Part shown: piece by piece, positions 1 to 64,000 of the stretch
Layout: each line of letters opens with the position of its first letter
Position numbering within the stretch: position 1 is the first letter of the stretch
Assembly (NCBI GenBank): GCA_030649735.1
Contig: JAUSFL010000023.1
Coordinates: 1 to 64,000 of the forward strand
Direction of reading: 5' to 3'
Source: Candidatus Iainarchaeum sp.
GTDB lineage: Archaea > Iainarchaeota > Iainarchaeia > Iainarchaeales > UBA10191
DNA length: 64,000 nt
Notes under the pieces: model-generated
Databases searched by the model: none
Told to the model about the DNA's origin: nothing
The model's input: only the letters and a program-made list of their open reading frames with translations
Program-made: the position numbers and the translations under genes

Positions 1-35
1 CCAAAACAAACCAATCCTTTCAATTGAGTTTAAAG

Positions 36-109
36 CGAGCTCGGAGGGATTTGAACCCTCGACCATCGGATTAAAAGTCCGGTGCTCTACCAAGCTGAGC
101 TACGAGCCC
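36..109 (-). tRNA. tRNA-Lys (anticodon TTT)
   Basis: Reverse complement GGGCTCG...CT-TTT-AA...GGTTCAAATCC...CGAGCTC-G folds as a cloverleaf; no encoded CCA. Confidence 0.96.
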
Positions 110-332
110 GTAATTAAAAAAACCTCGCAAAAAAACCTTGACAATTCCTTGATTGCTGAGAAAAAATCAGCCGAGTTTGGGTAAATCCCTTCTTTGCATA
201 TCAAACAACCAATAAGTAAAATTCATGAAGAAAACATTAAAAATAAACCCCAGAATCTGGGGGAAATAACGGCAATTGCCAAAGATTGCGCATTTTAATT
301 CTTTTCCAGCAAGAAATTGCTTGAGTGTTTCA

Positions 333-875
333 ATGAAAGTCCATGTTTTAAGGTTTGGCCACAGGAAAAAAAGAGACATTAGGGTAACAAGCCACTGCGC
401 TTTGGTTGCCAGGGCGTTAGGCGCTGAAAGAATAATCATTGATGGGGACAAGGACGACAAGGCGGAAAAAACACTGAAAGGAGTCAATGAACGGTTTGGG
501 CAAGGAATCAAAGTAGAGCAAAAAGCATGGAAAAAAACGCTTAAAGAATACAAAAACAAGGGCTGGAAAATAGCGCATTTGACAATGTATGGAGAAACTC
601 TGGCGAAAGCAATGCCGGCAGTCAGAAAAGAAAAAAGAATCCTGGTTTTTGTCGGCGCTGAAAAAGTGCCTGGAGAAGTTTACAAAATAGCTGACTGGAA
701 TATTGGAATTGGAAATCAGCCGCATTCAGAAATTGCGGCATTGGCGATATTTCTCCATGAGTTGTTTGAAGGCAAAGAATTAGAAAGAAAATTCCCAAAA
801 GCAAAAGTGGAAATAATCCCTTGCCAAAAAGGAAAAAATGTAAGGCAATTGCAAAAAAGCAAGGGAAAATCCTAG
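333..875 (+). CDS. trm56: tRNA (cytidine(56)-2'-O)-methyltransferase aTrm56 (SPOUT)
   Basis: LRFGHRKKRDIRVTSHCALVARALGA, HLTMYG, VGAEKVP, GNQPHSEIAALAIFL motifs; ATG 333 preferred over the ORF-track start at 276. Confidence 0.93.
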   Translation: MKVHVLRFGHRKKRDIRVTSHCALVARALGAERIIIDGDKDDKAEKTLKGVNERFGQGIKVEQKAWKKTLKEYKNKGWKIAHLTMYGETLAKAMPAVRKEKRILVFVGAEKVPGEVYKIADWNIGIGNQPHSEIAALAIFLHELFEGKELERKFPKAKVEIIPCQKGKNVRQLQKSKGKS

Positions 876-888
876 GTTTAAAAAACAA

Positions 889-1452
889 TTGCTTTACAAA
901 ATACAATGCAGAGGGAGTTCTTTGAAGGAAAAAATCCTTAACCTAAACATAACTAAAGATTTTTTAACAACAATTGGCGGACAAAACGCGCCAGAAGTCG
1001 TCAAAGTTTGTTTGGAAAAAAACAAAGACATCACTGATGAAGAAATCAGCAAAAAAATCCCGCTAAAAATCACAGAAATCAGGACAATACTAAACCAACT
1101 GCACTATAGGGGAATAGCCTGCTATAACAAGGCAAAAACCAAAAGGAGCGGGTGGTACAACTACACTTGGACCATCAAAACAAAAAGAATTGCAGAACTC
1201 CTGCTGGAACAAAAAGCAGAAGAAATAAACAGAATGGAAAAAAGGCAAGAGTTAGAAAAAAATTATGAACAATTTGCATGCCCAGGAAAATGCACGCAAA
1301 TGGCCTTTGAAATAGCTGCAGAATACCAATTCAAATGTCCAGAATGCGGCAAGCAAATGAACATAATAGATAATAGGAAAATTGCAAGAGAAAGTAAGCA
1401 AAAAATAGAAAGCATCAAAAGAGAAGTAAATGTCCTGAAAAAAGTAGTATAA
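889..1452 (+). CDS. tfe: Transcription factor E (TFE alpha)
   Basis: wHTH (ITDEEIS...EIRTILNQL...GWYNYTW) plus Zn ribbon CPGKC...FKCPECG; true start may be TTG 922. Confidence 0.9.
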   Translation: MLYKIQCRGSSLKEKILNLNITKDFLTTIGGQNAPEVVKVCLEKNKDITDEEISKKIPLKITEIRTILNQLHYRGIACYNKAKTKRSGWYNYTWTIKTKRIAELLLEQKAEEINRMEKRQELEKNYEQFACPGKCTQMAFEIAAEYQFKCPECGKQMNIIDNRKIARESKQKIESIKREVNVLKKVV

Positions 1453-1522
1453 AAACACTAAAATTAGGACAACTAAGAATAAACAACCCAACCAAAAAAT
1501 ACTAATTAAAAAAGCACAAAAT

Positions 1523-1597
1523 AGCGCGGTAGGGCAGCCAGGAGTGCCCGTCGGGCTCATAACCCGGAGGTCGGAGGTTCAAATCCTTCCCGCGCTA
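1523..1597 (+). tRNA. Initiator tRNA-Met (CAT)
   Basis: AGCGCGG...CCGCGCT-A with A1-U72 pair and GGG-CTCATAA-CCC anticodon arm, both initiator hallmarks. Confidence 0.96.
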
Positions 1598-1736
1598 AAA
1601 AAACTATAAAAACTACTCCTAATCTTATTTAAAGTAAAAAAAAGCAATTTGAGCTAAAATAAAGCAATAAAACAACCTAGATTGTGAATTTTTAACAAAA
1701 ACCACTAATTCTATATAATAAATTAATGAGTATTAT

Positions 1737-1750
1737 AGTTAGGCACTACA
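1737..1750 (+). repeat. AGTTAGGCACTACA motif copy 1
   Basis: Exact 14-mer in the AT-rich intergenic region. Confidence 0.9.
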
Positions 1751-1919
1751 CTGTGAGCCATTATAAATTTGCAGCCAACAGCTAAAAATAGAAAAAAAAT
1801 AAACACTTAAAAAAACAACTAAAAACAACAAAAGTGAAAAAGACAAAAAAACACAAACTCAAAAAAGAAACAAAATTAAAAAAATAAAACTACAACCACT
1901 CATTGTTTTACAACTTAAT

Positions 1920-1933
1920 AGTTAGGCACTACA
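1920..1933 (+). repeat. AGTTAGGCACTACA motif copy 2
   Basis: Exact 14-mer; 16 bp identical to copy 1 (ATAGTTAGGCACTACA). Confidence 0.9.
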
Positions 1934-1984
1934 ACCACACAAAATACTAAGCCTCAAAACAACACTAATAAAACAATACTAGTA

Positions 1985-2047
1985 ATTACTATAATGACGA
2001 GTAATGAGCGTAAACTATTTAAGTAAGTACAATCATTACTATAATGA
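1985..2047 (+). promoter_or_regulatory. Putative operator: 13-bp direct repeat ATTACTATAATGA (1985, 2035); second copy lies in the palindrome TCATTA-CTA-TAATGA
   Basis: Seen directly; the copies flank a TATA-like TATTTAAG and overlap the first ATG of the wHTH gene. Confidence 0.45.
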
Positions 2048-2466
2048 GATCAAAAATGGGCTTTTTAGATAAAATTTTAAATATTTTTCGAAAAAAAGAG
2101 TTAGGCACTACAAAAATAGAAAAAACAATATATGAAATCCAAAAAGAAGAATTTGAAGAAATCCATAGTGTTTGGGATTACTTAAAATTTGTTGAAAACA
2201 CGCAGGCATTCCACCTTACTAGCGTAATTGGGTTTGAAGAATGGATTACAATGGGTGAAATAAAACGAAGAATTAAGGAATTATTTACTGTAGAATATGA
2301 GAATGAAAGAAGCCTTTACCCATACATAAAAACCCTAGTAGATTGCGGCCTTTTTGAAGTTTCAAATGTCGGTGGAAAAAGAAAATGGAGAAGAAAAGAG
2401 CTTTTGATTATTGTGAAAAAGAAAAAAAAAGAGACTGAGCAAATCAGAGAAATCAGGGAGAATTAG
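2044..2466 (+). CDS. Winged-helix DNA-binding protein with N-terminal amphipathic helix
   Basis: WITMGEIKRRIKELF...SLYPYIKTLVDCGLFEVSNVGGKRKWR resembles a wHTH with wing; MGFLDKILNIFRKK from the alternative ATG 2056. Confidence 0.7.
   Translation: MRSKMGFLDKILNIFRKKELGTTKIEKTIYEIQKEEFEEIHSVWDYLKFVENTQAFHLTSVIGFEEWITMGEIKRRIKELFTVEYENERSLYPYIKTLVDCGLFEVSNVGGKRKWRRKELLIIVKKKKKETEQIREIREN
2099..2112 (+). repeat. AGTTAGGCACTACA motif copy 3 (inside wHTH CDS, encodes ELGTT)
   Basis: Exact 14-mer. Confidence 0.9.
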
Positions 2467-2502
2467 TTAATTTACGAGCAAAAATTAATTGATTTTTAAT
2501 TT

Positions 2503-3099
2503 TCAAAGATTGCGTAATGCATTATAATTTTTGTTAAAGTTCATTAATCTTTCAGATTTGGAATAATTCTGTTTAAACCAGGGGAAAGAAATGACTTTTT
2601 GCGCTGTTTCAAGCAAAACCCGCCTGTAATTTTCGTCAATTTTTTGGTTTTGCTGGATTAAATTAAGCAAGTTTTTTATTTCCTCTTCAATCTTTTCATG
2701 GCTTTCAGAAGTTGAAAGAATGAAAGTCCTGTCAATTAATTCCTCTAAAGACTTTACAACCAAATGGTCTTCAACGTCTTTTTCATTAAGGTAATAGACT
2801 GCTTTCCAATCCCCTTTAGTTTGCCATTTATGGGTTGGGTTATTTCCTGTAAGAAAAAAATTTTTTAAATTTGAAAAAATTTCCGGGGGAATGATAACAC
2901 AATTTTTGCCTTGTTTAATATATGGTACTTTTGAAAGTATTCCATTTCTATGATATGCGTAAGTTTTGCCATTGCTTTTAGTCACTCTTTGAGTGTACCC
3001 ATAAATTGCGCGGAATAGTTTTTGATAAGTATATGTTGAATGGCTCATTGTTTCTGGAATTATGAATTTATATTGAATAAAATAGCTCTTTTCTGCCAC
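2503..3099 (-). CDS. Hypothetical protein, possible Cas2-like/ferredoxin-fold N-terminal domain
   Basis: Long ORF; GTG 3099 follows an SD-like GGGTGTG (ORF-track start 3144); pattern FIQYKF...QKLFRAIYGY...GILSKVPYIKQGKNCVIIP. Confidence 0.6.
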   Translation of the reverse strand: MAEKSYFIQYKFIIPETMSHSTYTYQKLFRAIYGYTQRVTKSNGKTYAYHRNGILSKVPYIKQGKNCVIIPPEIFSNLKNFFLTGNNPTHKWQTKGDWKAVYYLNEKDVEDHLVVKSLEELIDRTFILSTSESHEKIEEEIKNLLNLIQQNQKIDENYRRVLLETAQKVISFPWFKQNYSKSERLMNFNKNYNALRNL

Positions 3100-3229
3100 T
3101 AAAGCACACCCTTGAATTCCAGTATTATGTTTTTTATAATACAAAAGAAATTACTTATGTATAATATAAATACATAAATAAATACTTTTGCTTTTCTTTA
3201 AAAAAAATTAAAAAATGAGAAGAAATTGG

Positions 3230-3541
3230 TTATTTTCTTCTCTGATATCTATATTGTGGAGCTGGTTGTCTAGCTGGCGCTTCTTCTTCCTCAATTTCTA
3301 AGGCTTTAGAAGGGCAAGTTATTACAATATCTTTTACAGATTTTACAGTCCTATACGGAATGCTTTTTTCGCTGATTATTTTTTTGGCCTCTTGCTTGCT
3401 TCGCACTCTTAAAGGCTCTGTTGTGATAGTTTCAATTCTTCCTTTTTCAAGGTTTATTACCAAATCGAAGACTTTTCCCTTATATTCAGCATTATCTGTG
3501 TAGATATCCATTCCAAAAAGCTTTGAGATTCTTGCTGTCAT
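3230..3541 (-). CDS. PRC-barrel domain protein (CdpB2-like cell-division protein)
   Basis: SKLFGMDIYTDNAEYKGKVFDLVINLEKGRI...IPYRTVKSVKDIVI PRC-barrel signature. Confidence 0.85.
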   Translation of the reverse strand: MTARISKLFGMDIYTDNAEYKGKVFDLVINLEKGRIETITTEPLRVRSKQEAKKIISEKSIPYRTVKSVKDIVITCPSKALEIEEEEAPARQPAPQYRYQRRK

Positions 3542-3742
3542 TAAATTCACCCCATTAATATTGATATTAGGTTTTGAAAACCATTATACTGAAGTCAAGA
3601 AACTATTTAAATCTTACTAATTTTTTTCAAAACCAGTATTTTTCAATAATAGTGGAACTAAACCCACCCCAAAACTACATAATTATTGCTTTGTTTCATT
3701 AATTCTCTCTTGTCCTAATATCGTGTGCTTTTTATCCTAATT

Positions 3743-3756
3743 TGTAGTGCCTAACT
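3743..3756 (-). repeat. AGTTAGGCACTACA motif copy 4 (contains the xerA TAG stop)
   Basis: Plus strand TGTAGTGCCTAACT. Confidence 0.9.
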
Positions 3757-4725
3757 TTGCTCTTTTATCGCTTCTTTTTCAATTATTTTCTTTTTTTGCA
3801 TTGTGTCAAAAGGGCTGACTACTTTTTTCAGCTCGTCTGTTGTGACTTGGGTGTAAATTTGGGTTGTGCTTAGGTTTGAATGGCCTAGCAGTTCCTGGAT
3901 TTTTCGGATATTTTCTCCGCTTTCCAGTAAATGCGTTGCGAAGCTGTGGCGTAGTTTGTGTGGCGTGATGTCTTTTGTTATTTTTGCCTTTGCTGCTGAT
4001 TCTTTGATCATTCTTTCGATTGTGTCAGTGCTTATTGGGGTTGCGTTTTTTTTGCTGAATACAAATGCGCTTTTGTTTTTTTTCTTTTTTAAGTATTTTT
4101 TTATTTCACTAATCCATTGTTTTGAAAGGATTATTATCCTGTCTTTGTTTCCTTTCCCGCCTTTTACGCGGGCTATTCCTTCTTCTAGTTCCAGGTCTTC
4201 GGTTTTTAGCTTGCTGGCTTCTGAAACCCTGCAGCCAGTGCTGTAAAGGAATTCTAAGATTAGCCTGTTGCGTCCTGCTTTTGTTGCTTTGAAGAGGAGT
4301 TTTAATTCTTCTTTTGTCAGTGTTATTGGAAGTTTTTTGGCTTTTTTTGGGGTTTTTATTTCTTCAATTATTTTTAAGTGCAGCAGCGTGTGGTAAAAGT
4401 ATTTTAGCGCTGAGAGCGCTAGTGCTATTGTTGAATTGCTTGTTTGCCTTTTTTCTTTCATTTCTGCCATGAATGAGATTATGTCTTCTCTTTGCGCTTC
4501 TTTGGCTGGTTTTTTGAAGAATTGCAAAAACATTTCAACATATAATTCATACATGGTCAAGGTTTTTTGTGAATAGCCGGCGACTAGCAGTTCTTGCCTG
4601 AATTTTTTTACAATCGCTTGGTTTTCTTCGCTTAATTCTGGCTTTGCGGTTTTTCTTTTTTCAAATTCCGAATTTGTAGTGCCTAATTCACCAATCGTAG
4701 TGCCTAACTCTTCTATTGTCCCCAT
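3751..4725 (-). CDS. xerA: XerA-like tyrosine recombinase
   Basis: SAM-like N-domain; catalytic R (TGCRVSE), K (GKGNKDR), HKLRHSFATHLL, LLGHS, TTQIYT. Confidence 0.9.
   Translation of the reverse strand: MGTIEELGTTIGELGTTNSEFEKRKTAKPELSEENQAIVKKFRQELLVAGYSQKTLTMYELYVEMFLQFFKKPAKEAQREDIISFMAEMKEKRQTSNSTIALALSALKYFYHTLLHLKIIEEIKTPKKAKKLPITLTKEELKLLFKATKAGRNRLILEFLYSTGCRVSEASKLKTEDLELEEGIARVKGGKGNKDRIIILSKQWISEIKKYLKKKKNKSAFVFSKKNATPISTDTIERMIKESAAKAKITKDITPHKLRHSFATHLLESGENIRKIQELLGHSNLSTTQIYTQVTTDELKKVVSPFDTMQKKKIIEKEAIKEQS
4675..4709 (-). repeat. Motif copies 5 and 6 (AATTAGGCACTACA 4675-4688; AGTTAGGCACTACG 4696-4709)
   Basis: One mismatch each, 21 bp apart; encode ELGTT twice in the XerA N-terminus. 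Confidence 0.9.
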
Positions 4726-4760
4726 ACAATAATTACTCTCTTCCGCTTTAAATTTTTAGG

Positions 4761-5003
4761 CTAATTTTCTAGTTTTGCAAAGTGGAATAGCTCTTTTGCC
4801 TGGATGTAGTTGTATATTGCAGCAATTCCTGCAAGGAATGCCAGGAAATAGAATCCAAAAGACATTGTGTGGTTATTGGCAATTTGTTCCAGCAGGCCTT
4901 CAATCATTGTCCAAAAGAATAATGTGGCTAAAATAACCCCTATTATGAATTGGATTGCTGATTTTGCAAATATTTTTTTTGTTTTGTTTGTTGTTTGTGG
5001 CAT
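4761..5003 (-). CDS. Small two-TM membrane protein
   Basis: Two hydrophobic segments; ATG start. Confidence 0.7.
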   Translation of the reverse strand: MPQTTNKTKKIFAKSAIQFIIGVILATLFFWTMIEGLLEQIANNHTMSFGFYFLAFLAGIAAIYNYIQAKELFHFAKLEN

Positions 5004-5123
5004 TATTTTATGATATTTTTTGCATTATTAAATCAAATCCATCATATACATAATTGCTTTTCGCTTTTTTCCCAAAAAATATGTTTAAATTTTATTAGTT
5101 TTATTCTGTTATTGGGTGTTTGA

Positions 5124-5303
5124 ATGGTTGTGGATAGTAAGAATTTTCAGCGCAGGGGTTCAATGGCGCAGTATGGCTTGCCTAAGTCTAGAAAGTGCAT
5201 GAATTGCCAAAAGGACACTGTTGATGATGGATCTCATGCTTGGCTTAGGGGCTTTTGCACTGAAAAATGCCATGATGATTACATTGAAAAATTAAGAAAG
5301 TGA
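5124..5303 (+). CDS. 59-aa TRASH/treble-clef-like zinc-finger protein (absent from ORF track)
   Basis: MVVDSKNFQRRGSMAQYGLPKSRKCMNCQKDTVDDGSHAWLRGFCTEKCHDDYIEKLRK; CxxC...FCxxxC; SD-like GGGTG upstream. Confidence 0.7.
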   Translation: MVVDSKNFQRRGSMAQYGLPKSRKCMNCQKDTVDDGSHAWLRGFCTEKCHDDYIEKLRK

Positions 5304-5307
5304 TTTT

Positions 5308-8300
5308 TTATTCGCTTTCTTTTCTTAATATTTTTTTAATTCTCTCTTGCTTTTGGATTTCGCTTTTTTCCCTCTTTTTTTTCAAAAGCAGTGCAATTGC
5401 TATTAGCCCGGCCAATGGAATTAGCGCCATTGGCAAGTCTGGCAGTTCGATTCCATGGTTTAATGAAACTAGCGCGTTTGCAAATCCAGCATATTGTATT
5501 GATTTTATGTAATTTTTGTTTTCCAGCTCTTTGGCGGCTTTTTCAAGCAGGAATTTTGCTTTTTCATTGCCGTTGGCTTTTTCTTGAAGTTTTTGGCTTT
5601 CTTTTTCCAGGATTGTTTGGGCGTCAATTTTTAGCTCGCTTGCTTTGGATTCTAGCGCTTGTTTGATTTCGTTTATTTTTTCCACGGCATCCAGCGCTTT
5701 TTGGCTTTCTTCAATTGTTTTTTCTACTTCACTGCTGTTAATTATTCCATTACTGTTTAAATCCTTGATTTTTTGCAGGCTTTCCCCAATTTTTGAAAAA
5801 TTCATTTTTTGAATGTCGAGCTTTGCTTTTTCAATTTCTTCTTTGGTTATTGGGGGCAAGTATTTGCTTTCCAGCATTTCTTGCGCTCCAAAATTTTGCA
5901 GGTTTTTTGAAAGCAGTTCTGCAATGCTTAACGCGTTTTCCCTGTTTTTGATTGCAAGTTCTGCCCTTTTAATGAATTCTGTCATTCTTGCTAGTTGCGC
6001 TTTGCTTATACTGTTTTGGTCGTTTTGCCTGGCTTCTTGTTTTGGAAGCTCTTCAGTTTTTGCGGCTTGCTGTTGTGCTCTTTCTTTTGGGATTTCTTGC
6101 CTTTTTTGCTCTGCTTCCAGTTCTTTGGCTTTTTGGTAGTAGTTTAGCGCTTCTTGCTTGTCTTGCTTGTTTTGCTCGCTGAAGTTTTCGCTCAAAAAAT
6201 TTGTTTTTTCAAGCAGTTCTCTTGCTTTTTGCGAAATCTCCCAGATTTCGGATTTTGAAAGCCCGGTTGTAATTTGCTTTGTTTGGGAAATGATTGTTTT
6301 CCAGTCAAAGCTGTCTTTTGCAAACTCCGCGCGCAATTTGTACCTTTTTTCTTGAATTGGCGGGAGTTGTTCTTCAACTAGTTCTGTAGAATAGTTTTTT
6401 TTCACTTTTTTTTCGCGTCCAAACTCGTCAACTGCGGTTATTTTATCCGCGTTTTCAAGAAAGTCAAGGTTTATCCGGGCATTTTTTAGCACTGTGCCCG
6501 ACCTGTTTTTTACAGTGAGTGAGTATTCTTGGATTGTTTTTTGCATTTCGTCTTTTTCCATAATCAATTCAATGGTTTTTTCTATTGGCGCGTCTATTTG
6601 GAACCAGACGCTTGATGATTGGTTGTTTTTTGCGTTCTTTAATTCCAGCGTGATTTCGTCGTTTTCTTTTTTTGCAGGGATTTCTTTTTGTTCGCTTTCT
6701 GCGAAAAGCAGGCTTGAATTCTCGGGAAGCGTTGTTTTGATTTTTAAGTCCGGTATTTCTGCGCTTTCTTTTGTGTGAATTGTTATTTTTCTTTCAAAGA
6801 TTGCCTTCTCTTCGTTGCAGAATGTGTTTTCTGTTTTTTCATCGGTTGTTGCGGGCATTGAAAATTCTTCAAATTCAATAATTGTAGTTCCTTTCGGGAT
6901 TTTTTTGAAAAAAAGCAATGTTTGGTTTTTGTCTTTTTCAACTTTTTCCAGCAATTCATTGGGTTTTATTTTTCCTTCAATTGCTTGGCTGATTTTTATT
7001 TGCTGGTTTTGCAAATTTTCATCGCTTTCCAGAATCAGGGAATATGCTGTTTTTTGCTGCTTGTTTGCTTCTATTGGGCGTTCGGAGATTGCTTCGATTT
7101 TTGCGCTGTCCTGGATTTTTTCAACTGCCTCGTTTTCTATTGCCGCGTTCAATTGATTGATTAGTTCTTCCAGGTTTTCTTTGATTTGCTCTTTTAGGCT
7201 TGCCTTAAGCATTGTGTTTTCCAAGTCTTGCTTGAAGTATTTTTCCAATTCTTTGATTTTTGCGCTTGTTTCCTTGCCTGGGTTGTTTAATGCTGCTTGT
7301 TTTTGCTTTGCGTTTGCAAAAAGTTCTTGCTCTTCTCTTGTTTTTTCATTTGCTTCCTGCATTGCCTGCTCTTTTAGCTTTTCGCATTCAATGCTGGCTT
7401 TTTCCATTGCAATTCCTGCAGCCATTAGTTTTTGCAGTACTTCAAATTTTTCGCTAATGCTTTGCATTTTGCTTGCCTTTGTTCTTTCCAGTTCTTCCAT
7501 GCAGTTTTTTGCGCTTGTTTCCTTGCTTGTGAGGAATTTTTCTTGATTTGCGCTTTTTTCTTGAATTTCATTCAGGTCGGCCAGCATTTTTCCGCAGGCT
7601 TGCAATGCTGGCTTTCCTTGGCTTTCTTTTGTTTTGAGGGCGTTGTTTTGCAAGTCTTGCAGCAGGAATTCATCCTGGTTTTTCAGTATTGCCGCGTTTT
7701 TGGTGATTGAGCCGGCTTTTTCCTTGCAGGCGCTTATTGTTTTTTCGAAGCTTTCTTTTTCAAGGAGTTCAATTTCTTTTGAAATGCTGTTTGCCTGCTT
7801 TTCAAGCTCTTTTGCGCTTTTTGTTTTTTCCCCAATTGTTTTTTTTAGAGTTTTTTCTTTTTTTATCAGCTCTTCCAGTTCCTGATTTTTTTCAAGAGCG
7901 TTTTTTTGGAAGTCTGAAATGTTTTGGAACTCGTTTTTTCGAAGCTGGATTTTTGATTCAATGCCCAATTCTTGCATTATTTTTTCCAGCAATCCAGTGT
8001 CTGTTTCCAGCAAGTTGCTGGCAAGCATTTTTTGGATTTTTTCAGAATTGTTTTTCAGAAGTTCTTCGGTGTTTTGAAGCCTTTGGGAGTTTTCTTTTTC
8101 AAGCTGTAATTCTTCGTTTTTTTGCTCTTGCATTAGCTTTTGGAATTCTGCCGCCGTGCTGTTTTCGAGCCCGATGAAGCTTTCTATTGCTTTTGAGGTT
8201 TTTTCCGCACTAATTATGCCCATTTCTTGCAGGCTGTCCTGCAGTTTTTCTGAATTGTTCAGTTTTTCTGATGCTTTTTTTGCGGCTTGCTTTCCTAAAG

Positions 8301-8982
8301 TGATCAGTATTGTCGTTGGCCTGATGTCTTTCAGGACTTCTGGGAGCATTTCTTCCAGCAAGTCTCTTTCTGTGATTTCTGCCCGGAATTTCCACGATTC
8401 GCTGCCTAAAAAGAGCCCGTTTAGTTCTGAATTTGCATGTCTTGTTTTTTTTAGGAACTGGTTTTGCGAGTTTGGGCTTTGGTTTAGTATTTCGTTCAAT
8501 TCAGTTAGTTTGCTGTAGAGTTTTTCTTCTTTGATTTGCCCGATTTTTTCTTTTCTTAGCCTTGCTTCCTGCAGGCTTATTTCTGCGTACTGGTTTTTTT
8601 GGGCTTCTTGCAGGTATTCGATGGTTTTTTCAAGGTAGAATCCGAGCTCGTTTGTTTTTTGCACTAAATTTGCCTGGCTGCTGCTTTGGCAGGACTGGCT
8701 TATTTCTTTAAGCGTGTTTTTTGCCTTGCCGTAGTAAGTCCAGCTCATTGAGACTGAATTTTCCCATTTTTTCAATTCTTCGTCAACGAATGGTTCTCCA
8801 AACTTTTCGATTTTTAGTTTTTCTTCAAGAATTTTTTTGCAAGAATCCGGGTTTTGGCAGTCTGGAATGCTTGCTTGTGGGATTGTCGCCAGGGAAGCGC
8901 ATTCTAGTTTTTGTTCGCTTGAAAGCATTGCGCAGCCGCTTAGGAAAAAAAGCAAGAGTATGGCTGGAATGATTGGCTTCAT
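5308..8982 (-). CDS. Large (1224 aa) surface lipoprotein, coiled-coil rich, C-terminal TM anchor
   Basis: Signal peptide with lipobox LSGC; paired Cys; central beta-rich region; C-terminal hydrophobic helix followed by KKKR. Confidence 0.8.
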   Translation of the reverse strand: MKPIIPAILLLFFLSGCAMLSSEQKLECASLATIPQASIPDCQNPDSCKKILEEKLKIEKFGEPFVDEELKKWENSVSMSWTYYGKAKNTLKEISQSCQSSSQANLVQKTNELGFYLEKTIEYLQEAQKNQYAEISLQEARLRKEKIGQIKEEKLYSKLTELNEILNQSPNSQNQFLKKTRHANSELNGLFLGSESWKFRAEITERDLLEEMLPEVLKDIRPTTILITLGKQAAKKASEKLNNSEKLQDSLQEMGIISAEKTSKAIESFIGLENSTAAEFQKLMQEQKNEELQLEKENSQRLQNTEELLKNNSEKIQKMLASNLLETDTGLLEKIMQELGIESKIQLRKNEFQNISDFQKNALEKNQELEELIKKEKTLKKTIGEKTKSAKELEKQANSISKEIELLEKESFEKTISACKEKAGSITKNAAILKNQDEFLLQDLQNNALKTKESQGKPALQACGKMLADLNEIQEKSANQEKFLTSKETSAKNCMEELERTKASKMQSISEKFEVLQKLMAAGIAMEKASIECEKLKEQAMQEANEKTREEQELFANAKQKQAALNNPGKETSAKIKELEKYFKQDLENTMLKASLKEQIKENLEELINQLNAAIENEAVEKIQDSAKIEAISERPIEANKQQKTAYSLILESDENLQNQQIKISQAIEGKIKPNELLEKVEKDKNQTLLFFKKIPKGTTIIEFEEFSMPATTDEKTENTFCNEEKAIFERKITIHTKESAEIPDLKIKTTLPENSSLLFAESEQKEIPAKKENDEITLELKNAKNNQSSSVWFQIDAPIEKTIELIMEKDEMQKTIQEYSLTVKNRSGTVLKNARINLDFLENADKITAVDEFGREKKVKKNYSTELVEEQLPPIQEKRYKLRAEFAKDSFDWKTIISQTKQITTGLSKSEIWEISQKARELLEKTNFLSENFSEQNKQDKQEALNYYQKAKELEAEQKRQEIPKERAQQQAAKTEELPKQEARQNDQNSISKAQLARMTEFIKRAELAIKNRENALSIAELLSKNLQNFGAQEMLESKYLPPITKEEIEKAKLDIQKMNFSKIGESLQKIKDLNSNGIINSSEVEKTIEESQKALDAVEKINEIKQALESKASELKIDAQTILEKESQKLQEKANGNEKAKFLLEKAAKELENKNYIKSIQYAGFANALVSLNHGIELPDLPMALIPLAGLIAIALLLKKKREKSEIQKQERIKKILRKESE

Positions 8983-9087
8983 TTTTGCTTTGCATTTGGC
9001 TGGTTTTAAAAAGTCTTTTTCAATTTCGGGGTTTGTCGATTGATGATTGAAGGCAGGTTTTTTAAGCCGTGAACCCTTTTTTTTATC

Positions 9088-9792
9088 ATGGGCTTTGATT
9101 TTTCGGCTGTTAAGGAAGAGGCTGTCCTTTTTTTCAACAGGCTTTCTCTCAAAACTTGGCTTTTGGTTGGATTGTTTGTTGTTTGCTTTTTGCTTGTTGT
9201 TTTTTTCCAGCTTTTAGGATTGGCTTTCGGGATTTTTTTGATTTTTGCTGTCGTCGCTTTCTTGATTTTGCAGAAGAGCCATGTTTCTTTGCAGGAGCAT
9301 AAGGAAGTTTTGGTTCGCGAGAATAGGGCTGCTGAAAAGCGCTTTTTGAAGCATTTGATTGATGAGAAGACTTTCAAGAAGATTGTTTCGGATAATGAAA
9401 GGCGCATTATTGGAATTGACGCCAACTTGAAGGCAAGGGAGGAGGTTGCTGACTTTTCAGTTGCTGAAAACTCCGCATTAAGCATTAGGAAACGCCATAA
9501 GTTGAAGGAATTGCTTGAGGAAAAGAAGCGGGTTGTTTCAGAATTTGAGTTTGCCAAGGCAAAGTTTTACAAGCGCAAGATTGACGAGAAGACGTTTCAG
9601 GAGATTTCAATGGAAAAGCAGACCAGGCTTGTGGAATTGGATACTTTCATTGCCGAGCTTTACAGGACTGAAGCCCAGGAAATAATGCTTGATACAGCCA
9701 GGAAATTGAAGAGCGTAAAAAACAATTCTCCACAGCAAGGTTCTTCAGAAACTGGCCAGCATATTCAAAAACCCAGGCTTAGGCAAAGGTAG
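9088..9792 (+). CDS. Membrane protein with cytoplasmic coiled-coil and two SHOCT-like repeats
   Basis: Two N-terminal TMs; repeats FLKHLIDEKTFKKI and FYKRKIDEKTFQEI. Confidence 0.7.
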   Translation: MGFDFSAVKEEAVLFFNRLSLKTWLLVGLFVVCFLLVVFFQLLGLAFGIFLIFAVVAFLILQKSHVSLQEHKEVLVRENRAAEKRFLKHLIDEKTFKKIVSDNERRIIGIDANLKAREEVADFSVAENSALSIRKRHKLKELLEEKKRVVSEFEFAKAKFYKRKIDEKTFQEISMEKQTRLVELDTFIAELYRTEAQEIMLDTARKLKSVKNNSPQQGSSETGQHIQKPRLRQR

Positions 9793-9796
9793 TTTT

Positions 9797-10396
9797 ATGC
9801 TTTCTTTAAAGCGGGCTGAAGTTTTGGTGGCGCTTTCCAGAAAAAGCATTTCTTTCTTTTTTGAAAAGCGTTCTTTGCGTTCTGAAATTCCTTCAAATTC
9901 TTTTCTTAATGAAAAACTCGGGGTTTTTGTTACTTTGAGTTCTTTTCCTGAAAAAGAGCTTAGGGGTTGCATTGGCTTTGCAATGCCTGTAATTCCTTTG
10001 GGAAAGGCTGTTGTAACTGCTGCTTTGGCCGCGGCTTTTGAAGACCCTCGTTTTGAGCCTTTGCAAAAGCAAGAGCTTTCAAGGATTGTGGTTGAGGTTT
10101 CTGTTCTTTCAAAGCCGCAAAAATTCAATGCTCCAAATTCTCAATTGCCTTTGCGAATCATTGTTGGAAAGCACGGCTTGATTGTTAGTGATGGGTTTCA
10201 AAGCGGGTTGCTTTTGCCGCAAGTTCCTGTAGAGTGGGGTTGGAGTTCTTTGCAGTTTTTGGAGCAGTGCTGCCTTAAGGCTGGCTTGCCAAAGAATGCC
10301 TGGAAGTCTGAAAGCGTTAAAGTGGAGTTTTTTGAGGCTCAAGTTTTCGGGGAAGAACGGCCTGAAGGCAAGGTTGTTGAAGAAAAGTTGGTTTAA
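9797..10396 (+). CDS. AMMECR1-domain protein (TIGR00296 family)
   Basis: GVFVTL...LRGCIG, AAFEDPRF, EVSVLS, GLLLPQV, KAGL motifs. Confidence 0.95.
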   Translation: MLSLKRAEVLVALSRKSISFFFEKRSLRSEIPSNSFLNEKLGVFVTLSSFPEKELRGCIGFAMPVIPLGKAVVTAALAAAFEDPRFEPLQKQELSRIVVEVSVLSKPQKFNAPNSQLPLRIIVGKHGLIVSDGFQSGLLLPQVPVEWGWSSLQFLEQCCLKAGLPKNAWKSESVKVEFFEAQVFGEERPEGKVVEEKLV

Positions 10397-10420
10397 AATT
10401 CGCGCTTATTTTCTGATTTG

Positions 10421-10678
10421 TCATTTGCATTCTTGGTAATAGTTCACGCCTTTCTTTTGCATGCAGTTCACTAAAGAGTCTGCCGCTTTTTCAAGAATTG
10501 AGTTTTTTTCCTTTAATGCCGCGTTGTCTTTCAGTACTGCCTTTTCCATTTCTGGAAAAACCAGGTACATTGAAAGCAGTCCGCCGATTATTATCCCTAA
10601 AACCAGCATTAGAACAAGCAGGTTTCTTTCGCTGTTGTGTTTTTTTCCGCCGCCGAGTTCCTGGTCTTCTTTGCTCAT
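10421..10678 (-). CDS. Small single-TM protein with short coiled coil
   Basis: One TM, then a heptad segment and a Cys pair; directly downstream of taw1. Confidence 0.65.
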   Translation of the reverse strand: MSKEDQELGGGKKHNSERNLLVLMLVLGIIIGGLLSMYLVFPEMEKAVLKDNAALKEKNSILEKAADSLVNCMQKKGVNYYQECK

Positions 10679-10684
10679 TATTTT

Positions 10685-11665
10685 TCACTTTCCAATTTTT
10701 TTGAAGTCGATTTTCAGTTTTGTTTTTTTATTCCATAAAAGCGCCACGCGGCTTTTTTTGTCTTCTGCTTTGAGTACATAATGTTTTAGGTGCTTTAAAA
10801 CCTTTTTGGAAAATGCGCGGACTTCCCGCATTGAAAGCATGTTTTCCTTTTCCAGTCTTTGCTGGGAATAGCCGACGTGCATGTAGCTTTTCAATTCGAC
10901 AAAGCTTGGCCTTGCCTTTGCAATCAATTCAGCAAGCTTTTTTTCGTGATTGTCATTGATGCCTTTCACTAGCGTGACTCTAATGCAGGTGCGTGGGAAT
11001 TTTTTCAAGAGCGCAAGGCTTTTTTGCATTCTTTTCCAAGAGTCTTTGAGCATTGGCTTGTTGAGCTTTTTGTGAATTTCTTCAACTCCGGTGTCAATGC
11101 TTAGGTAAAGCTGGGTTGGCTTTGCCTTTTTTTTAAGCAGCAATTCAAGCATTTCTGGGTGCAATGCGTTGCTTACAAGGAATGTTGAAATTTTGCGTTT
11201 GTGAAAGCCGCGGATTAGTTCTGGGAGTTTTTTATAGAGTGTTGGCTCTCCGCTCAAGGAGATTGCCGCATGCATTGGGGAGAGCGCTTCTTCGAGCTTT
11301 TTTTTGCTTGTGAGGCCTTGTTTTACCAGGCTTCCGAAGCCTGAAAGCAATTGTTTTTGCTCTTCCAGCGCTTTTTCTATGATTTCTTCAGGCTTGTCAA
11401 ATGCTTTTAGCTTTTTTTCTTTTGAAGTTATTGGCCGCCAGCAGTAAGTGCATTTTTGGTCGCAAAAGCTGCTTGTCGGAGTCATTTGCAGGCAGCGGTG
11501 GGAGTTAATGCCGTAAAACTTTTGCTTATAGCAAACATCGCTTTCTTTAAGGCTGGTTTTCAAGTAGTGGCATAGTTTTGCTGCCGAATGCCCGAATAAG
11601 GCATAATGCTGCCTTTGCAGCATTGAAATTACTTCTTTAGGAAGATAAAATTCAGTCTTTTTCAT
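10685..11665 (-). CDS. taw1: 4-demethylwyosine synthase Taw1/TYW1 (radical SAM)
   Basis: HSAAKLCHY, CYKQKFYGINSHRCLQMTP, CDQKCTYCWR, AISLSGEPT. Confidence 0.95.
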   Translation of the reverse strand: MKKTEFYLPKEVISMLQRQHYALFGHSAAKLCHYLKTSLKESDVCYKQKFYGINSHRCLQMTPTSSFCDQKCTYCWRPITSKEKKLKAFDKPEEIIEKALEEQKQLLSGFGSLVKQGLTSKKKLEEALSPMHAAISLSGEPTLYKKLPELIRGFHKRKISTFLVSNALHPEMLELLLKKKAKPTQLYLSIDTGVEEIHKKLNKPMLKDSWKRMQKSLALLKKFPRTCIRVTLVKGINDNHEKKLAELIAKARPSFVELKSYMHVGYSQQRLEKENMLSMREVRAFSKKVLKHLKHYVLKAEDKKSRVALLWNKKTKLKIDFKKIGK

Positions 11666-11829
11666 GCTTAAACATAACCGCCTTTTTTCTTTACTAAACT
11701 TGCTCCAGAAAATTCTTTAAAAACATCACTTATATATAATAAACTTGTTTTTTGGCAAAGAAAACAAAAGTTTAAAAACAAGTTTAGCGTCATTACTACA
11801 GATTTTGATTATCATTGGGGTGAAGAATA

Positions 11830-12099
11830 ATGTACAAATACACAATTGCTCGACAGCTTGCAACAAAACGTGTCATAACAAACCGCGGTGACGAAGTGGG
11901 CCGGTTAACCGACCTTTTAGTCAACGAAAATACTGGGGAACTTGAAACCTTGTTGGTTGAAGTTGACCGTGACAGCAAAGTTATCAGGAAAATCGGCGCA
12001 AAAGACAAGATTTTGCATATTCCTTTTAGCGCAGTAACTGCTGTTTCTGACGTTTTCATTGTTGACGAGCGCGAATTGGCAAATGTCGAATCGGATTGA
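11830..12099 (+). CDS. PRC-barrel domain protein (CdpB1-like)
   Basis: KRVITNRGDEVGRLTDLLVNENTGEL...IPFSAVTAVSDVFIV. Confidence 0.88.
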   Translation: MYKYTIARQLATKRVITNRGDEVGRLTDLLVNENTGELETLLVEVDRDSKVIRKIGAKDKILHIPFSAVTAVSDVFIVDERELANVESD

Positions 12100-12136
12100 A
12101 GCGCTCGCTTTTTTCCTATTTCTTCTTTAAATGAAA

Positions 12137-13009
12137 TTATAGTCGTAAGACTATTTTTTTCTCTTTTAAGCTGATTTCTTTGACCAGCCTTGCGCCCAAA
12201 TTTCCTTTCTTTCCAGCATCGATGATTTTTGCCTCAATTTCTTTTTCAGGCAATTCTTTTGCTTTTCCTTTCTTGATCGCATTCAGCAGTTCTTCAATCT
12301 CTTGCGCGTTAGCGTAAATCAATTCTGCTTTTTTCTGGTTTTCCAAAATCTCGTTTTGGAATTTTTCTTTTGCCTTTTCCTGCTCTTTAATGCTGTGCAG
12401 CAGCTTTGCCCTTTTTTTCTCGCTTTGGCTTTCTTTTTCAACAGCTTCCGGAGTCTGGCTTATTTTTTTTGAGAATTCCTCGTCCAATTGTTCCATTAAT
12501 CCTTCAATTTTTTTCCAGCCCGTGCGTTTTTTCTCGAGCTCTTGCCTTTTTTGCTCATTGATGTTTTGGGGAAACTTGTAAGTTTCGCCTTTTGCGAGCT
12601 TTCTGTCTTTCCATTCTCCCCTTCGGAATGGCTGCAAGATTTTCCACTCTTTGTCGCAAAGCACTATGTTTCCTTCGTCAAAGAATTCGCAGGCAAGGAA
12701 GAATTTTTCCATTTCTAAAACAATAACTCTGTCTAGGTCTTTTTGCCAAACTTTCATTATTTTTTTGTTGCTTAGGTATTTTTTCAAGAATCCGGCGAAT
12801 CCTTTGGGGTTTGAAAGCGTTGAAAGCTTGAATTGTGAAACCCAAATTGCCTCTGGGCTGATGATTAGATCCAAACTTCCTTCTTTGGAATGCAGTCTTA
12901 TCTTTAGGCTGTTGCCTTCGAGCTCTTGGATTTTGTTGATGTGGCTTTCTTCAATCAATGGTTTTAGTTCTTCCACTAATTGCGCTATGACTAAACTGTC
13001 GGCTTGCAT
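12137..13009 (-). CDS. Short NFACT/Rqc2 (RqcH/FbpA)-family protein
   Basis: NFACT-N motifs INKIQE, FAGFLKKYL, QKDLDRVI, EFFDEGNIVLCD, DRKL..GETYKFP, then coiled coil with KAELIYAN. Confidence 0.85.
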   Translation of the reverse strand: MQADSLVIAQLVEELKPLIEESHINKIQELEGNSLKIRLHSKEGSLDLIISPEAIWVSQFKLSTLSNPKGFAGFLKKYLSNKKIMKVWQKDLDRVIVLEMEKFFLACEFFDEGNIVLCDKEWKILQPFRRGEWKDRKLAKGETYKFPQNINEQKRQELEKKRTGWKKIEGLMEQLDEEFSKKISQTPEAVEKESQSEKKRAKLLHSIKEQEKAKEKFQNEILENQKKAELIYANAQEIEELLNAIKKGKAKELPEKEIEAKIIDAGKKGNLGARLVKEISLKEKKIVLRL

Positions 13010-13049
13010 GAAAGAATTAAATGTGTGTTTTTTCTTAAAAAACCAGTTG

Positions 13050-14255
13050 CTACAAGTACTTGCTTAGTATTGCTATTAGGCCCGGGCGTTGCATGAGTTT
13101 TTTTCCGAAAAGCATTATTTTTTCCTTGCCGTTCATTTCTCCGCCGGCAATTTTGAGGCAGTCTTCCACTGTAAGGCTTTCTGCCAGGTAGTTGAAGTCT
13201 GCGTCTGAAAGCTTTTCAAGCAAGAGCCTTGCCTTTAGGCGTTTTTTCAATTGGTTTCCGCGCCTTTCAAACCATTCTTTTGTGAATTGCTGCAGGAATT
13301 CGTGCGAGTAATTTTTTGCTTTGTGGGCTTTGATTGCTGTTTCGACTGCTATTGCTCCGCCTTCCATTGCAATGCCTATTCCGCCGCCGTGAATTGGGTC
13401 TGTCATATGCCCCGCATCCCCAACAACAAGCAAATTATCGCTTGTCAGGTCTTCCAAGAATCCGCCTACTGGGATTGCTCCCGCGTTTACTTCAATGATG
13501 CTGGCATTCTCGAAGATTTTTGGGTTTGCTTCAATGAATTTGTCCAAGTAGTGTTTTGCTGTTTTTTCTTGCATTGCGCTAATTCCAATTCCAACGTTTG
13601 CTGTTGCTTTTCTTTTTGGAAATATCCATAAATAGCCGCGGGGGCTTATTTCTGTCCCAAAGTACATGTTGAGGTCTTTTTCTTCGTAGTGTTTTGTGTT
13701 CAGGTTTGTCATTTCGTACTGGAATCCAGAGTCCATGTCGTAAGGCTTGTTTGCCGTGTTTTTTCCAAGCATTCTTGCTACTCTGCTGTCCACTCCGTCT
13801 GCAGCCATTATTAGCGGCGCAGTGTATTTTTTTATTTCTGTATACTCATTAACAGTAACTTCAACTATTCCATTCTTGCGTTCGCAGTTTTCCACGTTTG
13901 CTTTAACTATAATTTTTGCGCCTTTTTTTGCTGCAGCGATTGCCAGGTGTTTTTCAAAGACTTTTCTTTCAAGCACATAGCCCGCGACTTTTTTCGTGCG
14001 CATTTGGATTGATTTTCCGCTTGGCGCAATTAGTGTTGCTCCGTAGATTGGCTGTACTGCCCATTCCTTGTTTGGCTTTAAGCCGAGCCTTTTGAACCAT
14101 CCTAGGCCCAGGCCTTCGGCGCATCTTTTTGGCGGGCCTATTTCTTGCTTTCTGTCAAGAACTAAAACCTTGAGTTTTGCACTTGCCGCTTTTTCTGCAG
14201 CCCATAGTCCTGAAGGCCCTGCGCCGACAATTATCAAATCATACTGATTGTCCAT
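13050..14255 (-). CDS. Digeranylgeranylglycerophospholipid reductase (GGR)
   Basis: GAGPSG, PKRCAEG, AADGVDS, PRGYLWIFPK, GDAGHMTDPIHGGGI. Confidence 0.92.
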   Translation of the reverse strand: MDNQYDLIIVGAGPSGLWAAEKAASAKLKVLVLDRKQEIGPPKRCAEGLGLGWFKRLGLKPNKEWAVQPIYGATLIAPSGKSIQMRTKKVAGYVLERKVFEKHLAIAAAKKGAKIIVKANVENCERKNGIVEVTVNEYTEIKKYTAPLIMAADGVDSRVARMLGKNTANKPYDMDSGFQYEMTNLNTKHYEEKDLNMYFGTEISPRGYLWIFPKRKATANVGIGISAMQEKTAKHYLDKFIEANPKIFENASIIEVNAGAIPVGGFLEDLTSDNLLVVGDAGHMTDPIHGGGIGIAMEGGAIAVETAIKAHKAKNYSHEFLQQFTKEWFERRGNQLKKRLKARLLLEKLSDADFNYLAESLTVEDCLKIAGGEMNGKEKIMLFGKKLMQRPGLIAILSKYL

Positions 14256-14259
14256 TTTT

Positions 14260-14457
14260 TCACTCTTCTTTTGCCTTGAGCTCTTTTTGCAGGGCTATTG
14301 CGCCTACTGGGCACATTCTGACGCATGCTTGGCAATTAATGCAGGTGTTATTGTCTACAGTTAGCCTGGTTTCTTTTAATTCCATGCAGTTTACAGGGCA
14401 TATTGAAACGCATGCTCCGCAGTAGCAGCATTTTGTCCTGTCTATTTTTACTCCCAT
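14260..14457 (-). CDS. 2x[4Fe-4S] ferredoxin
   Basis: Two CxxCxxCxxxCP motifs; immediately upstream of GGR. Confidence 0.93.
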   Translation of the reverse strand: MGVKIDRTKCCYCGACVSICPVNCMELKETRLTVDNNTCINCQACVRMCPVGAIALQKELKAKEE

Positions 14458-14521
14458 TTTTTGCTCACTTGCTATAATTTGATTTTTGGTAATCTATAAA
14501 AAGAAATCCGTTTGCCGGCGT

Positions 14522-15472
14522 TTAAAGGAATTGCTCGTAGTTTTCGGCGTTGAATTTGTACAAAAAGCGCTTTATTTTGGCGTTTTTGAACTCGAATTCC
14601 GCGAGCGCTGTTTCTTTTTTGCCCGCGAATTTTTCAACATGGTGCTTTTGGCTTGGGTCTAGAATGTAAAAGTTTCCTTTGTGCTCTGTGATCACTATGG
14701 CGTGCGTTGTCAAGTTGTCCAATTCTGTGATTACCACTTGTGCCTTGTCGTCTCCTAATTCAAACAGCGCGCTGCAGAGCATTACTGCCAGGTCTTCGTC
14801 ATCGCTTACTCCAGCTTCAAGGATTTCTTTTGGCTCTAGCCAGAAGTTTATTCCAAAGTCTGCTTTTGCGTATTCTATTTCTTCATTCAGGTATTCGAGG
14901 ACTTTTTCCGCTGTTTGCAAGTAGTCTTTTTCGAAATTGTAGTTTTCCGGCTTTAAGTCTTGGATTATTGCCTGTATTGTCAGGTCTTTTTTGTTCACTA
15001 ATTCTTTTATTTCCCCGACTGTTTTTGTTTCTTTTTCGTTGATTGTTTGCGCGTATTTGCGCAGGAGCATTTTTGCGAGCTTGCTTTCGTTTTCTGTTTT
15101 TGCTTCTGTTTTTTTTTGGTCTCCAATCCCAAGGCTTCCGAAGACTTTCCTTAATTCGGCGTATCTTTTTCTCAAGTCCAGCAGTTCTTTTTCCTGGGCG
15201 ATTGCTTTTTTTCTAAGCGTGATGTTTTCTGCCTCGATTGCTGTAATGTCTTTTCCTTGAATTGCGGAAATTTCGCATTCGAGCTTGTCTATTCTTTTCT
15301 CCAAGTCCGGGTTTTGGGTTTTTTCCTGCTTTTCCTTGAGGTTTTGCAGTTCTTTCCAGAGCTTTTGCTCTTGTTCTGTTGCCGTCAGTTTTTTTTCCCT
15401 AAAAGCAATCACCTTACTACATAATGTGCTTTTTTCTTTAAAACCAATTGGTATTTGCTCGGAAAAAAGCAT
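14522..15472 (-). CDS. Coiled-coil plus transglutaminase-like domain protein (catalytic Cys apparently replaced by Asp)
   Basis: FWLEPKEILEAGVSDDEDLAVMLCS...THAIV...YILDPS; ATG 15472 preferred. Confidence 0.75.
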   Translation of the reverse strand: MLFSEQIPIGFKEKSTLCSKVIAFREKKLTATEQEQKLWKELQNLKEKQEKTQNPDLEKRIDKLECEISAIQGKDITAIEAENITLRKKAIAQEKELLDLRKRYAELRKVFGSLGIGDQKKTEAKTENESKLAKMLLRKYAQTINEKETKTVGEIKELVNKKDLTIQAIIQDLKPENYNFEKDYLQTAEKVLEYLNEEIEYAKADFGINFWLEPKEILEAGVSDDEDLAVMLCSALFELGDDKAQVVITELDNLTTHAIVITEHKGNFYILDPSQKHHVEKFAGKKETALAEFEFKNAKIKRFLYKFNAENYEQFL

Positions 15473-15504
15473 GATTTTTAACTCCAATCTTCCTTTTTTA
15501 AGGC

Positions 15505-16860
15505 ATGGCTGCAAAGAATTCTGCATCTTCGATTTTTAGGCTTTCTTTTTTTGGCGCTGCTGAAGAGGTAGGCAGGAGCAGCATTTTGCTTGAGTTTAAC
15601 GGAACGGCTGTTTTGCTTGATGCCGGCATTAAGGTCGGCAGGGAAAAGAACGAGTTTCCTGAAATTCCTTTGGAGCTTCCGGCAAAGCTTTTCGCGATTG
15701 TTTTGTCGCATGCGCATTTGGACCATATTGGCTTTGTTCCTGCTTTAATCAAGCATGGCTTTAAGGGAAAAATTTACTGCACTAAGCCGACAAGGGATTT
15801 GATGCACGTTTTATTGGCTGACGCTTTTGCTATTTCCAAAGAGCGCGGCCAAGAGCTTTATTCAGCGAAAGACATTGAGAAGACAATGCGGCTTGTTGAG
15901 GTTGTCCCTTTTGAAAAATCAGTGAAAATTTCAAGGAATTTTTCCTTCAAGCTTTTTTCTTCTGGCCATATTATTGGCTCTGCAATGATTTTGATGAATT
16001 GCGCTGGCAAGCATTTGCTTTACACTGGGGATTTTAACACTCGGGAATCAAATCTTTTGGAAGGCTGTAAGATTCCTAAGGAGAAAGTTGATTTTTTAAT
16101 TATGGAAGCGACTTATGGCTCCAAGAAAGACATGCTGCCTTCATTGAAGTCTGTGAGCAAGGAATTTGCTGACGCTGTGAACGGGACTTTTCTTTTGGGC
16201 GGCAAGGTTTTAGTGCCTGTTTTTGCTGTTGGAAGAGGGCAGGAGTTGATGTTTGTTTTGGAGAATTACATTCGCTCTGGTTATCTTCCTTGCGACACTG
16301 TTGTTTTTGTTGATGGAATGATTAATTCTGTGAACAAGATTTGCAGGCATAATGTCGTTTTTTTGAGGCCTGAAATTCCTGCAAGGATTTTGAATTCTGA
16401 TGATGATCCTTTCAAGAGCCCTTTTTTCAAGATTCCGGAATCTAAAAGCAAGTCTGAAGTTTACGCTGCGGAGAACGCGGTTATTTTGGCCACTAGTGGA
16501 ATGCTTACTGGCGGGCCTTCTGTTTCATACTTCAAAAGGCTTGCGAGGAACGAGCGCAATTTGATTGCTTTGGTTGGCTTTCAAGGAAAGGACAGTTTGG
16601 GCAGGGAATTATTGAATGGGGCCAAAGAAGTCAAAATAAAGGAAAGCAGGGTTCCTGTCAAGGCAATGGTTAGAAAATTCGGCTTTTCAGGCCATGCGGA
16701 TTTTTTGGGGCTGTTTGAGTTTGTCCGAAAGATTGCGCCTTCAAAGATTTTCATTGTTCACGGCGAGCATTCAAAGCAGTTGGAGTTTGTTGCCGTGGTT
16801 AAGAATAAATTGAAGAAAGAGGCTATTGTTCCAAAGGCTTTGGAAGTGTTTGACTTATGA
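15505..16860 (+). CDS. beta-CASP metallo-beta-lactamase ribonuclease (aCPSF-like, no KH domains)
   Basis: GAAEEVGRS, SHAHLDHIG, GHIIG, YTGD, MEATYG, FAVGRGQE, FSGHAD, VHGE. Confidence 0.93.
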   Translation: MAAKNSASSIFRLSFFGAAEEVGRSSILLEFNGTAVLLDAGIKVGREKNEFPEIPLELPAKLFAIVLSHAHLDHIGFVPALIKHGFKGKIYCTKPTRDLMHVLLADAFAISKERGQELYSAKDIEKTMRLVEVVPFEKSVKISRNFSFKLFSSGHIIGSAMILMNCAGKHLLYTGDFNTRESNLLEGCKIPKEKVDFLIMEATYGSKKDMLPSLKSVSKEFADAVNGTFLLGGKVLVPVFAVGRGQELMFVLENYIRSGYLPCDTVVFVDGMINSVNKICRHNVVFLRPEIPARILNSDDDPFKSPFFKIPESKSKSEVYAAENAVILATSGMLTGGPSVSYFKRLARNERNLIALVGFQGKDSLGRELLNGAKEVKIKESRVPVKAMVRKFGFSGHADFLGLFEFVRKIAPSKIFIVHGEHSKQLEFVAVVKNKLKKEAIVPKALEVFDL

Positions 16861-17267
16861 GTGAGAAGAAAGCCCAGGTTGCCGCGGAGTACCTTATAAT
16901 AAGCGGTTTTTTGCTGTTGGCAGTGATTGTTTTTTTCATTTACTCGATTTCAAGCTATAATGATTCTGTTTCTTTCACCAAGGCAAAGAATGTCGTTGAT
17001 TCATTGTCTAATACTGCATCGCAGCTTTCCGGCCTTGGGAATGGCAGTTCTTTGGTTGTTGACTTGGAGTTTCCTGAAAACATCCAGTCTTTTCAGGTTT
17101 CTGGAAAGACATTCAGGCTTTTTTTGACTACTGGCTCAGGAACGCAAGAGTATTATGCGGAGTCAAGGCTTGACTTGAATTCTGCTGTTCTTCCATTGAC
17201 TTCTGGATTTCATTCAATCAAGGTTTCGCGCTTGAACAACAAGGTTGACTTTGTAGAGGTAAAATGA
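16857..17267 (+). CDS. Type IV pilin-like protein
   Basis: Class III signal peptide KKA|QVAAEYLII followed by a hydrophobic helix. Confidence 0.85.
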   Translation: MSEKKAQVAAEYLIISGFLLLAVIVFFIYSISSYNDSVSFTKAKNVVDSLSNTASQLSGLGNGSSLVVDLEFPENIQSFQVSGKTFRLFLTTGSGTQEYYAESRLDLNSAVLPLTSGFHSIKVSRLNNKVDFVEVK

Positions 17268-17642
17268 ATGATTTCTGGCTTTAGGGCGCAGATTTCCACA
17301 GAGGCTTTGTTCGCTGTTGTCATTATCTTGATCATTGGGCTTGTAATAAGCGTTTTTGCTTCTTTGAAAAGCTCTGAGTCTTCAGGCTTGTTCACTGCTT
17401 TTTCTGAAAAGGCGGAGTGCGAAAAGGTTTCTTCAATAATTTATTCCCTTTCCAATTCCAGCGCAAAGCCAAGCGTTGTTTTTGACTTGGACTTGAATGC
17501 TTCGGTTCTGAACGGCTTTGTTTATGTCGGGGAGTATTATTGCGATTTTTTGGGTTCTGCTTCTGACGCGAATATTTCTTCAGGCACTTGGATTGCTTCA
17601 AAGAATTCTCAAGGGGTTGTTGTTTTTGCCAAAGTCGCTTGA
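17268..17642 (+). CDS. Type IV pilin-like protein
   Basis: RA|QISTEALFAV class III signal peptide. Confidence 0.82.
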   Translation: MISGFRAQISTEALFAVVIILIIGLVISVFASLKSSESSGLFTAFSEKAECEKVSSIIYSLSNSSAKPSVVFDLDLNASVLNGFVYVGEYYCDFLGSASDANISSGTWIASKNSQGVVVFAKVA

Positions 17643-18129
17643 CTCTAAAGGCCAGTCGATTTTTCTTGACCTGGCTTTTGGGGTTTTTTTGTTCTTGCTG
17701 TTGTTTGCCTTCATTTACTCGCAGTGGCAAACTAATATTTCTGTGGCAAGCCAGGAGTCTGATTTTGAAGAGCTTTCTTCAAGGGCCTTGATGTCTTGCG
17801 ATTCTTTGGTTTCTTCGGCCGGAACTCCTGCAAACTGGTTCTTGCTTTCAAGCGCGGATGACATTAACACAATTGGAATCGCAAGGAAAAAGCGTTCTCT
17901 TGACGACAGGAAGCTCTCAAGGTTTTTGTCATTGGATTATAATGTTTCCCAGCAAAAGCTGAAGCTTTCCGGCTTTGACTTTTACTTTCACTTGTTCAAT
18001 TCCAATGGAATCGATTTCAATTATGGCGTTTCTCCAGACTCAAACAAGGTTGTTGTTTCCTTGAGGAGAATTGTCGACTATCAAGGGGTGGAAAGCATTG
18101 TCGATTGCTCAGTCTACAGGCAAGAATAG
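17626..18129 (+). CDS. Type IV minor pilin-like protein
   Basis: KG|QSIFLDL signal; DSLVSSAGTPANW...IGIA motif seen in archaeal minor pilins; TTG 17626 after an SD (ORF-track start 17518). Confidence 0.8.
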   Translation: MPKSLDSKGQSIFLDLAFGVFLFLLLFAFIYSQWQTNISVASQESDFEELSSRALMSCDSLVSSAGTPANWFLLSSADDINTIGIARKKRSLDDRKLSRFLSLDYNVSQQKLKLSGFDFYFHLFNSNGIDFNYGVSPDSNKVVVSLRRIVDYQGVESIVDCSVYRQE

Positions 18130-20509
18130 CCTGAAAGGGTTTGTTTTCAGCATTGACGCTGTTTTGGCCGTGATTCTAGTAAGCTCTGCAATTCTTGCAA
18201 CGCAAACAAGCTTTTTCCAGTATTCCCATTCGTCAATCAATGTTCTTGCAAAGTCTGCTGATGACGTTTTTTCGACTTTGCAGGACACTGGGTTTTTGTT
18301 TCAGGAAACAGACAGGAATTCACTGGACAATGCCGCGCTTTCCTTTTACTTCAAGGCGAAGGGGCTTTTGCCTTCAAACTCTGGCCTTCAAGTCAGGCTT
18401 TCACAATATAATTTGAATAAGGAATCCTGCAGGCAATTCAAGGATTTTAACAACTGTTTTGCTTTGGCTGGAGAAGTCATTGTCGGTGATGCAATTGACA
18501 GCAATGAAATTGCTTTTGGAAAGCGGTTGATTGTTAAAAAGCAAAGCCCCGGAGACTGCAATATTTCCGCGCAGTTTTCAGACTTGCCGCTAAATCAGTT
18601 TCCAAAAGAGTTTGGCAGTGCTTTTTTTGACACTGCTTTTTTTGCTTCTGGCGGCGATTTGAACATCGGAGTTGCCGCAAGCTATAACAGCCTTCCTTTA
18701 ATGTCTGGAAGTTCAATACAGTGTGATGAGAACATTCATGTTGACTTGAATGCTTATTTTCCAACCACTGGAAGGCCTCCAATAAACATGATTTTTGGAT
18801 CTGACAAGAGCTTGAGCATGGGGGAATGCACCATTGCCAAAGGAATTGTTTTGGACTCAAATAAAGGAACAACCTCTTCAACTTTCGTCAAAATTCACGA
18901 GTTTTCTTTAAGCGACAATAATGCTTTTGATGTCTTGCTTGAATGGTCTGCCACTTGTTCTTCAAACTGTCCTGAAATGTACGTTGTCGCGCCTAATGGC
19001 ACTACAAAGTATGGCCTTGGTTTTCCTTCAACTACTGACTTGAATGTCAAAACTTGCAATTCTGGAGACTCTTTGAATTCCAAGGCTTATTATTTGGGCA
19101 AGTCCACTTTTGACTATTTGGCAGTTAACTCTAATGTCGGAAATTCTAAGTCCGGAACTTGGCAGGTTTGGGCAAGAAAGTCCGGAAGCGCGATTGATTA
19201 CAACTTGACTGTCAAAAGAATAAGGAATGATTATTTTTCCTCAAGCACTCTGACTGTTTTGCCTTGGAATAATCCAATTTCAAAGATTGAACTGGCCCAG
19301 GTTTTTATTGCAAGGTTTAATGAAAATGCTTTGTGGGATCCTGTTGCTGACGAGTATGCTTATGCTGAAATTGGCACTGACAAGAAAAGTGGCGGTAATG
19401 GTTCTTCAATACAACCTAGCAGTGGCTTAAGGCCTATTGGAGACCAGGCCTTCAAAAGCCAGTTGAAGAATCTTTCCCCAGTAAGCGTTGATTCTTCGGC
19501 TTATGGGTTTGCAATGTCTGGCGACGACATGATGAATGATATTCTTGCAGACCAGCCGTCTGCCGAAGTCCGGGCAGAAATTATTTTTGGAGATGCAAAT
19601 AGTTATGGAACTCCAAATGCGGTCGCTGCCGCGCAGGATGCAAAGGATAGGAACATTGTTGTTTTCACTGTTGGCTTTGGAAGAGACCATAATTTCACTG
19701 ACTTGAAAATGATTTCCGCAATTACTGGTGGGACTTTTTACAATGCTTCTGACGAGAATGCTTTGCTTTCAATTTTTGATACTATTGCGCAGAGGATTTT
19801 TGCGCTTTCGGGCTACGCCTACGGAATTGGAATTCCTGACTTGAATATTACAATTCCAGTCCTTGCTGGCAGTGAAATTAACACTCCAGCAAGCAATTTT
19901 CAGGGAACTTTTGAGCTTTCTTCAAGTTCTTTGCGATTTTTCATCACAGACATTAATATTTTGAGTCCTTGGTATGGATCTTATAATATTTCGTTCCCCT
20001 GCACAATGTCTTGCGCTTCGGAAAAAAAATACCTTCCGGAATTTGGAACAAATTACTCTTACACAGACACTAATGGAAATTATTACGCGAATAATTTTGA
20101 CATAAACAAGTACATTGACGTTAATTTTTTGTATAGGGACTTAAGGCTTTCTTTTATGAATGCCGAATTGTTTGATATTAACCATTTGACTGTCACTGCA
20201 CAGCTTTCTAATGTCGGCGACTTGAACACTTTAAGTTATCCTTCAGGAATGACTGACTTGAACTTTTCAGTAAATGGCTCTTTTGCCGGAACCAAGACAA
20301 TTCAAGGGCTTTGTGGGCATTTGAATCCTTTATGCGGCCTTTGGTTTGACTTAAACAGCGTGGAATTGTTTCGGGAGGGTGAAATTGAGGTTTCTATTGA
20401 CGCAAATAAGGCGCGTGATTGTCCTTTGGGGAATTCTGTAAAAATAATCTGCAATTCTCAATTAATCACCCAATTTTATGTTGTTGAGTTTGGAGTGTGG
20501 GAAAAATGA
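18071..20509 (+). CDS. Large pilin-like adhesin with split vWA domain
   Basis: KG|FVFSIDA class III signal; MIDAS-like DKSLS; AQDAKDRNIVVFTVGFG...ITGGTFYNA; start may be TTG 18098. Confidence 0.82.
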   Translation: MSTIKGWKALSIAQSTGKNSLKGFVFSIDAVLAVILVSSAILATQTSFFQYSHSSINVLAKSADDVFSTLQDTGFLFQETDRNSLDNAALSFYFKAKGLLPSNSGLQVRLSQYNLNKESCRQFKDFNNCFALAGEVIVGDAIDSNEIAFGKRLIVKKQSPGDCNISAQFSDLPLNQFPKEFGSAFFDTAFFASGGDLNIGVAASYNSLPLMSGSSIQCDENIHVDLNAYFPTTGRPPINMIFGSDKSLSMGECTIAKGIVLDSNKGTTSSTFVKIHEFSLSDNNAFDVLLEWSATCSSNCPEMYVVAPNGTTKYGLGFPSTTDLNVKTCNSGDSLNSKAYYLGKSTFDYLAVNSNVGNSKSGTWQVWARKSGSAIDYNLTVKRIRNDYFSSSTLTVLPWNNPISKIELAQVFIARFNENALWDPVADEYAYAEIGTDKKSGGNGSSIQPSSGLRPIGDQAFKSQLKNLSPVSVDSSAYGFAMSGDDMMNDILADQPSAEVRAEIIFGDANSYGTPNAVAAAQDAKDRNIVVFTVGFGRDHNFTDLKMISAITGGTFYNASDENALLSIFDTIAQRIFALSGYAYGIGIPDLNITIPVLAGSEINTPASNFQGTFELSSSSLRFFITDINILSPWYGSYNISFPCTMSCASEKKYLPEFGTNYSYTDTNGNYYANNFDINKYIDVNFLYRDLRLSFMNAELFDINHLTVTAQLSNVGDLNTLSYPSGMTDLNFSVNGSFAGTKTIQGLCGHLNPLCGLWFDLNSVELFREGEIEVSIDANKARDCPLGNSVKIICNSQLITQFYVVEFGVWEK

Positions 20510-21462
20510 GCCTGCGAATTTCCCGGAAGGGAATTTTGTTCACTTTCATGTCCTTGCTTTTGATTCTTTCACTGCTTTCATTGGTTGATTCTTTGAATTC
20601 GCAAAGGTCAAGCCTTAAGGCAAACGCGGCTTTAGTTTATTCCCTGAATTCCACTAGTTCTCGCTTTGACAACGTATATTCCGACTTTGTTTTTTTGGAC
20701 AAGGACGCCAATGCAAGGCTTGTTGACCAAAGGAACCTGCCTTTTTCATACTCTATGGATTATAATTCTTTGAGCATTGTTCAAGAGCTTCCTTTGAGGA
20801 TTAGTGTTTGGAACAATTACTTTGACCTTGTAAACGCTTATGTTATTTTTTTGAAGGACTCTAACACCGGGTTTTCAAGCGAATTTGCAGTTGATGCAAA
20901 CACTGTGAAAAACGCGATTTGGGGCGGCAGCGTTCAAGACTTGAATTTCGTGCTTTTGCCCCAGTGCCTTTTTTATGACGTGAATTCTTCGCTTTACTCG
21001 GCCGGGTTTTATTCAGCATCTTTTTCTGGCTGTTCTTTTGACTCTTCAAAAATCGGCAAGTATTCGGTAATTGTTTCCTTGAAAAGCCCTGCTGTTGAAG
21101 ACTATAATTCAATAACTTACAATATTCCCGGCTTTTCAAATCCGGCAAATCCGGCTTTTGAATTCCTGCTTTTGGACAATAACTGCGCCAAATGCTCTCT
21201 TTCCCAGGCAAGCAAGAGCATTATTGGCTATTTTGACCCGACGCAAAGCGGCTGGATTACTGTAAAGTGCGTTGGGGCTTTGTGCCATTCCAAAGACATT
21301 AATATTTTCGTCAGTTCCGGCTTGCAGGCATTTCATTCTGGAGAGCGCGTGGACGTGAATTTCACTGTAAAATTCAAGAATTTCATTGATTCCTTTTATT
21401 TCAAGGACTTTAATGCGTCAGTGACAAACAATGATTTTAACATTGTCTATTCGAATGCCTAA
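20506..21462 (+). CDS. Pilin-like secreted protein
   Basis: RKG|ILFTFMSLLL class III-like signal; Cys-containing beta-rich ectodomain. Confidence 0.75.
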   Translation: MSLRISRKGILFTFMSLLLILSLLSLVDSLNSQRSSLKANAALVYSLNSTSSRFDNVYSDFVFLDKDANARLVDQRNLPFSYSMDYNSLSIVQELPLRISVWNNYFDLVNAYVIFLKDSNTGFSSEFAVDANTVKNAIWGGSVQDLNFVLLPQCLFYDVNSSLYSAGFYSASFSGCSFDSSKIGKYSVIVSLKSPAVEDYNSITYNIPGFSNPANPAFEFLLLDNNCAKCSLSQASKSIIGYFDPTQSGWITVKCVGALCHSKDINIFVSSGLQAFHSGERVDVNFTVKFKNFIDSFYFKDFNASVTNNDFNIVYSNA

Positions 21463-21508
21463 CCGTCAGTAATTAAAAGCCAAAATGCATTATATTTAAC
21501 GTGGTTTA

Positions 21509-23365
21509 ATGGGTTTTTTCCAAAGCATAATGGAGCTTTTTGGCCTGAGAAAGAAGAAAATTCTAGATTCTTCCAGCAAGGCTGCAATCCCTGTCCAGCC
21601 TGTCCCAAGGCTTGCTGAAAAAGCCCTGCCAAAAAATTCCTTGCTTGAGGAAAAGTTTGATTCGCCTTCTTCAAGTTCTTCAAGGAAAAAGTTCGCTTTC
21701 GGGAAAAACAAGCCTGTTTTGAAGCGGGCAAAGCAAAAGTCGGTTAATCCCTTGCAGTTTGAGGTAGAGCAGATTTTGACTGCCGCGCTTTCATTGAAAA
21801 AAAAGATTGAAGCCAGGAAAAGGAAAAAGCATTCTAAATCAAAGAAAAAAAAGCCAAAAAAGCTTTCAAAAAAGCAGCAAAGGCGGCTTTTAATCAAGGA
21901 ATTGAAGGAAACTTTGACTCCATTGTCTCCCGAAGTGCTTAATAAAATGAAAAACAAGGTTTCCCGGGCAAATCCTTTGACTGCCGTTGAAATCCAGCGC
22001 TTGAGGTTTAATTTGAACAGCGGCCTTGCTGCCAAAAACCCCGAAGAGGCCGAAATCCGCACTGAAGAGCTTGACCGCATTAGAAAAACCCTTTTGGAAA
22101 AGCCCGCGGCAAGCATTACTGAAAAAGAATTGCGCACTGAAGAATTGGAAAGAATCCGCAAGTCTCTTGCAGAGCCTGGAGGAAATGGCCGCGACCGGCC
22201 TTTTCAATCAGCAGAAACACAGTCTCAAGCCTCGCAAAATAACTTTCAAGCCATTCCTAAATCTCAAAGTCTTCAACAGCAGGATTCAATGCCTTCTGTT
22301 CGGCAGCAGAATTCACAGCCGCAATTTTCCGGAATTCAAGGAACTGTTGTCCAAGTGCCTGAAGGCGCGAGCGTTTTCATAGGAAGCCAGCCGCCGCAAG
22401 TCCAGCAGGCTGTTCAGCAAAAAAAGTCTGAAGAGTCCCAATTAAGCATTGATGATGACATTTCAGCGACTGAAAGGCTGCTTAAGGCCTTGGAGCAGGA
22501 TTATTTGAAGCGCAGGATTTCAGAGCAAGAGTACAGGCAAAGGGTTTTGGACCTGAACCAAAGATTGCGCGAATTGAAAATCAAGAAGAAAATTCAGGGA
22601 GAAAAGCCTGTTGAAATAAAGCTTCCTGATTCTGAAAAACCCCTGGAAGATCCGGAACAAAAAATTCCAGCGCCCGCGCCAGCCTCAAAGCCTTTAAGAT
22701 CAAAATTTCAGTTTTCCAGGCCTTCAGTGCATTATGCTGTTCCGCAAGGCAATGATTCCTTGACTCCGGAAATGCAGAAGTTTTTGCAGGAACGGCTTGG
22801 CAAAAGCGATGACGCAAAGCTTTCAGAGCTTGAAGCGAACGTGCAAAAGCTAATGAAAAAATACAATCTTTCAGAATCAGAGGCAGAGGAAAAAATAGCG
22901 AAAATTGACAGCCCGAAGGTCTTGCAAAGCTTTGACAAGCTTGTTGACTTGATTGAGCTTGAGCAGCGCACCCAGAAATTAATGCAGGAGCAATTGCAGA
23001 TTGCAAAAGACCGTTCTCCAAAGCAGGAGGAAAAGTCCGAGTTTGGAAGCGGGTTTGAGGCAGGGGTTCCAAAAAAGAAAATTGAAGAAGTGAAGGCAAT
23101 TGTTGTTGAATTGCAAAAGCACCGCATTGTGACAGACTTTGACAAGCTTTTGGAGCTGGTTCAAAGTAAGGGAAAAGTGAGTGAAAGCGACGCATTTAAG
23201 GAATTGAAGATTTCCAAGGACAAATTAAAGGATTGCATTAATGTTTTGGAGCAGAACAATCTTGTGAGGGTTGAGTTTCCGCCGATTGGAACGTCAGTCA
23301 TTTTTGACGTTAATTACATCCCTCCAGTGAAGCTATCCAAGCAGGAAAAGAATGAAAAAAAGTGA
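21509..23365 (+). CDS. Low-complexity cytoplasmic protein with SHOCT-like segment and C-terminal winged helix
   Basis: Lys-, Gln- and Pro-rich tracts; DFDKLLELVQSKGKVS...INVLEQNNLVRVEFP; 7 bp upstream of the pilus ATPase. Confidence 0.7.
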   Translation: MGFFQSIMELFGLRKKKILDSSSKAAIPVQPVPRLAEKALPKNSLLEEKFDSPSSSSSRKKFAFGKNKPVLKRAKQKSVNPLQFEVEQILTAALSLKKKIEARKRKKHSKSKKKKPKKLSKKQQRRLLIKELKETLTPLSPEVLNKMKNKVSRANPLTAVEIQRLRFNLNSGLAAKNPEEAEIRTEELDRIRKTLLEKPAASITEKELRTEELERIRKSLAEPGGNGRDRPFQSAETQSQASQNNFQAIPKSQSLQQQDSMPSVRQQNSQPQFSGIQGTVVQVPEGASVFIGSQPPQVQQAVQQKKSEESQLSIDDDISATERLLKALEQDYLKRRISEQEYRQRVLDLNQRLRELKIKKKIQGEKPVEIKLPDSEKPLEDPEQKIPAPAPASKPLRSKFQFSRPSVHYAVPQGNDSLTPEMQKFLQERLGKSDDAKLSELEANVQKLMKKYNLSESEAEEKIAKIDSPKVLQSFDKLVDLIELEQRTQKLMQEQLQIAKDRSPKQEEKSEFGSGFEAGVPKKKIEEVKAIVVELQKHRIVTDFDKLLELVQSKGKVSESDAFKELKISKDKLKDCINVLEQNNLVRVEFPPIGTSVIFDVNYIPPVKLSKQEKNEKK

Positions 23366-23372
23366 TTTGTGA

Positions 23373-24905
23373 ATGTCGGCAAAGATTTTGGAAAATTATG
23401 ACGTGAAGGCAGACAATGTCGCCGTTGAAGTGCAGGTTGTCGAGGCAGAGAACGAGTTTGTAAGGCAGTACTTGCTCAGCATTCCAGAATACGGCCTTGG
23501 GACAAAGGCGCTTTTGGAAAACTTGAAAGCGTCAATAATAACCGATGCGGGCATCAATGCGGAGAAAATGCTCAACCCAAAATTCATGAAAGAATTAAAG
23601 GACAGGTTTGCAGAAAAAGCCGGCAAATTATTGCAGAGGGAATTGCCTGACTCAAAGCCTGAAATAAGGAACACTTTGATTGGGCTTTTGATCCATGAAA
23701 TGCTTGGCTTGGGAAAAATAGAGTTTTTGCTTGCTGACGGGAATTTGGAAGAAATTGTCATTAATTCTGCAGCAGAGCCAATTTGGGTTTATCACAAGAA
23801 GTTCGGCTGGCTGAAATCCAATGTTTTTGTCGAGCCAGAGGCTGAAATCCAGAATTTTGCAAACATCATTGCAAGAAGGGTTGGAAAGCAAATAACCACT
23901 TTGAATCCATTGCTTGACGCGCACTTGATTACTGGAGACCGCGCAAACGCGACTTTATTCCCGATTTCCACGCGCGGAAACACAATCACAATAAGGCGCT
24001 TTAGGAGAGACCCTTGGACTGTTACAGACATTATTGACAACAAGACGGCGTCTGCGGAATTAATGTCTTTGGTGTGGCTTGCAATACAGTATGAAATGAA
24101 CATTTTGATTTCCGGCGGAACTGGCTCTGGAAAAACCTCAATGCTGAACGTATGCATGCCTTTCATTGAAGCAAACAATCGAATAATATCTATTGAGGAC
24201 ACCAGGGAAATCCAATTGCCCGAGTTTTTGCACTGGGTTCCTTTGACAACGCGCGAGCCGAATTCTGAAGGCAAGGGAGAAATCTCAATGCTTGACTTGC
24301 TTGTCAATAGCTTGAGAATGCGGCCTGACAGGATAATTGTCGGAGAAGTCAGGAGGCAAAGGGAAGCCGAAGTGATGTTTGAGGCAATGCACACAGGCCA
24401 TTCAGTGTACACTACAGTGCACGCCAACACTGCCGATGAAACAATCCGCCGCTTGGTCAGCCCCCCAATAAGCATTCCGATAACAATGCTTGATTCAGTG
24501 CATTTGAACCTTGTAATGTTCAGGAACAGGCGCGTTGGCGCAAGAAGGGTTTTGCAGCTTGCCGAATACATCAGTGAAAAGCGCTCTGAAAATGAAGAGC
24601 GCGTGCGCGCGAACATTTTGTACCGCTGGAAGCCAGCCTCTGACGAAATTTCAAAGCATTCTGAAAGCATTCGATTTTATGATGAGCTTGCAATGCACAC
24701 TGGCTTCACGCCTGATGAAATGCAGGCTGACTTGAAGCAAAAGAAGGAAATCCTCGAATGGCTTGTGAAAAACAAGATTCGCGACATTTCAAGCGTTGGA
24801 AGAGTGATTGCCGAATATTATCTGGACACTTCAAGCATTACTTCGCTTGTTGAAAAAAACAAGGTTCCTTCATGGTTTGTTGAGAAGAGGGCGGTTGTAG
24901 AGTGA
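23373..24905 (+). CDS. Type IV pilus assembly ATPase (CpaF/VirB11/ArlI family)
   Basis: GGTGSGKTS, SIEDTREI, LRMRPDRIIVGEVR, AMHTGHSVYTTVHA. Confidence 0.95.
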   Translation: MSAKILENYDVKADNVAVEVQVVEAENEFVRQYLLSIPEYGLGTKALLENLKASIITDAGINAEKMLNPKFMKELKDRFAEKAGKLLQRELPDSKPEIRNTLIGLLIHEMLGLGKIEFLLADGNLEEIVINSAAEPIWVYHKKFGWLKSNVFVEPEAEIQNFANIIARRVGKQITTLNPLLDAHLITGDRANATLFPISTRGNTITIRRFRRDPWTVTDIIDNKTASAELMSLVWLAIQYEMNILISGGTGSGKTSMLNVCMPFIEANNRIISIEDTREIQLPEFLHWVPLTTREPNSEGKGEISMLDLLVNSLRMRPDRIIVGEVRRQREAEVMFEAMHTGHSVYTTVHANTADETIRRLVSPPISIPITMLDSVHLNLVMFRNRRVGARRVLQLAEYISEKRSENEERVRANILYRWKPASDEISKHSESIRFYDELAMHTGFTPDEMQADLKQKKEILEWLVKNKIRDISSVGRVIAEYYLDTSSITSLVEKNKVPSWFVEKRAVVE

Positions 24906-25810
24906 AAGCCAAGCCAAAGGCAAAAAAGAAGATTTCAATTCCTTTCGCGCCTTTTCCACTGCCTGTCTTGAAGAACATTGCGCAAAATTTTTTAGGAATC
25001 GGGGAAATGATAGCGCATGCCTTTCCATACCTTGAGCTTCAGCTAAAGCAGGCTGAAATTGAATTGAAGAAGGAAGAGTACGGCGCGATAATGTTCTTGA
25101 TGTTTGTTTTTTACTTTTTGCTTTTTGGGCTGCTTGTTTACTTTGTGGCATTAAGGCTTGCGCCAAAGCAGGCGTTGCCAATGGCTTTCACTATTGGCGG
25201 AGTTTTAGGGCTTTTGATTCTTGTTCAATTAAGCGCTTATCCAGCAATCCTTGTCAAAAAGAAAGTTCGCGACATTGAAAGGAACTTGGTTTTTGCCTTG
25301 CGCACAATGCTCATTGAAATAAAGTCCGGGGTTTCCTTGTTTGATACATTGAATGTCATTGCGCAAGGCGATTATGGGATTTTGAGCGATGAATTCAAGC
25401 AGGCAATTGATGAGATAGAGACTGGCACTGCGGAAGAGGACGCTTTGCAGAAGATTGCAATGCAAAATCCTTCATTGTTTTTCAGGAAGGCATTGTGGCA
25501 ATTGGTTAATGGAATGAAGGCCGGCGCTGATGTCGCGACTGTAATGACAGAGCTTGTCAATTCAATTGGAAAAGAGCAGGTCATTGAAATAAACCGTTAC
25601 GGCGGCTCGCTACGACTGCTTTCATTGATTTACATGATGATGGGGGTCATTATTCCTTCAATGGGCTTGACTTTGCTCATTGTGCTGTCTTCTTTTCCGC
25701 AAATCAAGATTGTGGATGAAATGTTTTGGGGACTGCTTGCATTGGTTGTTTTAATGCAGTTCATGTTTTTGGGGTTTATGAAAAGCAAGAGGCCGAATCT
25801 TATCGGGTGA
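24902..25810 (+). CDS. TadB/TadC (T2SS F) membrane platform protein
   Basis: IERNLVFALRTMLIEIKSGVSL...YGILSDEF; multiple TMs. Confidence 0.9.
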   Translation: MKAKPKAKKKISIPFAPFPLPVLKNIAQNFLGIGEMIAHAFPYLELQLKQAEIELKKEEYGAIMFLMFVFYFLLFGLLVYFVALRLAPKQALPMAFTIGGVLGLLILVQLSAYPAILVKKKVRDIERNLVFALRTMLIEIKSGVSLFDTLNVIAQGDYGILSDEFKQAIDEIETGTAEEDALQKIAMQNPSLFFRKALWQLVNGMKAGADVATVMTELVNSIGKEQVIEINRYGGSLRLLSLIYMMMGVIIPSMGLTLLIVLSSFPQIKIVDEMFWGLLALVVLMQFMFLGFMKSKRPNLIG

Positions 25811-25817
25811 ATAAAGA

Positions 25818-26801
25818 ATGGTTTACAGCAGGATTTCAGCGTTTATTCCTTCAGGCATCAGGGAAGCCTTTGCGAAAGAAATAGATTATTTAGGAATTAA
25901 TATCGAGTCCGGAAAGTTTGTCGGATTCATTTTTTCATTCGGGCTTGCCTTAAGCCTTGGCATTGCATTAAATCTTCAATTGTTTTACCAAATTCCTTTC
26001 CTGCTTTCATTCGCGCTTTTTGCGAGCCTTTTCATTGGCGGAATTTATGTCTGGCTTAGCATTACTGCGGAAAGCAAGGGAAAGTTTGTCGAAAAAATCT
26101 TGCCCGATGCCTTGCAGTTGATTGCAAGCAACATTCGCTCTGGCTTGACGACTGAAAGGGCATTATTGGTTTCTGCAAGGCCTGAATTCGGGCCTTTGGA
26201 GGAAGAGTTGAGAAAAGCATCCAAGCGCATTCTTACAGGAACTCCAATACAGGAGGCATTGTCAGACATTCCAAAGCGCATTAATTCCAAGACTGTCGAG
26301 AAAACAATTTGGCTTGTGAATAAGGGAGTTTCTTCAGGCGGCCAGATTGCGGATGTCTTGACACAGCTTTCTGACGACTTGCGGGAGCAGAATTCATTGC
26401 AGGATGAAATTCGCGCGAACATCAGCATTTATGTGATGCTCATTTTCTTTTCCGCAGCAATTGGGTCTCCAATAATGCTTGGAATTTCCTCTTTTATAGT
26501 GCAGATTCTGCACAAGCAGATTTCAGGCATTCAGACTGTTGACACTTCAAGGATTTCTGCGCATTCCAAAAGCCCGTTTTCTGGAATTCCAAAATCAAGC
26601 ATTGACCCTGACTTTGTGCTGGTTTTTGCAGAATTGTCCTTGCTTGTCACGACGATTTTTGCCTCAATGACAATGGGAATAATCAATACTGGCAATGAAA
26701 AGAACGGCTTGAAGTACTTTCCTGCCTTGCTGATTGTTTCTTTCGGGATTTTCCTGGCAATACGGTTTGTGCTTTTCACAATGTTCAAGGCAATGGTCTA
26801 G
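25818..26801 (+). CDS. TadC (T2SS F) membrane platform protein
   Basis: LPDALQLIASNIRSGLT...EFGPLEEEL; multiple TMs. Confidence 0.9.
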   Translation: MVYSRISAFIPSGIREAFAKEIDYLGINIESGKFVGFIFSFGLALSLGIALNLQLFYQIPFLLSFALFASLFIGGIYVWLSITAESKGKFVEKILPDALQLIASNIRSGLTTERALLVSARPEFGPLEEELRKASKRILTGTPIQEALSDIPKRINSKTVEKTIWLVNKGVSSGGQIADVLTQLSDDLREQNSLQDEIRANISIYVMLIFFSAAIGSPIMLGISSFIVQILHKQISGIQTVDTSRISAHSKSPFSGIPKSSIDPDFVLVFAELSLLVTTIFASMTMGIINTGNEKNGLKYFPALLIVSFGIFLAIRFVLFTMFKAMV

Positions 26802-26896
26802 TTCTATCCAAGTTTGGATTTCAGAGTCAAAGTTTGCTTTGAGCCTTTCGGCTTTTAAAAAAAAGAAAAAAGAAAGGAAGAATTATTTCCTTTCAA

Positions 26897-27310
26897 TTAA
26901 ACAGTTCCTGCAACGCAAGTTGTTGATTCAGTGTGTGAAATTCCGTTGGCAGTGTATGAGATGCTCATTACATACGTTGACCCTGCCGCTATTGGACTTG
27001 TGAAGACAGCGTTAGTGTCTGCGCTTCTTGATAAGCTAGTGCTTCCCATTAATCCCGCGCCTAAGTCTCCGCTTGCGTTAAGGTCGCTCATTGTGCCTGA
27101 AGAGCCGTTTTGGATTGCTAGGCTGATTCCTGTTGCTTGAATTGCGTAATCCTTCAACAGCAGTCTTCCGCCGAACTGCGTGCAGTTTGCTGGAGTGTTG
27201 AAAACACCGAAAGCGAACAAGGCTGCGACAACAATTACTATTACTACCAAGGCCCACCCGTAAGTCATGAGGTATTCCAAGGCTGATTGTCCCTTACTGT
27301 TCAATTGCAT
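26897..27310 (-). CDS. Type IV pilin (probable major pilin)
   Basis: KG|QSALEYLMTYGWALVVIVIV; strong SD GGAGG before ATG 27310; T-rich tract downstream. Confidence 0.9.
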   Translation of the reverse strand: MQLNSKGQSALEYLMTYGWALVVIVIVVAALFAFGVFNTPANCTQFGGRLLLKDYAIQATGISLAIQNGSSGTMSDLNASGDLGAGLMGSTSLSRSADTNAVFTSPIAAGSTYVMSISYTANGISHTESTTCVAGTV

Positions 27311-27421
27311 TCCTCCTTTTAATTTTATGAATGTAATAGTTTCTATTATGCTTTGGCAGTATTTAAACCTAATGCTGGCTTTTGTTTTTCGGAAAACTTT
27401 AAATTGTCGCATTGAGTCATT

Positions 27422-28174
27422 ATGTTTGTAATTATGGCTGCAGCTTCAAAAAAGCAGGAATTGGCCGGCGCCTCTTTAGATTCCGTAAAGCGAATTCAAA
27501 CAGGAATTCAAGGCTTTGATGAATTGGTTGAGGGTGGAATTCCCGCAAACTCATTGGTTGTCTTGACTGGCTCTTGCGGCACTGGAAAAAGCACTTTTGC
27601 AATGAATTTTCTGGTGCAGGGCGCGTTGAATGGCGAGCCAGGATTGTACATTAGCCTGGAAGAGAATGTTGACGACAACATTCAAGAAATGACTTTGTTT
27701 GGCTGGCCAATCAAGAAATTGATTGAAGAAAAAAAGCTTGCCATAACACAGCCTGAACTGTATGATTTTGACAAGCTTGTAACCCACATTGAGGATTTTG
27801 TCTCAAAATTGAAGGCAAAGCGGATCGTAATTGACTCTTCCTCATTGATTGGCTTGTATTTTAAGGACGCTTTCAAGGTAAGAAAGGCAATGGTTGACCT
27901 TGAGACAATGCTCAAGCGATTGAATTGCACTGCGATGGTGATTAATGAAGTCAAGGAAGGCGATGCCGGGCTTTCAACTTACGGCGTTGAAGAATTCATT
28001 GCCGACGGCGTCATTGTATTGTACTGCCAGAAGAAGGAAAACCTGTACACTAGGGCAATAAACATCAGGAAAATGCGTTCCACAAACCATTCAATGAAAA
28101 TCCACCCAATCCACATTAAAAGGCCCGGGGGCATTACGGTTTTTGCTTCTGAGGAAGTTTTCACTGAATTTTAG
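27422..28174 (+). CDS. Single-domain KaiC/RecA-family ATPase
   Basis: TGIQGFDELVEGGIP, GSCGTGKS, SLEE, IVIDS, EEFIADGVI, RKMRST. Confidence 0.92.
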   Translation: MFVIMAAASKKQELAGASLDSVKRIQTGIQGFDELVEGGIPANSLVVLTGSCGTGKSTFAMNFLVQGALNGEPGLYISLEENVDDNIQEMTLFGWPIKKLIEEKKLAITQPELYDFDKLVTHIEDFVSKLKAKRIVIDSSSLIGLYFKDAFKVRKAMVDLETMLKRLNCTAMVINEVKEGDAGLSTYGVEEFIADGVIVLYCQKKENLYTRAINIRKMRSTNHSMKIHPIHIKRPGGITVFASEEVFTEF

Positions 28175-28220
28175 AATTGGTTTTTATACTTGTTTTTTTC
28201 TAAGTCTTAGTTGATAATGA

Positions 28221-28925
28221 ATGGTTACAATGGAATTTGAGAGGACAAAGTCCGGAATTCCCGGCTTTGATGAATTATTGTATGGGGGCATTCCGAAAGG
28301 AAACCTTGTAGTGCTTTCAGGAGACCCCGGCTCTGGAAAGACTGTTTTTTGCTTCATGTTTTTGTATGAGGGCGTTTTGCGCTTTGACGAGCCCGGAATT
28401 TACGTCAGCCTGGAAGAAAGCGCTGACGATCTTTTGAGCAATTCATTGGAGTTTGGAATGGACCTGGCCCCGTTGATCAAGGCAAACAAGCTGAAAATAA
28501 TAACAATCGAGCTTTATGACTTTGACAAGCTGAAAAGCTCGATTGAGGATGCCGTGCAAAGCATTGGCGCAAAGCGCGTTGTCGTTGATCCAGGCGTTGT
28601 TTTCAGGCTTTTCTTTGAGAAAGAGCTTGACGCCAGAAAGCGCATTCTTTCGCTTGGAAAAATGCTCAAGCATTTGGGCTGCACCAGCGTCGTGACAAAC
28701 GAGCTTTCGCTGGATGATAGCAAGAGCCTTTTTGGATTGGAAGAGTATGTTGCTGACGGCGTGGTTTTAATGTATCACACCAAGTCCCAAAATCGCTTCA
28801 TTCGAAGCATTGCCGTAGTGAAAATGCGCGGCACAAAGATTTCGGAAAACCTGCATCCTTTGCAGATTGCAAAGAATGGATTGAAGGTTTTGTCAACGCA
28901 GGAATTGTTTGAGGATGTTGAGTAA
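28221..28925 (+). CDS. Single-domain KaiC/RecA-family ATPase
   Basis: SGIPGFDELLYGGIP, GDPGSGKT, SLEE, EEYVADGVV, KMRGT. Confidence 0.92.
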   Translation: MVTMEFERTKSGIPGFDELLYGGIPKGNLVVLSGDPGSGKTVFCFMFLYEGVLRFDEPGIYVSLEESADDLLSNSLEFGMDLAPLIKANKLKIITIELYDFDKLKSSIEDAVQSIGAKRVVVDPGVVFRLFFEKELDARKRILSLGKMLKHLGCTSVVTNELSLDDSKSLFGLEEYVADGVVLMYHTKSQNRFIRSIAVVKMRGTKISENLHPLQIAKNGLKVLSTQELFEDVE

Positions 28926-28926
28926 G

Positions 28927-29538
28927 ATGCCTTTAAAGCCTTCTGGTTTTTCTGATTTTGACTTTGAGCAATTGCTTAGCCCGAACCGCGCGATAAACTC
29001 AAAGATTTCCTTGGCTTTGGATGGCATTCCCAATGATTTTGTGGTTTTGTTCATTGTTGACTTGAAGAATTATGCGGGAACTGTTGTTGAATTATTGCGT
29101 GTGCTTCAATTGGAAAATAATACTGGGGTTTACTTGACAATAAACAAGCCGGTTGAGGATTTAATCCGCACTTTCAAAGCCCAAAGGCTTGACACTGAAA
29201 AGATTTTTTTCATTGACGCAATAAGCGCTCTTTCTGAAAGGAAGACTTTGGAGTCCCAAAACATTATTTTGCTTGACAGTCCCACGGACTTGATTGAAAT
29301 AAACAATATTGTTTCGAAAAAAATCGCGTTGGAAGAGAGCAAGTTTGTTGTTTTTGACTCATTGAGCACTTTGCTTTTGTACAATAAGCCAATGGCTGTT
29401 GAGAAATTCCTGCATGTTTTGGTCGGCAAAATGCGCGGCTCCAGGGTCAAGGGCTTTTTGATTACTGTAAAAAGCTCTGAGCATGCCGGATTGATTGAAA
29501 CAATCAGCCAGTTTGTCGACAAGATTGTTGAAATTTAA
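28927..29538 (+). CDS. Degenerate KaiC-like (P-loop-less) ATPase-fold protein
   Basis: GVYLTINKP, FFIDAIS, VVFDSLSTLLLYN, FVDKIVEI; no Walker A. Confidence 0.75.
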   Translation: MPLKPSGFSDFDFEQLLSPNRAINSKISLALDGIPNDFVVLFIVDLKNYAGTVVELLRVLQLENNTGVYLTINKPVEDLIRTFKAQRLDTEKIFFIDAISALSERKTLESQNIILLDSPTDLIEINNIVSKKIALEESKFVVFDSLSTLLLYNKPMAVEKFLHVLVGKMRGSRVKGFLITVKSSEHAGLIETISQFVDKIVEI

Positions 29539-30845
29539 GGCTGGCTTTTCACTTCAATTTCCTGCCCCAGGATTTCTTTGGCTTTTTCCTGCAGTTTGAT
29601 GATTTCTTCCCTTATTTTCATTTTTTGAGTTTCCTTGATTGTCTTTACTGCCGAAAGTTCGTTGGTTTTTTGGACGGCTTCCCTTTCAATGCTTTCTTCC
29701 CTTGCTTTAAGGCCGTTTATTTGCCTGAACAGCGTGCTTTTTTCCAATGCTTCGTGGACTTTGGGCAATTCCTTGTCTATTTCATTAAGCCGCCAGAAAA
29801 AAGTGCTGAAGAAATCGAAATTTTTCAATTCTTCAATTGCCTGGATTTTCCTGTTTTTTTCTTTCTCGTCCTTGAATGAGATTTTCCCTTTATTTATCGC
29901 GTTTTCCATTTCTTGCAGGCATTGCTTTAGGATTTCTCCCTTTGGGTCCTGCCTTAATGCGTTAAAGCTGTCTTCCAAGTATGATGAAAGCATTCTTTCC
30001 TGCTCTTTTTCCAGAATCCATTCCTTGTTTGACGACAGGGTTTGCATTTTTCTCAGTTGCTTTTCCAAAGGCATAAGTAAATTTGCGGCTTTTTCCCGAA
30101 GGTCTTTTTTTTCGCCCAGCAGTTTTTCTTTTGATTTCTCGTTTTTTTCAAATTCCTGGAATGCTTCGCCATTTTTCAGCCCGTCCGCGTCTTTCAAAAC
30201 CCCGCTTTTTTCAGCGTCAAGCTCCTGGATTTCTTTTTCCCTGTCCTTGATTTCATTCTCTTTTTCCGCAACTTGCCTTTCTTTTCCTCGAATGCCGCCA
30301 ATTATTTCCAGGACTCTTTGCATTTGCGCTGTTTTGGAGCTTTTTGAAAGCTCGAATAATTCAATCAATTGCTTTTCCAATTCTTCAATTGTTTTTCCAA
30401 GCTCGTTCATTTCTTTTTTCGCCAAAAGCCCGGTGTACGCGATGTTTTTCCTGAAGGACATTATGTCTTGCTGGAATTCCCTCGCGGAATTTTGGCAGTA
30501 CGCAAAGTTTTGCTCAAACGATTTTCTTTCAGGCGGCCTTGTTTTTTCCAGAAGAGTCTGCATTTTTCCTGAAAAGCTTTCCTTGCTTGACTGGACGATT
30601 TTCCTGAAGTATTTGTTTTCGCCTTCCTGCTCAAAATCCAGGCCTTCAATGTTTTTTGTGCTGTCTTCAGCCGAGTGGATTGTTTCCTTTATTTTTGCGA
30701 ATTTTGAAAGGCATTCCTTGCCGAATTCTTTCTTTTCCTGCTCGAAGATTTTTTCAACTTCGGCCTTTAGCTCTTCAACGCCAATGGCTCTCTTGCCTTC
30801 TGGCATTTGCTCTTTCTTTCCGAAAATCTTGTCCAAAAAACCCAT
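29535..30845 (-). CDS. Long coiled-coil protein with N-terminal amphipathic helix
   Basis: MGFLDKIFGKK start at ATG 30845; E/K-rich heptads throughout. Confidence 0.75.
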   Translation of the reverse strand: MGFLDKIFGKKEQMPEGKRAIGVEELKAEVEKIFEQEKKEFGKECLSKFAKIKETIHSAEDSTKNIEGLDFEQEGENKYFRKIVQSSKESFSGKMQTLLEKTRPPERKSFEQNFAYCQNSAREFQQDIMSFRKNIAYTGLLAKKEMNELGKTIEELEKQLIELFELSKSSKTAQMQRVLEIIGGIRGKERQVAEKENEIKDREKEIQELDAEKSGVLKDADGLKNGEAFQEFEKNEKSKEKLLGEKKDLREKAANLLMPLEKQLRKMQTLSSNKEWILEKEQERMLSSYLEDSFNALRQDPKGEILKQCLQEMENAINKGKISFKDEKEKNRKIQAIEELKNFDFFSTFFWRLNEIDKELPKVHEALEKSTLFRQINGLKAREESIEREAVQKTNELSAVKTIKETQKMKIREEIIKLQEKAKEILGQEIEVKSQP

Positions 30846-30904
30846 AACGACTGGAATTATGGCTTGAAACTTCTTTAAAACCAATTCTTTCAAAACATTG
30901 TATT

Positions 30905-31789
30905 ATGGCTCCAAGCGTTAGATTGTCACCTTCTGGAATTTCCGCATTCACGCAATGCCCGCGAAAATTCTATTTTCGCCATATTGAAAGGCTTCCTGAA
31001 CCGGCGTCTGTCTTTCAGGTCCGCGGCAAAATAATCCACAAGGTTTTTGAGCTTTTTTTCCAGACAATTGACATTTCAAAAATCGACCAGAAAAAGCACT
31101 GGCATGGCATTTGGGATGATTTTCGGGCAGTTTGCTTTGCATTGCTGGATGAGGAATGGTCAAAGATTGGAAAGCCTGGCGCGGGCTATGATGATATTTT
31201 TGAAAGCGCCGAACAGAAAAAAGGGCTTTTTGAAGAAACGCGGGAGTTTTTGGATTTTTTTTCCGCAAAAATGGCCTATTCGTTCTATAATAAATTGCAC
31301 GAGCTTGAAAAGGACGAGTGGTTTGACGCGAATTTGAAAAAGCACTTTTACCCTAAAGGCCGCGAGTTCAAAATAGAGCTTGTTGAAGAAAACATCATTG
31401 GCTTCATTGACAAGACATTGAATCTTTATGGTGATGGGGTCGCGATTGTCGATTACAAGACTTCAAAATCTTCATTGCCGCATTTCATTTCAGAAGCCGA
31501 CTTGAAGCAGTGCAAGGTTTATGCCTGGCTTTGGAACAAAAAATTCAATGAAATTCCCCGCTTTGTCTCGATTTTTTACGTGAGGGACGGCGAGAGCGTT
31601 TATTACCCGATTTCTGAAAAAGACCTTAAGGAAGTCGATGATTCTATTGAGGAAATTCGCTCTAAAGGCCGTGAGATTTCAAACTTTCGCAAAAAGCCTT
31701 CAAGGCTTTGCGAGTACTGCGCTTTTTTTCCAAAATGCTTTGAAAACAAGGAAGAGTTTGAAGCAGTTCTGCAAAAACTCAAAAATTGA
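30905..31789 (+). CDS. PD-(D/E)xK nuclease, Cas4/AddB-like Fe-S type
   Basis: LSPSGISAFTQCPRKFYF, GFIDK, IVDYKT, QxxxY, CEYCAFFPKC. Confidence 0.88.
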   Translation: MAPSVRLSPSGISAFTQCPRKFYFRHIERLPEPASVFQVRGKIIHKVFELFFQTIDISKIDQKKHWHGIWDDFRAVCFALLDEEWSKIGKPGAGYDDIFESAEQKKGLFEETREFLDFFSAKMAYSFYNKLHELEKDEWFDANLKKHFYPKGREFKIELVEENIIGFIDKTLNLYGDGVAIVDYKTSKSSLPHFISEADLKQCKVYAWLWNKKFNEIPRFVSIFYVRDGESVYYPISEKDLKEVDDSIEEIRSKGREISNFRKKPSRLCEYCAFFPKCFENKEEFEAVLQKLKN

Positions 31790-31894
31790 ATTGTTGATTG
31801 CCTTAAACCAAAAACAACCTTTACGCTAATTGTCTTAAATGAGTTGGCTTTTTGACGTAATGTTTTTATTCTGCCTGTTTCATAAGGACTTTAG

Positions 31895-33292
31895 GTGAGT
31901 CTTTCTTTGTCCAATGGAACCAATGGAAACAGCCATAACAGCAACGGCAATAACGAACGCGTCCAAATCCCGCAATTAGATGCAAGAAAGCGCGTGCACA
32001 ATTTCAAGGAAGTAGAGCTTGGATTCTCTAAAGAGCAGGCATTAAAGGAAGCCTCGCGCTGCCTGCAATGCGCAGAGCCTTCCTGCATTCAAGGCTGTCC
32101 TGCAAAAATCCAAATCAGGGACTTCATCAAGGCATTGCTTGAAGGCAGCAATGGCGAAGCAATTGAAATCATTGAGCAATCCAATTATTTTCCTAAAATC
32201 TGCGGCAGAATTTGCCAGCAAGAATTCCAATGCGAAGGAAATTGCATTCTTGCAAAATCAGGCAAGGCAATAAACATTGGCGGCCTGGAAAGATTTGTCG
32301 GAGACACTCATTCAACAAGCCTGAAGCCAATCAAGGCCAATGGCCAAAAAGTCGCGGTTGTCGGAAGCGGGCCTTCAGGCCTTACAGTCGCAATCCAATT
32401 GAGCCAGCTCGGCTATGACACCACAGTTTTTGACTCAAGCAAGACAATTGGCGGAGTGATAAAGTATGGAGTGCCCGAATTCAGGCTTCCGAAAAAAATC
32501 GTTGAAAGCGAATTGCGCAAAATAAAAAAGCTTGGAGTGAAATTTTCAAGAAAGCAGTTCATTGGCTCAGAACAGTCAGTCATTGACTTACTGCACGATG
32601 GGTTTGACGCTGTCTTTGTCGGAACTGGAGTCGGAGAGGCAAAAATGCTTGAAATGCCAGGCAAGCAATTGACTGGAATAATTCCCGCAGTCAATTTTTT
32701 GATTGCAAAAAACTTGCATGAAAAAAACATGATTGAAAAAGGCGACAAGGTATTGGTAATTGGAGCAGGCTTTGTTGGAATGGACGCGGCAAGGACTGCA
32801 ATGCGCTTAGGCGCAAAAGAAGTCACTGTTGCCGCGTTTGAAAGCCCGAAAAAAATGACTTTAGGAATCAAGGAAATCAAGGAAGCGCAGGATGAAGGAA
32901 TTTCATTCAAGTACTTGCTTCGCGCTGAAGAATTCTTGGGCGAAGGAATCATTGAGGCAGTAAAGCTAAGAAAGCTCCGCGAGCTTGAAGACGGAACAGT
33001 GATTGACACTGACGATTTCGAAACAATTAAATCAAGCAAAGTGCTCATAGCAATTGGCTTAAGGCCAAGCATTGACGACAAGGTAAAGCAGCCTTTAAGG
33101 ACTGAAGGCGGTAAAATCAATGTTGACGAAAACAACATGACCTCAATTGAAGGGATTTTTGCGGCAGGCGACGCAGTCACTGGCCCAAAAACAGTAATTG
33201 CCGCAATTGCAGCAGCAAAAAAAGCCGCTCTTTCAATGCACACTTTTTTGCAAAAGAAAGATTTGGAAAAAAAAGGTGGAAAAAATGCCTAA
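31895..33292 (+). CDS. NAD(P)H-dependent Fe-S flavoprotein, GltD/SudA (NfnB)-like
   Basis: EASRCLQC...CIQGCP, ICGRICQQE.QCEGNC, GSGPSG, YGVPEFRLPK, FAAGDAVTGP. Confidence 0.9.
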   Translation: MSLSLSNGTNGNSHNSNGNNERVQIPQLDARKRVHNFKEVELGFSKEQALKEASRCLQCAEPSCIQGCPAKIQIRDFIKALLEGSNGEAIEIIEQSNYFPKICGRICQQEFQCEGNCILAKSGKAINIGGLERFVGDTHSTSLKPIKANGQKVAVVGSGPSGLTVAIQLSQLGYDTTVFDSSKTIGGVIKYGVPEFRLPKKIVESELRKIKKLGVKFSRKQFIGSEQSVIDLLHDGFDAVFVGTGVGEAKMLEMPGKQLTGIIPAVNFLIAKNLHEKNMIEKGDKVLVIGAGFVGMDAARTAMRLGAKEVTVAAFESPKKMTLGIKEIKEAQDEGISFKYLLRAEEFLGEGIIEAVKLRKLRELEDGTVIDTDDFETIKSSKVLIAIGLRPSIDDKVKQPLRTEGGKINVDENNMTSIEGIFAAGDAVTGPKTVIAAIAAAKKAALSMHTFLQKKDLEKKGGKNA

Positions 33293-34568
33293 GACTTCCG
33301 CACTTCAAGAATTTTACAAGAAAACATTGGATGAGCGTTTGCAAATCCTCAAGGAAACAACTGGGCTTTCAGACGAAGACCTTGCACAGCTCAAAAAGTA
33401 TTCTGCGCTTGATTTCGAAACAGCAAATCGCATGATAGAAAATGTAATTGGAACTTTCGCGCTTCCTTTTGGCATTGCAACAAACTTCATAATCAATGGC
33501 CGCGAGCTTTTGATTCCAATGGCAATTGAAGAGCCAAGCGTTATTGCCGCAGCCTCCAATGCCGCAAAGCTCTCGCGCTCTACCGGCGGCTTCAAAGCAA
33601 AAGCTTCAGATCCAATAATGATTGGTCAAATTCTCTTGGTCAATGCAAAAAACCCTGAAAAGGCAATCAAGGAATTAATGATCAACAAGCAAAAGCTCAT
33701 TGAGTTTGCAAACTCTAAAGACCCAGTGCTTTGCAAAATCACTGGCGGAGCAAAAGACTTACAAGTCCGCAAACTGCACAAAATGCTAGTGGTTCACTTG
33801 CTTGTGAATTGCGGCGACGCAATGGGAGCAAACGCAGTCAACACAATGCTTGAAGGAATTGCGCCAAAAATTGAGGAATTGACTGGCGCAATAGCGCGCG
33901 CTAAAATACTCTCCAACCTTGCAGTCCACAGGACAGTGCATGCAGAATGCATTTGGAGCAAAAAAGAGCTTGAAGAAAGCACCAAAGGGCAAGTGAAAGG
34001 AGAAGACGTTGTTGAAGCAATCCTTCAAATGTTTGACTTTGCAGAGCAAGACCCTTTCCGCGCAACAACTCACAATAAGGGAATAATGAACGGCATTGAC
34101 GCAGTAGTCCTTGCAACTGGAAATGACTGGCGCGCAATAGAAGCCGGAGCGCATTCTTTCGCTTCTTTCGGAAAGCACCAATATTCTTCCCTTACAAAAT
34201 ACTCCAAAACAAAAGAAGGAGACTTGCAGGGAGAAATAAACATTCCAATGGCAGTAGGCCTTGTCGGCGGCGCAACAAAAACCCACCCGATCGCAAAAAT
34301 TTCTTTGAAAATCCTTGACGTGCAAACAGCAAGCGAGCTTGCAGAAATCATTGCCTCTGTTGGCCTGGCGCAAAACTTTGCAGCAATCCGCGCCCTGGCA
34401 ACCGAAGGAATACAGGCAGGCCACATGAAACTTCATGCAAAAAACGTTGCAGTAAACGCCGGGGCTTCCAAGGAAATGGTTGACAAGATTGCAGAGCAAA
34501 TGATTGCTGAAAAAAGCGTTAACGCGCAGCGCGCGCAAGAATTGCTGAAACAATACCAAAACAAATAA
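33285..34568 (+). CDS. mvaA: HMG-CoA reductase, class II
   Basis: MIENVIG, PMAIEEPSVIAAAS, DAMGANAVN, THNKGIMNG, GNDWRAIEAGAH, GIQAGHMKLH. Confidence 0.95.
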   Translation: MPKTSALQEFYKKTLDERLQILKETTGLSDEDLAQLKKYSALDFETANRMIENVIGTFALPFGIATNFIINGRELLIPMAIEEPSVIAAASNAAKLSRSTGGFKAKASDPIMIGQILLVNAKNPEKAIKELMINKQKLIEFANSKDPVLCKITGGAKDLQVRKLHKMLVVHLLVNCGDAMGANAVNTMLEGIAPKIEELTGAIARAKILSNLAVHRTVHAECIWSKKELEESTKGQVKGEDVVEAILQMFDFAEQDPFRATTHNKGIMNGIDAVVLATGNDWRAIEAGAHSFASFGKHQYSSLTKYSKTKEGDLQGEINIPMAVGLVGGATKTHPIAKISLKILDVQTASELAEIIASVGLAQNFAAIRALATEGIQAGHMKLHAKNVAVNAGASKEMVDKIAEQMIAEKSVNAQRAQELLKQYQNK

Positions 34569-34609
34569 TAAGAATCTTTGAGTAAGTTTTAGGAAAATTG
34601 GTGAAATAA

Positions 34610-35656
34610 TTGGAAAAAATAGGAATTGTCGGTTACGGAGCATACATTCCAAAATTCAGGATCAAGGCAGAAGCCATTGCTGAAGTTTGGGGCGAAAACG
34701 CCGATAAAATCAAGGCAGGCCTTGGGCTTACGGAAAAGTCATTGCCTGCAAAAGACGAAGACACTACAACAATCAGCGTTCAAGCAGCACGCAATGCGCT
34801 GCTCCGTGCTGGAATTGTTGGAAAAAAAATTGGCGCATTATACATTGGCTCTGAATCACACCCTTACGCTGTAAAGCCGACTGCTGCAACAGTCGCTGAC
34901 GCAATTCAGGCCGGCTTTGACACAATGGCTGCAGACACTGAATTTGCCTGCAAGGCTGGAAGCGCCGCAATTCAAATGGTTGCTGGCTTAGTAAAGAGTG
35001 AAATGATAGAGTATGGAATGGCAATTGGCTCTGACACTTCACAATCATCCCAAGGAAATGCATTGGAATATTCAGCAGCTTCTGGTGGCGCAGCATTTAT
35101 TTTAGGCCGCGAAAAAAAAGAGATTATTGCAGAATTGGAAAAAACTCTTTCTTTCACTAGTGACACTCCGGACTTTTGGCGCAGAGGTTTGCAGGAAACT
35201 CCAGAGCATGCTGGAAGATTTACTGGAGAACCTGCTTACATGAAGCATGTTTTGGGGGCAACTCAAATGATTCTTTCAGAAACAAACTCAAAGCCGTCAG
35301 ACTTTGACTATGCAGTATTCCACATGCCTAATGGAAAGTTTCCATTACAGGCTGCAAAAAAGCTTGGATTTTCAACAGAGCAAGTAAAGCCTGGATTGGT
35401 TGTTTCAAAAATTGGCAATACTTATTCTGGCTCTTCGCTTTTAGGACTCTCTAGTGTTTTGGACATTGCAAAAGCAGGCCAGAAAATTCTTGTTACAAGT
35501 TATGGTTCTGGCTCTGGAAGCGATTCTTTCATTTTCAAGACAACAAAGCGTTTGGAAGAAGTGCAAGACAAGGCAAAAAAAACAGAAGATTACGTTGCCC
35601 GAAAAGAATATGTTGGATATTCAAAATACAGGCAGCACATGGCAATGGTAGTGTGA
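34610..35656 (+). CDS. HMG-CoA synthase (archaeal type)
   Basis: GSESHPYAVKP, EFACKAG, DTPDFWRR, FHMPNGKFP, IGNTYSG, SYGSG. Confidence 0.95.
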   Translation: MEKIGIVGYGAYIPKFRIKAEAIAEVWGENADKIKAGLGLTEKSLPAKDEDTTTISVQAARNALLRAGIVGKKIGALYIGSESHPYAVKPTAATVADAIQAGFDTMAADTEFACKAGSAAIQMVAGLVKSEMIEYGMAIGSDTSQSSQGNALEYSAASGGAAFILGREKKEIIAELEKTLSFTSDTPDFWRRGLQETPEHAGRFTGEPAYMKHVLGATQMILSETNSKPSDFDYAVFHMPNGKFPLQAAKKLGFSTEQVKPGLVVSKIGNTYSGSSLLGLSSVLDIAKAGQKILVTSYGSGSGSDSFIFKTTKRLEEVQDKAKKTEDYVARKEYVGYSKYRQHMAMVV

Positions 35657-35931
35657 AATTTATGGATAAGAAGAAAATTATTGTTTTTTTGGCTTTGACA
35701 ATTTTGATTCTTATACTCTTTGAAATTATATTTTCGGTTTCAAATTATAGCTTAGTTTCAGGATTTAGTTCACAAAGGGGTTTTCCATTTCCTTACTACG
35801 CAGAATTACCTTGCTCTTCGAGGGAAGATTCCTTAATGTGCAGAGAATATGCATTTCTAGTTGTGGATATTGCAATTGCCGCGATTATTTCTGCTGGCGT
35901 GACTTTTTTAATTATGAGGCATTCTAAATGA
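35653..35931 (+). CDS. Small two-TM membrane protein inserted in the MVA operon
   Basis: Two TMs, RGFPFPYY loop with a Cys pair; 4-bp overlaps with both neighbours. Confidence 0.65.
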   Translation: MKFMDKKKIIVFLALTILILILFEIIFSVSNYSLVSGFSSQRGFPFPYYAELPCSSREDSLMCREYAFLVVDIAIAAIISAGVTFLIMRHSK

Positions 35932-37079
35932 AAATTGGAGTCATTGGAACTGGTTTGACAAAGTTTGGCGAAATTTGGGACAAGTCGCTCCGTGACCTTT
36001 TGGCAGAAGCGCAGCTAAAGTCTTTGGAAGAGGCAGGAATTTCTCCAAAAGACATTGAAATGATTTTTACAGGCAACATGTGCGCTGGCGCTTTAAGCGG
36101 TCAATTGCACATTGGCGCAATGGCTGCAGAAAACCTGCGATTAAATGTTCCGTCAACTCGAGTTGAAGGCGCTTGCGCTTCTGGAGCATTGGCAATAAGG
36201 GCAGGAATTGCTGCAATCGAATCTGGAGCCGCAAAAATAGTTCAAGTGAATGGCGTTGAAAAAATGACTGATGTTTCAACAGAGCAAGTGACCACTGCCT
36301 TGATGGGCGCTGGAGACGAGGAAGTTGAAGGATTTCAAGGAGCGACTTTTCCTGCACTTTACGCTTTAATGGCGCGCGCTTACATGCAAGAGTTTGGCTT
36401 GACTCGCGAAGAGCTTGCTGCAGTTCCTGTGAAAAGCCACAAGCACGGTTCAATGAATCCAATAGCCCAGTACCAGAAAGAGCTTTCAATTGATGACGTG
36501 ATTAATGCCTCAATGGTTTCAGACCCGCTCACGCTAATGGATTGCTCCCCAATAACTGACGGTGCTTCTTCAATAATCCTTGCCACTGAAAGCATTGCAA
36601 AAAAATTGAACAATGATGCTGTCTGGGTTGTGGGAAGCGGACAGGCTTCTGACACTCTTGCTCTTTCAAACCGCGACTCGCTCAGCGAGATTAAGGCAAC
36701 GCGTTTTGCTGCAGAGCATGCTTTCAAGCAGGCTGGAATTACTGCAAGGGATGTTCACTTGGCTGAAGTGCATGATTGCTTTTCAATTGCAGAGCTTTTG
36801 GCAATTGAAGGATTGGGATTGGCAAAGAAGGGAGAGGCTGGAAAGCACGCTGCAGCAGGCCATCATTACTTTGATTCTAAAATGCCAATCAACACTTGCG
36901 GCGGCTTAAAGTCTTGCGGCCATCCAATTGGAGCGACTGGAGTAAAGCAGGCTGTTGAAATAGTGCATCAATTGCAGAATCGCGCTGGAAAACGCCAAGT
37001 GAAAAAGGCAGAAGTTGGAGTTGCACAAAACGTTGGAGGCACAGGCGCTACTGTAGTAGTGAATGTGTTCAAAAGGTGA
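35928..37079 (+). CDS. Acetoacetyl-CoA thiolase (archaeal SCP2-type)
   Basis: VEGACASG, GVEKMTD, DCSPITDGA, AEVHDCF, GGLKSCGHPIGATG. Confidence 0.95.
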   Translation: MKIGVIGTGLTKFGEIWDKSLRDLLAEAQLKSLEEAGISPKDIEMIFTGNMCAGALSGQLHIGAMAAENLRLNVPSTRVEGACASGALAIRAGIAAIESGAAKIVQVNGVEKMTDVSTEQVTTALMGAGDEEVEGFQGATFPALYALMARAYMQEFGLTREELAAVPVKSHKHGSMNPIAQYQKELSIDDVINASMVSDPLTLMDCSPITDGASSIILATESIAKKLNNDAVWVVGSGQASDTLALSNRDSLSEIKATRFAAEHAFKQAGITARDVHLAEVHDCFSIAELLAIEGLGLAKKGEAGKHAAAGHHYFDSKMPINTCGGLKSCGHPIGATGVKQAVEIVHQLQNRAGKRQVKKAEVGVAQNVGGTGATVVVNVFKR

Positions 37080-37465
37080 AATTAATGCCATTATTCAAGA
37101 AAGCAAGATTGACAAGAGGCCGGCTCTTTGAAAAAGTTGGCGCTTTTTCACAGGCTGGGTCAAGGAATTTTGCAAAAGTTTACACTAAGCAATTGTCTGT
37201 AGCCACTGGCAGGCCTGCAATCGCAAAGTCTTTGGCAAATGAACAAGATAGGTTTTCTCCAGATTATGCCCAAATTTTAAGAAATTTGGGAAAAACTAGG
37301 ATTCGTGGGACTAAAAGAGAAAAAGTTGTCCAAAGAAAAAAGATCGTGAGAGCAATTAGTAAAAAGACTGGTTCTCCTCCAAGGCATTTTGGCCTGGCGT
37401 TAAGGGAATCGAGAATAATTGCCGAAGTCCCGCATCCTACATCAGTCAAAAGGAGGGCTAAATAA
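37076..37465 (+). CDS. Highly basic orphan protein
   Basis: R/K-rich ORF that fills the gap with overlapping start and stop codons. Confidence 0.55.
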   Translation: MKLMPLFKKARLTRGRLFEKVGAFSQAGSRNFAKVYTKQLSVATGRPAIAKSLANEQDRFSPDYAQILRNLGKTRIRGTKREKVVQRKKIVRAISKKTGSPPRHFGLALRESRIIAEVPHPTSVKRRAK

Positions 37466-37863
37466 TGTTTCGAAGCACGCCAATAATTCGCTGGAGAAAA
37501 TACCAAGAGCGCTATAATTTGATGGGCGCAAAGTGCGAGAAGTGCGGCAAACTACATTACCCGCAGCCTGCATTATGCACTTGCGGTTCTTCAAAATTCA
37601 TTGCGCACAAGTTCAAGGGAGAAGGCACTTTGCTTTCTTTCACTGACATTGGCTCTGGCCCAGAGGCCTATGCAGAGCATGCGCCTTACTGCCTTGGAAT
37701 AATCCAATTGTCTGAAGGCCCTAAGATTACAAGCCAGCTTTCAGACTGCAAGTTGGAAGACTTGAAGATTGGAATGCAAATGATTGCGACTTTCAGGAAG
37801 TTTTACTCTTCCGGAGAAAAAGGCGCAATTTATTACGGAACAAAATTCACGCCGAAATGGTGA
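37465..37863 (+). CDS. DUF35 Zn-ribbon/OB-fold scaffold of the thiolase-HMGS complex
   Basis: GAKCEKCGKLHYPQ..C.CGS, GEGTLLSFT, IYYGTKF. Confidence 0.93.
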   Translation: MFRSTPIIRWRKYQERYNLMGAKCEKCGKLHYPQPALCTCGSSKFIAHKFKGEGTLLSFTDIGSGPEAYAEHAPYCLGIIQLSEGPKITSQLSDCKLEDLKIGMQMIATFRKFYSSGEKGAIYYGTKFTPKW

Positions 37864-37924
37864 TTTTTCGTTCATTGTCTTTCAAAAAATAGTTTTTAAT
37901 CATTCATTGCAGTAATTGATTATT

Positions 37925-38923
37925 ATGAAACAAGTCAAGGCTTCAGCTCCGGGAAATCTGTTCTTTGCAGGAGAGCACGCAGTGGTTTACAATTATCCAG
38001 CAATTGTCACTTCCATTGGAAAGCGGACTTTTGTCACAGCTTCTTCAAGAGAAGATATTATAGTTGAAATTGAGAGTAGTGCTTTTGGAATTGCGACAGC
38101 AAAAAACCGCAATGGCCAGTTGATTGAGCGCTCCATGGAAAAGAAAGAATTGAATTCTGTAATGGATTTGTGCGAGAAAGTAATTCAAGACTTCAAGATT
38201 TCTGACGGCTTTTCCTTAAAGATTGAGTCCGAAATTCCAGTAGAGTCTGGAATGTCTTCAAGCACTGCTGTTTTGTGCGCTAGTTTTTGCGCAATCACTG
38301 AATTGTTCGGTCAGCACGTAAAGCCTGAAAAGTATTTTGATTCTTTGTATCCTTTGCAGGTGAAAATTCACGGTGGAAAGGCTTCAGGCGCGGAAATTTA
38401 CTCTTCTTCAGTTGGTGGATTCAACAGGATTCAAAAAGTTGAAGAGAACGGAAAAGTCGTGCAGAAAGTAAAGTCTTTGGGAAAGCAAGAGTTTTCAGTG
38501 GTTATTGGGAACACTAAAGTGCGCGGCCCAACAGCACTTGTTGTTGGAGTTCATCACCCAAGTATAATTAAGAGATTTCCAGAATTAGTTCGGGATTCTT
38601 GGAAAAAAATTGAAAAAATCGTGAAGTCAATGCAGTCAGCAATAAAAAAAGGGGATGTGGTAAAAGTTGGAAAGTTAATGACTGCAAACCAGAAAGTTCT
38701 TTCCAAAATTATGCTTTCTCACCCAAAATTGGACGATTGCATTACTGAAGCCTTGAAGGCCGGTGCTTTAGGAGCAAAGCTTTCTGGCGGAGGCTGGGGC
38801 GGAGTAATGTTTGCCTTAGTGCGCAAGGAAGACGAGGATAAAGTTGCAAAGGCAATTGAAAGCACTGGAAGCGAGGCAATAATTACCGAAATTGGCGGAG
38901 AAGGAGTCAGAGTTGAGGAATAA
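37925..38923 (+). CDS. mvk: Mevalonate kinase (GHMP family, atypical motifs)
   Basis: SAPGNLFFAGEHAVVY, IPVESGMSSS, GAKLSGGGWGG; operon context. Confidence 0.85.
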   Translation: MKQVKASAPGNLFFAGEHAVVYNYPAIVTSIGKRTFVTASSREDIIVEIESSAFGIATAKNRNGQLIERSMEKKELNSVMDLCEKVIQDFKISDGFSLKIESEIPVESGMSSSTAVLCASFCAITELFGQHVKPEKYFDSLYPLQVKIHGGKASGAEIYSSSVGGFNRIQKVEENGKVVQKVKSLGKQEFSVVIGNTKVRGPTALVVGVHHPSIIKRFPELVRDSWKKIEKIVKSMQSAIKKGDVVKVGKLMTANQKVLSKIMLSHPKLDDCITEALKAGALGAKLSGGGWGGVMFALVRKEDEDKVAKAIESTGSEAIITEIGGEGVRVEE

Positions 38924-38932
38924 TTTGATATT

Positions 38933-39490
38933 ATGAAAAAGAAAATTATCGTTGGAATTACTGGCGCTTCTGGAATAGAATACGCTATCGAGTTCTTGAA
39001 GGGACTGAAAGAGCGCAAGGAAATAGAGACTCACTTGATAATTAGCGAGGCCGCAAAGAAAGTTCTCGAAATAGAGACCGAATTCAAAAGCAAGGATCTG
39101 GAAAAGCTTGTTGACTTTGTTTACGACAACAAAAACATGGCTGCTTCAGTAAGTTCTTCGAGCTTTAAGATTGATTCAATGATTGTAATTCCAGCTTCTG
39201 TGAAAACCTGCTCTGCAATAGCGAATGCTTACACTGACGAATTGATTGTGCGCTGCGCTGATAACATGTTAAAGTTTAAGAAAAAATTAGTTGTTTGTAT
39301 TAGAGAAACGCCATTAAGTTCCGCTTGCCTGAAAAATTTGCACGAGCTTTCACTGATGGGTGCAGTTGTGATGCCTTTAAGTCCTGGCTTTTATTTGAAT
39401 CCAAAGTCTAAAAAAGACTTAATCTTTTTTATGATTGGTAAGTGCCTTGATTCTTTGGAAATTGACAATGACTTCAAAAGGTGGAAATAA
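38933..39490 (+). CDS. ubiX: Flavin prenyltransferase UbiX
   Basis: VGITGASG, SSSSF, PASVKT, RETPL, PGFY. Confidence 0.93.
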   Translation: MKKKIIVGITGASGIEYAIEFLKGLKERKEIETHLIISEAAKKVLEIETEFKSKDLEKLVDFVYDNKNMAASVSSSSFKIDSMIVIPASVKTCSAIANAYTDELIVRCADNMLKFKKKLVVCIRETPLSSACLKNLHELSLMGAVVMPLSPGFYLNPKSKKDLIFFMIGKCLDSLEIDNDFKRWK

Positions 39491-40794
39491 TGGGTTTTAG
39501 GGATTATTTGCAAAAGCTTGAAAAGTCTCACAAGTTGCAAAAAATTAGCGCGTCTGTTTCAAAGCATTTGGAAGCTTCAGGGATTCTAAAAGCCATTGAG
39601 CCTAAGGCAGTTCTTTTTGAAAAAATCAAAGAAAGCAATTTTAAAGTGGCTGGAAATGTTTTTCCGACAAAAGATTCAATAGCCGATTATGTGGGTTGCG
39701 AGACAAGTGAATTGATTTCAACAATCAATAAAGCAATCTCTAACATGAAAGCCCCTGAGGAAACAAAGAATGCAAAATGCCAGGAAGTCGTTGAAGAAAT
39801 CGTTGACCTTGATAAATTGCCTATTTTATTCCATTGTGCGCATGATGGTGGAAATTACATAAGCTCTGGGATTGTTGTTTCAAAAGACAAAGAATTCGGG
39901 CAAAACCTTGACTTTCACAGGATGATGCAGATTGGAAAGAATAAGTTTTCAGTAAGGATTGTTAAAGAGCGAAATTTTGACACTTTCTTGAAGAAAAACG
40001 GCGAAATGGACATTGCTGTTTGCATAGGAAACGGAGCAAATGTTCTGGTTGCTGCTGCAACTTCAATAGAAATTGGAAAAAACGAGCTTGGAATTGCAAA
40101 TGCGCTAGAGCCTTTGACAGTCACTCGCGCTAAAACTTCGGACTTGCTTATCCCTTCAGACTGCGAGTTTGTGATTGAAGGAAGGATTGTGCTTGAAGAA
40201 AAGGCAAATGAAGGTCCGTTTGTTGACTTGACTGAAACTCTTGATGTTGTAAGGCAAGAGCCAGTTCTTACAGTAAAAAAAATAACCCACAGGAAAGACG
40301 CAATCTGGCAGGCACTGCTTCCAGGTGCATTAGAGCACAAGGTTTTGATGGGAATGCCGCGCGAACCCACAATTTTCAAGAAAGTCAACGAGGCAGGAGT
40401 GAAATGCATTGATGTTAATGTAAATCCTGGAGGCTGCAGCTGGTTGCATGCTATTGTGAAGATCGACAAGCAAAATGAAGACGATGGAAAAAAGGCAATT
40501 GACGCTGCATTTGAAGGCCATAAGAGCTGCAAGCATATTTTTATTGTCGACAAGGACATTGACATTTACAATCCATTGGATGTGGAGTGGGCAATGGCAA
40601 CGCGCTTTCAGGCAGATGTGGACTTTAAAATGAAAGCCAGGGAAAAAGGCTCAAGCCTTGATCCAAGCGCTGATCCTGAAACCCACTTTACCACAAAATG
40701 TGGTTTGGACTGCACTGCATCCTTGCAGGTCAAAGGAAAGAATTTTTCCAAAGAGCCTTTCCCGCAGGTTGACTTGAAAAAGTATTTGAAGTGA
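39490..40794 (+). CDS. UbiD-family decarboxylase (anhydromevalonate phosphate decarboxylase)
   Basis: DGGNYI, EGPFVD, EHKVLMG, GGCSWLH, GSSLDPS; MVA context. Confidence 0.9.
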   Translation: MGFRDYLQKLEKSHKLQKISASVSKHLEASGILKAIEPKAVLFEKIKESNFKVAGNVFPTKDSIADYVGCETSELISTINKAISNMKAPEETKNAKCQEVVEEIVDLDKLPILFHCAHDGGNYISSGIVVSKDKEFGQNLDFHRMMQIGKNKFSVRIVKERNFDTFLKKNGEMDIAVCIGNGANVLVAAATSIEIGKNELGIANALEPLTVTRAKTSDLLIPSDCEFVIEGRIVLEEKANEGPFVDLTETLDVVRQEPVLTVKKITHRKDAIWQALLPGALEHKVLMGMPREPTIFKKVNEAGVKCIDVNVNPGGCSWLHAIVKIDKQNEDDGKKAIDAAFEGHKSCKHIFIVDKDIDIYNPLDVEWAMATRFQADVDFKMKAREKGSSLDPSADPETHFTTKCGLDCTASLQVKGKNFSKEPFPQVDLKKYLK

Positions 40795-40800
40795 TTTGAA

Positions 40801-41979
40801 ATGAAACTGACTGCTGACGAAAAGAAAATGCTTGCAGGCAAGCACGGGAATGCAGTAAAGAAGTCAATGGAAATTCTAGTGGCGCTTGGAGAGATTTTTG
40901 GAGCTAAAAGGCTGATTGATGTTGCAAGCGTTCAGGTTGCTGGAGTAAGCTATCATAATTTGGGCGATGCTGGATTGGAATTCTTGGAAGAGCTTGCAAA
41001 GGATGGCAAAGTCAAAGTATTGACTACTTTGAATCCTGCAGGAATGGACTTGGAAAACTGGAAGAACTTGGGAATTTCCCCAGAGTTTGCCGAAAAGCAA
41101 AAGAAAGTTATTGATGCCTTTGAAAAATTAGGCGTTGTAACAACTTGCACTTGCACTCCTTATTTTGTGGGAAACTTGCCGCGATTTGGAGAGCACATTG
41201 CATGGAGCGAAAGCAGTGCTGTCGCATTTTCAAATTCTATTATTGGGGCGTTCACAAACAAGGAGGGTGGACCAAGTGCTTTGGCTGCTGCATTGACTGG
41301 AAAAACTCCTGAATATGGTCTGCATTTGAAAGAAAACAGACAAGCTCAAGTCTTAGTAAATGTAAAAGCAAGGCTTGAAGGAACGCGGGATTTTGGGGCA
41401 TTAGGTTATGCGATTGGAAAAAAGATTGGCACAAAAATTCCATTGATTAAAGGAATTAAGAAAGCAAGCATTGAAGAACTGAAAAATTTCAGCGCGAGCA
41501 TTGCAACTTACGGCGGAACCGGGCTTTATCATATTGCGGGCATTACTCCTGCAAAAACACAAGCCCCTAAGGAAATAGTTTCAATAGGCGAATCAGACAT
41601 TGAAGCCGCAAAAACAGCATTAAATGACGCGGTTGAAGGTGAAATTGACCTTGTTGCAATAGGCTGCCCGCATTGCTCAATTAAAGAATTGCAAAATATT
41701 GCAAAGCTTTTGAAAGGGAAGAAAGTTAAAAAGGAAATTTGGATTTGCGTTGCAAGACCAGTGAAAAGCATTGCTGACAAAATGGGATATTCAAAAACAA
41801 TTGAAGAGTCAGGGGCAAAATTTGCATGCGACACTTGCATGGCAGTCGCTCCGTTGAAAGGCAGGTTTAAGGGGCTGGCTACAGACTCTGCCAAGGGCTG
41901 TTTTTATGGCAGGGGCAGCAATTCTTTCAAGACAAAATTTTGCACAATGGAAGAATGCATTCAAGAGGCGATTGAATGA
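40801..41979 (+). CDS. Phosphomevalonate dehydratase large subunit (AcnX)
   Basis: GVSYHNLG, TTLNP, TCTCTPY, WSESSA, GCPHCS, DTCMAVAP, TDSAK. Confidence 0.93.
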   Translation: MKLTADEKKMLAGKHGNAVKKSMEILVALGEIFGAKRLIDVASVQVAGVSYHNLGDAGLEFLEELAKDGKVKVLTTLNPAGMDLENWKNLGISPEFAEKQKKVIDAFEKLGVVTTCTCTPYFVGNLPRFGEHIAWSESSAVAFSNSIIGAFTNKEGGPSALAAALTGKTPEYGLHLKENRQAQVLVNVKARLEGTRDFGALGYAIGKKIGTKIPLIKGIKKASIEELKNFSASIATYGGTGLYHIAGITPAKTQAPKEIVSIGESDIEAAKTALNDAVEGEIDLVAIGCPHCSIKELQNIAKLLKGKKVKKEIWICVARPVKSIADKMGYSKTIEESGAKFACDTCMAVAPLKGRFKGLATDSAKGCFYGRGSNSFKTKFCTMEECIQEAIE

Positions 41980-42365
41980 ATCTTAAAGGAAGGAAAATCT
42001 GCGCTGGAAAAGCCAAAGGCGAGGCAATTGTTTCAAATCAAGGAATTTCATTTTATGGCGGCGTAGACCCTAACACTGGAATTGTTGTTGAAAAAGGCCA
42101 CGAGCTTGAAGGCAAAAGCATTGCAGGAAAAATTCTTGTTTTTCCGCAAGGAAAAGGCAGCACTGTAGGGAGCTACACAATGTACCGCCTGAAAAAGAAT
42201 GGAAAAGCGCCTTTAGCAATTATAAACAAGGAATGCGAAACAATAGTTGCTGTTGGGGCAATAATTTCAGAAATTCCCTGCATTGACAAGATTGACATTT
42301 CCCAAATAAAAACCGGCCAAAATTTAGCGGTTGATGCAGAGAACGGAATTGTGGAAGTGCAATAA
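41976..42365 (+). CDS. Phosphomevalonate dehydratase small subunit (AcnX swivel, DUF126)
   Basis: ISFYGGVDP.TG, GKILVFP.GKGSTVGSY. Confidence 0.93.
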   Translation: MNLKGRKICAGKAKGEAIVSNQGISFYGGVDPNTGIVVEKGHELEGKSIAGKILVFPQGKGSTVGSYTMYRLKKNGKAPLAIINKECETIVAVGAIISEIPCIDKIDISQIKTGQNLAVDAENGIVEVQ

Positions 42366-43171
42366 TGCCTGTTCCATTGTATATTATGAAGGTTGGCGGT
42401 TCTGTTTGCACTAAAAAGGCAGAGAACAAATTTGAGGCAAATCGCGAATTAATAGCAAAAGTCGCTTCTGAAATAAAGCGCGCGCAAGCAAATAAAGAAT
42501 TCCAATTAATTTTAGTCCATGGCGCAGGGCCCTTTGGGCACACTAATGTGAAAAATTACGGCATTAATGATGGAATAAAGACAGAACAGCATGTTGAAGG
42601 ATTTATCAAAACTCACTTGGCAATGCAGGAATTAAATTCTGTGTTTTTGCAAGAGTTTGAAAACGCAGGCTTGAAGGCGATTGCAATTGACCCGACAGCT
42701 TGCATTGTTCAAAACAACAAGAAAATCTCAAAGTTTGAAACTTTACCTCTAGAACTTCTTTTGAAAATGAACTCTAAAATAATTTCCATAATGTACGGCG
42801 ACATGGTTGTTGACTTGAAAATTGGCGGCAGTGTAGTGAGCGGCGATGCGATAATTTCTTACCTTGCACACCGATTGAAGGCAAGCAAGATTCTGCTTGG
42901 GACTGATGTTGCCGGAGTTTTTGAGGCAGACCCTAAAAAATTTCCCAACGCCAAACGAATTGAAATAATTGACAAGAAAAATTTCAATCAAATAATAAAA
43001 AACGTGACTGGATCTAATGCAATTGACGTTACGGGGGGAATGAAAGAGAAACTCTTGAAATTACGGCAGCAGCTTTCTGGCTGCAATGCACTGATTTTTG
43101 ACATGCGCATTGCCGAAAACACTATCAAAGCGCTTGTCGGAAGCGTTGAAGGAACTAAAATTCTACTTTGA
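42365..43171 (+). CDS. ipk: Isopentenyl phosphate kinase
   Basis: KVGGSVCTKK, VHGAGPFGH, GDMV, SGDAI, DVTGGMKEK. Confidence 0.93.
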   Translation: MPVPLYIMKVGGSVCTKKAENKFEANRELIAKVASEIKRAQANKEFQLILVHGAGPFGHTNVKNYGINDGIKTEQHVEGFIKTHLAMQELNSVFLQEFENAGLKAIAIDPTACIVQNNKKISKFETLPLELLLKMNSKIISIMYGDMVVDLKIGGSVVSGDAIISYLAHRLKASKILLGTDVAGVFEADPKKFPNAKRIEIIDKKNFNQIIKNVTGSNAIDVTGGMKEKLLKLRQQLSGCNALIFDMRIAENTIKALVGSVEGTKILL

Positions 43172-43975
43172 TTTCTTGAATGCTTTTTCAATTTCGGCAA
43201 TTAACTTAGTTATTGGCTGGGAATTCTCGAATATTTGGTCATAAATTTCTGAAAAATCCTTTAATCCTTTAATGCAAATCCAACAGCTTGAATGCATATT
43301 GGATGGAAGAGTAAATCCAAGCATTAATTCTTTTTCTGTTATTGCCATTGAATTAATGCTTCTTAAGGGGGCATATCTCAATTCCATGTTTTCTAATTTG
43401 GAGAGTTTTTTCAGGTTTTCAAATGCTTGCTTGTCCTTTTTTTCTATTATTGTGGATTTTGTCAAATCCCCAGCAATCAAGTATTTGACAAAAATTTCGT
43501 TTTTTTCTATTTTAGCTATCAAAGCATCCAAATATTTGCCCATATCCGGTTCAAAATAACGTTCACTCTCAAAAATAAGCCCCGGAGTTTTCGAGCTAAG
43601 CTTTATGTTTTTTGCTTTGCTTATAATTTTACAAAGATGATTCCAACTTTCCTTTCGATTAAAGAATATTTTTGCATTGACCCAGTCTTTGCATTCTTTT
43701 CCTGACTCGTAATTTTCTAAAACTCTTCTAGTAAAGGCATTTATTTCTTTGAGCCAAATTGGGTTTAAACTATATTCTCTTTCCTTTTTTGTGATTATGC
43801 CGTCATCCAAAAGCACAGTTAAACACTTGTGAATGGCTTGATATGACAGATTTCTTCCAAGATTCCTTTGAACTTTATGGTAAACTTCTTTTGCATTCAA
43901 AGGCCATTCTTCAGAAAGAACCGCAATTATGTTTTTACTAACTGATTCTTTTTGCATCAAGAAACTTAAAACCAT
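43163..43975 (-). CDS. Winged-helix transcriptional regulator with TrmB-like effector domain
   Basis: WPLNAKEVY...LSYQAIHKCLTVLLDDGII...YSLN; C-terminus resembles the TrmB sensor fold; AT-rich. Confidence 0.75.
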   Translation of the reverse strand: MVLSFLMQKESVSKNIIAVLSEEWPLNAKEVYHKVQRNLGRNLSYQAIHKCLTVLLDDGIITKKEREYSLNPIWLKEINAFTRRVLENYESGKECKDWVNAKIFFNRKESWNHLCKIISKAKNIKLSSKTPGLIFESERYFEPDMGKYLDALIAKIEKNEIFVKYLIAGDLTKSTIIEKKDKQAFENLKKLSKLENMELRYAPLRSINSMAITEKELMLGFTLPSNMHSSCWICIKGLKDFSEIYDQIFENSQPITKLIAEIEKAFKKSK

Positions 43976-44081
43976 AAAATACTCAAGGGTAATAAGCTTA
44001 AAATTAGAGAACTCTGATTTAAATACTATAAATTTAGTGGAATATTCAAATTAGGGTTAAAATGCCTTTAAACTAATTAAC

Positions 44082-44145
44082 CTTTAAAACCTCTAAAAAG
44101 GTTTTAAAGTTTCAAAAACAAGCCAAATTTTTGAAACCTTTAAAA
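44082..44145. promoter_or_regulatory. Nested inverted repeats (putative operator) between the regulator and fni
   Basis: CTTTAAAACCT-N6-AGGTTTTAAAG (44082-44109) and GTTTCAAAAA-N9-TTTTTGAAAC (44109-44137). Confidence 0.55.
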
Positions 44146-44168
44146 ACTCCTTTTTGGATAGTTTTATC

Positions 44169-45224
44169 ATGGCTTTAAAAAAGAAGGAAATCCAGACTGT
44201 TTCTCGAAAGAGAGAGCACATTGACATTTCGTTAAAGCATGACGTGCAGTTCAAGAAAAAGACCACTGGCTTTGAGGATGTAGAGCTGGAGTACTTGGCT
44301 TTGCCTGAATTGGATTTTAAGGAAATTGACACTTCAACAAAGTTTTTGGGCTTTAATTTTTCATTCCCACTGTTTGCCAGTTCTATCACTGGCGGCCATG
44401 CTGATGTTAAGAAAATCAACGAGGAAATAGCAAAGGCCTGCAGCAATGCAGGAATTGGAATGGCTTTGGGAAGCATTCGAGCAATGCTAGAGGACAAGAA
44501 AGTTGCAGATTCTTACAAAGTCCGAAAGTTTTTGCCTAAAGGATTCTTGGCGGGAAATTTAGGAGTTTCCCAATTGAAGGATTATTCTGCACAGCAGATT
44601 GGAAAAGCGCTTGATGAATTGCAGGCTGACGCGTTGTTCATTCATTTGAACGCTGCCCAAGAGGCATTGCAAAAGGATGGAACTCCAAACTTCAAGAACT
44701 GCATCAAGCAATTATATGATTTTTGCGAGGCTTTTGAAAAGCCGGTTATTTTGAAGGAAGTGGGTAATGGAATTTCCGGAACCACTGCCGAAATGCTAAA
44801 GGACGTTGAGTTTGAGGCTTTGGATGTTGCGGGCGCTGGCGGGACTTCCTGGACTGCAATTGATTCTTTAAGGGGCAATAAGGAAATTGCGGAAACTTTT
44901 TGGGATTTTGGAACCCCGACTGCAGTGAGCTTGATTCAGGCAAGAATGGTTTTTGATTCCACTCCAATAATCGCTTCTGGAGGAATCCGCTCCGGGCTTG
45001 ACGTTGCAAAAGCAATCACTTTAGGCGCTGACTTGGCTGGAACTGCAATGCCTGTACTGCATGCGCAGCACAAGGGTGGAGTGAAGGGAATTGAAGAATT
45101 GTTCTCAAAAATGCAGAAAGAATTCAGGATTGGAATGTTTTTGACTGGCGCAAAAAAGCCCGAGGAATTAAAGGGCAGAAAGTATTACTTGTTTGGAAAA
45201 ACCGCGGAATGGGTCGAGCAATAA
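44169..45224 (+). CDS. fni: Type 2 isopentenyl-diphosphate isomerase
   Basis: RKREHI, SITGG, HLNAAQE, KEVGNG, GAGGTSW, ASGGIRSG. Confidence 0.95.
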   Translation: MALKKKEIQTVSRKREHIDISLKHDVQFKKKTTGFEDVELEYLALPELDFKEIDTSTKFLGFNFSFPLFASSITGGHADVKKINEEIAKACSNAGIGMALGSIRAMLEDKKVADSYKVRKFLPKGFLAGNLGVSQLKDYSAQQIGKALDELQADALFIHLNAAQEALQKDGTPNFKNCIKQLYDFCEAFEKPVILKEVGNGISGTTAEMLKDVEFEALDVAGAGGTSWTAIDSLRGNKEIAETFWDFGTPTAVSLIQARMVFDSTPIIASGGIRSGLDVAKAITLGADLAGTAMPVLHAQHKGGVKGIEELFSKMQKEFRIGMFLTGAKKPEELKGRKYYLFGKTAEWVEQ

Positions 45225-45689
45225 ATGCCTGCCAGAAAGCCGGCAAAGCCTGGAAGAAAAGAATTGATAAAGCAGATTAGAATGTTTGGCAGCGACGGCT
45301 ACACTCCTGCTGGTTTAAGGGCTGAAAGCGCAAGTTTTAGGCAATCTGAGAGTCTTTTCAAGAGAACAGATTATCGCCCAGAGTATGCGGAGAATTCCAG
45401 AAGAGCTGCGATTGCCTCAAGGTTTGCTGCAATGCAAAAGTCAGGGGCTTTGGAACGAATTAAATTAAGGGCTGCTGCCGGAAGAAAAAGCAAGGCTTCA
45501 AGAAAAATGGTAGTTGCAAATATTAAAAGTTTGAGGAAGAAAAGTTATTCTCCGGAAGAATTAAGGGCTGCAAGCAGGCAGCTTAGCGCAAGAGGCCATA
45601 AGGAACTGGCTTTGGCCACTCGTTTTTCAGCAATGGAAAAGTCCGGCTCTTTGAAGAGATTGAAAAAAAACTCTAAAGCAAGGCGCTAA
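45225..45689 (+). CDS. Basic orphan protein with internal duplication
   Basis: MPARK start; two YxPxxLRAxS...A(I/L)AxRFxAMxKSGxLxR(I/L)K units. Confidence 0.65.
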   Translation: MPARKPAKPGRKELIKQIRMFGSDGYTPAGLRAESASFRQSESLFKRTDYRPEYAENSRRAAIASRFAAMQKSGALERIKLRAAAGRKSKASRKMVVANIKSLRKKSYSPEELRAASRQLSARGHKELALATRFSAMEKSGSLKRLKKNSKARR

Positions 45690-45795
45690 TTTCTTCATTT
45701 TTCGCTTTTTTCCAAGGGCTTAAATACCAAAAGGCTTTTATTAACTGTAATCAGTAAATAATACAGTTTTGCGTGTTTTTCTAGAGTGATTTTTA

Positions 45796-46557
45796 ATGGC
45801 TGCTGAATCGATTGAATTGCTGGAGCAATTAGGGCTTACAGAATACGAGGCCAAGACTCTTTCCACATTGTTCAGGCTTAAGGAAACAGAGGCTCCGGAA
45901 ATCAGCCGCTTGGCCCAGGTTCCAAAAACAAGGGTTTATGATGTATTGGAGCGCTTGACAAAGCGCGGCCTGGTGATTGAAATTTACGGCAGGCCGAAAA
46001 AATACCGCGTTATGGAGCCGGAAACTGTCTTTGAAGAATTGATTAATGGAAAAAAGGCGGAGATTAAAGGCCTTGAGGAAAAGGCAAGGATTGTCAAAAA
46101 CTTGTTTGGCAATGTGAAGCTTTCTGAAGAAGAGTCCGGGGAAAAAGTCATGAAAGTCAAGGACAAGAATGACTTTTTGCGGATTCTCGCGCAAGAAATT
46201 GATTCCGCAAAAAGCGAGGTTGTGGCTTTCTCAAAGCTTGACGAAAACCAGGCAATCTTGAAGGAAGCATTGCATAATGCCTTGGAAAGGAATGTTAACG
46301 TGAAAATGCTTTCAAAAGTCCCAAAGTCTTTAAGCGCTGAGGCAAAGCTTTTTTCAAAGAATGGAATGTCCTTGAGAGACCATGATCATGGAATGAACGC
46401 TTACATCATTGATGGAAAAAAAGTCATTTTGGCATTGAGCGATTTTTCAAAGGAAAAGCCAGAATACCATTTTACTATCTGGAACAACCACAAGCCAATG
46501 GTCAACACAATCCAGAAATACTTTGACCACTGCTGGGCCCAAGGCAAAGATGTTTGA
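45796..46557 (+). CDS. TrmB-family transcriptional regulator / chromatin protein
   Basis: LGLTEYEAK, EISRLAQVPKTRVYDVLERL, GRPKKYR, IIDGKKV. Confidence 0.92.
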   Translation: MAAESIELLEQLGLTEYEAKTLSTLFRLKETEAPEISRLAQVPKTRVYDVLERLTKRGLVIEIYGRPKKYRVMEPETVFEELINGKKAEIKGLEEKARIVKNLFGNVKLSEEESGEKVMKVKDKNDFLRILAQEIDSAKSEVVAFSKLDENQAILKEALHNALERNVNVKMLSKVPKSLSAEAKLFSKNGMSLRDHDHGMNAYIIDGKKVILALSDFSKEKPEYHFTIWNNHKPMVNTIQKYFDHCWAQGKDV

Positions 46558-46559
46558 AA

Positions 46560-46781
46560 ATGCCCGCCAGAAAAACTCCTTTTTTGAAAAGAAAGAACAA
46601 CAAGCGCGTTGTTCTAAGGCATGCTGAATTCTTCCAAACAAGGCTGCGCGAGGACAACTTGTTTTTTGGAAAAATGGTTCTGGACGCGTCAAAGGCTGCA
46701 ACGGGTAAAAAAAAGTCTTCTTTGCGCAGGATTGCGATTGCAAGGCGTTATGCCTCAATGCTGCAAGGGAAAAAGCAGTGA
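46560..46781 (+). CDS. Small basic orphan protein (possible paralog of 45225)
   Basis: MPARK start; RRIAIARRYASM resembles RRAAIASRFAAM. Confidence 0.55.
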   Translation: MPARKTPFLKRKNNKRVVLRHAEFFQTRLREDNLFFGKMVLDASKAATGKKKSSLRRIAIARRYASMLQGKKQ

Positions 46782-46837
46782 TTAAGTCCGGCAAAGCCGC
46801 AATCTAATTTATTAATTCTCAAGCGCTATTTTTTTGC

Positions 46838-47539
46838 ATGCCTGCAAAAAAGCCAAGGCTTTCCAATACTAGGAATTTTTTGAAGAAAATGCCGCAGCTT
46901 GCATTTCGCGGAACAACGCTAGACCATATTCCTCAAGAAATACATTATGGAAAAAAGCGCGTTGAGGGAATTCCTCACTTTTTCATTACTACTGAAGACT
47001 TGTTTCATGGAAAGACAAGAAACATTGTGCACAGGCTTTACTCCACTGTTGCAGAGTCAATGAACAGCGCGTTCCATTATTCTGGAGCGAAAATTGGGTT
47101 TGAAAACCATTCTTTGACTGTTTCAAAGCCGTCAAAAACTCCAGTCGTTCTTTTGGTAGTCAATCCAAGGAAAGGCAAGGGAGCTCATGTTGAAAGCTGG
47201 AATTTTCCTGAAGAAAGAAGGGCTTTTTCCACAACTAATATTGCCACTGTGAAAAAAGCTAAAGACAACAGAATCCTTAATGTTACTGAAATTCCGCAGT
47301 TTGGAAAGAACGCGAAAGTCTTGCCCATTGAAATTTCAGAAAAAGACTTTGCCGACGCGAATAAAGCTTGGGAAGCTTACAGGCAGAAAAACATTGAATT
47401 GTTCAGCAAAGGCTATGCTGAAGGCCACAGTGCCATCAATTTTGCCTACAATTTTTTGATAAGGCGTGTGACGCAAAAGGCATTGCCTTTAATCAGGCAG
47501 AATGCAATGTTTGGGCGGGCAGTTAGGAAAAAGCCTTAA
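46838..47539 (+). CDS. Basic orphan protein
   Basis: MPAKKPR start; long ORF; TATA-like TTTATTAA upstream. Confidence 0.65.
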   Translation: MPAKKPRLSNTRNFLKKMPQLAFRGTTLDHIPQEIHYGKKRVEGIPHFFITTEDLFHGKTRNIVHRLYSTVAESMNSAFHYSGAKIGFENHSLTVSKPSKTPVVLLVVNPRKGKGAHVESWNFPEERRAFSTTNIATVKKAKDNRILNVTEIPQFGKNAKVLPIEISEKDFADANKAWEAYRQKNIELFSKGYAEGHSAINFAYNFLIRRVTQKALPLIRQNAMFGRAVRKKP

Positions 47540-47584
47540 ATGCCTTTCACCTTTAATTTAATTGATTGAGTTTTAGTGGTAATT

Positions 47585-49294
47585 ATGGGATTTGAGGATG
47601 TTGCTTACAGGTATGCCATAAAGAATGCCTTTTTGCATGCTGGAAAGGCAGACCTTGCGGCAGTTGTTGGAAAAGTCATTGCGTTAAAAAAAGACCTGGA
47701 TTTTGTCTCTGCAATGCCGCGAATTAAGGAAATTGTCGCGCAAGTGAATGCAATGTCTTTTGAGCAAATCAAGGAAGAGTATGAAAAGTTTTCTGAAACA
47801 GGCTACGAGCTAAAGCCAAAAGACAAGGAAGAAGGCCTTCCACCTTTAGACTGGGCAGAGAAAGGCGAGGAATTGGTTGCAAGAATTGCGCCAAACCCTT
47901 CAAGTGTAATGCACTTGGGGCATGCGAGGCAAGTTATTCCAAACTATTACTATGTTGAAAAATATGGCGGAAAATTCATTTTGCGTTTTGACGACACTGA
48001 CCCTAAAGTGAAAAGGCCAATGCCAATGCAAGAGGCAAAAAAATGCTATCTTGAAGATTTGGAATGGCTTGGAGTGAAGAAAATTTCAACAATATTCTTT
48101 GCATCAGATAGGATTGAAAGATATCACGAGATTATTGGAAAGCTTTTTGAAATGGGAAAAGCATATGTTTGTGACTGCGAGCCTGAAAAATGGCGTGAAC
48201 TAACTAAAAACTCCAAGGCTTGTCCTTGCCGCGAGCTTTCAGTGGAAGACCAGATTGCAAAATGGAAGAAAATGCTTTCCCACGAGTTTAAGGAAGGCCA
48301 AGTTGTTGCAAGAGTTAAGACTGACTTGAATGACAAGGACCCGAGCATTAGGGACTGGTGGCTTGCAAAAATTGTTGACAATCCAGACCACCCAAATCCC
48401 GTAACCAAGGGAGTTCATGTTTGGCCGTCTTATAATTTAGCTTCAGTGGTTGATGACCATGATTTTGGAGTCACTTTAATCATTCGCGGACAAGAGCACG
48501 CGCAAAACGCAACAAAGCAAAAATGGGTTGCTGATTATTTTGGCTGGGTTTACCCGCACACTATCACGACTGGTAGAATAAGGCTTGAAGGCTCTTTAAT
48601 GAGCAAGAGCAAAATCAAGGCGGCAATTGAAGCCGGAGAGCTTTCCGGAGTTGATGATCCAAGGGTTGGAACAATCCAGACTTTGCGCAGGCGTGGGATT
48701 ACTCCAGAGTCTTTGCAGAAAGTAATTTTGAATTTGGGAATTAATCCTAATGATTCAGTAATTAGTGTTGACGCTTTGTATGACGCGAATCGCAAAATCA
48801 TTGATCCAATTTCTGACAGAGTAAGCTTTGTTGAAGATCCAATTCAATTGGACGTGCAGTTTTCTCCAAGGTTTGAGGTTAAAGTTCCAATCCATCCTGA
48901 CTTTCCAGAACGCGGGGAAAAAGTTTTTGCGCTTTCTGAAGGCAGCCAAATTTTCACTGTCTCTAAAAAAGAGCTTGAAAAGCTCAAGGTTGGAGAGACT
49001 TTCCGCTTGAGGAATGCGTACAATGCAAAGCTTGTTGACTTGAAAGACAAGGTGGCTTTTGCGCATTTCACTGGCTTTGAAAAGATCAACAAGATAGTTC
49101 TTGTCTGGCTTTTGCCTGAAGAATTGGTTGATGCTGAAGTGACAATGGATGATGCTGAAAAAGTTGAAGGCGTTGCTGAATCTTTCATTCTGGAAAAGAA
49201 AGCCGGCGACCGCGTGCTTTTGGAAAAGTTTGGCTATTGCATTGTTGACGAATGCTCGAAAAAGCTTGTGAAGCTTTGGTATTCGCACAAATAG
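47585..49294 (+). CDS. gltX: Glutamate--tRNA ligase (archaeal, likely non-discriminating)
   Basis: RIAPNPS..MHLGH, RFDDTDP, WPSYN, IRGQEH, LMSKS, DDPRVGT. Confidence 0.95.
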   Translation: MGFEDVAYRYAIKNAFLHAGKADLAAVVGKVIALKKDLDFVSAMPRIKEIVAQVNAMSFEQIKEEYEKFSETGYELKPKDKEEGLPPLDWAEKGEELVARIAPNPSSVMHLGHARQVIPNYYYVEKYGGKFILRFDDTDPKVKRPMPMQEAKKCYLEDLEWLGVKKISTIFFASDRIERYHEIIGKLFEMGKAYVCDCEPEKWRELTKNSKACPCRELSVEDQIAKWKKMLSHEFKEGQVVARVKTDLNDKDPSIRDWWLAKIVDNPDHPNPVTKGVHVWPSYNLASVVDDHDFGVTLIIRGQEHAQNATKQKWVADYFGWVYPHTITTGRIRLEGSLMSKSKIKAAIEAGELSGVDDPRVGTIQTLRRRGITPESLQKVILNLGINPNDSVISVDALYDANRKIIDPISDRVSFVEDPIQLDVQFSPRFEVKVPIHPDFPERGEKVFALSEGSQIFTVSKKELEKLKVGETFRLRNAYNAKLVDLKDKVAFAHFTGFEKINKIVLVWLLPEELVDAEVTMDDAEKVEGVAESFILEKKAGDRVLLEKFGYCIVDECSKKLVKLWYSHK

Positions 49295-49308
49295 AGTTAG
49301 GCACTACA
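49295..49308 (+). repeat. AGTTAGGCACTACA motif copy 7 (distal)
   Basis: Exact 14-mer immediately after the gltX stop. Confidence 0.85.
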
Positions 49309-49431
49309 TGTTTTGAACTCTTGAAAGGAAAACGCTTTCTTTTTTAAAGATTCCCTCGCAAGAGTATTGTATTAATTTAGTTTTAAGCCAATGAAAAAAG
49401 CCCTATTTGCGGCTTTAAGAGGTGATTTAAA

Positions 49432-49794
49432 ATGGCTAATTTTGGTTTTGAAGTCCCGAAAGAATTGCAGGAAAAGCAACTGCAGTTTTTGGAAAAAATC
49501 CACAAGGGCGGGAAAATAAAAGTCGGAGTCAATGAAACAACCAAAATGGTTGAGCGCGGAACAGCAAAATTAGTCATTGTCGCAAAAGACGTTTCGCCTG
49601 CAGAATTGGTAATGCACTTGCCTTTAATCTGCAAGGAAAAGAACATTCCGTGCACTTTTGTCGACACTAAGAAAGAGCTTGGCGAAAGAGCAGGCATTGG
49701 AGTGGGCACTTCAGCAATTGCTGTTGTTGACGAAGGCGAAGCAAAAAAAGACCTTGAAGACATTGTCAAGAAAGTCAAGGAATTGGCAAAGTAG
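49432..49794 (+). CDS. rpl7ae: 50S ribosomal protein L7Ae
   Basis: GKIKVGVNETTKMVERG.AKLV..A.DVSP. Confidence 0.96.
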   Translation: MANFGFEVPKELQEKQLQFLEKIHKGGKIKVGVNETTKMVERGTAKLVIVAKDVSPAELVMHLPLICKEKNIPCTFVDTKKELGERAGIGVGTSAIAVVDEGEAKKDLEDIVKKVKELAK

Positions 49795-49798
49795 GTGA

Positions 49799-50014
49799 AT
49801 GTTTATGGCAGAGCAGGGAACTCCGGCAGAAATTGTTGAAATTGTAAAAAGAACTGGCGCTAATGGAGAAATCATCCAAGTCCTTTGCAGGATTCTTGAA
49901 GGCGAGGAAAAAGGCCGAATCAAAAGGCGAAACGTTAAGGGAAACTGCAAGGTCGGCGACGTTCTTATTTTGCTAAGCGCTGAAAGAGAAGCCAAGGAAA
50001 TCAGGGCAAGGTAA
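49799..50014 (+). CDS. rps28e: 30S ribosomal protein S28e
   Basis: RTGANGEIIQV...GRIKRRNVKG...EREA. Confidence 0.96.
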   Translation: MFMAEQGTPAEIVEIVKRTGANGEIIQVLCRILEGEEKGRIKRRNVKGNCKVGDVLILLSAEREAKEIRAR

Positions 50015-50028
50015 AAGGGTGTGCTTTA

Positions 50029-50238
50029 ATGAACTGTACTTTTTGCGGTAAAGAAATCCTTAAAGGGACTGGAAAAATTTTCGTGACCAAAGAAGGCAAT
50101 GTCAGCTATTTTTGCGCCCAAAAGTGCGAAAAGAATTCCTTAAAGCTGGGAAGGAAAAAGGAAAAAGTCAAGTGGACTGCGGCCTACCAGAAGGAAAAGA
50201 AAGTAAGGCTTATTGCACTGCACAAGAAAGAAAAGTGA
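50029..50238 (+). CDS. rpl24e: 50S ribosomal protein L24e
   Basis: CTFCGKEI..GTG...FCAQKCEK...KWT. Confidence 0.96.
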   Translation: MNCTFCGKEILKGTGKIFVTKEGNVSYFCAQKCEKNSLKLGRKKEKVKWTAAYQKEKKVRLIALHKKEK

Positions 50239-50246
50239 AATTCTGA

Positions 50247-50738
50247 ATGATTGAAAAAACTCTCGTGCTTTTGAAGCCTGATGCTGTCCAAAGAAGCCTT
50301 GCTGGGGAAATCATTTCACGGTTTGAGAGAGCCGGCTTGAAAATCATTGGAATGAAGCTGGTTCACATTGACAAGGAATTTGCAAGAAAGCATTACACTG
50401 AAGATGTTGCGAAAAGGCGCGGCGAGCAAGTGAGGAACTGGCTTATAGAATATATTACTGAAGGCCCTGTTGTTGCATTGGTTTTGGAAGGCGTTGACGC
50501 AATAGACCATGTGAGGAAATTGACTGGGGTTACAGAGCCTAAAAGCGCTGCTCCTGGAACAATCCGCGGAGATTACGCGCACATGAGCTATGGGCATGCT
50601 GACGAAAAGAAAATTCCCATAAAAAATCTCGTTCATGCCTCGGGAAACAAGGAAGACGCTGAATTTGAAGTTCCATTATGGTTTTCTGAAAGCGAATTGT
50701 TTGATTACAAGACAGTGCATCAGCACTTGACGCAATAA
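50247..50738 (+). CDS. ndk: Nucleoside diphosphate kinase
   Basis: LLKPDAVQR, PGTIRGD, NLVHAS. Confidence 0.96.
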   Translation: MIEKTLVLLKPDAVQRSLAGEIISRFERAGLKIIGMKLVHIDKEFARKHYTEDVAKRRGEQVRNWLIEYITEGPVVALVLEGVDAIDHVRKLTGVTEPKSAAPGTIRGDYAHMSYGHADEKKIPIKNLVHASGNKEDAEFEVPLWFSESELFDYKTVHQHLTQ

Positions 50739-50759
50739 TTTTTCCCGCGTTTTCTAATT

Positions 50760-51212
50760 TTACTGTTTTTCCCAAGGGTAAACTATCCAAGCGCTGGTTT
50801 CTTCCATGAAGTAGTCTGGCTTGTGCATTGAGCCTGGCTTTTTGTGCAGTACTGCGGTCTTGATTGATTTTGGCTTTTGCCTTTTGAGGATTTTTTTTAT
50901 CAATTCCAGGCTTTCTCCGGAGTCTGCGACTTCATCAATGACTAAAACCCTTTTTCCCGTGCAGAGTTTTTTTGGAATGTCCTGCTGGAAAACAAGTTCT
51001 GCCTTTTGGTGCTTTAAGTCCTTGTAGTGGATGCATTTTACAGCGTACAATTCCTTGTTGTCGAGCTCGTGGGAAATTATCAATGCGGGAAAAAGCCCTC
51101 CGCGAATCACTGCAACCAAAATTTGAGGCCTGAATTTTGAATTAATCACTTTCCAGGCCAATTGCCTTGAGAGCGAGTCAGTCGCTTTCCAGTTGTAAAA
51201 TTGCTTTTCCAT
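50760..51212 (-). CDS. Purine phosphoribosyltransferase (Gpt/Hpt-like)
   Basis: VIRGGL, VLVIDEVADSGES, WIVYPWE. Confidence 0.9.
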   Translation of the reverse strand: MEKQFYNWKATDSLSRQLAWKVINSKFRPQILVAVIRGGLFPALIISHELDNKELYAVKCIHYKDLKHQKAELVFQQDIPKKLCTGKRVLVIDEVADSGESLELIKKILKRQKPKSIKTAVLHKKPGSMHKPDYFMEETSAWIVYPWEKQ

Positions 51213-51309
51213 AATTACTTAACTTTTCAGGCTTTTTAAATGATTTCCTTTAAGGCGCCTGGAAAAGGCATTGTTTTATTATGGGTTTTTCCCAAATTCA
51301 ATTTAACTT

Positions 51310-51831
51310 ATGACTATTGAAGAAAAACCAAGGCCCGCGGTTCCTGACTGCAAGAGAATTTCCTGGGATGAATACTTTATGGAAATTGCCCGTGCTTCTG
51401 CAAAGCGCGCTTCCTGCTTCAAAAAGCAGGCCGGCGCAGTGATTGTGAAAAACAAGCAGATTCTTTCAACTGGATTTAATGGCGCTCCGCGCGGAGTCAA
51501 GGACTGCTTTGAAAAAGGCGAGTGCATGCGCCAGAAGGACAATGTTCCTTCAGGAACCCGCTTGGAGTATTGCATGGCAACCCATGCAGAGCAGAATGCA
51601 ATTGTTCAGGCAGCGCGTTCTGGAGTTTCAATAGATAATTCAGCGCTTTACACTACTGTCCAGCCTTGCGTTTTGTGCGCAAAGGTAATCATTAATGCTG
51701 GAATTAAGGAAGTTGTTTTTGAAATTCCCCAAAAAGACTTCAACAAAAAGCAGCCATTGCCTGAGTCAGACTTGCTTGCCGCTTCTCTTTTGGAAGAGGC
51801 CGGCGTCAAGGTAAGGCAGTGGAAAAAGTAA
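51310..51831 (+). CDS. dCMP deaminase
   Basis: SWDEYFM, TGFNGAP, HAEQNAI, PCVLC. Confidence 0.93.
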   Translation: MTIEEKPRPAVPDCKRISWDEYFMEIARASAKRASCFKKQAGAVIVKNKQILSTGFNGAPRGVKDCFEKGECMRQKDNVPSGTRLEYCMATHAEQNAIVQAARSGVSIDNSALYTTVQPCVLCAKVIINAGIKEVVFEIPQKDFNKKQPLPESDLLAASLLEEAGVKVRQWKK

Positions 51832-51845
51832 TCCTGGTTTTTTTT

Positions 51846-52370
51846 ATGCGTGAGCTAGAGCTTGAACGGACTTTTCTCGCAAAATTCCTGCCTGAAGGCC
51901 TTAAGGAATGCAAGCGCAAGGAAATAATTGACGTTTACATTCCAAGATCAAGGGAGCATCCTACTTTGAGGATTCGCAAGAATGGCGAAAGCTTTGAAAT
52001 CACAAAGAAAGAGCCAGTGCAAGGCGATGATGCTTCAAAGCAATTGGAGCAGACAATTCATCTTTCCAAGGAAGAATTCGAGTCTCTTGCAAGGCTTGAT
52101 GGAAAAAAAGTCGCAAAACTCAGGCATTATTACAAGTTTGGCGGAAAAACTTTTGAAATTGACGTTTTTTGCGGCGCGCTTGAAGGACTGGTTTTGGTTG
52201 ACATTGAATTTGATGACGAGAATGAAAAAGACTCTTTTGAAATGCCTGAATTCTGCCTTGCTGACGTGACTTTGGAAAAGTTTGCCGCGGGCGGAATGCT
52301 TTGCGGAAAATCATACAAGGACATAGAGCCAGCATTGAAAAAATACGATTATAAAAAATTGTTTTTGTGA
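51846..52370 (+). CDS. CYTH-domain (triphosphate tunnel) protein
   Basis: ELERTFL, LRIRK, KLRHYY, EIDVF, VDIEF. Confidence 0.88.
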   Translation: MRELELERTFLAKFLPEGLKECKRKEIIDVYIPRSREHPTLRIRKNGESFEITKKEPVQGDDASKQLEQTIHLSKEEFESLARLDGKKVAKLRHYYKFGGKTFEIDVFCGALEGLVLVDIEFDDENEKDSFEMPEFCLADVTLEKFAAGGMLCGKSYKDIEPALKKYDYKKLFL

Positions 52371-52849
52371 TTTCGATGTATGAGCCGAAAAAAGAATTCA
52401 TGCTTGCTGCAATCGAGGCTGCTTTGGGGGCAAAAAATATTGGCGATTATGCGATTGGCGCAGCGGTTGTGAAAGATGGAACGATTATTGCAAAGGCGGG
52501 CACAAGCGTCAAGACTGACCAAAACCCTGTAAACCATGGAGAAATGGTCGCCATTCAAAAGGCGGCGAAATTTTTGGGAAACAGGGTTTTGGAAGGTTGC
52601 GTTCTGTACACTACTCACGAGCCTTGCCCAATGTGTGCTTCAGCCGCTGTTTGGGCCAGAATGGATGGGATTGTTTTTGGGGCAACAATGCAGGACATGT
52701 TTGAGTTTGCTTCAAAAAACAGGGGCAAGGAATTCTCTTGGAGGACTATTTCAATTTCTGCAGGAAAAGTTTTGGAAAAAGGAAACCCAAAGCTTTTTTT
52801 AGTCAAGGAATTCATGCGCAAGGAATGTGTTGAATTGTTCCATTGCTAG
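52367..52849 (+). CDS. Zn-dependent nucleoside/nucleobase deaminase (guanine deaminase/TadA-like)
   Basis: HGE and EPCPMC motifs. Confidence 0.88.
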   Translation: MISMYEPKKEFMLAAIEAALGAKNIGDYAIGAAVVKDGTIIAKAGTSVKTDQNPVNHGEMVAIQKAAKFLGNRVLEGCVLYTTHEPCPMCASAAVWARMDGIVFGATMQDMFEFASKNRGKEFSWRTISISAGKVLEKGNPKLFLVKEFMRKECVELFHC

Positions 52850-52893
52850 ATTTTCCCGAGGTTTTATTAACAAAAAAAGCATGATTGTTCCTT

Positions 52894-53709
52894 ATGGGCC
52901 AGAAAGTTGTTGCAGTTATTGCAGCGCATAATGAGGAAGTTTCAATTCAGGACACTTTGGAAATCCTTAATTCTTTCAGGCAAAAAAGGCTGCTTGATGA
53001 AATTGTGGTTGTGAATGACGGCAGCACTGATAGGACTGCTGAGATTGCAAGGCGTTTTGGCGCTGTTGTTGCAAGCCATTCAAGAAACCAGGGAAAGCGG
53101 GCTTGCTTTATTACTGGCGCTTTCAAAGCAAGGGAGCTTGGCGCTTCCACAATGTTTATGCTTGATGCGGACATCATGGAATTCCCGGAACAAACTTTCA
53201 GGAAAATGGTTTCTTCAGTGACTAGTGAGGGAAAGCTGATGGCAATTGCGCAGCAGTTTGAGGAATCGCCCAGCCCTAAGGAAGTCCTTGACGGCGTTTC
53301 GCATTACAAAGTCAATAACTATCATTCTAATGCCCAAAGGGCTTTTAGCATTAGTGCATTGGAGCCATTGTTTAGGAACAACAAGAAGTGGGTTTCTTTG
53401 CTCACTTCAAAGGCTCATAAGTTCTTGACTCGTACTGAAAAGGCTGCTGGCAGCAAGTGGGGCCTTGAGTTTGCGTTGGACTATTTGATTCCCGCAGGAA
53501 AAGCTGTCTTTCTTCAGGAATTTCCTGTTTGCACTAGGCCTGCTTTCAGGAAGAATTCCAACCATGGAATGGTGCAAGAGCAGGGCAGGGGAATTGTGAA
53601 AATGAAAATGGCTGAAAGGAAGAATGCCGCGAAAAAGCTTTGGAGATTAAGGGCGAGAAAAAAATTTGCCAAAAGCCCAAGGCATGTTGTTTTGAAAAGG
53701 CCGCTTTAG
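52894..53709 (+). CDS. GT2-like glycosyltransferase with basic C-terminal tail
   Basis: VIAAHNEE, VVNDGSTDRT, NQGK, LDAD, WGLE. Confidence 0.8.
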   Translation: MGQKVVAVIAAHNEEVSIQDTLEILNSFRQKRLLDEIVVVNDGSTDRTAEIARRFGAVVASHSRNQGKRACFITGAFKARELGASTMFMLDADIMEFPEQTFRKMVSSVTSEGKLMAIAQQFEESPSPKEVLDGVSHYKVNNYHSNAQRAFSISALEPLFRNNKKWVSLLTSKAHKFLTRTEKAAGSKWGLEFALDYLIPAGKAVFLQEFPVCTRPAFRKNSNHGMVQEQGRGIVKMKMAERKNAAKKLWRLRARKKFAKSPRHVVLKRPL

Positions 53710-55373
53710 ATTTTCAATTCCTTGTCTTGCTCGAAAGAAATGCCTTTCTTTAACGCGATTTCTGCCTTTTGCAGTTCTGTTCCAAGGTACATTGCGTGGC
53801 TTCCTTGCATGCTGATGTCGTTTGAGATTCTGGAGTACAGTTCTTTTGCAGTCTTTCCGCCCCACATTCTTAATGCCTGCGAGCTTTCAGGATGCATTAA
53901 AGTGCATGAAATTTCTTCGCCTTTTAATTCCACGAGAAAGTTTCCTTTCGCATCTCTAAAGTCCTTGCGTGGTTTTCTGTAAAGCTTTAGGGCTGTTTCA
54001 ACCTGCTGGTAGTAGTTGTTGTAGATTTGCGCGCTGCTTGAAATTATTATCAATAATCCGCAAGGCACTTTGATTGCTTCCGCAATTTCTTTCTGGATTG
54101 CGGCCATTCCGTAGGCGTTTTCAGGCCAGCCTTGAACCATGTCATGGCTTCTGAAATAAACTGTTAAATTCAATTTTTCGTCCTGGACCATTGCCTGAAT
54201 CATCACTAAGCAAGGAGAGCTCTTGTGCTTTCTTAAAAGCTCGTCTGCGGGATGCCATGTCACTGCAACAATCGCTTTTGAGTAAGGGTCGCGCTTTAAG
54301 GTTTCAATCATGTCTTTCACTTGATTTATTTCCGCTTTTTCCCCGTTGAATTTCACGTTTTCGAGAATGAATTCTCCCTTTCCGAACTCGAAGTTTTGGA
54401 TTGCGTCATTTTCCAAAAGTTCTTTCAGTTCCTTGCTTGAAGGGCTGTAGTAAGCGCGGAGCTTGTTTCCGTAAGTGTATGCCTTTCCTGCTGGCAGTTC
54501 TGGCGAAAGAATTTCTGACTGGTATGCGCGGATTTTTTCAACAGTCAATGGAATCAGGAATGGATTCAATGACAAGTCCATGTTTTGCGCGTCTTCAATA
54601 ACGCACGCCATGTTGTTTATTTCCTTCACCCAGCGGTCAGTATTCGCGTTCATCAGGTTTTTTCTTCCGTAAGTGTAAATTGCGTGAATCATTTCCAGCC
54701 AGGTTTCAGGAATTGTTTTCCCCTGAACCAGTAAAGGCCCGCCTTCGAAAGGCAGGCTTTCACCCATTTCTTCAAACGCAAAAACCACTGGATTTTCCAA
54801 GAATACCTTTTTCTTTTCCAATGTTTTCAAAAGCTCATTTGCTCTTTCAATTTTTTCATCCAATGATGCATTGGGCATTTCAGAGTTCAAATCTATCAAT
54901 TGCACGTTTTCCGAGACTTTTTGAATCATTCCTGTGGGGATGTTCTTGTCAAAGTAAACCGCGCTTTCAAATCCTGGAATTTTTCTTTCGCCAGTAATTC
55001 CTTGCTTGAAAAACGCGCGGATTGCGTTAGCGCTTGTCACTTGCTGCAGGCCTTGGTTGTTTGGGGAAGCGCAGGCATACTCGTTGCCGAGCATTATCAT
55101 ATAGCGTATTTGCGGGTTTGCAAGTAAATTCCTGACCATTCCCGCAAGCCCTGCTGGAGTGTAAAAGTTTGTCGCGATTGCAAGGTTTTCTTTGGAAAGC
55201 TTTGGCATTATTACATCACGCATTGTCCAGAGGAAAGTGACTGAGACTTGCGCGTCATTAAGTTCTGCGTCTTTTCCGACAGCGAACGAGACCCTGTCTT
55301 TCACAACCACTGGCCAGCCTTTGCCTCCAGTGCTGTCTTTCTGGTTTTTTATTTCATCAATCAATCCAGCCAT
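53706..55373 (-). CDS. Thymidylate synthase (ThyA-type) fused to N-terminal MtrA-like and C-terminal DUF4346 domains
   Basis: YTYGNKLR, SPCL, FRSHD...GWPEN, SAQIY; VRNLLANPQIRY; HAMYLGTELQKAE...FEQD. Confidence 0.85.
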   Translation of the reverse strand: MAGLIDEIKNQKDSTGGKGWPVVVKDRVSFAVGKDAELNDAQVSVTFLWTMRDVIMPKLSKENLAIATNFYTPAGLAGMVRNLLANPQIRYMIMLGNEYACASPNNQGLQQVTSANAIRAFFKQGITGERKIPGFESAVYFDKNIPTGMIQKVSENVQLIDLNSEMPNASLDEKIERANELLKTLEKKKVFLENPVVFAFEEMGESLPFEGGPLLVQGKTIPETWLEMIHAIYTYGRKNLMNANTDRWVKEINNMACVIEDAQNMDLSLNPFLIPLTVEKIRAYQSEILSPELPAGKAYTYGNKLRAYYSPSSKELKELLENDAIQNFEFGKGEFILENVKFNGEKAEINQVKDMIETLKRDPYSKAIVAVTWHPADELLRKHKSSPCLVMIQAMVQDEKLNLTVYFRSHDMVQGWPENAYGMAAIQKEIAEAIKVPCGLLIIISSSAQIYNNYYQQVETALKLYRKPRKDFRDAKGNFLVELKGEEISCTLMHPESSQALRMWGGKTAKELYSRISNDISMQGSHAMYLGTELQKAEIALKKGISFEQDKELKI

Positions 55374-55433
55374 TGCTATTCCCTTTTTTTTAAATAGTCT
55401 GCAAAATGATTAAAACCAGAACGTTGGTTTTGT

Positions 55434-56075
55434 TCAGTTTTTAAAAAGCAAGTCCAGCTCTTTTTGCACTTGAATCCAGACTTCTTCAATGCTTTTGCTT
55501 CCGTCAATGACTTTGATATTGTGGTCTGGAAGCAGTTTTGGAAGTTCCAAGTAATTCTGCCTTGCCTTTTCCAAAAAGCCTGTTTTTTCAAACTTTTCAT
55601 TCTTGAAATTTCCCGTAATTTTTTTCCTTTCATTGTCTATTGCAGAGCGCTGCATTGCAAGTTCTGCAGGGCAGTCAATTAACAGCACTAAATCCGGCTT
55701 TTGCACTTTTGCATGAAGCTTGATGATTTTTTGCAAGTCATTGCCTTGGGCTTTTTGGTAAGCGAAAGTAGAGTACATGAACCTGTCGCAAAGCACTATT
55801 GTTCCCTGCTTCAAGTTTGGCAAAATCAGATTCTGCAAGTGGTCTTGCCTGTCCTTTAAATAAAGCTCGAGGTATTTTTCTGCATTGGCTTCTGGCTCTG
55901 TGTCTTTGGATAGCAATTCTCTAATCATTGTCCCATATTTCCTGTATGTAGGCTCGCGCGTCAAGAGAATGTAATTCTTTTTTGATTTTTTGAAAATGTA
56001 ATTTGCTGCCTTCAAGAACTGCGTGCTTTTTCCGCACCCGTCAATGCCTTCCCAAATTATGAATTTTCCTTGCAT
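55434..56075 (-). CDS. tmk: Thymidylate kinase
   Basis: EGIDGCGKST, TREP, CDRFMYSTFAYQ, PDL. Confidence 0.95.
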   Translation of the reverse strand: MQGKFIIWEGIDGCGKSTQFLKAANYIFKKSKKNYILLTREPTYRKYGTMIRELLSKDTEPEANAEKYLELYLKDRQDHLQNLILPNLKQGTIVLCDRFMYSTFAYQKAQGNDLQKIIKLHAKVQKPDLVLLIDCPAELAMQRSAIDNERKKITGNFKNEKFEKTGFLEKARQNYLELPKLLPDHNIKVIDGSKSIEEVWIQVQKELDLLFKN

Positions 56076-56170
56076 TTCAGATTGAATGAATTTACTGTTT
56101 TAAAAGCCTTTAGTGACATTACTTGTTTTACAAAGATGAATTCAAGCAAAATTTCAGAAAGTGTTTTTTT

Positions 56171-57925
56171 ATGCCTACCATCAGGAAGCCAATCATCACA
56201 GTCCTTGGGCATGTTGACCATGGAAAGACCTCTTTTTTGGACGCCATTCGCGGAACCACTGTTGTTGAGAAGGAAGCCGGCAGGATTACGCAGCACATTG
56301 GCGCTACTGAAGTCCCAATAGAAGCAGTTACAAAGATTGCCGGCCCGCTTCTTGAAAAATACAAGTTTAATTTGACAATTCCCGGGCTTTTGTTCATTGA
56401 CACTCCGGGCCATGAGGCTTTTTCAAACTTGCGCAGGAGAGGCGGAAGCATTGCGGACTTGGCTGTTTTGGTCATTGACATAATGCAGGCCTGCCAGCCC
56501 CAGACTTCTGAAAGCATTGAAATCTTGAAGGCTTTCAAGGTTCCTTTTGTGATTGTTGCAAACAAGGTTGACTTGATTCAAGGCTGGGAAAAGCATCCTG
56601 GAATGAGCTTTACTGAAAGCATCAAGCTTCAGGAAGACTATGTTCAAACTGATTTGGATGAGAAAATTTACTGTCTGGTTGGGGAAATGTTCCACAAGGG
56701 CTTTGTGTGCGAGCGCTTTGACAGGATTTCTGATTTTACAAAGCAGGTTGCGATAATTCCTTTAAGCGCGAAAGACGCTGAAGGATTGCCTGAAGTTTTG
56801 CTTTTTCTTGCTGGCTTGAGCCAAAAGTTTTTGGAAAGCCAGTTGAGGATTGAAGTTTCAGGCCAGGGAAAGGGAACAGTGCTTGAAGTGAAGGAAGAGA
56901 AAGGGTTGGGAAAAACAATTGATGTCATTTTGTATGATGGCTCTTTGAAAGTCGGCGATGAGATTATTGTCGGCGCAGTTAATGGGTTTGTGAAAACCAA
57001 GATTCGCGCCTTGCTCCAGCCAAAGCCCTTGGATGAAATTCGCTCTCCAGAGCAAAAGTTTGATTCAGTCAGGGAAGTAAGCGCTGCAGTTGGAATAAAG
57101 ATTGCAGCCCCGAATTTGGAAGGCGTTCTTGCAGGCAGTCCTTTGATTGTTTACCAAAAGCCAGAGGATGAAGAGGAAGTGCTCAAGGAAGTTGTTGGAT
57201 TGAACATTGAGTCAGAGGCTTTGGGGCCTGTTGTGAGGACTGATGCATTGGGCAGTTTGGAGGCCTTGACAATGCTTTTGGACAAGGCCGGAATCAAGCC
57301 GCGCTTTGCGTCAGTTGGCGAGGTTTCAAGAAGGGACATTATTGAGGCTGTCGGCGTTGCCAAAGAAGACAAGTTCAAGGGAGTTGTTTTTGCATTCAAC
57401 ACAAAATTGAATGACGGCGCTGTTGAAGAATTGAAAAAAAATCCAGTGAAAGTTTTTTCAGCAAATGTCATTTACAGGCTCATTGAAGATTATGAAAAGT
57501 GGGTTAGTGATGAAAACGCGGCAGAGAAAAAGTCTGTTTTGGAAAAAATCGTGTTTCCTGCAAGAATCATTGTGGTCCGAAATTGCATTTTTCGCAACGC
57601 AAATCCCGCGATTGTTGGAGTGAAGGTTTTGGGCGGCAAATTAAGGCCTGGCGCCAAATTGTTCAATGGCGAGAAATTGCTTGGCGAAGTCATTGCAATA
57701 CAGGACAAGGGAAGCAATTTGCAGGAATTAAAGCAAGGCCAAGAGGCCGCGATTTCCATAACTGACGCGGTTTGCGGCCGCAATCTTTTCGAAGAGGACG
57801 AGCTTTTGACAGTGCTTTCAGTCAATGATTATGCGGAAATTTTGAAAATAAAGGACGCCTTTACGCAGGCTGAATTGGACTTGGCTGAAGAAATCAGGAA
57901 CAAGTTAAGGAAGCAAAGCAAGTAG
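56171..57925 (+). CDS. infB: Translation initiation factor aIF5B (IF-2)
   Basis: LGHVDHGKT, EAGRITQHIGA, IDTPGHEAF, NKVD; ATG 56171. Confidence 0.96.
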   Translation: MPTIRKPIITVLGHVDHGKTSFLDAIRGTTVVEKEAGRITQHIGATEVPIEAVTKIAGPLLEKYKFNLTIPGLLFIDTPGHEAFSNLRRRGGSIADLAVLVIDIMQACQPQTSESIEILKAFKVPFVIVANKVDLIQGWEKHPGMSFTESIKLQEDYVQTDLDEKIYCLVGEMFHKGFVCERFDRISDFTKQVAIIPLSAKDAEGLPEVLLFLAGLSQKFLESQLRIEVSGQGKGTVLEVKEEKGLGKTIDVILYDGSLKVGDEIIVGAVNGFVKTKIRALLQPKPLDEIRSPEQKFDSVREVSAAVGIKIAAPNLEGVLAGSPLIVYQKPEDEEEVLKEVVGLNIESEALGPVVRTDALGSLEALTMLLDKAGIKPRFASVGEVSRRDIIEAVGVAKEDKFKGVVFAFNTKLNDGAVEELKKNPVKVFSANVIYRLIEDYEKWVSDENAAEKKSVLEKIVFPARIIVVRNCIFRNANPAIVGVKVLGGKLRPGAKLFNGEKLLGEVIAIQDKGSNLQELKQGQEAAISITDAVCGRNLFEEDELLTVLSVNDYAEILKIKDAFTQAELDLAEEIRNKLRKQSK

Positions 57926-57940
57926 TTTTTCCGCACATTT

Positions 57941-57946
57941 TTTAAA
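57941..57946 (+). promoter_or_regulatory. TATA box for the ilv leader transcript
   Basis: TTTAAA 24-29 nt upstream of the leader ATG, consistent with a leaderless start. Confidence 0.5.
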
Positions 57947-57969
57947 TTCCTCGCAAGTTATTTATTGTC

Positions 57970-58047
57970 ATGTTTAGTGCAATGCCATCAAAAGTTCTGC
58001 TGCCAGTCGCTGTTTTGGTAGTCTTGGTTGTTGCACTGGTTGCTTAA
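57970..58047 (+). CDS. Putative ilvB leader peptide MFSAMPSKVLLPVAVLVVLVVALVA
   Basis: 25 codons; 8 Val and 5 Leu among the last 17; 86 bp upstream of ilvB; not in the ORF track. Confidence 0.7.
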   Translation: MFSAMPSKVLLPVAVLVVLVVALVA

Positions 58048-58133
58048 GCATTCCTGAAAAAAATCGAATTCTGGGAGTGCGGGATTAAAAAGTTCAGAAG
58101 TCTTTAGAAAAAAAGGAAAGAAAGTGGAAAAAA

Positions 58134-59837
58134 ATGAATGGTGCTGAGGCAGTGTTGAAGGCATTGCAGGAAGAGAAAGTCAGGCATTCTTTCGGGGTTA
58201 CTGGCGGTTCTGTAATTCCATTGTTTGACGAGTACTTCAAGGACAATCATGAAATCAGGCACATTCCAGTAAGGCATGAGCAGGGCGCTGCGCACGCGGC
58301 TGACGGCTATGCAAGGGCTTCTGGAAAGCCAGGAGTTTGCATTGCGACTTCAGGCCCTGGAGCAACTAATTTGGTCACTGGAATAATGACTGCTTTCATG
58401 GATTCTAGTCCAATGGTTGCTTTGGGCGGGCAGGTTGCTACTTCGCTGATTGGGAATGACGCCTTTCAAGAGTCTGACATGATGGGAATAACTCTTCCAA
58501 TAACAAAGCATAATTTTCAAATCCGCTCTCCGGAAAAAATCAATTCCACAATAAAGAACGCGTTCAAGATTGCGACCACTGGAAGGCCCGGGCCTGTTTA
58601 CATTGACTTGCCTAAAGACACTTTAATGAAGGAAGTTTCTGCTGTGGAGAAAGTTCCATTGCATGGCTATAAGCCGAACTTGAAAGGCCATCCATTGCAG
58701 GTGAAAAAGGCTGCAGAGCTTTTGCTGAATGCCGAAAGGCCTGTCTTGCTTTTGGGCGGCGGAGTCATTCTTGCAAACGCCGCAAAGGAAGCTGCAGAAT
58801 TGGCTTTGGAATTCAACATTCCAGTAATAACCACTTTAATGGGAAAGTCGGCATTTCCTGAAACAAATGCTCTCTCGCTTGGAATGCTTGGCATGCATGG
58901 GAGAAAATGCGCGAATTACGCTATTTCCAATGCTGATGTGGTTTTGGCTGTCGGCTGCAGGTTTAATGACAGGATTACTGGAAAGCTTTCAACATTCTTG
59001 AAGGACGCAAAATTAATCCACATTGACGTTGATAATTCAGAGATTGGAAAAATCGTTCCTTCAGCAATTCCGATTGTTGGGGACGCAAAGCTTGTTTTGC
59101 AAGACTTGCTTTTGGCCGCAAAAAAGTTTTCTTTAGCGAAGAAAACAACTTGGTCTGAAAAATTAAAGGTTTTGGCGAAAGAATGCGACTGTGACTTGAA
59201 TATTTCTTCAAATCCGGCAGACCCTAAAAGAGTGATTTTTGAAATTTCCAAAGTCCTCAAGGAAAATGACATTGTAACCACTGGGGTAGGCCAGCATCAA
59301 ATGTTTGCAGCGCACTTCCTAAAGCGCGATAGGCCAAGGACTTTCATTTCCAGCGGCGGCGCCGGAACAATGGGATTTGGATTTCCTGCCGCGATTGGCG
59401 CAAGGCTTGCAAGGCCGGATTCTGAAGTTTTCAACATTGATGGCGATGGAAGCTTTGGAATGAATGTCCAGGAGCTTGCAACCTGCAGGTTTGAAAACAT
59501 TAAGGTCATTCCGGTAATTTTCAATAATTCTTACTTAGGAATGGTCAGGCAGTGGCTTGAACTGTTTTATGAAAAGCGGTATTCCACTGTTGACTTGGGG
59601 CAAAGCACTGACTTTTCTAAAATTTCTGAAGGCTTTGGAGTGAAGGGATTGAGGGTTGAAAGGCCTTCAGAGCTTGCTGAAGCGTTCCAGGCCGCGTTGA
59701 AGAATGATGAAACAACTGTAATTGATGTTGCAATCGCGCCAGAAGCAAACATCACTCCAATGTTTTCTGCGGGCTCTTCAGTCTTTGAAATGTTCGGACC
59801 TTGCATTACTGAAAATTATTTTAAGAGGGCATTGTAA
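58134..59837 (+). CDS. ilvB: Acetolactate synthase large subunit
   Basis: RHEQGAAHAADGYAR, TSGPGATN, GNDAFQE, GMLGMHG, GVGQHQM, DGDGSF...NN.YLGMVRQW. Confidence 0.96.
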   Translation: MNGAEAVLKALQEEKVRHSFGVTGGSVIPLFDEYFKDNHEIRHIPVRHEQGAAHAADGYARASGKPGVCIATSGPGATNLVTGIMTAFMDSSPMVALGGQVATSLIGNDAFQESDMMGITLPITKHNFQIRSPEKINSTIKNAFKIATTGRPGPVYIDLPKDTLMKEVSAVEKVPLHGYKPNLKGHPLQVKKAAELLLNAERPVLLLGGGVILANAAKEAAELALEFNIPVITTLMGKSAFPETNALSLGMLGMHGRKCANYAISNADVVLAVGCRFNDRITGKLSTFLKDAKLIHIDVDNSEIGKIVPSAIPIVGDAKLVLQDLLLAAKKFSLAKKTTWSEKLKVLAKECDCDLNISSNPADPKRVIFEISKVLKENDIVTTGVGQHQMFAAHFLKRDRPRTFISSGGAGTMGFGFPAAIGARLARPDSEVFNIDGDGSFGMNVQELATCRFENIKVIPVIFNNSYLGMVRQWLELFYEKRYSTVDLGQSTDFSKISEGFGVKGLRVERPSELAEAFQAALKNDETTVIDVAIAPEANITPMFSAGSSVFEMFGPCITENYFKRAL

Positions 59838-60340
59838 TGAGTTTTGAGAAAAAATCCAATGGGTTGAGAAAGCACATTGTTGGAATGCTTGTGAATGACG
59901 AGCCCGGGGTTTTGGCAAAGATTTCCGGAATGTTCACTCGCCGCGGCTTTAACATTGACACTATCATTGTCGGAAAGACAAACATTCCTGATGTTTCCCA
60001 CATTGTAATAAGCCTTTTGGGGAATGACAGGACTATAGAGCAGTTGGACAAGCAATTGTACAAAATGATTGACATTGTAAAGCTTGCTGACTTTAGCGAG
60101 TCAAATGCAGTGGTTCGAGAGCATTGCCTCTTGAAGGTTTCTTCCACTGAAAAAAGCGTTGAGCACTTGAATAATGTATGCAAACTTTTCGAGGCCCGCG
60201 TGCTTCACGTGAACACTGAAAGCGTCATTGTGGAACTCGCAAGCTCTCCTTCAAAAATTGATTCATTGATTGAAACCCTTGCCCCTTTTGGAATCAAGGA
60301 ATTAAGCAGGACCGGAGTCAACGCGCTGCAGAAAGACTGA
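59837..60340 (+). CDS. ilvH: Acetolactate synthase small regulatory subunit
   Basis: VNDEPGVLAKISGMFTRRGFNIDT, QLYKMIDI, ELSRTG. Confidence 0.95.
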   Translation: MSFEKKSNGLRKHIVGMLVNDEPGVLAKISGMFTRRGFNIDTIIVGKTNIPDVSHIVISLLGNDRTIEQLDKQLYKMIDIVKLADFSESNAVVREHCLLKVSSTEKSVEHLNNVCKLFEARVLHVNTESVIVELASSPSKIDSLIETLAPFGIKELSRTGVNALQKD

Positions 60341-60341
60341 C

Positions 60342-60362
60342 TTTTTTTTGGTTTTTGGTTTT
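60342..60362 (+). terminator. Oligo-T tract, putative archaeal intrinsic terminator
   Basis: T8-GG-T5-GG-T4 immediately after the ilvH stop. Confidence 0.45.
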
Positions 60363-60405
60363 AAAAACTGGCATATTTTAAATTCTTGGAATTCTTTATT
60401 GTTTA

Positions 60406-61125
60406 ATGCCTCAAATCATCCGTCAAGGCGTTGCTGCCAAGTGGCGTTCTGAAAGACTGCAGCAAGCGCGGAAAAGCCTTCATGACAAATTAAGGGTTTT
60501 CAAAGGGGCCAGCGCGCATCAGAGGAGAATGTACGCTGACTTGAGGAAAACAATTGTTTTTGGAAAGAAATTCCTTTCAACTTTTCCTGAAATTGAAGTG
60601 CGCGGGAAGAAAAGGAAAAAATTTGCATTATTTCTTTCTAGGACTGATTGGGAGTCTCCGGTTTCAATTGCATTGAATGTCCAGGACGTGCCAAAGGGAA
60701 GCAACTTGCCTGGCGCTTGGCATCCCAGGCTAATGCAAAGCAAGCTTGCTGAAGCCGGCTTGGAATTTGACAAAAATAGTGTAATAATGACTCTTCAAGG
60801 AAGGCAATTAACTGAAAGAGAGCAGAAAGCCAAGCCATTGCTTGACTTGTTCAAAAACTGTTCTGGAAAATCTTGGGCTGACTTTCTTGTTGAAAGAGTT
60901 GAAGAGCACGCAAGGCAATTGGGCTTTAAGCAATGCAAAATCAGGGAGCCAAGCACGCTCGTATTTTACCAAACTCCAGTGGTTTCAAAGCCTGGCAGTT
61001 CCAGAAGGCCTGCAACTGATGGGGAAAAATTGAAAATCAGGCAGCAAATGCACAAGCTGTATGACGGCACTGCATTAAGCCACCATTACAGGAAAGAAGG
61101 AGAATTTTGGGTCAAGGATTTGTAA
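60406..61125 (+). CDS. Basic orphan protein, possible GNAT-like C-terminal half
   Basis: FLVERVEEHARQLGFKQCKI...LYD...HYRKEG resembles GNAT motifs A/B. Confidence 0.6.
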   Translation: MPQIIRQGVAAKWRSERLQQARKSLHDKLRVFKGASAHQRRMYADLRKTIVFGKKFLSTFPEIEVRGKKRKKFALFLSRTDWESPVSIALNVQDVPKGSNLPGAWHPRLMQSKLAEAGLEFDKNSVIMTLQGRQLTEREQKAKPLLDLFKNCSGKSWADFLVERVEEHARQLGFKQCKIREPSTLVFYQTPVVSKPGSSRRPATDGEKLKIRQQMHKLYDGTALSHHYRKEGEFWVKDL

Positions 61126-61238
61126 GTTTAAAAAGCAGGGGCTTTTTAAAGATTTTCCACCAATTTTACTGTATTAATTCCTAATTTTTTGGAATTTCTG
61201 CATTTTCGTCTGGGAAACTGGCGAGGGGGTTGTTTTCA

Positions 61239-61730
61239 ATGCAGTTAATAATCAGCGATCCTAAAAACGCAAAGGCTTTTGCAAAAAAAATCGAGGATTC
61301 AAAGCCTTTTATTGGAAAAAAAGTCGGTGACACTGTCCAGCTTTCAAGCGTTGGCTTGGAAGGCTATGAGGCAAAAATTACTGGCGGCAGTGACAAGACT
61401 GGCACTCCAATGCGCTTTGACATTCCAGGCATTGGCAGAAAGAAAGTTTACATTACAACAGGCCCTGGATTTGTTCCTTTAAGGAAAGGCCAGAGGAGAA
61501 GGGTTTTCGTGCGCGGAAACGCTGTTGCTGAAGACATTCATCAATTGAACCTGAAAGTCACAAAATTCGGCTCAAAATCTTTGGAAGAGTATTTCCCAAA
61601 GGCTGAAAAGAAGGAAGAAGAGCAAAAATTGAGCGTTAAGGAAGAAATGGTAAAGAAGTCCTTGGATTCAGTCGACAAAGTGACTGCTGAAGAAGCGGCT
61701 GCAATGGTCAAGGAAATCAAAAAGCATTAA
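61239..61730 (+). CDS. rps6e: 30S ribosomal protein S6e
   Basis: IISDPK, GKKVGD, ITGGSDKTGTPM, GQRRRVFVRGN, QLNLK. Confidence 0.95.
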   Translation: MQLIISDPKNAKAFAKKIEDSKPFIGKKVGDTVQLSSVGLEGYEAKITGGSDKTGTPMRFDIPGIGRKKVYITTGPGFVPLRKGQRRRVFVRGNAVAEDIHQLNLKVTKFGSKSLEEYFPKAEKKEEEQKLSVKEEMVKKSLDSVDKVTAEEAAAMVKEIKKH

Positions 61731-61746
61731 AGAGTGGTTTTGAATA

Positions 61747-63141
61747 GTGGCTGAAAAAAAAACTAAAGTTCCAAAAAAAGCAAAAGTTCCGGAAACTCCA
61801 ATCGCGGAGATTTCTGAAGCTTCGGCTTTGGCTGAAAAGCCAGTCAAAACAAAATCTTCTGCAAAAAAAGCGAGGGAAAAAGAAATTCCCGCAATTGCTG
61901 AAGCAAAAAAACCTGAAAAAAAGCAGGAGAAAATTTTTGCAGGCGAGCCAGAGCCTTTGCAGGCGGCCTTGAACATTGGAATGGTAGGCCATGTAGATCA
62001 TGGAAAAACTTCTTTGACAAAAGCGTTGACTGGCCGCTGGACTGACACGCACAGTGAAGAGCTCAAGAGGGGAATTTCAATTCGCCTAGGCTATGCTGAC
62101 GCGACTTTCAGGAAATGCCCGAACTGTAAGGGAAGCGAGGCATTCACTTCGCAAAAAACCTGCCCTTCCTGCGGCACAGCAGCAAAAGTCTTGCGGAAAA
62201 TCAGCATTGTTGACGCTCCAGGCCATGAGACTTTAATGGCAACAATGCTTTCAGGCGCGGCTTTAATGCATGGCGCGATTTTGGTCATTGCTGCAAACGA
62301 GCCTTGCCCTCAGCCTCGCACTGCAGAGCATTTGATGGCCTTGATGCTTTCAGGGATCGAGCACATTGTCGTTGCCCAAAACAAGGTTGACCTAGTGCCT
62401 AGGGAGCAGGCAATGCAAAATTATCAGGCAATAAAGAAATTCCTGCAAGAGAACGGATTTGAAAAAGCGCCGATAATCCCGACTGCAGCAAATATTGGGG
62501 CAAACATTGACTTGCTTATTGAGGCAATCCAGGAAGCAATTCCGACTCCAGAGTTTGACACTTCAAAGCCTGCAAAAATGTATGTTGCAAGGAGCTTTGA
62601 CATCAACAAGCCTGGAATTATTCCAGAACAGCTTGTTGGCGGAGTTGTTGGGGGAAGCATTATTGAAGGCAAAATTAAAGTCGGTGATGAAATTGAAATT
62701 TCTCCAGGCATTGAGGGAAAAAAAGTGCTGACCAAGGTTTCAAGCCTTAGCACTTCAAACAACAAGCTTCAAGAGGCAATGCCTGGCGGATTGATTGCAA
62801 TCGGAACTTTGATTGATCCTTCAATTACTCGCAATGACCAATTGCGCGGCCAAGTTGTCGGAATGCCTGGAAAGCTTCCAGAGCCTGTTTCCCGCCTTAA
62901 GCTGGAATTGCATTTAATCAAAAGGCTGATAACGCAGGAATTGCAGGAAATTAAAATGAACGAGCCTGTTGTCTTGACTGTAGGCACAATGACCACTGTC
63001 GGAACAGTTGTTTCAAGCACTAAAGAGAGAATTGATGTTTTATTGAAAGCGAAAGTGATTGCGGAAAAAGGCCAAAAAATCGCAATCAGCAAGAAAGATG
63101 CCGGAAGATGGAGGTTGGCTGCTTTTGGAATCTGCAATTAA
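61747..63141 (+). CDS. eif2g: Translation initiation factor aIF2 gamma subunit, N-terminally extended
   Basis: NIGMVGHVDHGKT, EELKRGISIRLGYA, DAPGHETLMATMLSGA, QNKVD, RSFDINKPG. Confidence 0.96.
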   Translation: MAEKKTKVPKKAKVPETPIAEISEASALAEKPVKTKSSAKKAREKEIPAIAEAKKPEKKQEKIFAGEPEPLQAALNIGMVGHVDHGKTSLTKALTGRWTDTHSEELKRGISIRLGYADATFRKCPNCKGSEAFTSQKTCPSCGTAAKVLRKISIVDAPGHETLMATMLSGAALMHGAILVIAANEPCPQPRTAEHLMALMLSGIEHIVVAQNKVDLVPREQAMQNYQAIKKFLQENGFEKAPIIPTAANIGANIDLLIEAIQEAIPTPEFDTSKPAKMYVARSFDINKPGIIPEQLVGGVVGGSIIEGKIKVGDEIEISPGIEGKKVLTKVSSLSTSNNKLQEAMPGGLIAIGTLIDPSITRNDQLRGQVVGMPGKLPEPVSRLKLELHLIKRLITQELQEIKMNEPVVLTVGTMTTVGTVVSSTKERIDVLLKAKVIAEKGQKIAISKKDAGRWRLAAFGICN

Positions 63142-63508
63142 AATCGCGTTTGACACCAACATGCTTTTGGGCATTGAGCAATTCAAGCTTCACTTGAAGG
63201 AAGAAATCGACAGGGTTTTGCCCAAGGCAGAATTGGCTGTCCCGGACCAGGTTATTGAAGAATTGGGAAAGCTCGCTTTCAAAAGCAAGGCATTGGAAAA
63301 GCAGGTTAAAATCGCGCTTGCGTTTTTGAAGGCTGAGAAAGTCAAAACATTGAAATGGCGTGAAATTAACGCCGACAAAGCCCTTTTAGGGCTTTCGAAG
63401 AATGGTTTTATAATAGCGACTAACGACAAGGAACTGAGGAAAAGCATAAAAAAGAATTCTGGCAAATGCTTAATACTCAGGAAAAAAAAGTACTTAATTT
63501 TGGAATAA
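63125..63508 (+). CDS. PIN-domain protein (Fcf1/Utp24-like)
   Basis: FDTNML, VIEEL, AD, IATNDKELR; conserved position between aIF2gamma and rpoE'. Confidence 0.85.
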   Translation: MESAIKIAFDTNMLLGIEQFKLHLKEEIDRVLPKAELAVPDQVIEELGKLAFKSKALEKQVKIALAFLKAEKVKTLKWREINADKALLGLSKNGFIIATNDKELRKSIKKNSGKCLILRKKKYLILE

Positions 63509-63545
63509 TGGTTTTGAAAAATTTTGAAAAAAAGAGGTTGAAAGA

Positions 63546-64000
63546 ATGTATCAAGTATGCACTGTTCACGACACTGTCAGGGTTCCGCCAAACAAGTTTG
63601 CGGGAGAAATCAACAAGTCAATCTTAAAGATTGTTCAAGAGCAGTATGAAGGGCTCGTGGACGAGGATTTGGGCGTTGTTGTTTCAGTAGTTAGCGCTTC
63701 AAAAACCAGCGAGGGAAAAGTCGTTCCAGGGGACGGCGCGGCATATTATGATGCAGACCTCGAGCTTTTGATGTACAAGCCAATAGTGCAGGAAGTAGTT
63801 GAAGGAAGCATTTCTGAAGTGACTGAATTTGGGGCTTTCATAAAAACAGGGCCTTTGGAAGGCTTGATTCACGTTTCGCAAATAATGGATGATTACATAA
63901 ATCATGACGCAAAGCTTCCTGGCTTTGTCGGAAAAGAGTCCGGGAAAAAATTAACAAAGAACGAGAATGTGCTTGCAAGGATTGTGACTGTTTCATTGAG
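63546..64000 (+). CDS. rpoE1: RNA polymerase subunit E' (Rpo7), truncated by the window end
   Basis: MYQVCTVHDTVRVPP...GKVVPGDGAAY...EFGAFIKTGPLEGLIHVSQIMDD. Confidence 0.93.
   Translation, partial: MYQVCTVHDTVRVPPNKFAGEINKSILKIVQEQYEGLVDEDLGVVVSVVSASKTSEGKVVPGDGAAYYDADLELLMYKPIVQEVVEGSISEVTEFGAFIKTGPLEGLIHVSQIMDDYINHDAKLPGFVGKESGKKLTKNENVLARIVTVSL

Follow-up and report, generated by a model that had tools for sequence, protein, structure and literature searches.

The stretch of Candidatus Iainarchaeum sp. DNA analysed here (64,000 nucleotides, the window) contains four neighbouring genes, among them xerA, together with six oriented copies of one short motif, TTAGGCACTAC. The question raised by this locus is whether genes and motif belong to a single device. 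An earlier note on this DNA had proposed that they do, as a terminus or origin module linking a repeat-marked chromosome region to the membrane or the divisome.

Layout and conservation of the four genes

The left neighbour of the block is a tRNA-Met (CAT) gene (1522..1598, + strand; ARAGORN, Rfam tRNA 60.3 bits). It is followed by an AT-rich spacer (1599..2055, GC about 24.5%), which leads up to the winged-helix gene and holds two motif copies and the putative operator and promoter of that gene. This spacer measures about 445–457 bp, from the tRNA-Met end at 1598 to the ORF start at 2044 or to the conserved start at 2056, and over 1600–1920 it has no homology to the congener G001. GC is 24.5% over 1601–2200 and 28.5–33% on to 3800, against a contig value of about 41.5%. 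The genes converge near 2.48 kb, where the winged-helix gene (+) ends at 2466 and the 198-aa gene (-) at 2503; the order on the - strand is xerA, PRC-barrel gene, 198-aa gene, facing the winged-helix gene. Upstream of xerA and on the same strand lies a small membrane-protein ORF of 80 aa (4761..5003, -) with a weak match to DUF389, under the cut-off; it is found at this place in just 16 of 69 loci (tblastn), and its membership of the cluster is uncertain.

The identification of xerA (3751..4725, -; 324 aa) is secure: the protein, which has the Pfam Phage_integrase and SAM-like domains, scores 273.5 bits against NCBIfam NF040815 (recomb_XerA_Arch; equivalog cut-off 220) over profile positions 2–262 of 263. 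The tyrosine recombinase pattern R..K..HxxR..H..Y is complete, and R166, K191, H256, R259, H282 and Y291 are invariant in all eight aligned orthologues (alignment A4); an N-terminal tail of 30 aa is missing from relatives. The best-conserved feature of archaeal dif sites is TAA(N)6–8TTA (Methods of PMC11840125). No dif conserved between relatives, with 11-bp imperfect inverted arms, a 6–8 bp spacer and TAA..TTA inner ends, was found; within the window the search gave AT-rich candidates only, at chance level, and one candidate on contig C46 has no counterpart in the genomes G001–G003.

The earlier label of CdpB-like is upheld for the PRC-barrel gene (3230..3541, -; 103 aa from a conserved ATG, alignment A3). 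Its product, a small single-domain protein, matches PF05239 with 36 bits (cut-off 21.2) over residues 7–82 of 106, and the PDB PRC-barrel chains 8qzo and 8onw match it at E 5e-7 to 2e-5. The genome contains one SepF and two small PRC-barrel genes.

The 198-aa protein (2503..3099, -; GTG start, with an ORF that extends to 3144) represents a new family, with 441 homologues and 49 invariant columns in alignment A1. In the AF2 model (pLDDT 87.1) the N-terminal domain is ferredoxin-like and the C-terminal one helical. Cas2, as which this gene had been labelled, is a small ferredoxin-fold nuclease whose gene lies beside cas1 or a CRISPR. This identity is unsupported: the protein has no Pfam, NCBIfam or PHROG match, a profile search retrieves unnamed relatives only, and the 48 Foldseek matches listed from the PDB are generic ferredoxin-like folds (best E 0.18), with no Cas2 among them.

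The winged-helix gene (2056..2466, +; 136 aa from a conserved ATG, in an ORF that opens at 2044) belongs to no named family, but the fold assigned to it earlier is well supported, with Foldseek probability 1.00 for winged-helix proteins including Fur, PerR, F93, H1 and RosR. It has 275 homologues, and the conserved core, residues 40–125, is modelled by AF2 with pLDDT > 90. Cross-locus conservation points to a palindromic GTAATTAC box at 1982..1989 as its conserved putative operator; ATTACTATAATGA repeats at 1985–1997 and 2035–2047 are related to this box, and a TATA-like TTTAAGTAAGTAC (2018..2030, +), the putative promoter, aligns with TTTAAGTAATTAC at the same place in relatives. Of 98 loci examined, 97 have one or more GTAATTAC boxes in the 300 nt before the winged-helix gene, and 72 have two or more. 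These upstream 300 nt make up 5% of the DNA of the 98 loci and hold 244 of their 260 boxes, and the whole Candidatus Iainarchaeum sp. genome has only 8. The winged-helix protein most likely represses its own gene, because the promoter of that gene bears these deeply conserved palindromic boxes.

The earlier note had made its proposal depend on the four genes being together in relatives, and this they are. All four, in the same order and orientation, are present in 26 of 29 loci of the class, that is, in every locus long enough. In a set of 80 further species loci, xerA occupies its place at 73 of 73, the 198-aa gene at 75 of 76 and the winged-helix gene at 72 of 73. Of 121 class genomes, 108 have the 198-aa gene, as do 50 of the 51 of high quality, in each case as a single match, and all four genes are single-copy in the Candidatus Iainarchaeum sp. 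genome. Within the class Iainarchaeia the four genes constitute a cluster of the chromosomal core, which is held together in nearly all members of this group of tiny archaea.

Distribution of the motif

Exact copies of TTAGGCACTAC lie at 1739, 1922 and 2101 on the + strand and at 3744, 4676 and 4697 on the - strand, with one more at 49297 (+). With one mismatch or none the 64 kb contain 7 copies (0.38 expected), a number reached in none of 100 shuffles. The copies share an exact core of 11 nt within a degenerate 16-nt consensus, ARAG-TTAGGCACTAC-A, and not the 14 bp given earlier. Copy 1 (1739..1749) and copy 2 (1922..1932), the latter orthologous to a G001 copy at L020:9467, lie in the AT-rich spacer. 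Copy 3 (2101..2111), orthologous to G001 L020:9648, falls within the winged-helix gene, in variable codons for its N-terminus (ELGTT). Copy 4 (3744..3754) lies in the variable spacer between xerA and the PRC-barrel gene, its TAG being the xerA stop codon, and copies 5 (4676..4686) and 6 (4697..4707), 21 bp apart, encode ELGTT at xerA codons 13–17 and 6–10, respectively. The copies had been described as bracketing the genes: their orientation does differ between left and right, but the copy at 2101 is inside the winged-helix gene, those at 4676 and 4697 are inside xerA and that at 3744 overlaps its stop codon. What the earlier note had observed stands as regards six copies of one motif, three on each strand, the AT-rich spacer of about 445 bp and the convergence of four genes, and has to be revised as regards the repeat length, the clean bracketing and the Cas2-like label.

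Genome-wide, TTAGGCACTAC occurs in 40 exact copies, 34 of them outside the locus, compared with 0.62 expected from base composition, and each of 20 shuffled-motif controls gave 0 or 1 match. The copies are spread over 16 of the 51 contigs of an unclosed assembly (the locus contig and 15 others). In a genome that is 92% ORF, 23 of the 40 are intergenic (binomial 6e-16), although intergenic and sense counts are approximate because the ORF caller was crude. The copies have 16–28 nt in common, without a longer element body. The motif has no dyad symmetry and no adjoining palindrome, its reverse complement begins GTAG, and only two inverted pairs exist in the genome. Arrays of 15, 22 and 44 bp occur, with spacings of 21–22 and 44–45 bp, and a TTTTTTAAAA-type box abuts 5–6 copies. 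The proteome contains LGTT 24 times, 14 of them encoded by the exact motif.

The 12-mer is present in the three other genomes of the family and in 2 of 37 genomes of other families (1–3 copies each). The motif had been expected near xerA in other genomes. It was found neither in 29 class xerA loci (100,352 bp, one mismatch or none) nor in 80 species xerA loci (575,680 bp, exact), which together are the 109 other xerA loci referred to below. Only the congener G001 has it at this locus, in 7 copies that all share a strand and lie before or within the winged-helix gene, none being by xerA. Orthologous copies are exact while their flanks are 67–82% identical (G000 vs G001, G000 vs G003), and an orthologous gene in G001 carries an in-frame insertion of 141 nt made of motif units. 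The spacer between xerA and the PRC-barrel gene holds an extra 220-aa gene in G001 and 911 other letters in a contig of run X4.

With 40 copies genome-wide and a range limited to one family, the motif does not mark the XerA locus; it is a family-specific, 16-nt dispersed repeat. It behaves as would a recognition site, itself also able to spread, of a sequence-specific DNA-binding protein, and it would have taken hold in this cluster, in one genus only, where spacers and N-terminal tails change fast. The idea of spreading comes from one clear insertion and from differences in array size, and competes with that of a conserved site. The XerA locus is nevertheless the densest motif cluster of the genome (6 copies in 3 kb, Poisson 8e-10), and the largest array of G001 lies at the same place; for these reasons the motif may have a specific tie to a locus-encoded protein.

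Readings of the cluster and the motif

CdpB PRC-barrel proteins are described in two 2023 bioRxiv preprints as binding SepF and acting in FtsZ-based division. Gene linkage alone makes it plausible that the PRC-barrel protein connects XerA with the divisome, and the cluster may couple chromosome untangling with cell division; on the other side, PRC-barrel genes of other archaea adjoin many unrelated housekeeping genes (2023 bioRxiv preprint). We propose that XerA resolves chromosome dimers and that its co-oriented PRC-barrel and 198-aa partners would set when or where this reaction takes place with respect to FtsZ/SepF division. In this scheme the reaction would be connected to the division machinery by the PRC barrel as adaptor; the 198-aa protein, which is basic and rich in aromatic residues, would be an accessory that binds nucleic acid or XerA. 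The xerA, PRC-barrel and 198-aa genes are presumably co-transcribed, and contacts between their products, like the coupling to division, are predictions. The partners would jointly take the role held in bacteria by FtsK, which is missing from archaea (PMC8371274).

The earlier proposal, in which a terminus or origin region is marked by oriented repeats and linked by a local protein to the membrane or divisome as in MatP/matS or Noc/NBS, draws on the density of copies at the locus, on the switch in orientation between left and right copies and on the adjacency of a DNA-binding gene, xerA and a PRC-barrel gene; 40 copies are also within the range of matS, NBS and SBS sites. We nevertheless consider it very unlikely, as 34 of the 40 copies are elsewhere, on 15 other contigs, the motif is non-palindromic and missing from the 109 other xerA loci, the G001 copies are unidirectional with none flanking xerA, and the conserved putative target of the winged-helix protein is a different, palindromic box, GTAATTAC. 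In addition, in five of five genomes with large contigs the locus is 47–160 kb from each of the two orc1/cdc6 genes, which puts it neither beside nor opposite an orc1 gene. A more direct role for XerA, still unlikely in our view, would make each copy a solo XerA arm that regulates xerA and stalls or unloads SMC at many places, a pair of arms being the true dif. The 11-bp motif starts with TTA, like archaeal dif arms, and its complement therefore ends with TAA; three copies touch xerA (one at the stop codon and two, spaced 21 bp, in the opening codons), and contig C45 has one perfect inverted arm pair. Haloarchaea have a dif-like site upstream of their xerA operon, and their dif is found at SMC-dependent boundaries; bacterial XerD unloads SMC at XDS sites. 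However, no 11-6/8-11 pair oriented TAA...TTA exists in the genome, the two pairs on C45 have the wrong polarity or a 3–5 bp spacer and are not found in G001–G003, no G001 copy is at xerA, and the motif is missing at the xerA loci of other families although their XerA is 53–63% identical.

Other readings concern the motif, or the whole block, as mobile DNA. A purely selfish, in-frame-tolerant miniature repeat, with no host function and with a density here that is an accident of permissive spacers, is possible though improbable. The 141-nt in-frame insertion fits it, as do array sizes that differ between congeners, G001 contigs that end or have Ns at arrays, seven same-strand copies in a low-GC accessory island missing from relatives and the over-representation of LGTT. 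Against it, the copies share just the 16–28 nt mentioned above, with no longer element body, solo copies are exact at orthologous positions across genera where flanks have diverged, no relation to a tRNA or att site was found, and a Y1 (HUH)/RAYT transposase (PF01797) was not found in the genome, which is 92.7% complete. Integron-like or Xer-module cassettes, with G|TTAGGC as the core recombination site for their insertion and shuffling, would account for copies at gene boundaries, for copies that flank single genes on contigs C23 and C45, and for a motif-bearing xerA-PRC spacer with an extra gene in G001 and X4; GTTAGGC also fits the integron core, GTTRRRY. Integrons have an IntI with a specific additional domain and attC sites with paired inverse cores, whereas XerA scores 208.8 bits against the integron-integrase model TIGR02249 (cut-off 265), the copies are solo, without attC paired inverse core or hairpin, and the extra gene of G001 has no flanking copies. 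No alternative junctions occur in the contigs examined, which cannot show rare forms, and we find little to recommend this reading. Even less credit is due to a small mobile island that would have integrated at tRNA-Met and brought an integrase and iteron-like repeats of its own, an outcome that the earlier note had itself named as fatal to its proposal. The adjoining tRNA-Met, the low GC and the presence of a tyrosine recombinase are what such an island would show, but the tRNA-Met 3' end is not repeated downstream, the block's recombinase, the XerA equivalog, has no second of its kind in the genome, and the four genes are class-wide, single-copy and syntenic at all loci with room.

We favour the reading that gene cluster and motif are two separate, independent things that overlap here, with a probability of about 0.55; this is a joint figure for an XerA/division cluster and for an overlaid, family-specific dispersed repeat that is protein-binding or selfish. 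The synteny of the genes, their non-island nature and a plausible link to the divisome are what remains of the earlier interpretation, and the motif as a mark of the locus is abandoned.

Comparison with known systems

Like the sites of MatP/matS, Noc/NBS and SlmA/SBS, the motif is a sequence of 11–16 bp with a few dozen copies per genome. matS, NBS and SBS sites are palindromes bound by a dimer, and they keep to, or stay out of, a single sector of the chromosome. The motif is non-palindromic, occurs also in tandem arrays and inside genes, and is distributed over 16 contigs of the unclosed assembly; nor are site and candidate binder conserved together, the genes being class-wide and the motif limited to one family. 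It resembles Rickettsia palindromic elements and REP/BIME in being dispersed and family-specific, in occurring solo and in arrays, and in its in-frame insertion in a housekeeping gene. REPs consist of GTAG and a palindrome, and RAYT is a Y1 transposase gene flanked by inverted REPs; the motif differs from REP and from the Rickettsia elements by its unit of about 16 nt, its lack of a palindrome and the conservation of solo copies at orthologous sites.

The cluster shares with the archaeal Xer/dif systems of Pyrococcus abyssi and Thermoplasma acidophilum a single-copy chromosomal XerA equivalog with intact catalytic residues. It departs from them in that xerA stands in a conserved cluster with PRC-barrel, 198-aa and winged-helix genes, partners that are not named in the sections of PMC2958812, PMC8371274 and PMC11840125 covered here; the search for a dif site identified none. 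With CdpB1, CdpB2 and CdpB3 of Haloferax volcanii and Archaeoglobus fulgidus, proteins located at the division ring, it has in common a small single-domain PRC-barrel protein in a genome with SepF and a second small PRC-barrel gene, a likeness to the CdpB proteins as a group; neither 'xer' nor 'recombinase' occurs in the main text of either 2023 preprint, which lists no such neighbour. The unloading of SMC by XerD at XDS, with its multiple solo Xer-type sites, is the precedent for taking the motif as a XerA arm. What the cluster may share more broadly with bacterial FtsK-gamma/XerD and XerD-XDS is a niche, the coupling of Xer action to division or chromosome organisation, which, unlike in FtsK-gamma/XerD, would be filled with no FtsK homologue and by unrelated partner proteins.

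Four genes shared across the class

The window covers the opening 64 kb of a contig of 108.6 kb, in a genome of 1.28 Mb and 51 contigs, which the names of homologues assign to Iainarchaeia (formerly Diapherotrites). A tRNA-Met gene ends at 1598 and is followed by a spacer of 24.5% GC; an Rfam scan for a known RNA in this spacer yielded no more than the two tRNAs. The cluster consists of a winged-helix gene on the forward strand (ORF 2044–2466, with a conserved ATG start at 2056) and, on the reverse strand, the gene of a 198-aa protein (ORF 2503–3144; the start in all relatives is the codon matching 3099), a PRC-barrel gene (3230–3541) and xerA (3751–4725). Contigs of the likely source run are collinear over 1551–5200; the other contig joints at the locus have short sides with 85% likeness and probably come from other organisms, and none of the joints listed among the contigs, in which rare forms are invisible, changes strand. 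The spacer between the PRC-barrel gene and xerA (3556–3821, compared with positions 11072–12179 of the congener's locus L020 and with a contig from sequencing run X4) is variable: it holds 210 bp with one copy of the motif TTAGGCACTAC here, an extra 220-aa gene in the congener and 911 other letters in the related strain of run X4. A small membrane ORF upstream of xerA, considered as a further member of the cluster, turned up in no more than 16 of 69 loci and is left out of the cluster on that ground.

A single 198-aa gene is found in 108 of 121 genomes of the class, and in 50 of the 51 of high quality. Searching with this protein gave 29 class loci, and wherever a locus reaches far enough (26/29) the four genes are arranged and oriented as here. 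A second set of 80 further species loci, found with an alignment of the PRC-barrel protein, gives the same picture: wherever there is room, xerA lies upstream of the PRC-barrel gene and co-oriented with it (73/73), the 198-aa gene lies downstream (75/76) and the winged-helix gene is convergent (72/73). The synteny of the four genes across relatives, by which the earlier note proposed to judge its reading, therefore holds. The same note had considered that the block might be a mobile island flanked by att sites; no second copy of the tRNA-Met end was found as a direct repeat, and the cluster is class-wide with a single-copy 198-aa gene. The cluster thus belongs to the core of the class and is no island.

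XerA scores 273.5 bits against a cut-off of 220 as an archaeal XerA equivalog, its catalytic residues are all invariant in the alignment, and the genome has no other close copy. The congener's XerA is without the 30-residue tail that in the present genome carries two motif copies. The PRC-barrel protein is above the Pfam cut-off and matches the solved PRC-barrel structures 8qzo and 8onw; the genome also has a SepF gene and a second small PRC-barrel gene. The latter lies at 11851–12075, 8 kb from the cluster, and about 60 nt upstream of it, at 11789, is a half-box GTCATTAC, one of the few intergenic occurrences of that 8-mer, which differs by one letter from the putative operator of the winged-helix gene. 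The 198-aa protein has 49 invariant columns among 32 sequences, and its model (pLDDT 87.1) combines a ferredoxin-like N-terminal domain with a helical C-terminal half. It had been labelled Cas2-like. Its best PDB match stands at E 0.18, and it has no family in Pfam, NCBIfam or PHROGs. Searched by profile against 1.8 billion proteins, it gives 81 matches, all of them unnamed relatives (a match to a 1798-aa Ig-repeat protein looks spurious), and in the Atlas it falls in its own cluster only; the label therefore reflects only a generic fold.

The winged-helix gene and its boxes

The winged-helix protein (140 aa) adopts that fold in its model, with a core pLDDT above 90 and a Foldseek probability of 1.00 to Fur, PerR, F93, H1 and RosR, and it matched no named family. 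Upstream of its gene, relatives share palindromic GTAATTAC boxes around a TTTAAGTAATTAC element and the start codon. This promoter block is deeply conserved and reads GTAATTAC-ta-GTAATTAC, then TTTAAGTAATTAC, then ATTAC repeats that reach the start codon (1982–2047 in the window; relatives' loci L033–L061 and L184–L263). Of the 98 loci with enough upstream DNA, 97 have one or more boxes, and 72 two or more, in the 300 nt before the gene; these short stretches hold 244 of the 260 boxes counted across the locus DNA. The box occurs eight times in the whole genome under study, including the copy at 1982. Because the recognition region of the protein is conserved across the class, its predicted target is most likely the GTAATTAC box, and the arrangement of the boxes over the promoter suggests self-repression. 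The operator of the winged-helix gene is, it appears, not the dispersed motif, and the protein and its boxes would form a clean regulator–operator pair of an uncharacterised winged-helix family. In other families the spacer upstream of the winged-helix gene has one to four local CTCACT-type words (L034, L039, L044, L047, L057, L059, L060); genome G030 has four ACTCACTTTT copies at the locus, spaced 51–52 bp apart, which make up 4/8 of its total, the rest being at background level. These words are perhaps a local and older equivalent of the motif.

A dispersed, family-specific motif

The earlier note described six oriented copies of a 14-bp repeat bracketing the four genes, and read the block as a possible terminus or origin module, analogous in function to MatP/matS or Noc/NBS, linking a marked chromosome region to the membrane or divisome. 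The description is essentially right: TTAGGCACTAC is found exactly at 1739, 1922 and 2101 on the forward strand and at 3744, 4676 and 4697 on the reverse strand, and with a further copy at 49297 the window has seven against 0.38 expected. The repeat is real, but what all copies share exactly is 11 bases, set within a more loosely conserved consensus of 16 nt, and four of the six copies flank nothing, since one lies in the N-terminal codons of the winged-helix gene, two lie within codons 6–17 of xerA and one provides the xerA stop codon. The congener has seven copies upstream of and within the winged-helix gene, on a single strand, whereas its xerA has none; in the two genomes of the sister genus the cluster is present and the motif missing. 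The motif is absent at up to one mismatch from the 29 class loci and absent from the 80 species loci. The oriented bracket is therefore peculiar to the genome under study, and the lack of the motif by xerA elsewhere is an outcome that the note itself took to refute its reading. What the note observed is real and well outside chance, but two layers are joined in it, the genes and the repeat.

Genome-wide, 40 exact copies lie on 16 contigs against 0.62 expected, and 20 composition-matched control words have 0 or 1 exact copies each; copies with one mismatch number 33, against 1–23 for the control words, and include the variant ATAGGCACTAC. The 12-mer has 39, 11 and 8 copies in the three other family genomes, whereas in other families of the order only 2 of 37 genomes contain it (three copies and one copy). 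Although 92% of the genome is coding by a crude ORF caller, 23 of the 40 copies are intergenic (binomial 6e-16). Within ORFs, 16 of 18 copies are on the sense strand, in the frame that reads LGTT; this tetrapeptide occurs 24 times, compared with 5–11 for similar tetrapeptides, and 14 of the 24 are encoded by exact motif DNA, indicating that the DNA drives the peptide and not the reverse. The sequence common to the copies spans 16–28 nt only, and five or six of them directly adjoin a TTTTTTAAAA-type box. Solo copies are exact at orthologous sites whose flanks are only 67–82% identical; this is so between congeners and also, at one promoter copy, across genera. The congener has arrays, at which its contigs break, built of 44–45-bp units in which the motif and a second box, GCGGAGCA, alternate, or of copies spaced 21–22 bp apart. 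One of its housekeeping genes (contig C72, L025 about 5059–5230), whose product resembles a diphthamide-synthesis enzyme, has a 141-nt in-frame insertion relative to its orthologue (contig C27, 11269), made of motif/GCGGAGCA units and two small hairpins, directly after a motif copy common to both genomes.

Copies were also noted in two other regions of the genome. A low-GC (37.7%) accessory island on contig C23 (6100–24446; L001, L002), largely missing from the other three family genomes, has seven same-strand copies in successive intergenic gaps among genes for a glycosyltransferase, a radical-SAM/SPASM enzyme, a GNAT protein, two tRNA-synthetase-like proteins and three TrmB-like regulators. 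On contig C45, two perfect inverted ATAGGCACTAC pairs (38436–38463 and 39182–39206; L066, L067), one head-to-head with an 8-bp spacer and the other tail-to-tail with 3–5 bp, surround the gene of a 218-aa secreted or membrane protein; these pairs were not found in the other three family genomes or in genome G007.

What the motif might be can be weighed against several alternatives. TrmB-like winged-helix paralogues of about 280 aa, which have copies upstream of them on C23 and were considered as its candidate binder, occur in 31 of 41 genomes of the order and do not track it. A tRNA origin was set aside, the closest tRNA match having two mismatches, in the D-arm, as was a viral one, a 14-mer scan of IMG/VR giving mostly single chance matches. 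One 45-kb IMG/VR contig holds the core seven times, partly as tandem 15-nt pairs within a gene that has no Pfam family, so the motif exists outside the four family genomes searched. On that contig, filed as viral and with a higher GC of 47.7% (L083, 8059–9597), the tandem copies (KLGTTELGTT) immediately precede both internal repeats of the 489-aa product. The motif begins with TTA, as does the inner end of archaeal dif arms according to a passage in PMC11840125. In the whole genome, no 11-N-11 pairs built from the motif were found except the two odd pairs on C45, nor any TAA-N6–8-TTA pairs of motif-like arms; a TAA(N)6–8TTA scan of the window gave AT-rich candidates only, such as that at 2478, and a candidate on contig C46 was dropped as not conserved. 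No dif site was found by either search. The element at 2478–2506 is an imperfect inverted repeat, GCAAAAATTAA-ttgattt-TTAATTTTCAA, which lies exactly between the convergent genes, fits TAA(N)7TTA, has no counterpart in the congener and is probably a bidirectional terminator.

Of the two orc1/cdc6 genes of the genome, one lies at 103 kb on the window's contig, adjoining sepF, and the other on contig C13; neither has a motif copy nearby among the genome-wide positions. Beyond the window, at 102481–104166 of contig C49, sepF and this orc1/cdc6 gene are divergent neighbours. In all five genomes with large contigs, the cluster is located between the two orc1 genes, 47–160 kb from each: its large-scale position is conserved, neither beside an orc1 gene nor opposite one. 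The MatP/matS-type reading is not supported. The motif is a dispersed element of one family and does not act as a landmark of the chromosome; it looks like a putative protein-recognition site that may also multiply. Exact at orthologous sites, phased in arrays and able to enter genes in frame, the 16-nt motif is an unexplained feature of the genomes of a single DPANN family.

A candidate link between Xer recombination and division

Archaea have no FtsK, and for this reason the coupling of Xer dimer resolution to division is called an outstanding question in a passage of PMC8371274. Recent work, in the 2023 bioRxiv CdpB preprints, shows that the PRC-barrel family acts with SepF and FtsZ; the words 'xer' and 'recombinase' are absent from the main text of these preprints. 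A literature search for Iainarchaeota or Diapherotrites in connection with XerA or PRC barrels gave no paper that describes the cluster, and no earlier description of a XerA, PRC-barrel and new-protein cluster was found in the literature searched. The adjacency of xerA and the PRC-barrel gene in every locus with room, together with a conserved, uncharacterised 198-aa protein, provides a concrete set of three proteins, next to an apparently self-regulated winged-helix neighbour. The three are candidates for the missing link between Xer recombination and division in archaea, a role read from gene linkage. A joint complex prediction for them, each with its own alignment and the 198-aa protein as the partner, gave no answer, with scores of 0.00 and 0.00, which is evidence neither way.

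A model joining both layers can be proposed, to which we give a probability of about one in ten. The PRC barrel, the 198-aa protein and XerA would form a module of Iainarchaeia that replaces FtsK, in which the PRC barrel would recruit XerA to the ring of SepF and FtsZ, while XerA would have the 198-aa protein as its activator or DNA-handling partner. The motif would be an 11-bp XerA arm, TTAGGCACTAC, multiplied in one family only to some 40 solo sites, where XerA would control its own gene and stop or unload SMC complexes. If true, this would be a dedicated answer of Iainarchaeia to the lack of FtsK. This model draws on two known systems, as described in published work: the xerA operon of haloarchaea is preceded by a dif-like site, and dif falls together with SMC boundaries there, and in bacteria XerD unloads SMC at solo XDS sites, which the solo motif copies would then resemble.

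Follow-up and report, generated by a model that had tools for sequence, protein, structure and literature searches.

What is a 14-nt word doing in six copies, in two groups that face one another, in and around a winged-helix gene and a tyrosine recombinase gene of an archaeon? The question arises near the left end of the window, by which we mean the whole 64,000-nt stretch of Candidatus Iainarchaeum sp. DNA analysed here, part of a 1.28 Mb draft genome in 51 contigs (G000). A scan of the window for the word, AGTTAGGCACTACA, located exact copies at 1737, 1920 and 2099 on the plus strand and at 3743 on the minus strand, and minus-strand copies with one mismatch at 4675 (AATTAGGCACTACA) and 4696 (AGTTAGGCACTACG). 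The six copies described in an earlier, sequence-only reading of this DNA are thus four exact and two one-mismatch copies, and their reported spacings of 183, 179 and 21 bp and the inward pointing of both groups (plus strand at 1737–2099, minus strand at 3743–4696) agree with the coordinates found. A seventh copy, exact and on the plus strand at 49295, was absent from that reading's list. The copies and the features around them are as follows.

1522–1598, plus strand: tRNA-Met gene.
1737–1750, plus strand: exact copy, intergenic, 139 nt after tRNA-Met.
1920–1933, plus strand: exact copy, intergenic, 110 nt upstream of ORF 2044–2466.
2044–2466, plus strand: gene for a 140-aa winged-helix protein, a core gene of the order (37 of 41 genomes).
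2099–2112, plus strand: exact copy within ORF 2044–2466, read as ELGTT (codons 19–23) in a variable N-terminal tail.
3704–3762, minus strand: mini-array at the 3' end of xerA, made of the exact copy 3743–3756 and decayed TTAGGAYAA units at 3732 and 3710.
3751–4725, minus strand: xerA, a single-copy chromosomal tyrosine recombinase gene (NCBIfam NF040815 XerA, 273.5 bits, cut-off 220).
4675–4709, minus strand: a pair of one-mismatch copies, 21 nt apart, that encode ELGTT-IG-ELGTT within a lineage-specific extension at the XerA N terminus.
49295–49308, plus strand: exact copy that immediately follows a 572-aa ORF and precedes an L7Ae-like gene by 123 nt.

With seven matches in the window at up to two mismatches, against 0.12 expected and with none of 100 shuffles reaching seven, the word is far beyond chance, as had been claimed. 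Its degenerate variants, ATTAGGA(C/T)AA, do occur at 1463 (plus), 3710 (minus) and 3732 (minus), but they are not enriched, with 11 occurrences genome-wide against 15 for a reversed control. Those at 3710 and 3732, 22 and 11 nt away from their neighbours, appear to be decayed members of the small xerA-end array. The exact copy of that array supplies, as AGT-TAG, the last codon and the stop codon of xerA, and in a related contig (run X2, a comparison made on assembled contigs) position 3703 is joined to 3763, with the intervening 59 nt (3704–3762) missing.

The sequence-only reading had taken the copies for polar protein-binding sites of iteron, Ter, KOPS or parS type, clustered locally. A genome-wide scan reveals scatter instead: 37 copies at up to one mismatch lie on 11 contigs, 7 of them within the window and 30 elsewhere, at a density of about one per 17–35 kb. 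Exact copies of the 14-mer number twenty, and its 11-mer core has 73 sites in this genome. At the same threshold the sister species (G001) has 39 copies and two further members of the family (G002 and G003) have 11 and 9, all relatives being draft genomes from metagenomes; among 37 other genomes one (G007) has 4 copies and the remaining 36 have none or one. When the exact 13-mer was counted in 196 genomes of the order, all four genomes of the family carried 6–27 copies and fifteen genomes outside it 1–5, against a single match overall for the reversed control. The 14-mer is hence best described as the core (TTAGGCACTAC, usually with AG before and A after) of a short interspersed repeat family, which has multiplied in one archaeal family and is elsewhere in the order patchy and of low copy number. 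We see about an even chance that this repeat is recognised by a protein and also forms a hot spot for insertion, and is not a local replication, termination or partition signal.

The scatter largely refutes the local reading, in which the six copies would be polar sites of a chromosome function, be it origin iterons, Ter sites, KOPS-like guides or a parS-like centromere, and we now regard it as extremely unlikely. In its favour, direct repeats 21 bp apart are found among the copies, the stretch is AT-rich (31–36% GC), the interval from tRNA-Met to the winged-helix gene holds direct-repeat arrays in at least six other families of the order, and the locus lies 47–140 kb from orc1 in six genomes and is hence origin-proximal, as bacterial parS sites are. 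However, the xerA-side copies are species-specific, and each form of the proposal meets its own difficulty. For origin iterons or ORBs, the tandem direct repeats at helical-turn spacing (21 bp in xerA, and 21–23 bp in arrays of the sister species) are indeed as in plasmid and origin iterons, but here the copies are spread over 11 contigs and enter coding regions, with no initiator neighbour or single replicon region; Orc1/Cdc6 is encoded 102 kb away from the cluster, at C49:103885, GC skew keeps its positive sign over the whole of 1–12 kb, and in the closed genome G005 the cumulative skew minimum falls at orc1 (about 817 kb), 47 kb from the orthologous locus at 770 kb. For KOPS- or Chi-like words, orientation does not track replication direction, agreeing with the sign of local GC skew in 16 of 31 cases and with the regional gene strand in 15 of 27; on contig C23 all seven copies are on the plus strand, where the skew is negative. 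Within single contigs orientations are mixed (five plus and three minus on C44), which argues against Ter/Tus-type barriers, as a non-palindromic word in 37 dispersed copies does against a parS centromere. The convergent picture arises because two unrelated clusters happen to face each other, one upstream of and inside the plus-strand gene 2044–2466 and the other inside the minus-strand xerA, where reading-frame limits force the copies into sense orientation; the inward-pointing layout is incidental.

What stands of the original proposal is protein binding as a likely role, with copies far beyond chance, direct-repeat clusters at about two-turn spacing and no RNA fold. An Rfam search of 115 kb plus 17 kb of motif-bearing DNA returned tRNAs only, RNAalifold found 0 pairs in an 8-sequence alignment, and folding of ten array or copy regions gave z-scores from −2.54 to +0.94, one of the ten below −2. 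A known RNA family is thereby rejected, and since there is neither a common fold nor an Rfam match, a protein recognition site is the natural reading; because the word is also non-palindromic, duplex DNA is its likely form. Judged from its sequence, the 14-mer most likely works as a duplex-DNA recognition site for a sequence-specific protein. That it acts in RNA instead, as a protein-binding or base-pairing transcript motif, we hold to be highly improbable. Sense copies do dominate among the 21 of 37 that overlap ORFs (18 sense, including the 5 of 37 whose TAG serves as the stop codon, and 3 antisense), and in another family of the order, f11, the word leads a terminator-ended element of about 120 nt, to the 5' part of which window positions 1737–1777 are this genome's best match (E 0.004). 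Yet the sense bias inside genes follows from stop codons, which close two thirds of the antisense frames, among 16 intergenic copies 5 run opposite to the genes on both sides, no complementary partner occurs anywhere in the genome even with G-U pairs allowed, and in f11 a TATA box 13 nt upstream would put most of the word before the transcription start.

Could the protein be the XerA of the window itself? The word would then be a half-site, one 11-bp arm, and XerA would bind dispersed arms and mediate insertions. In the available text of PMC11840125, archaeal dif consists of two 11-bp inverted arms around a 6-bp spacer, with TAA(N)6-8TTA as its most conserved feature. The core has exactly this arm length, the site C45:38436–38463 is a perfect 11-6-11 inverted repeat of it, three copies lie in or at xerA, and XerA is the only recombinase common to all five motif-bearing genomes tested. 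We nonetheless consider this very improbable. The genome has a canonical dif-like perfect palindrome at C3:968, on a contig other than the window's, whose right arm is the same, base for base, as in the T. kodakarensis dif printed in PMC11840125. The motif palindrome, in contrast, does not have the TAA(N)6-8TTA described there, its arms ending in ACA and beginning with TGT, and it was not found in G001–G003 or G007. As for the Xer/dif class and Xer-dependent modules in general, 36 of the 37 copies stand alone or in direct repeats, and only C45:38436–38463 has the two-arm form. XerA orthologs are also present in word-less genomes related to G007. In the five-genome comparison, G001–G003 and G007 each have one xerA ortholog (56–76% identity), and none of the four contains a motif copy or a counterpart of the first 20 or so residues, the XerA model match itself being limited to residues 41–302.

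Close relatives, when compared, differ beside the copies: extra DNA starts immediately on the 3' side of a copy and often has a further one at its end. In the sister species, Dph2 has 46 extra residues directly after ELGTT, with two more copies but none at the right-hand junction, and a PLP decarboxylase is longer by a 45-nt unit with a second ELGTT at its end; in the present genome, an RlmI-like methyltransferase has 37 extra residues directly after KLGTT. One orthologous intergenic locus has a single copy in G003 and a copy, about 83 nt and a second copy in G002. The same composite recurs at three unrelated loci of the sister species, Dph2 among them, with 43 nt 100% identical in all and 62 nt 95% identical in two. 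At the loci orthologous to three arrays of that species (C115, C81 and C56, with 4, 4 and 3 copies), no copy is present in G000. Pairs and arrays have periods of 21–23 and 44–45 bp, and among 23 neighbour spacings of up to 100 nt, 6 are of 21–23 nt and 10 of 40–45 nt. Between two congeneric species, copy number and position thus change rapidly. At the same time 6 of 35 copies in the sister species align base for base with copies here, letter for letter and at synonymous positions too, in surrounding DNA that is 68–79% identical. The copy at 1920 is one of these (L009 3466), and that at 2099 is likewise kept (L009 3647), at a place where orthologs of other families have unrelated residues.

These observations are consistent with a model in which the site is where the putative protein nicks DNA, recombines it or causes replication to stall. 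Through site-specific recombination or a switch of template from one copy to another, short word-bearing units would then be copied in beside a resident copy, such that a solitary copy could become a pair and then an array of 21–23 bp and 44–45 bp units, and gene-sized segments might end up flanked by direct copies. Counted against this model are the facts that no cognate enzyme was found, that, the word itself apart, neither terminal inverted repeats nor target duplications are present, and that the Dph2 insertion has no copy at its right-hand junction.

A further difficulty is that insertion does not explain how the word came into Dph2. At its second site there, the three genomes G000, G001 and G003 have TTA GGC ACT ACA where twenty other orthologs have L-[CAGVST]-x-x in other codons, and at the first site the aligned residues are replaced with no gap. 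The word has therefore been written in place over 12 nt of other codons, which fits selection or a drive for the word. A genome-wide drive like that of DNA uptake sequences, with uptake or repair preferring carriers and the word accumulating by point changes wherever LGTT is tolerated, would account for this indel-free creation with amino acids changed to fit. It would also account for the strong frame preference inside genes (12 copies of 37 in the LGTT phase, read as (E/K)LGTT, while the other open sense phase has 1 and the antisense strand 2), for the lineage specificity and orthologous conservation, and for the weak T-rich tract after the word. The uptake sequences of Neisseriaceae and Pasteurellaceae are alike in being lineage-specific, conserved at orthologous places and accumulated in place within genes in a preferred frame. 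Known uptake sequences are, however, tens of times denser than the word is here, and tandem arrays and adjacent insertions are not features of them, so that we judge this alternative quite improbable.

The reading of the repeat as recognition site and insertion hot spot must also face the copies that lie where an operator would. Four end 32–49 nt before start codons (C16 2938, C23 14763, C23 22600 and C44 22736), many are followed by TTTTT(A/G)AA, a T-rich, TATA-like stretch, and in family f11, 7 of 13 lie exactly 13 nt after a TATAAAAT-like TATA box; all this is what an operator would look like, and we count it against our preferred reading. Perceivably, then, the word could be the operator of a regulon, through which a lineage-specific transcription factor near core promoters would control some tens of genes, and in which arrays would give cooperative binding; this main rival reading is possible, if on the doubtful side. 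There are three candidate binders. The first is the protein of 2044–2466, for which the assignment as a winged helix is borne out by an AlphaFold model (pLDDT 89–97 over residues 41–120) and by Foldseek matches to Fur, MarR, RosR, F-93 and TubR winged helices (E 3e-3 to 2e-2), with no Pfam family above cut-off. The second is a 43-aa ribbon-helix-helix protein (DUF7557), which has the sole perfect palindrome of the core 68–95 nt upstream of its gene, and a G007 homolog flanked by 2 of that genome's 4 copies. The third is a member of a wHTH family of about 285 aa, three paralogs of which on C23 have a copy 34–49 nt, or 37 nt in opposite orientation, before their start. The letter-for-letter conservation of orthologous copies would fit an operator too. 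On the other hand, 12 of 37 copies are inside ORFs, at least 10 of them in clear genes, housekeeping genes included, far from promoters; the turnover between two congeneric species is fast, and a set of operators would not usually be so uniform as to include twenty exact copies. The winged-helix gene and the wHTH family are moreover found across the order, also in genomes without the word, among which the predicted third helix of the former (residues 92–100) is largely invariant, and the ribbon-helix-helix protein was not found in G001–G003.

How does a repeat that would recruit a protein and attract insertions compare with known mobile or interspersed elements? REPs are mobilised by a Y1 transposase (RAYT). 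REP/BIME and other prokaryotic short interspersed repeats resemble ours in their tens of copies, lineage specificity, location at gene ends and in intergenic DNA, local clusters and turnover, but REPs are palindromes of 20–40 bp (PMC3733652, in the text available), whereas the core here is of 11–14 nt, non-palindromic and without a fold, and 21 of 37 copies overlap ORFs. The REP/RAYT system is rejected for want of a hairpin and of the transposase: of Y1 (PF01797), G002 has a 58-aa fragment only, and G000, G001, G003 and G007 gave no match. Rickettsia palindromic elements are in-frame selfish insertions in protein genes, of 100–150 bp palindromic units. They share with the present case the translation of repeat DNA in frame within housekeeping genes (Dph2, the PLP decarboxylase and the RlmI-like methyltransferase), but our units are of 21–45 nt or variable, have only the 14-mer in common and always lie beside a resident copy. 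A MITE is rejected in that most copies share the 14-mer only, their flanks hold no information, and inserted units vary in length and sequence. Targets of IS110 with bridge RNA, or of IS200/605, fail in turn, the cognate transposase not being present across the repeat-bearing genomes: IS110 transposase (PF01548) was found in none of five genomes (G000–G003, G007), and TnpB is restricted to two genes on C44 of G000. A serine recombinase was not found in any of the five either.

The integron shares its layout with the present case, in that genes or small units lie between direct copies of a short site, often over the preceding stop codon, and behind a promoter plus site come a variable gene and a further site. 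But attC is a folded single strand with paired inverted repeats and needs an IntI with an extra domain (10.1101/2022.02.06.479319, as far as its accessible text goes), and the hairpin is absent here: array units lack an inverse copy, the folding z-scores are as given above, and XerA, the sole recombinase of the window, scores 208.8 bits on the integron integrase model TIGR02249, under the cut-off of 265. Unlikely as we think it, the 14-mer may yet be the recombination or priming site of a novel archaeal DNA-insertion system with neither hairpin sites nor a dedicated neighbouring integrase, in which short units or whole genes with the word at their end are copied in directly after a resident copy, in frame even within essential genes (the site thus being a portable landing pad plus promoter), or alternatively a word driven genome-wide like an uptake or repair signal. 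In either case, if true, small symbiotic archaea would have a new kind of sequence-directed genome editing.

What was supposed to be a signal for an origin, a terminus or partition now reads as a lineage-specific interspersed repeat with unusual habits, in which an exact, non-palindromic 14-mer marks the exact point of extra DNA between sister genomes. Small-genome archaea such as this one are known only from metagenomes, and little is known of the way these genomes change, for which site-directed insertion or a strong sequence drive would be one mechanism. The in-frame peptides added to conserved proteins matter for annotation and phylogeny. The repeat also leaves its mark on the assemblies, which it breaks, many copies in the sister species sitting at contig ends.

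The six copies of the 14-mer AGTTAGGCACTACA that the sequence-only reading had reported are indeed present, four of them exact and two with one mismatch, and the window scan yields a seventh, exact copy farther on. Seven matches compare with 0.12 expected, a number reached in none of 100 shuffles. The copies and the genes near them are as follows.

276-875, aTrm56
889-1452, TFE
1522-1598, tRNA-Met
1737, 1920 and 2099, plus strand, exact copies of the motif
2044-2466, plus strand, 140-aa ORF (winged-helix gene)
2503-3144, minus strand, 213-aa ORF
3230-3550, minus strand, PRC-barrel gene
3743, minus strand, exact copy of the motif
3751-4725, minus strand, tyrosine recombinase gene xerA (NF040815)
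4675 and 4696, minus strand, copies with one mismatch
49295, plus strand, seventh exact copy

The recombinase is XerA: its NF040815 score of 273.5 bits exceeds the cut-off of 220, whereas its score with the integron-integrase model stays below that model's cut-off. Copy 2099 is translated as ELGTT within the 140-aa ORF, copies 4696 and 4675 are translated as ELGTT-IG-ELGTT at the start of XerA, and copy 3743 supplies, as AGT-TAG, the last codon of XerA and its stop. The earlier reading had described all copies as pointing inward. Their orientations are as it saw them, but not what it made of them: the inward look arises because one cluster belongs to a plus-strand gene and its upstream region and the other lies inside a minus-strand gene, two separate gene contexts, and the copies on the xerA side are in sense orientation because only that orientation leaves the frame open. 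Similarly, the degenerate ATTAGGAYAA words do occur where claimed but are not enriched (11, against 15 for a control). As a minor observation on the same locus, the tRNA-Met of the sister species G001 (locus L009, 3007-3102) is 96 nt long with an intron-like insert, and that of the window (1522-1598) is 77 nt long and lacks it.

The motif proves to be a repeat scattered through the genome and specific to one archaeal family. That it might be a local signal was largely refuted by a scan of the source genome G000 (1.28 Mb, 51 contigs, the window being C49:1-64000), in which 37 copies at no more than one mismatch are spread over 11 contigs. At the same tolerance its conserved 11-mer core, TTAGGCACTAC, has 73 sites, and the flanks are uninformative except for a purine-rich AG 5' of the core and a weak T-run 3' of it. 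Among 41 related genomes, G001 carries 39 copies, two genomes of the same family 11 and 9, and G007, from another family, 4; the remaining 36 have none or one. When the exact 13-mer was counted in 196 genomes of the order, each of the four family members had 6-27 matches and 15 further genomes had 1-5, with a single match in total for its reversed control. No motif arrays were found in viral contigs; a literature search with the 11-mer core returned only a primer-like string in unrelated work, and keyword searches on dispersed repeats of DPANN or archaea brought up no relevant work. Many G001 arrays (contigs C56, C65, C74, C81 and C87) are no more than a few hundred bases away from the end of their contig, which suggests that the repeat breaks short-read assemblies.

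Sixteen of the 37 copies are intergenic, five of these running against both neighbouring genes, five with them, four lying between divergent and two between convergent genes. Another 12 lie inside ORFs in the phase read xLGTT and one in another sense phase; five supply a stop codon and three are antisense. The genes concerned, named from their translations, include Dph2 (twice), a PLP decarboxylase, an RlmI-like methyltransferase, RNase HII, GatE and an Ogg-type glycosylase. Polar binding sites had been proposed, and the polarity scan speaks against them: the orientation of the copies matches the local GC-skew sign in 16 of 31 cases and the regional gene strand in 15 of 27, so that a role in replication polarity was rejected. 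On contig C23 all seven copies are on the plus strand, yet four of them sit between minus-strand genes. Nor is the locus of the window cluster the replication origin. Orc1/Cdc6 is encoded 102 kb away, and the convergent pair formed by the 140-aa and 213-aa ORFs (kept in 37 and 36 of 41 genomes, respectively) is 47-140 kb away from orc1 in six genomes. G005 is a closed genome in which gene-strand bias and GC skew switch at ~340-360 kb and ~800-820 kb; there the cumulative minimum adjoins orc1 (817.6 kb) and the orthologous locus lies at 770 kb; the locus is therefore origin-proximal but not the origin.

Inside genes it is the DNA sequence of the word that is kept, and the word can arise in place. 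In an alignment of Dph2 from 23 genomes, site 2 reads TTA GGC ACT ACA in all of G000, G001 and G003, the last belonging to the same family, and the other twenty genomes, including G002, a congener of G003, have L-[C/A/G/V/S/T]-x-x by other codons. Site 1, which is gap-free, reads ELGTT in G000 and mostly (K)TGA(K)-like residues in the others. The shared codons imply that it is the DNA word that is conserved and not the peptide, the residues of this conserved enzyme having changed to fit. Of 35 copies in G001, six have a base-for-base counterpart in G000, the DNA around them being 68-79% identical.

Indels between relatives start at motif copies. In G001, Dph2 has 46 extra residues directly 3' of ELGTT with two further copies inside, and the decarboxylase has an extra 45-nt unit with a second ELGTT at its end; in G000, the methyltransferase has 37 extra residues directly after KLGTT. 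At one orthologous intergenic locus whose flanks both align, G003 has a single copy and G002 a copy, ~83 nt and another copy. Logan assembled contigs from sequencing run X2 include one from a relative that skips window 3704-3762, that is, the xerA-stop copy and two decayed units. The composite found in G001 Dph2 has two further occurrences in that genome; all three share 43 nt at 100% identity, and two of them share 62 nt at 95%. Three arrays of G001, with 4, 4 and 3 copies, are absent from the orthologous G000 loci even when 3 mismatches are allowed. Spacings between neighbouring copies are 21-23 nt in six of 23 cases and 40-45 nt in ten. The long array unit also contains GCGGAGCA as a second box, which precedes the following copy by 18-19 nt. 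Upstream, at a distance of up to 70 nt, a box of this type accompanies 9 of 45 sites in G000 and 21 of 35 in G001, never inverted there. On its own, this 8-mer occurs 59 times in the whole of G000, often after TT, where two control words occur 6 times each; only part of these occurrences are near the 14-mer.

Direct copies also flank gene-sized stretches, namely xerA (4675 to 3743), two wHTH paralogs on C23 and the ORFs after gatE on C44. Around the motif in gatE, a segment of ~80 nt (C44:43036-43110) is duplicated 2.1 kb downstream (45176-45260; 2036-2110 and 4176-4260 in the extracted locus L058), with 50 nt at 88% identity, the duplicates bracketing the 3' end of gatE, a 220-aa ORF and two membrane-protein genes. 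We envisage that a sequence-specific protein would act at the word and that DNA would be copied in next to it. The main rival, supported by the promoter-proximal copies, is that the word is the operator of a regulon; operator and insertion site are not mutually exclusive. An RNA gene or structure was rejected: Rfam searches of 115 kb with the gathering threshold and of 17 kb with E <= 1 returned tRNAs only, folding of 10 regions together with RNAalifold gave no structure or consensus fold, and a search for antisense partners with G-U pairs allowed found only the motif copies themselves and two unrelated words.

Several candidate binders of the word were considered. For the 140-aa protein, structure prediction gives a winged helix (residues 41-120 at pLDDT 89-97), with Foldseek matches to Fur, MarR, RosR, F-93 and TubR (E 3e-3 to 2e-2); being a core gene of the order with a largely invariant predicted third helix (residues 92-100), it is not motif-specific. 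Along with it, ORF 2503-3144, for which no fold match was found, and a wHTH family of ~285 aa were rejected as motif-specific genes, all three being order-wide regardless of the motif. This paralog family, whose genes are arrayed in tandem in many of the order's genomes, has a member at window 43706-43972 (minus strand), ~110 nt from a perfect 11-6-11 palindrome, CTTTAAAACCT-CTAAAA-AGGTTTTAAAG (44082-44109).

XerA is an unlikely binder, and the word as a XerA arm was rejected, because of a canonical-looking, perfect palindrome at C3:968-994 of G000, TTGTCATATAA-TCACT-TTATATGACAA, whose right arm is that of the T. kodakarensis dif printed in PMC11840125, and because the motif palindrome lacks the TAA(N)6-8TTA hallmark described in that paper; the C3 palindrome is likely the true dif of G000. 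Two tyrosine recombinases of ~390-430 aa (C37 and C47) are further candidate binders. A 43-aa RHH protein (DUF7557) on C45 has a perfect 11-6-11 core palindrome 68-95 nt upstream (C45:38436-38463), more variant copies within 1 kb, up to ~39400 (L121 1696-2661), nearby, between two convergent genes, two motif copies set tail to tail with 4 nt between them, and a variant copy translated IGTTA inside a TrmB-like gene. Its homolog in G007 is flanked by two of that genome's four copies. As the motif's partner it was rejected: G000 and G007 show the linkage, but searches of G001-G003 did not find the protein. Y1, TnpB, IS110 transposase and serine recombinase showed no presence pattern tracking the motif, TnpB being found only in G000. 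There, two TnpB-like genes on C44 (~17.7-18.9 kb, plus strand, and ~48.2-49.3 kb, minus strand; Cas12f1-like_TNB, E 6e-23 and 4e-24) each adjoin a motif-bearing housekeeping gene (RNase HII and the Ogg-type glycosylase); no TnpA partner was found for them.

In another family, f11, the exact word heads a conserved element of ~120 nt ending in GAATTAA and a T-run (L143 860-1015, minus strand; L141 659-815; L142 1452-1608; L147, L149, L150, L155 and L156), with a TATAAAAT-like box 13 nt upstream of the word at 7 of 13 sites. Three genomes (G149, G169 and G170) have a second copy with the same promoter-like flank before a small variable gene that lies just upstream. The element gave no Rfam match and no consensus fold; it may be a gene for a small RNA, or else a mobile module. 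Of 38 f11 genomes only 7 have it, with 1-2 copies per genome, and so patchy and sparse an occurrence suggests that the repeat descends from an accessory, possibly mobile, element. An ortholog in G000 was rejected, the best match (window 1737-1777, E 0.004) being partial and confined to the 5' part and a candidate at C44 52557-52760 unconvincing.

At least six other families carry 2-6 direct repeats of the ACT[CT]ACTTTT type, ~50 nt apart and local to the interval between tRNA-Met and the winged-helix gene (L034 1170-1345 in G030; L047 210-470 in G022; upstream of the winged-helix gene in G014, G016, G021 and G035). In the promoter of the same gene a palindrome, GTAATTAC, occurs 2-3 times across families (window 1980-2043, L009 3520-3590, L034 1410-1470, L047 535-560) and is a likely operator of the winged-helix gene.

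Follow-up and report, generated by a model that had tools for sequence, protein, structure and literature searches.

Direct repeats, followed by an inverted-repeat promoter operator and then by a winged-helix gene, constitute the layout of the iteron plasmid Rep genes and of Sulfolobus WhiP. To our knowledge, the organisation and segregation of DPANN chromosomes and their link to division are largely unknown, and few candidates for a DNA-membrane tether have been proposed in archaea. Among the described systems, Noc of Bacillus subtilis recruits DNA to the membrane through binding sites scattered over the chromosome, according to PMC4331003 and PMC8429893. SepF is the archaeal membrane anchor of FtsZ, vesicle binding having been shown in M. 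smithii for the SepF peptide MGFTDALKRSLGF (PMC8178401). PRC-barrel proteins, too, take part in archaeal division, as stated in bioRxiv 10.1101/2023.03.28.534520.

The locus described here lies in the window (i.e., the whole stretch of 64,000 nucleotides analysed), which is the beginning of contig C49 of a 1.28 Mb Iainarchaeia genome consisting of 51 contigs and 92.7% complete. Its gene of interest encodes a small protein that we regard, with a probability of about 0.45, as a winged-helix dimer located peripherally at the membrane, with the region upstream of its own gene as its target. In this protein an N-terminal, SepF-like amphipathic helix (residues 3-13) would serve as peripheral membrane anchor and a variable, disordered linker would join it to a dimerising winged-helix core, which may bind DNA of its own upstream region, conserved order-wide. 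Palindromic GTAATTAC/AGTAAT boxes over the promoter suggest autoregulation and the sense-strand CACTnAC(TTT) direct repeats found further upstream are possible additional targets; by binding upstream, the protein could operate as a membrane-associated regulator or as a tether of the locus. The 12-mer GTTAGGCACTAC would represent the form that the distal repeat has taken at genus and family level, where it is dispersed along the chromosome and present in a virus as well. The protein family is new, displays a new combination of domains and has no Pfam match.

An ORF at 2044-2466 (+), translated from ATG 2056, had been proposed from the letters of the DNA alone. The ORF is present and amounts to 140 aa if counted from ATG 2044; ATG 2056 is the likely start, since the closest homologs begin with MGF or MGL, in agreement with that proposal. 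The resulting 136-aa protein opens with MGFLDKILNIFRKK (longer stretch: MGFLDKILNIFRKKELGTT). The features of the locus are collected in Table 1.

Table 1. Positions of the gene, its parts, its neighbours and the associated DNA elements in the window.
Feature	Position	Strand	Basis or remark
CDS, 136-aa protein (likely start)	2056..2466	+	stop TAG 2464-2466; homolog N-termini
Alternative in-frame ATG	2044	+	would append MRSK at the N-terminus
Residues 1-14, amphipathic helix, candidate membrane-targeting sequence	2056..2097	+	AF2 helix, moment, homolog pattern
Residues 15-33, predicted disordered linker, length-variable, holds the in-CDS motif	2098..2154	+	pLDDT, homolog spacing
Residues 34-121, predicted winged-helix core: H1 50-57, H2 66-77, H3 88-96, wing hairpin 100-113	2155..2418	+	AF2, Foldseek, VIA
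Motif GTTAGGCACTAC, distal spacer	1738..1749	+	exact match
Motif GTTAGGCACTAC, distal spacer	1921..1932	+	exact match
Motif GTTAGGCACTAC within the CDS linker, codons 15-19 = ELGTT	2100..2111	+	exact match
Promoter-proximal boxes: AGTAATTACT 1981-1990, AGTAATGA 2000-2007, TCATTACT 2033-2040	1981..2040	+	
TATA-like TTTAAGTAA, flanked by the promoter-proximal boxes	2018-2026	+	
tRNA-Met, conserved upstream neighbour, edge of the ~450-nt spacer	1522..1598	+	
ORF213, conserved convergent neighbour, no known family	2503..3099	-	likely start GTG 3099 (198 aa), set by orthologs
PRC-barrel protein, 106 aa, syntenic	3230..3550	-	
XerA tyrosine recombinase	3751..4725	-	NF040815
Motif copies in the variable N-terminal extension of XerA	4697-4708, 4676-4687	-	motif scan
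Motif copy providing the TAG stop of the XerA gene	3744-3755	-	motif scan

A word-indexed search yielded 308 candidate proteins, 302 of which match at E ≤ 0.01 and none of which has a Pfam domain; most of the source names given for these proteins refer to Diapherotrites, some others to Micrarchaeota or an unclassified archaeon. Since an exhaustive phmmer search found just 39 cluster representatives at E ≤ 0.001 (36 at ≤ 1e-10) among 1.84 billion, the family is a narrow one and well conserved. One match each is found in 37 of 41 related genomes, including 20/20 of high quality, these genomes being kin and not independent samples, and no paralog of the 136-aa protein was found in the host genome. 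The core of the family alignment contains 29 invariant residues, and helix 3 and the wing are invariant order-wide.

The order of the block in which the gene is found (aTrm56, TFE, tRNA-Met, ~450-nt spacer, gene, ORF213, PRC-barrel, XerA) is conserved across families. ORF213, the PRC-barrel gene and the XerA gene run convergent to the winged-helix gene, so that their co-transcription with it is excluded. ARAGORN calls a tRNA-Met upstream of the gene in 7/10 loci and either nothing or a different tRNA at that place in the remaining three, two of which can be read as a tRNA-Met carrying an inserted stretch. A mobile element inserted at the tRNA-Met was considered and ruled out, the block being syntenic across the order and the recombinase being XerA (NF040815, 273.5 bits vs a cut-off of 220, the match beginning at residue 41); judging from gene order, the locus is a core chromosomal block and not an integrated element. 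The distance from the gene to cdc6 is 47-140 kb in 6 genomes. The host genome also has a gene for SepF, three of the FtsZ/tubulin kind and two for small PRC-barrel proteins. As to ORF213, its structural model is confident and had no clear structural match (Foldseek best E 0.08, VIA-wide best Z 7.5).

The first element of the protein is the helix that AF2 places at residues 3-13, followed by a stretch (residues 13-30) with pLDDT <50. The best 11-residue hydrophobic moment within the first 20 residues is 0.81, a value reached by 0.7% of 1158 N-termini of the host genome (as obtained from crude gene calls) and by 1.3% of 2000 shuffles of residues 2-20. Across 146 family members the median moment is 0.67, which 5% of N-termini attain, and the amphipathic pattern is kept even by the most divergent representatives (e.g., MGLFNKIKNLFKRK and MVIKKLVRSFLGVFKSI). 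In the same 146 homologs the core landmark W-D-Y occurs anywhere from position 32 to position 126, indicating that the length of the linker is variable. The host SepF (C49:102481-102696), whose N-terminus reads MGFFDKVFSKK from an internal ATG taken as start, scores a moment of just 0.48, so that this measure alone does not define a membrane-targeting sequence. The sequence-only reading had described the N-terminus as amphipathic and similar to that of SepF and had named conservation of this helix in homologs as one point to be checked; the moment of 0.81, the pattern conserved among homologs and the likeness to both the host SepF and the M. smithii SepF peptide bear this description out.

The AF2 model, obtained with a 33-sequence alignment, has a mean pLDDT of 77.4, with values of 89-96 in the blocks of the core. 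The latter consists of a strand (34-38), three helices (50-57, 66-77 and 88-96), a hairpin (100-113) whose two strands (100-105 and 108-113) would form the wing, and a final strand (117-121), i.e., the three helices and subsequent beta-hairpin wing that characterise a winged helix-turn-helix are all seen in the model. The best VIA match is the DNA-binding domain of Fur (Z 9.6, rmsd 2.3 Å, 73 residues aligned), all 50 VIA matches listed are winged-helix domains and 67 of 1000 chains have a Z of at least 8; because, by the tool's own warning, Z values of 7-8 are common, it is the fold and not a family that is claimed. A structure prediction with Foldseek, suggested at the outset, gave Fur, ZitR, PerR, RosR, BlaI, PadR and linker histone (H1) in the top rows of the comparison with the PDB, the best E being 6.2e-3 and no match occurring at E ≤ 0.001. 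With a core modelled confidently (pLDDT >90) and winged helices throughout the listed matches, the winged helix that had been expected behind the N-terminus finds clear support.

At the sequence level the position of the protein among DNA-binding families is far less marked, no link to any such family reaching threshold in Pfam, hhalign or the PDB profile search. The last of these gave nothing significant (best E 0.31), Pfam returned for the 136-aa protein only a sub-threshold DUF2247 match, and the ESM Atlas offered nothing beyond clusters without a name (0.90) and DUF2551 (0.88). PadR (PF03551) does not match the 136-aa protein at E ≤ 1, nor is the gathering cut-off of 27 bits reached; weak, sub-threshold PadR matches are found in 28/33 relatives (best E 0.0071), and a genome-wide PF03551 scan identified 4 other places, the winged-helix gene not being among them. 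An hhalign comparison with the two PadR proteins of the genome gave a probability of 0.6% over 20 columns around LYP, against a PadR profile built from those 2 sequences only. The likeness to PadR, as seen in these alignments, is no more than a lead.

Prediction of a homodimer was carried out with residues 31-136, leaving aside the N-terminal helix, and gave an ipSAE of 0.70 in 3/3 runs, the best control reaching 0.44; the mark used is reached by 20/30 proteins solved as pairs and by 1/23 solved as single chains. The runs have at least 93% of their contacts in common and a partner pLDDT of at least 82; the model supports pairing of the winged-helix core. The predicted interface comprises residues 42-55, 89-99 and 116-120 and takes in helix 3, with the invariant P89, Y90, K92, T93, D96 and G98. 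If the dimer model is right, canonical reading of the major groove by helix 3, ordinarily the DNA-reading helix, would be blocked, because that helix lies in the interface. The core is not basic (pI 7.0), whereas wing and tail together have a pI of 10.5.

The region upstream of the gene was compared in 30 orthologous loci. The gene is present in 37 genomes, of which G024 (whose contig ends there), G040 (in which the anchor pattern failed), G005, G007, G015, G020 and G036 were left out, and for 19 loci the first Met that the open frame offers was taken as start. Within the 130 nt preceding the start, at least three GTAAT/ATTAC half-sites occur in 27/30 loci and fewer than three in 3/30, while an exact GTAATTAC is found in 26/30, compared with only 8 in the whole 1.28 Mb host genome (G000). 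An unbiased k-mer count of the first 11 loci ranks AGTAAT highest among the 6-mers (11/11) and places GTAATTAC in 9/11; in shuffles of these loci the best 7-mer is found in 5.1 loci on average and in 8 at most. The boxes flank or overlap the conserved TATA-like TTTAAGTAA, and since GTAATTAC overlaps this element, the promoter itself could account for some of the box signal. Operator-like repeats conserved on the gene's own promoter, as expected of an autoregulated transcription factor, are thus present. A wider GTAATTAC-type regulon was sought and set aside, half-site clusters singling out no other host promoters; nor were boxes found upstream of xerA in 9 other genomes.

The distal region (-480 to -110) is characterised by a different element, CACTnAC, present in 43 sense copies vs 1 antisense, the expectation from 1000 first-order Markov simulations being 5.2 ± 2.2 with a maximum of 14. 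Upon removal of the two loci of genus g1 the count is 35 against 4.7 expected. For the longer CACTNACTTT there are 13 copies, the expectation being 0.12. CACTnAC is found in 18/30 loci and in none of the other 12. The spacer of another family holds a CACTCACTTTT array. In G030 the local form of the repeat shows no genome-wide enrichment (8 copies, of which 3 are in the spacer, vs 5 for the control). For the spacer, Rfam at E ≤ 1 returned the two tRNAs and chance rows only. The f1 motif (GG-CACTAC-A-n-TTT) looks, from its sequence, like the form taken in one lineage by a repeat that is old, was bound to this locus and spread at a later time. The spacer repeats weakly keep alive the notion of a link between repeat and gene, a link that, as far as the alignments go, is to the locus, tRNA-Met included.

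The motif GTTAGGCACTAC was reported by the sequence-only reading once in the CDS and twice upstream, and exact copies are indeed found at 2100, 1738 and 1921. Further copies in the window are at 3744, 4676 (1 mismatch), 4697 (- strand, XerA) and 49296, the total at ≤2 mismatches being 9 vs 1.11 expected, a number reached by 0/100 shuffles. The host genome contains 32 exact 12-mers, 45 at ≤1 mismatch (vs 7 for the reversed control) and 40 exact copies of the 11-mer TTAGGCACTAC. By crude gene calls, in which the longest ORFs were taken greedily (1310 genes covering 91%), 24 of these 40 are intergenic and 16 genic, the latter being 14 sense and 2 antisense; 13 of the 14 sense copies are in the frame that reads LGTT, and in 4 cases, XerA included, the motif supplies the TAG stop of the called gene. 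The genes bearing the motif are, from their sequences, ordinary ones (GatE, a Dph2-like protein, RNase HII, a decarboxylase) and the consensus extends to ~aARAG-TTAGGCACTAC-R-n-TTT. Copies within coding sequences occupy permissive places, such as the disordered linker of the winged-helix protein and the N-terminal extension of XerA; this extension precedes the NF040815 match and varies in both length and sequence among the other genomes examined.

The exact 12-mer is restricted to 6/41 relatives, with 32, 39, 11, 8, 3 and 1 copies, and is absent from the 35 others; the six comprise all four genomes of family f1 and two others at low count, and helix 2, helix 3 and the wing of the protein show no family-specific change. 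The ortholog in G001 (same genus) has 6 motif copies upstream and 1 in the CDS, whereas in G002 and G003 (family f1, other genus) there is no exact copy near the ortholog, 11 and 8 being found elsewhere. Comparison of G000 with G001 revealed 11/11 identity of the 11-mer at 5/5 orthologous genic sites, with 3-24/30 identities in the 30-nt flanks, and the identity of the motif amid diverged flanks suggests a constraint at the nucleotide level. In G001 the decarboxylase gene has an inserted 45-nt in-frame unit made of the motif plus ~34 nt containing GCGGAGCA, the Dph2-like gene has an insert of ~45 aa with two extra motif copies, and other loci contain motif arrays spaced ~22, 44-45 and 70-87 nt; these alignments portray the 12-mer as a repeat that expands while its sequence stays constrained.

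A scan of IMG/VR with AGTTAGGCACTACA gave 123 loci, nearly all of which are single matches as predicted by chance, and one enriched contig, IMGVR_UViG_3300009320_000030, which belongs to a head-tailed virus and is 45.5 kb long with direct terminal repeats. This contig has 19 exact 11-mers on one strand and 0 on the other (reversed control 1). Twelve of the 19 fall within ORFs as called, every one in the frame that reads LGTT; seven are in one 1374-aa ORF, outside its PAPS-reductase and DNA-ligase Pfam domains, and some of the viral copies precede hairpins or directly precede an ATG. The genes of the virus contig include weak TerL and portal matches, an integrase, two ParB-like proteins, a LAGLIDADG endonuclease and a methylase, and a homolog of the winged-helix protein was not found on the contig. 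The viral integrase resembles three host integrase copies, one of which ends in the motif. The motif is best described as a gene-co-oriented signal on DNA or RNA, common to the host family and the virus; polar and shared in this way, the 12-mer is an undescribed kind of dispersed repeat in these genomes.

Several other accounts of the 12-mer were considered and discarded. TrmB-like proteins as its family-specific binders (the motif lies 35 and 50 nt upstream of two of them) were rejected because their family is spread over 31/41 genomes, which does not match the spread of the motif. ParB was set aside as binder since no ParB_N is present in the host genome, PF02195 being absent from the whole of this 92.7% complete assembly, and neither the ParB N-terminal domain nor the ParB HTH has a Pfam match in the 136-aa protein. 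A replication-polar motif of the Chi or KOPS kind is contradicted by the orientation, which flips within 2 kb following that of the genes, and DGR, CRISPR and integron attC readings by the lack of upstream similarity among copies and of an inverted partner; GTTAGGC at the start of the motif fits the integron core-site pattern GTTRRRY. A full-text search of the literature for TTAGGCACTAC matched only an unrelated paper.

How the protein functions can be read in ways other than that preferred here. That it specifically binds GTTAGGCACTAC and, in the manner of Noc, fastens the ~40 copies on the chromosome to the membrane is, in our estimate, unlikely. This function would account for the motif preceding the gene in both genomes of the genus (2 copies here, 6 in G001) and recurring once in each CDS, for the related CACTnAC sense repeats in the same spacer of 18/30 loci and for the unchanged motif at all five G000/G001 genic sites despite diverged flanks, and the N-terminal helix and winged helix that it calls for are real. 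However, the 12-mer is present in 6/41 genomes and the protein, with its invariant helix 3 and wing, in 37/41; the G002 and G003 orthologs have no exact copy nearby; the copies follow the orientation of genes (14 sense, 2 antisense) and one frame, shift in number by 45-nt units between sister genomes and occur 19 times on one strand of a virus contig that has no homolog of the protein; and the CDS copy itself lies in a disordered, tolerant linker and is no sign of self-recognition. The original claim that the 12-mer is the cognate site of the protein, which rested on its being found in and before the gene, is not supported for these same reasons, i.e., its spread, its dispersal, its viral occurrence, its placement in the linker and the two orthologs lacking a nearby copy. 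Of the binder interpretation as a whole, the winged helix and the N-terminal helix are supported and the position of the motif as proof of recognition is not.

A somewhat better, still rather low chance is given to the protein being a SepF-like membrane adaptor for a protein partner, likely a division or segregation factor, in which the winged helix would serve dimerisation and partner binding instead of sequence-specific DNA binding. The architecture parallels that of SepF in PMC8178401, the 32 to 126 residues up to the core provide a linker of variable length, the interface of the predicted dimer takes in helix 3 with its invariant residues, the core is neutral (pI 7.0) and the gene adjoins those for XerA and for a PRC-barrel protein, a class acting in archaeal division (bioRxiv 10.1101/2023.03.28.534520); yet each of the nearest structures listed is a winged helix that binds DNA, the basic part of the protein is its wing and tail, the palindromic boxes conserved on the promoter of the gene require a binder, and the convergence with the PRC-barrel and XerA genes means that there is no operon. 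These boxes, which overlap the TATA-like element and recur in 26/30 loci, would also be at home with an ordinary cytoplasmic, autoregulating winged-helix repressor whose N-terminal helix would serve in dimerisation or regulation instead of anchoring it to the membrane. The sub-threshold PadR matches in 28/33 members point the same way, and amphipathic helices also form protein contacts; the location of the helix at the extreme N-terminus before a very variable disordered linker fits a tethered anchor better, and its sequence is close to the membrane-targeting sequences of SepF, so that we hold such a repressor to be as improbable as the GTTAGGCACTAC binder. The most far-reaching proposal, and the most doubtful of all, is an archaeal counterpart of the Noc/ParB-type tethers, in which an anchored winged-helix dimer sitting on the repeat array near cdc6, beside its own gene, would hold the region at the membrane for the control of segregation or division, the site having been multiplied in one family and copied by a virus to use or evade the system.

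The preferred reading, that of a membrane-associated dimer acting on its own upstream region, offers a concrete, order-wide candidate, made of simple parts that can be studied separately (helix of 14 residues, linker, core of 90 residues), and two defined DNA elements. Were the protein to act solely in its own regulation, it would stand for a new family of small regulators; were it to hold DNA or a division factor at the membrane, a gap would be filled.

Compared with SepF as described in PMC8178401, the putative membrane helix, the flexible linker and the predicted dimeric core are alike and the N-termini read MGFLDKIL in the 136-aa protein, MGFFDKVF in the host SepF and MGFTDALK in M. smithii SepF, whereas the core is a winged helix without a PF04472 match and the host SepF is a separate gene. 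Noc, too, has an amphipathic helix at its N-terminus, there coupled to a domain that binds DNA; unlike the single winged helix of the Iainarchaeia protein with no ParB_N, it is a ParB-family CTPase with 16-bp sites, according to PMC4331003 and PMC8429893. The PadR-like regulators (PF03551; LmrR, PDB 4ejo and 5dym) have in common with it the fold (VIA Z 8.2-8.7), the helix 3 pattern S-LYP-x-(I/L)-K-x-L-x-x-x-G-L and a basic G-G-K-R-K wing, but the match is below the Pfam cut-off and the Iainarchaeia protein adds an N-terminal helix of the membrane type. Finally, the succession of repeats, operator and gene is the same as in iteron Rep and WhiP, from which this locus differs in that it encodes a single small winged helix, offers no evidence for a role in replication and lies 47-140 kb away from cdc6.

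The 12-mer GTTAGGCACTAC is a polar repeat, dispersed genome-wide and restricted to one archaeal family, its 11-mer form occurring 40 times in the whole host genome and the exact 12-mer 39 times in the sister genome of the same genus. The motif was found to be identical (11/11) at 5/5 orthologous genic sites compared between the two, despite which their copy numbers are unequal; some of this difference originates from in-frame 45-nt units inside housekeeping genes, each consisting of the motif and about 34 nt with GCGGAGCA. The N-terminal extension of XerA, variable in both length and sequence among the other genomes examined, contains two copies spaced 21 nt (ELGTTIGELGTT), while the TAG within a third copy constitutes the XerA stop codon.

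Positions of the motif copies and of the features discussed
Feature	Location	Strand	Size
GTTAGGCACTAC copies, window	1738, 1921, 2100, 3744, 4676, 4697, 49296		
GTTAGGCACTAC copies, sister genome G001	loci L032, L051-L060		
XerA N-terminal extension	window 4620-4725	(-)	about 40 residues
ORF213	window 2503-3099	(-)	about 198 aa judged by orthologs
Host integrase copies	G000:C44:51306-52562; C37:38447-39340; C47:51921-52763		
SepF directly adjoining cdc6/orc1, beyond the window	G000:C49:102481-104193		

The 11-mer is also present in the virus contig IMGVR_UViG_3300009320_000030 (G041; L193-L195), a 45.5-kb, head-tailed virus-like sequence with terminal repeats, in which all 19 copies lie on a single strand. 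Twelve of these 19 fall inside ORFs, in every case in the LGTT frame, and seven are carried by a 1374-aa PAPS-reductase/DNA-ligase fusion ORF, outside both Pfam domains. The occurrence of a common motif in virus and archaeal family suggests that the two are connected as virus and host.

The host genome contains three integrases resembling that of the virus contig (23-25% identity), and a motif copy forms the end of the one on C44. The SepF and cdc6/orc1 pair lies ~100 kb from the membrane-helix and winged-helix gene (window 2056..2466).

As to the neighbours of this gene, ORF213 is kept order-wide (52-77% identity) and found no match in Pfam or NCBIfam; its confident predicted model (pLDDT 87.7, pTM 0.83), which combines a ferredoxin-like half with a helical bundle, gave no clear structural match, the top hits reaching only E 0.08 in Foldseek and Z 7.5 in VIA-wide. 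The tRNA-Met located 5' of the ortholog displays an apparent inserted stretch in the sister genome (L032, G001:C102) and in two genomes from another genus of the family (L037, G003; L041, G002); ARAGORN either missed these tRNAs or labelled them tRNA-Tyr or tRNA-Leu, and the inserted stretch is likely an intron.
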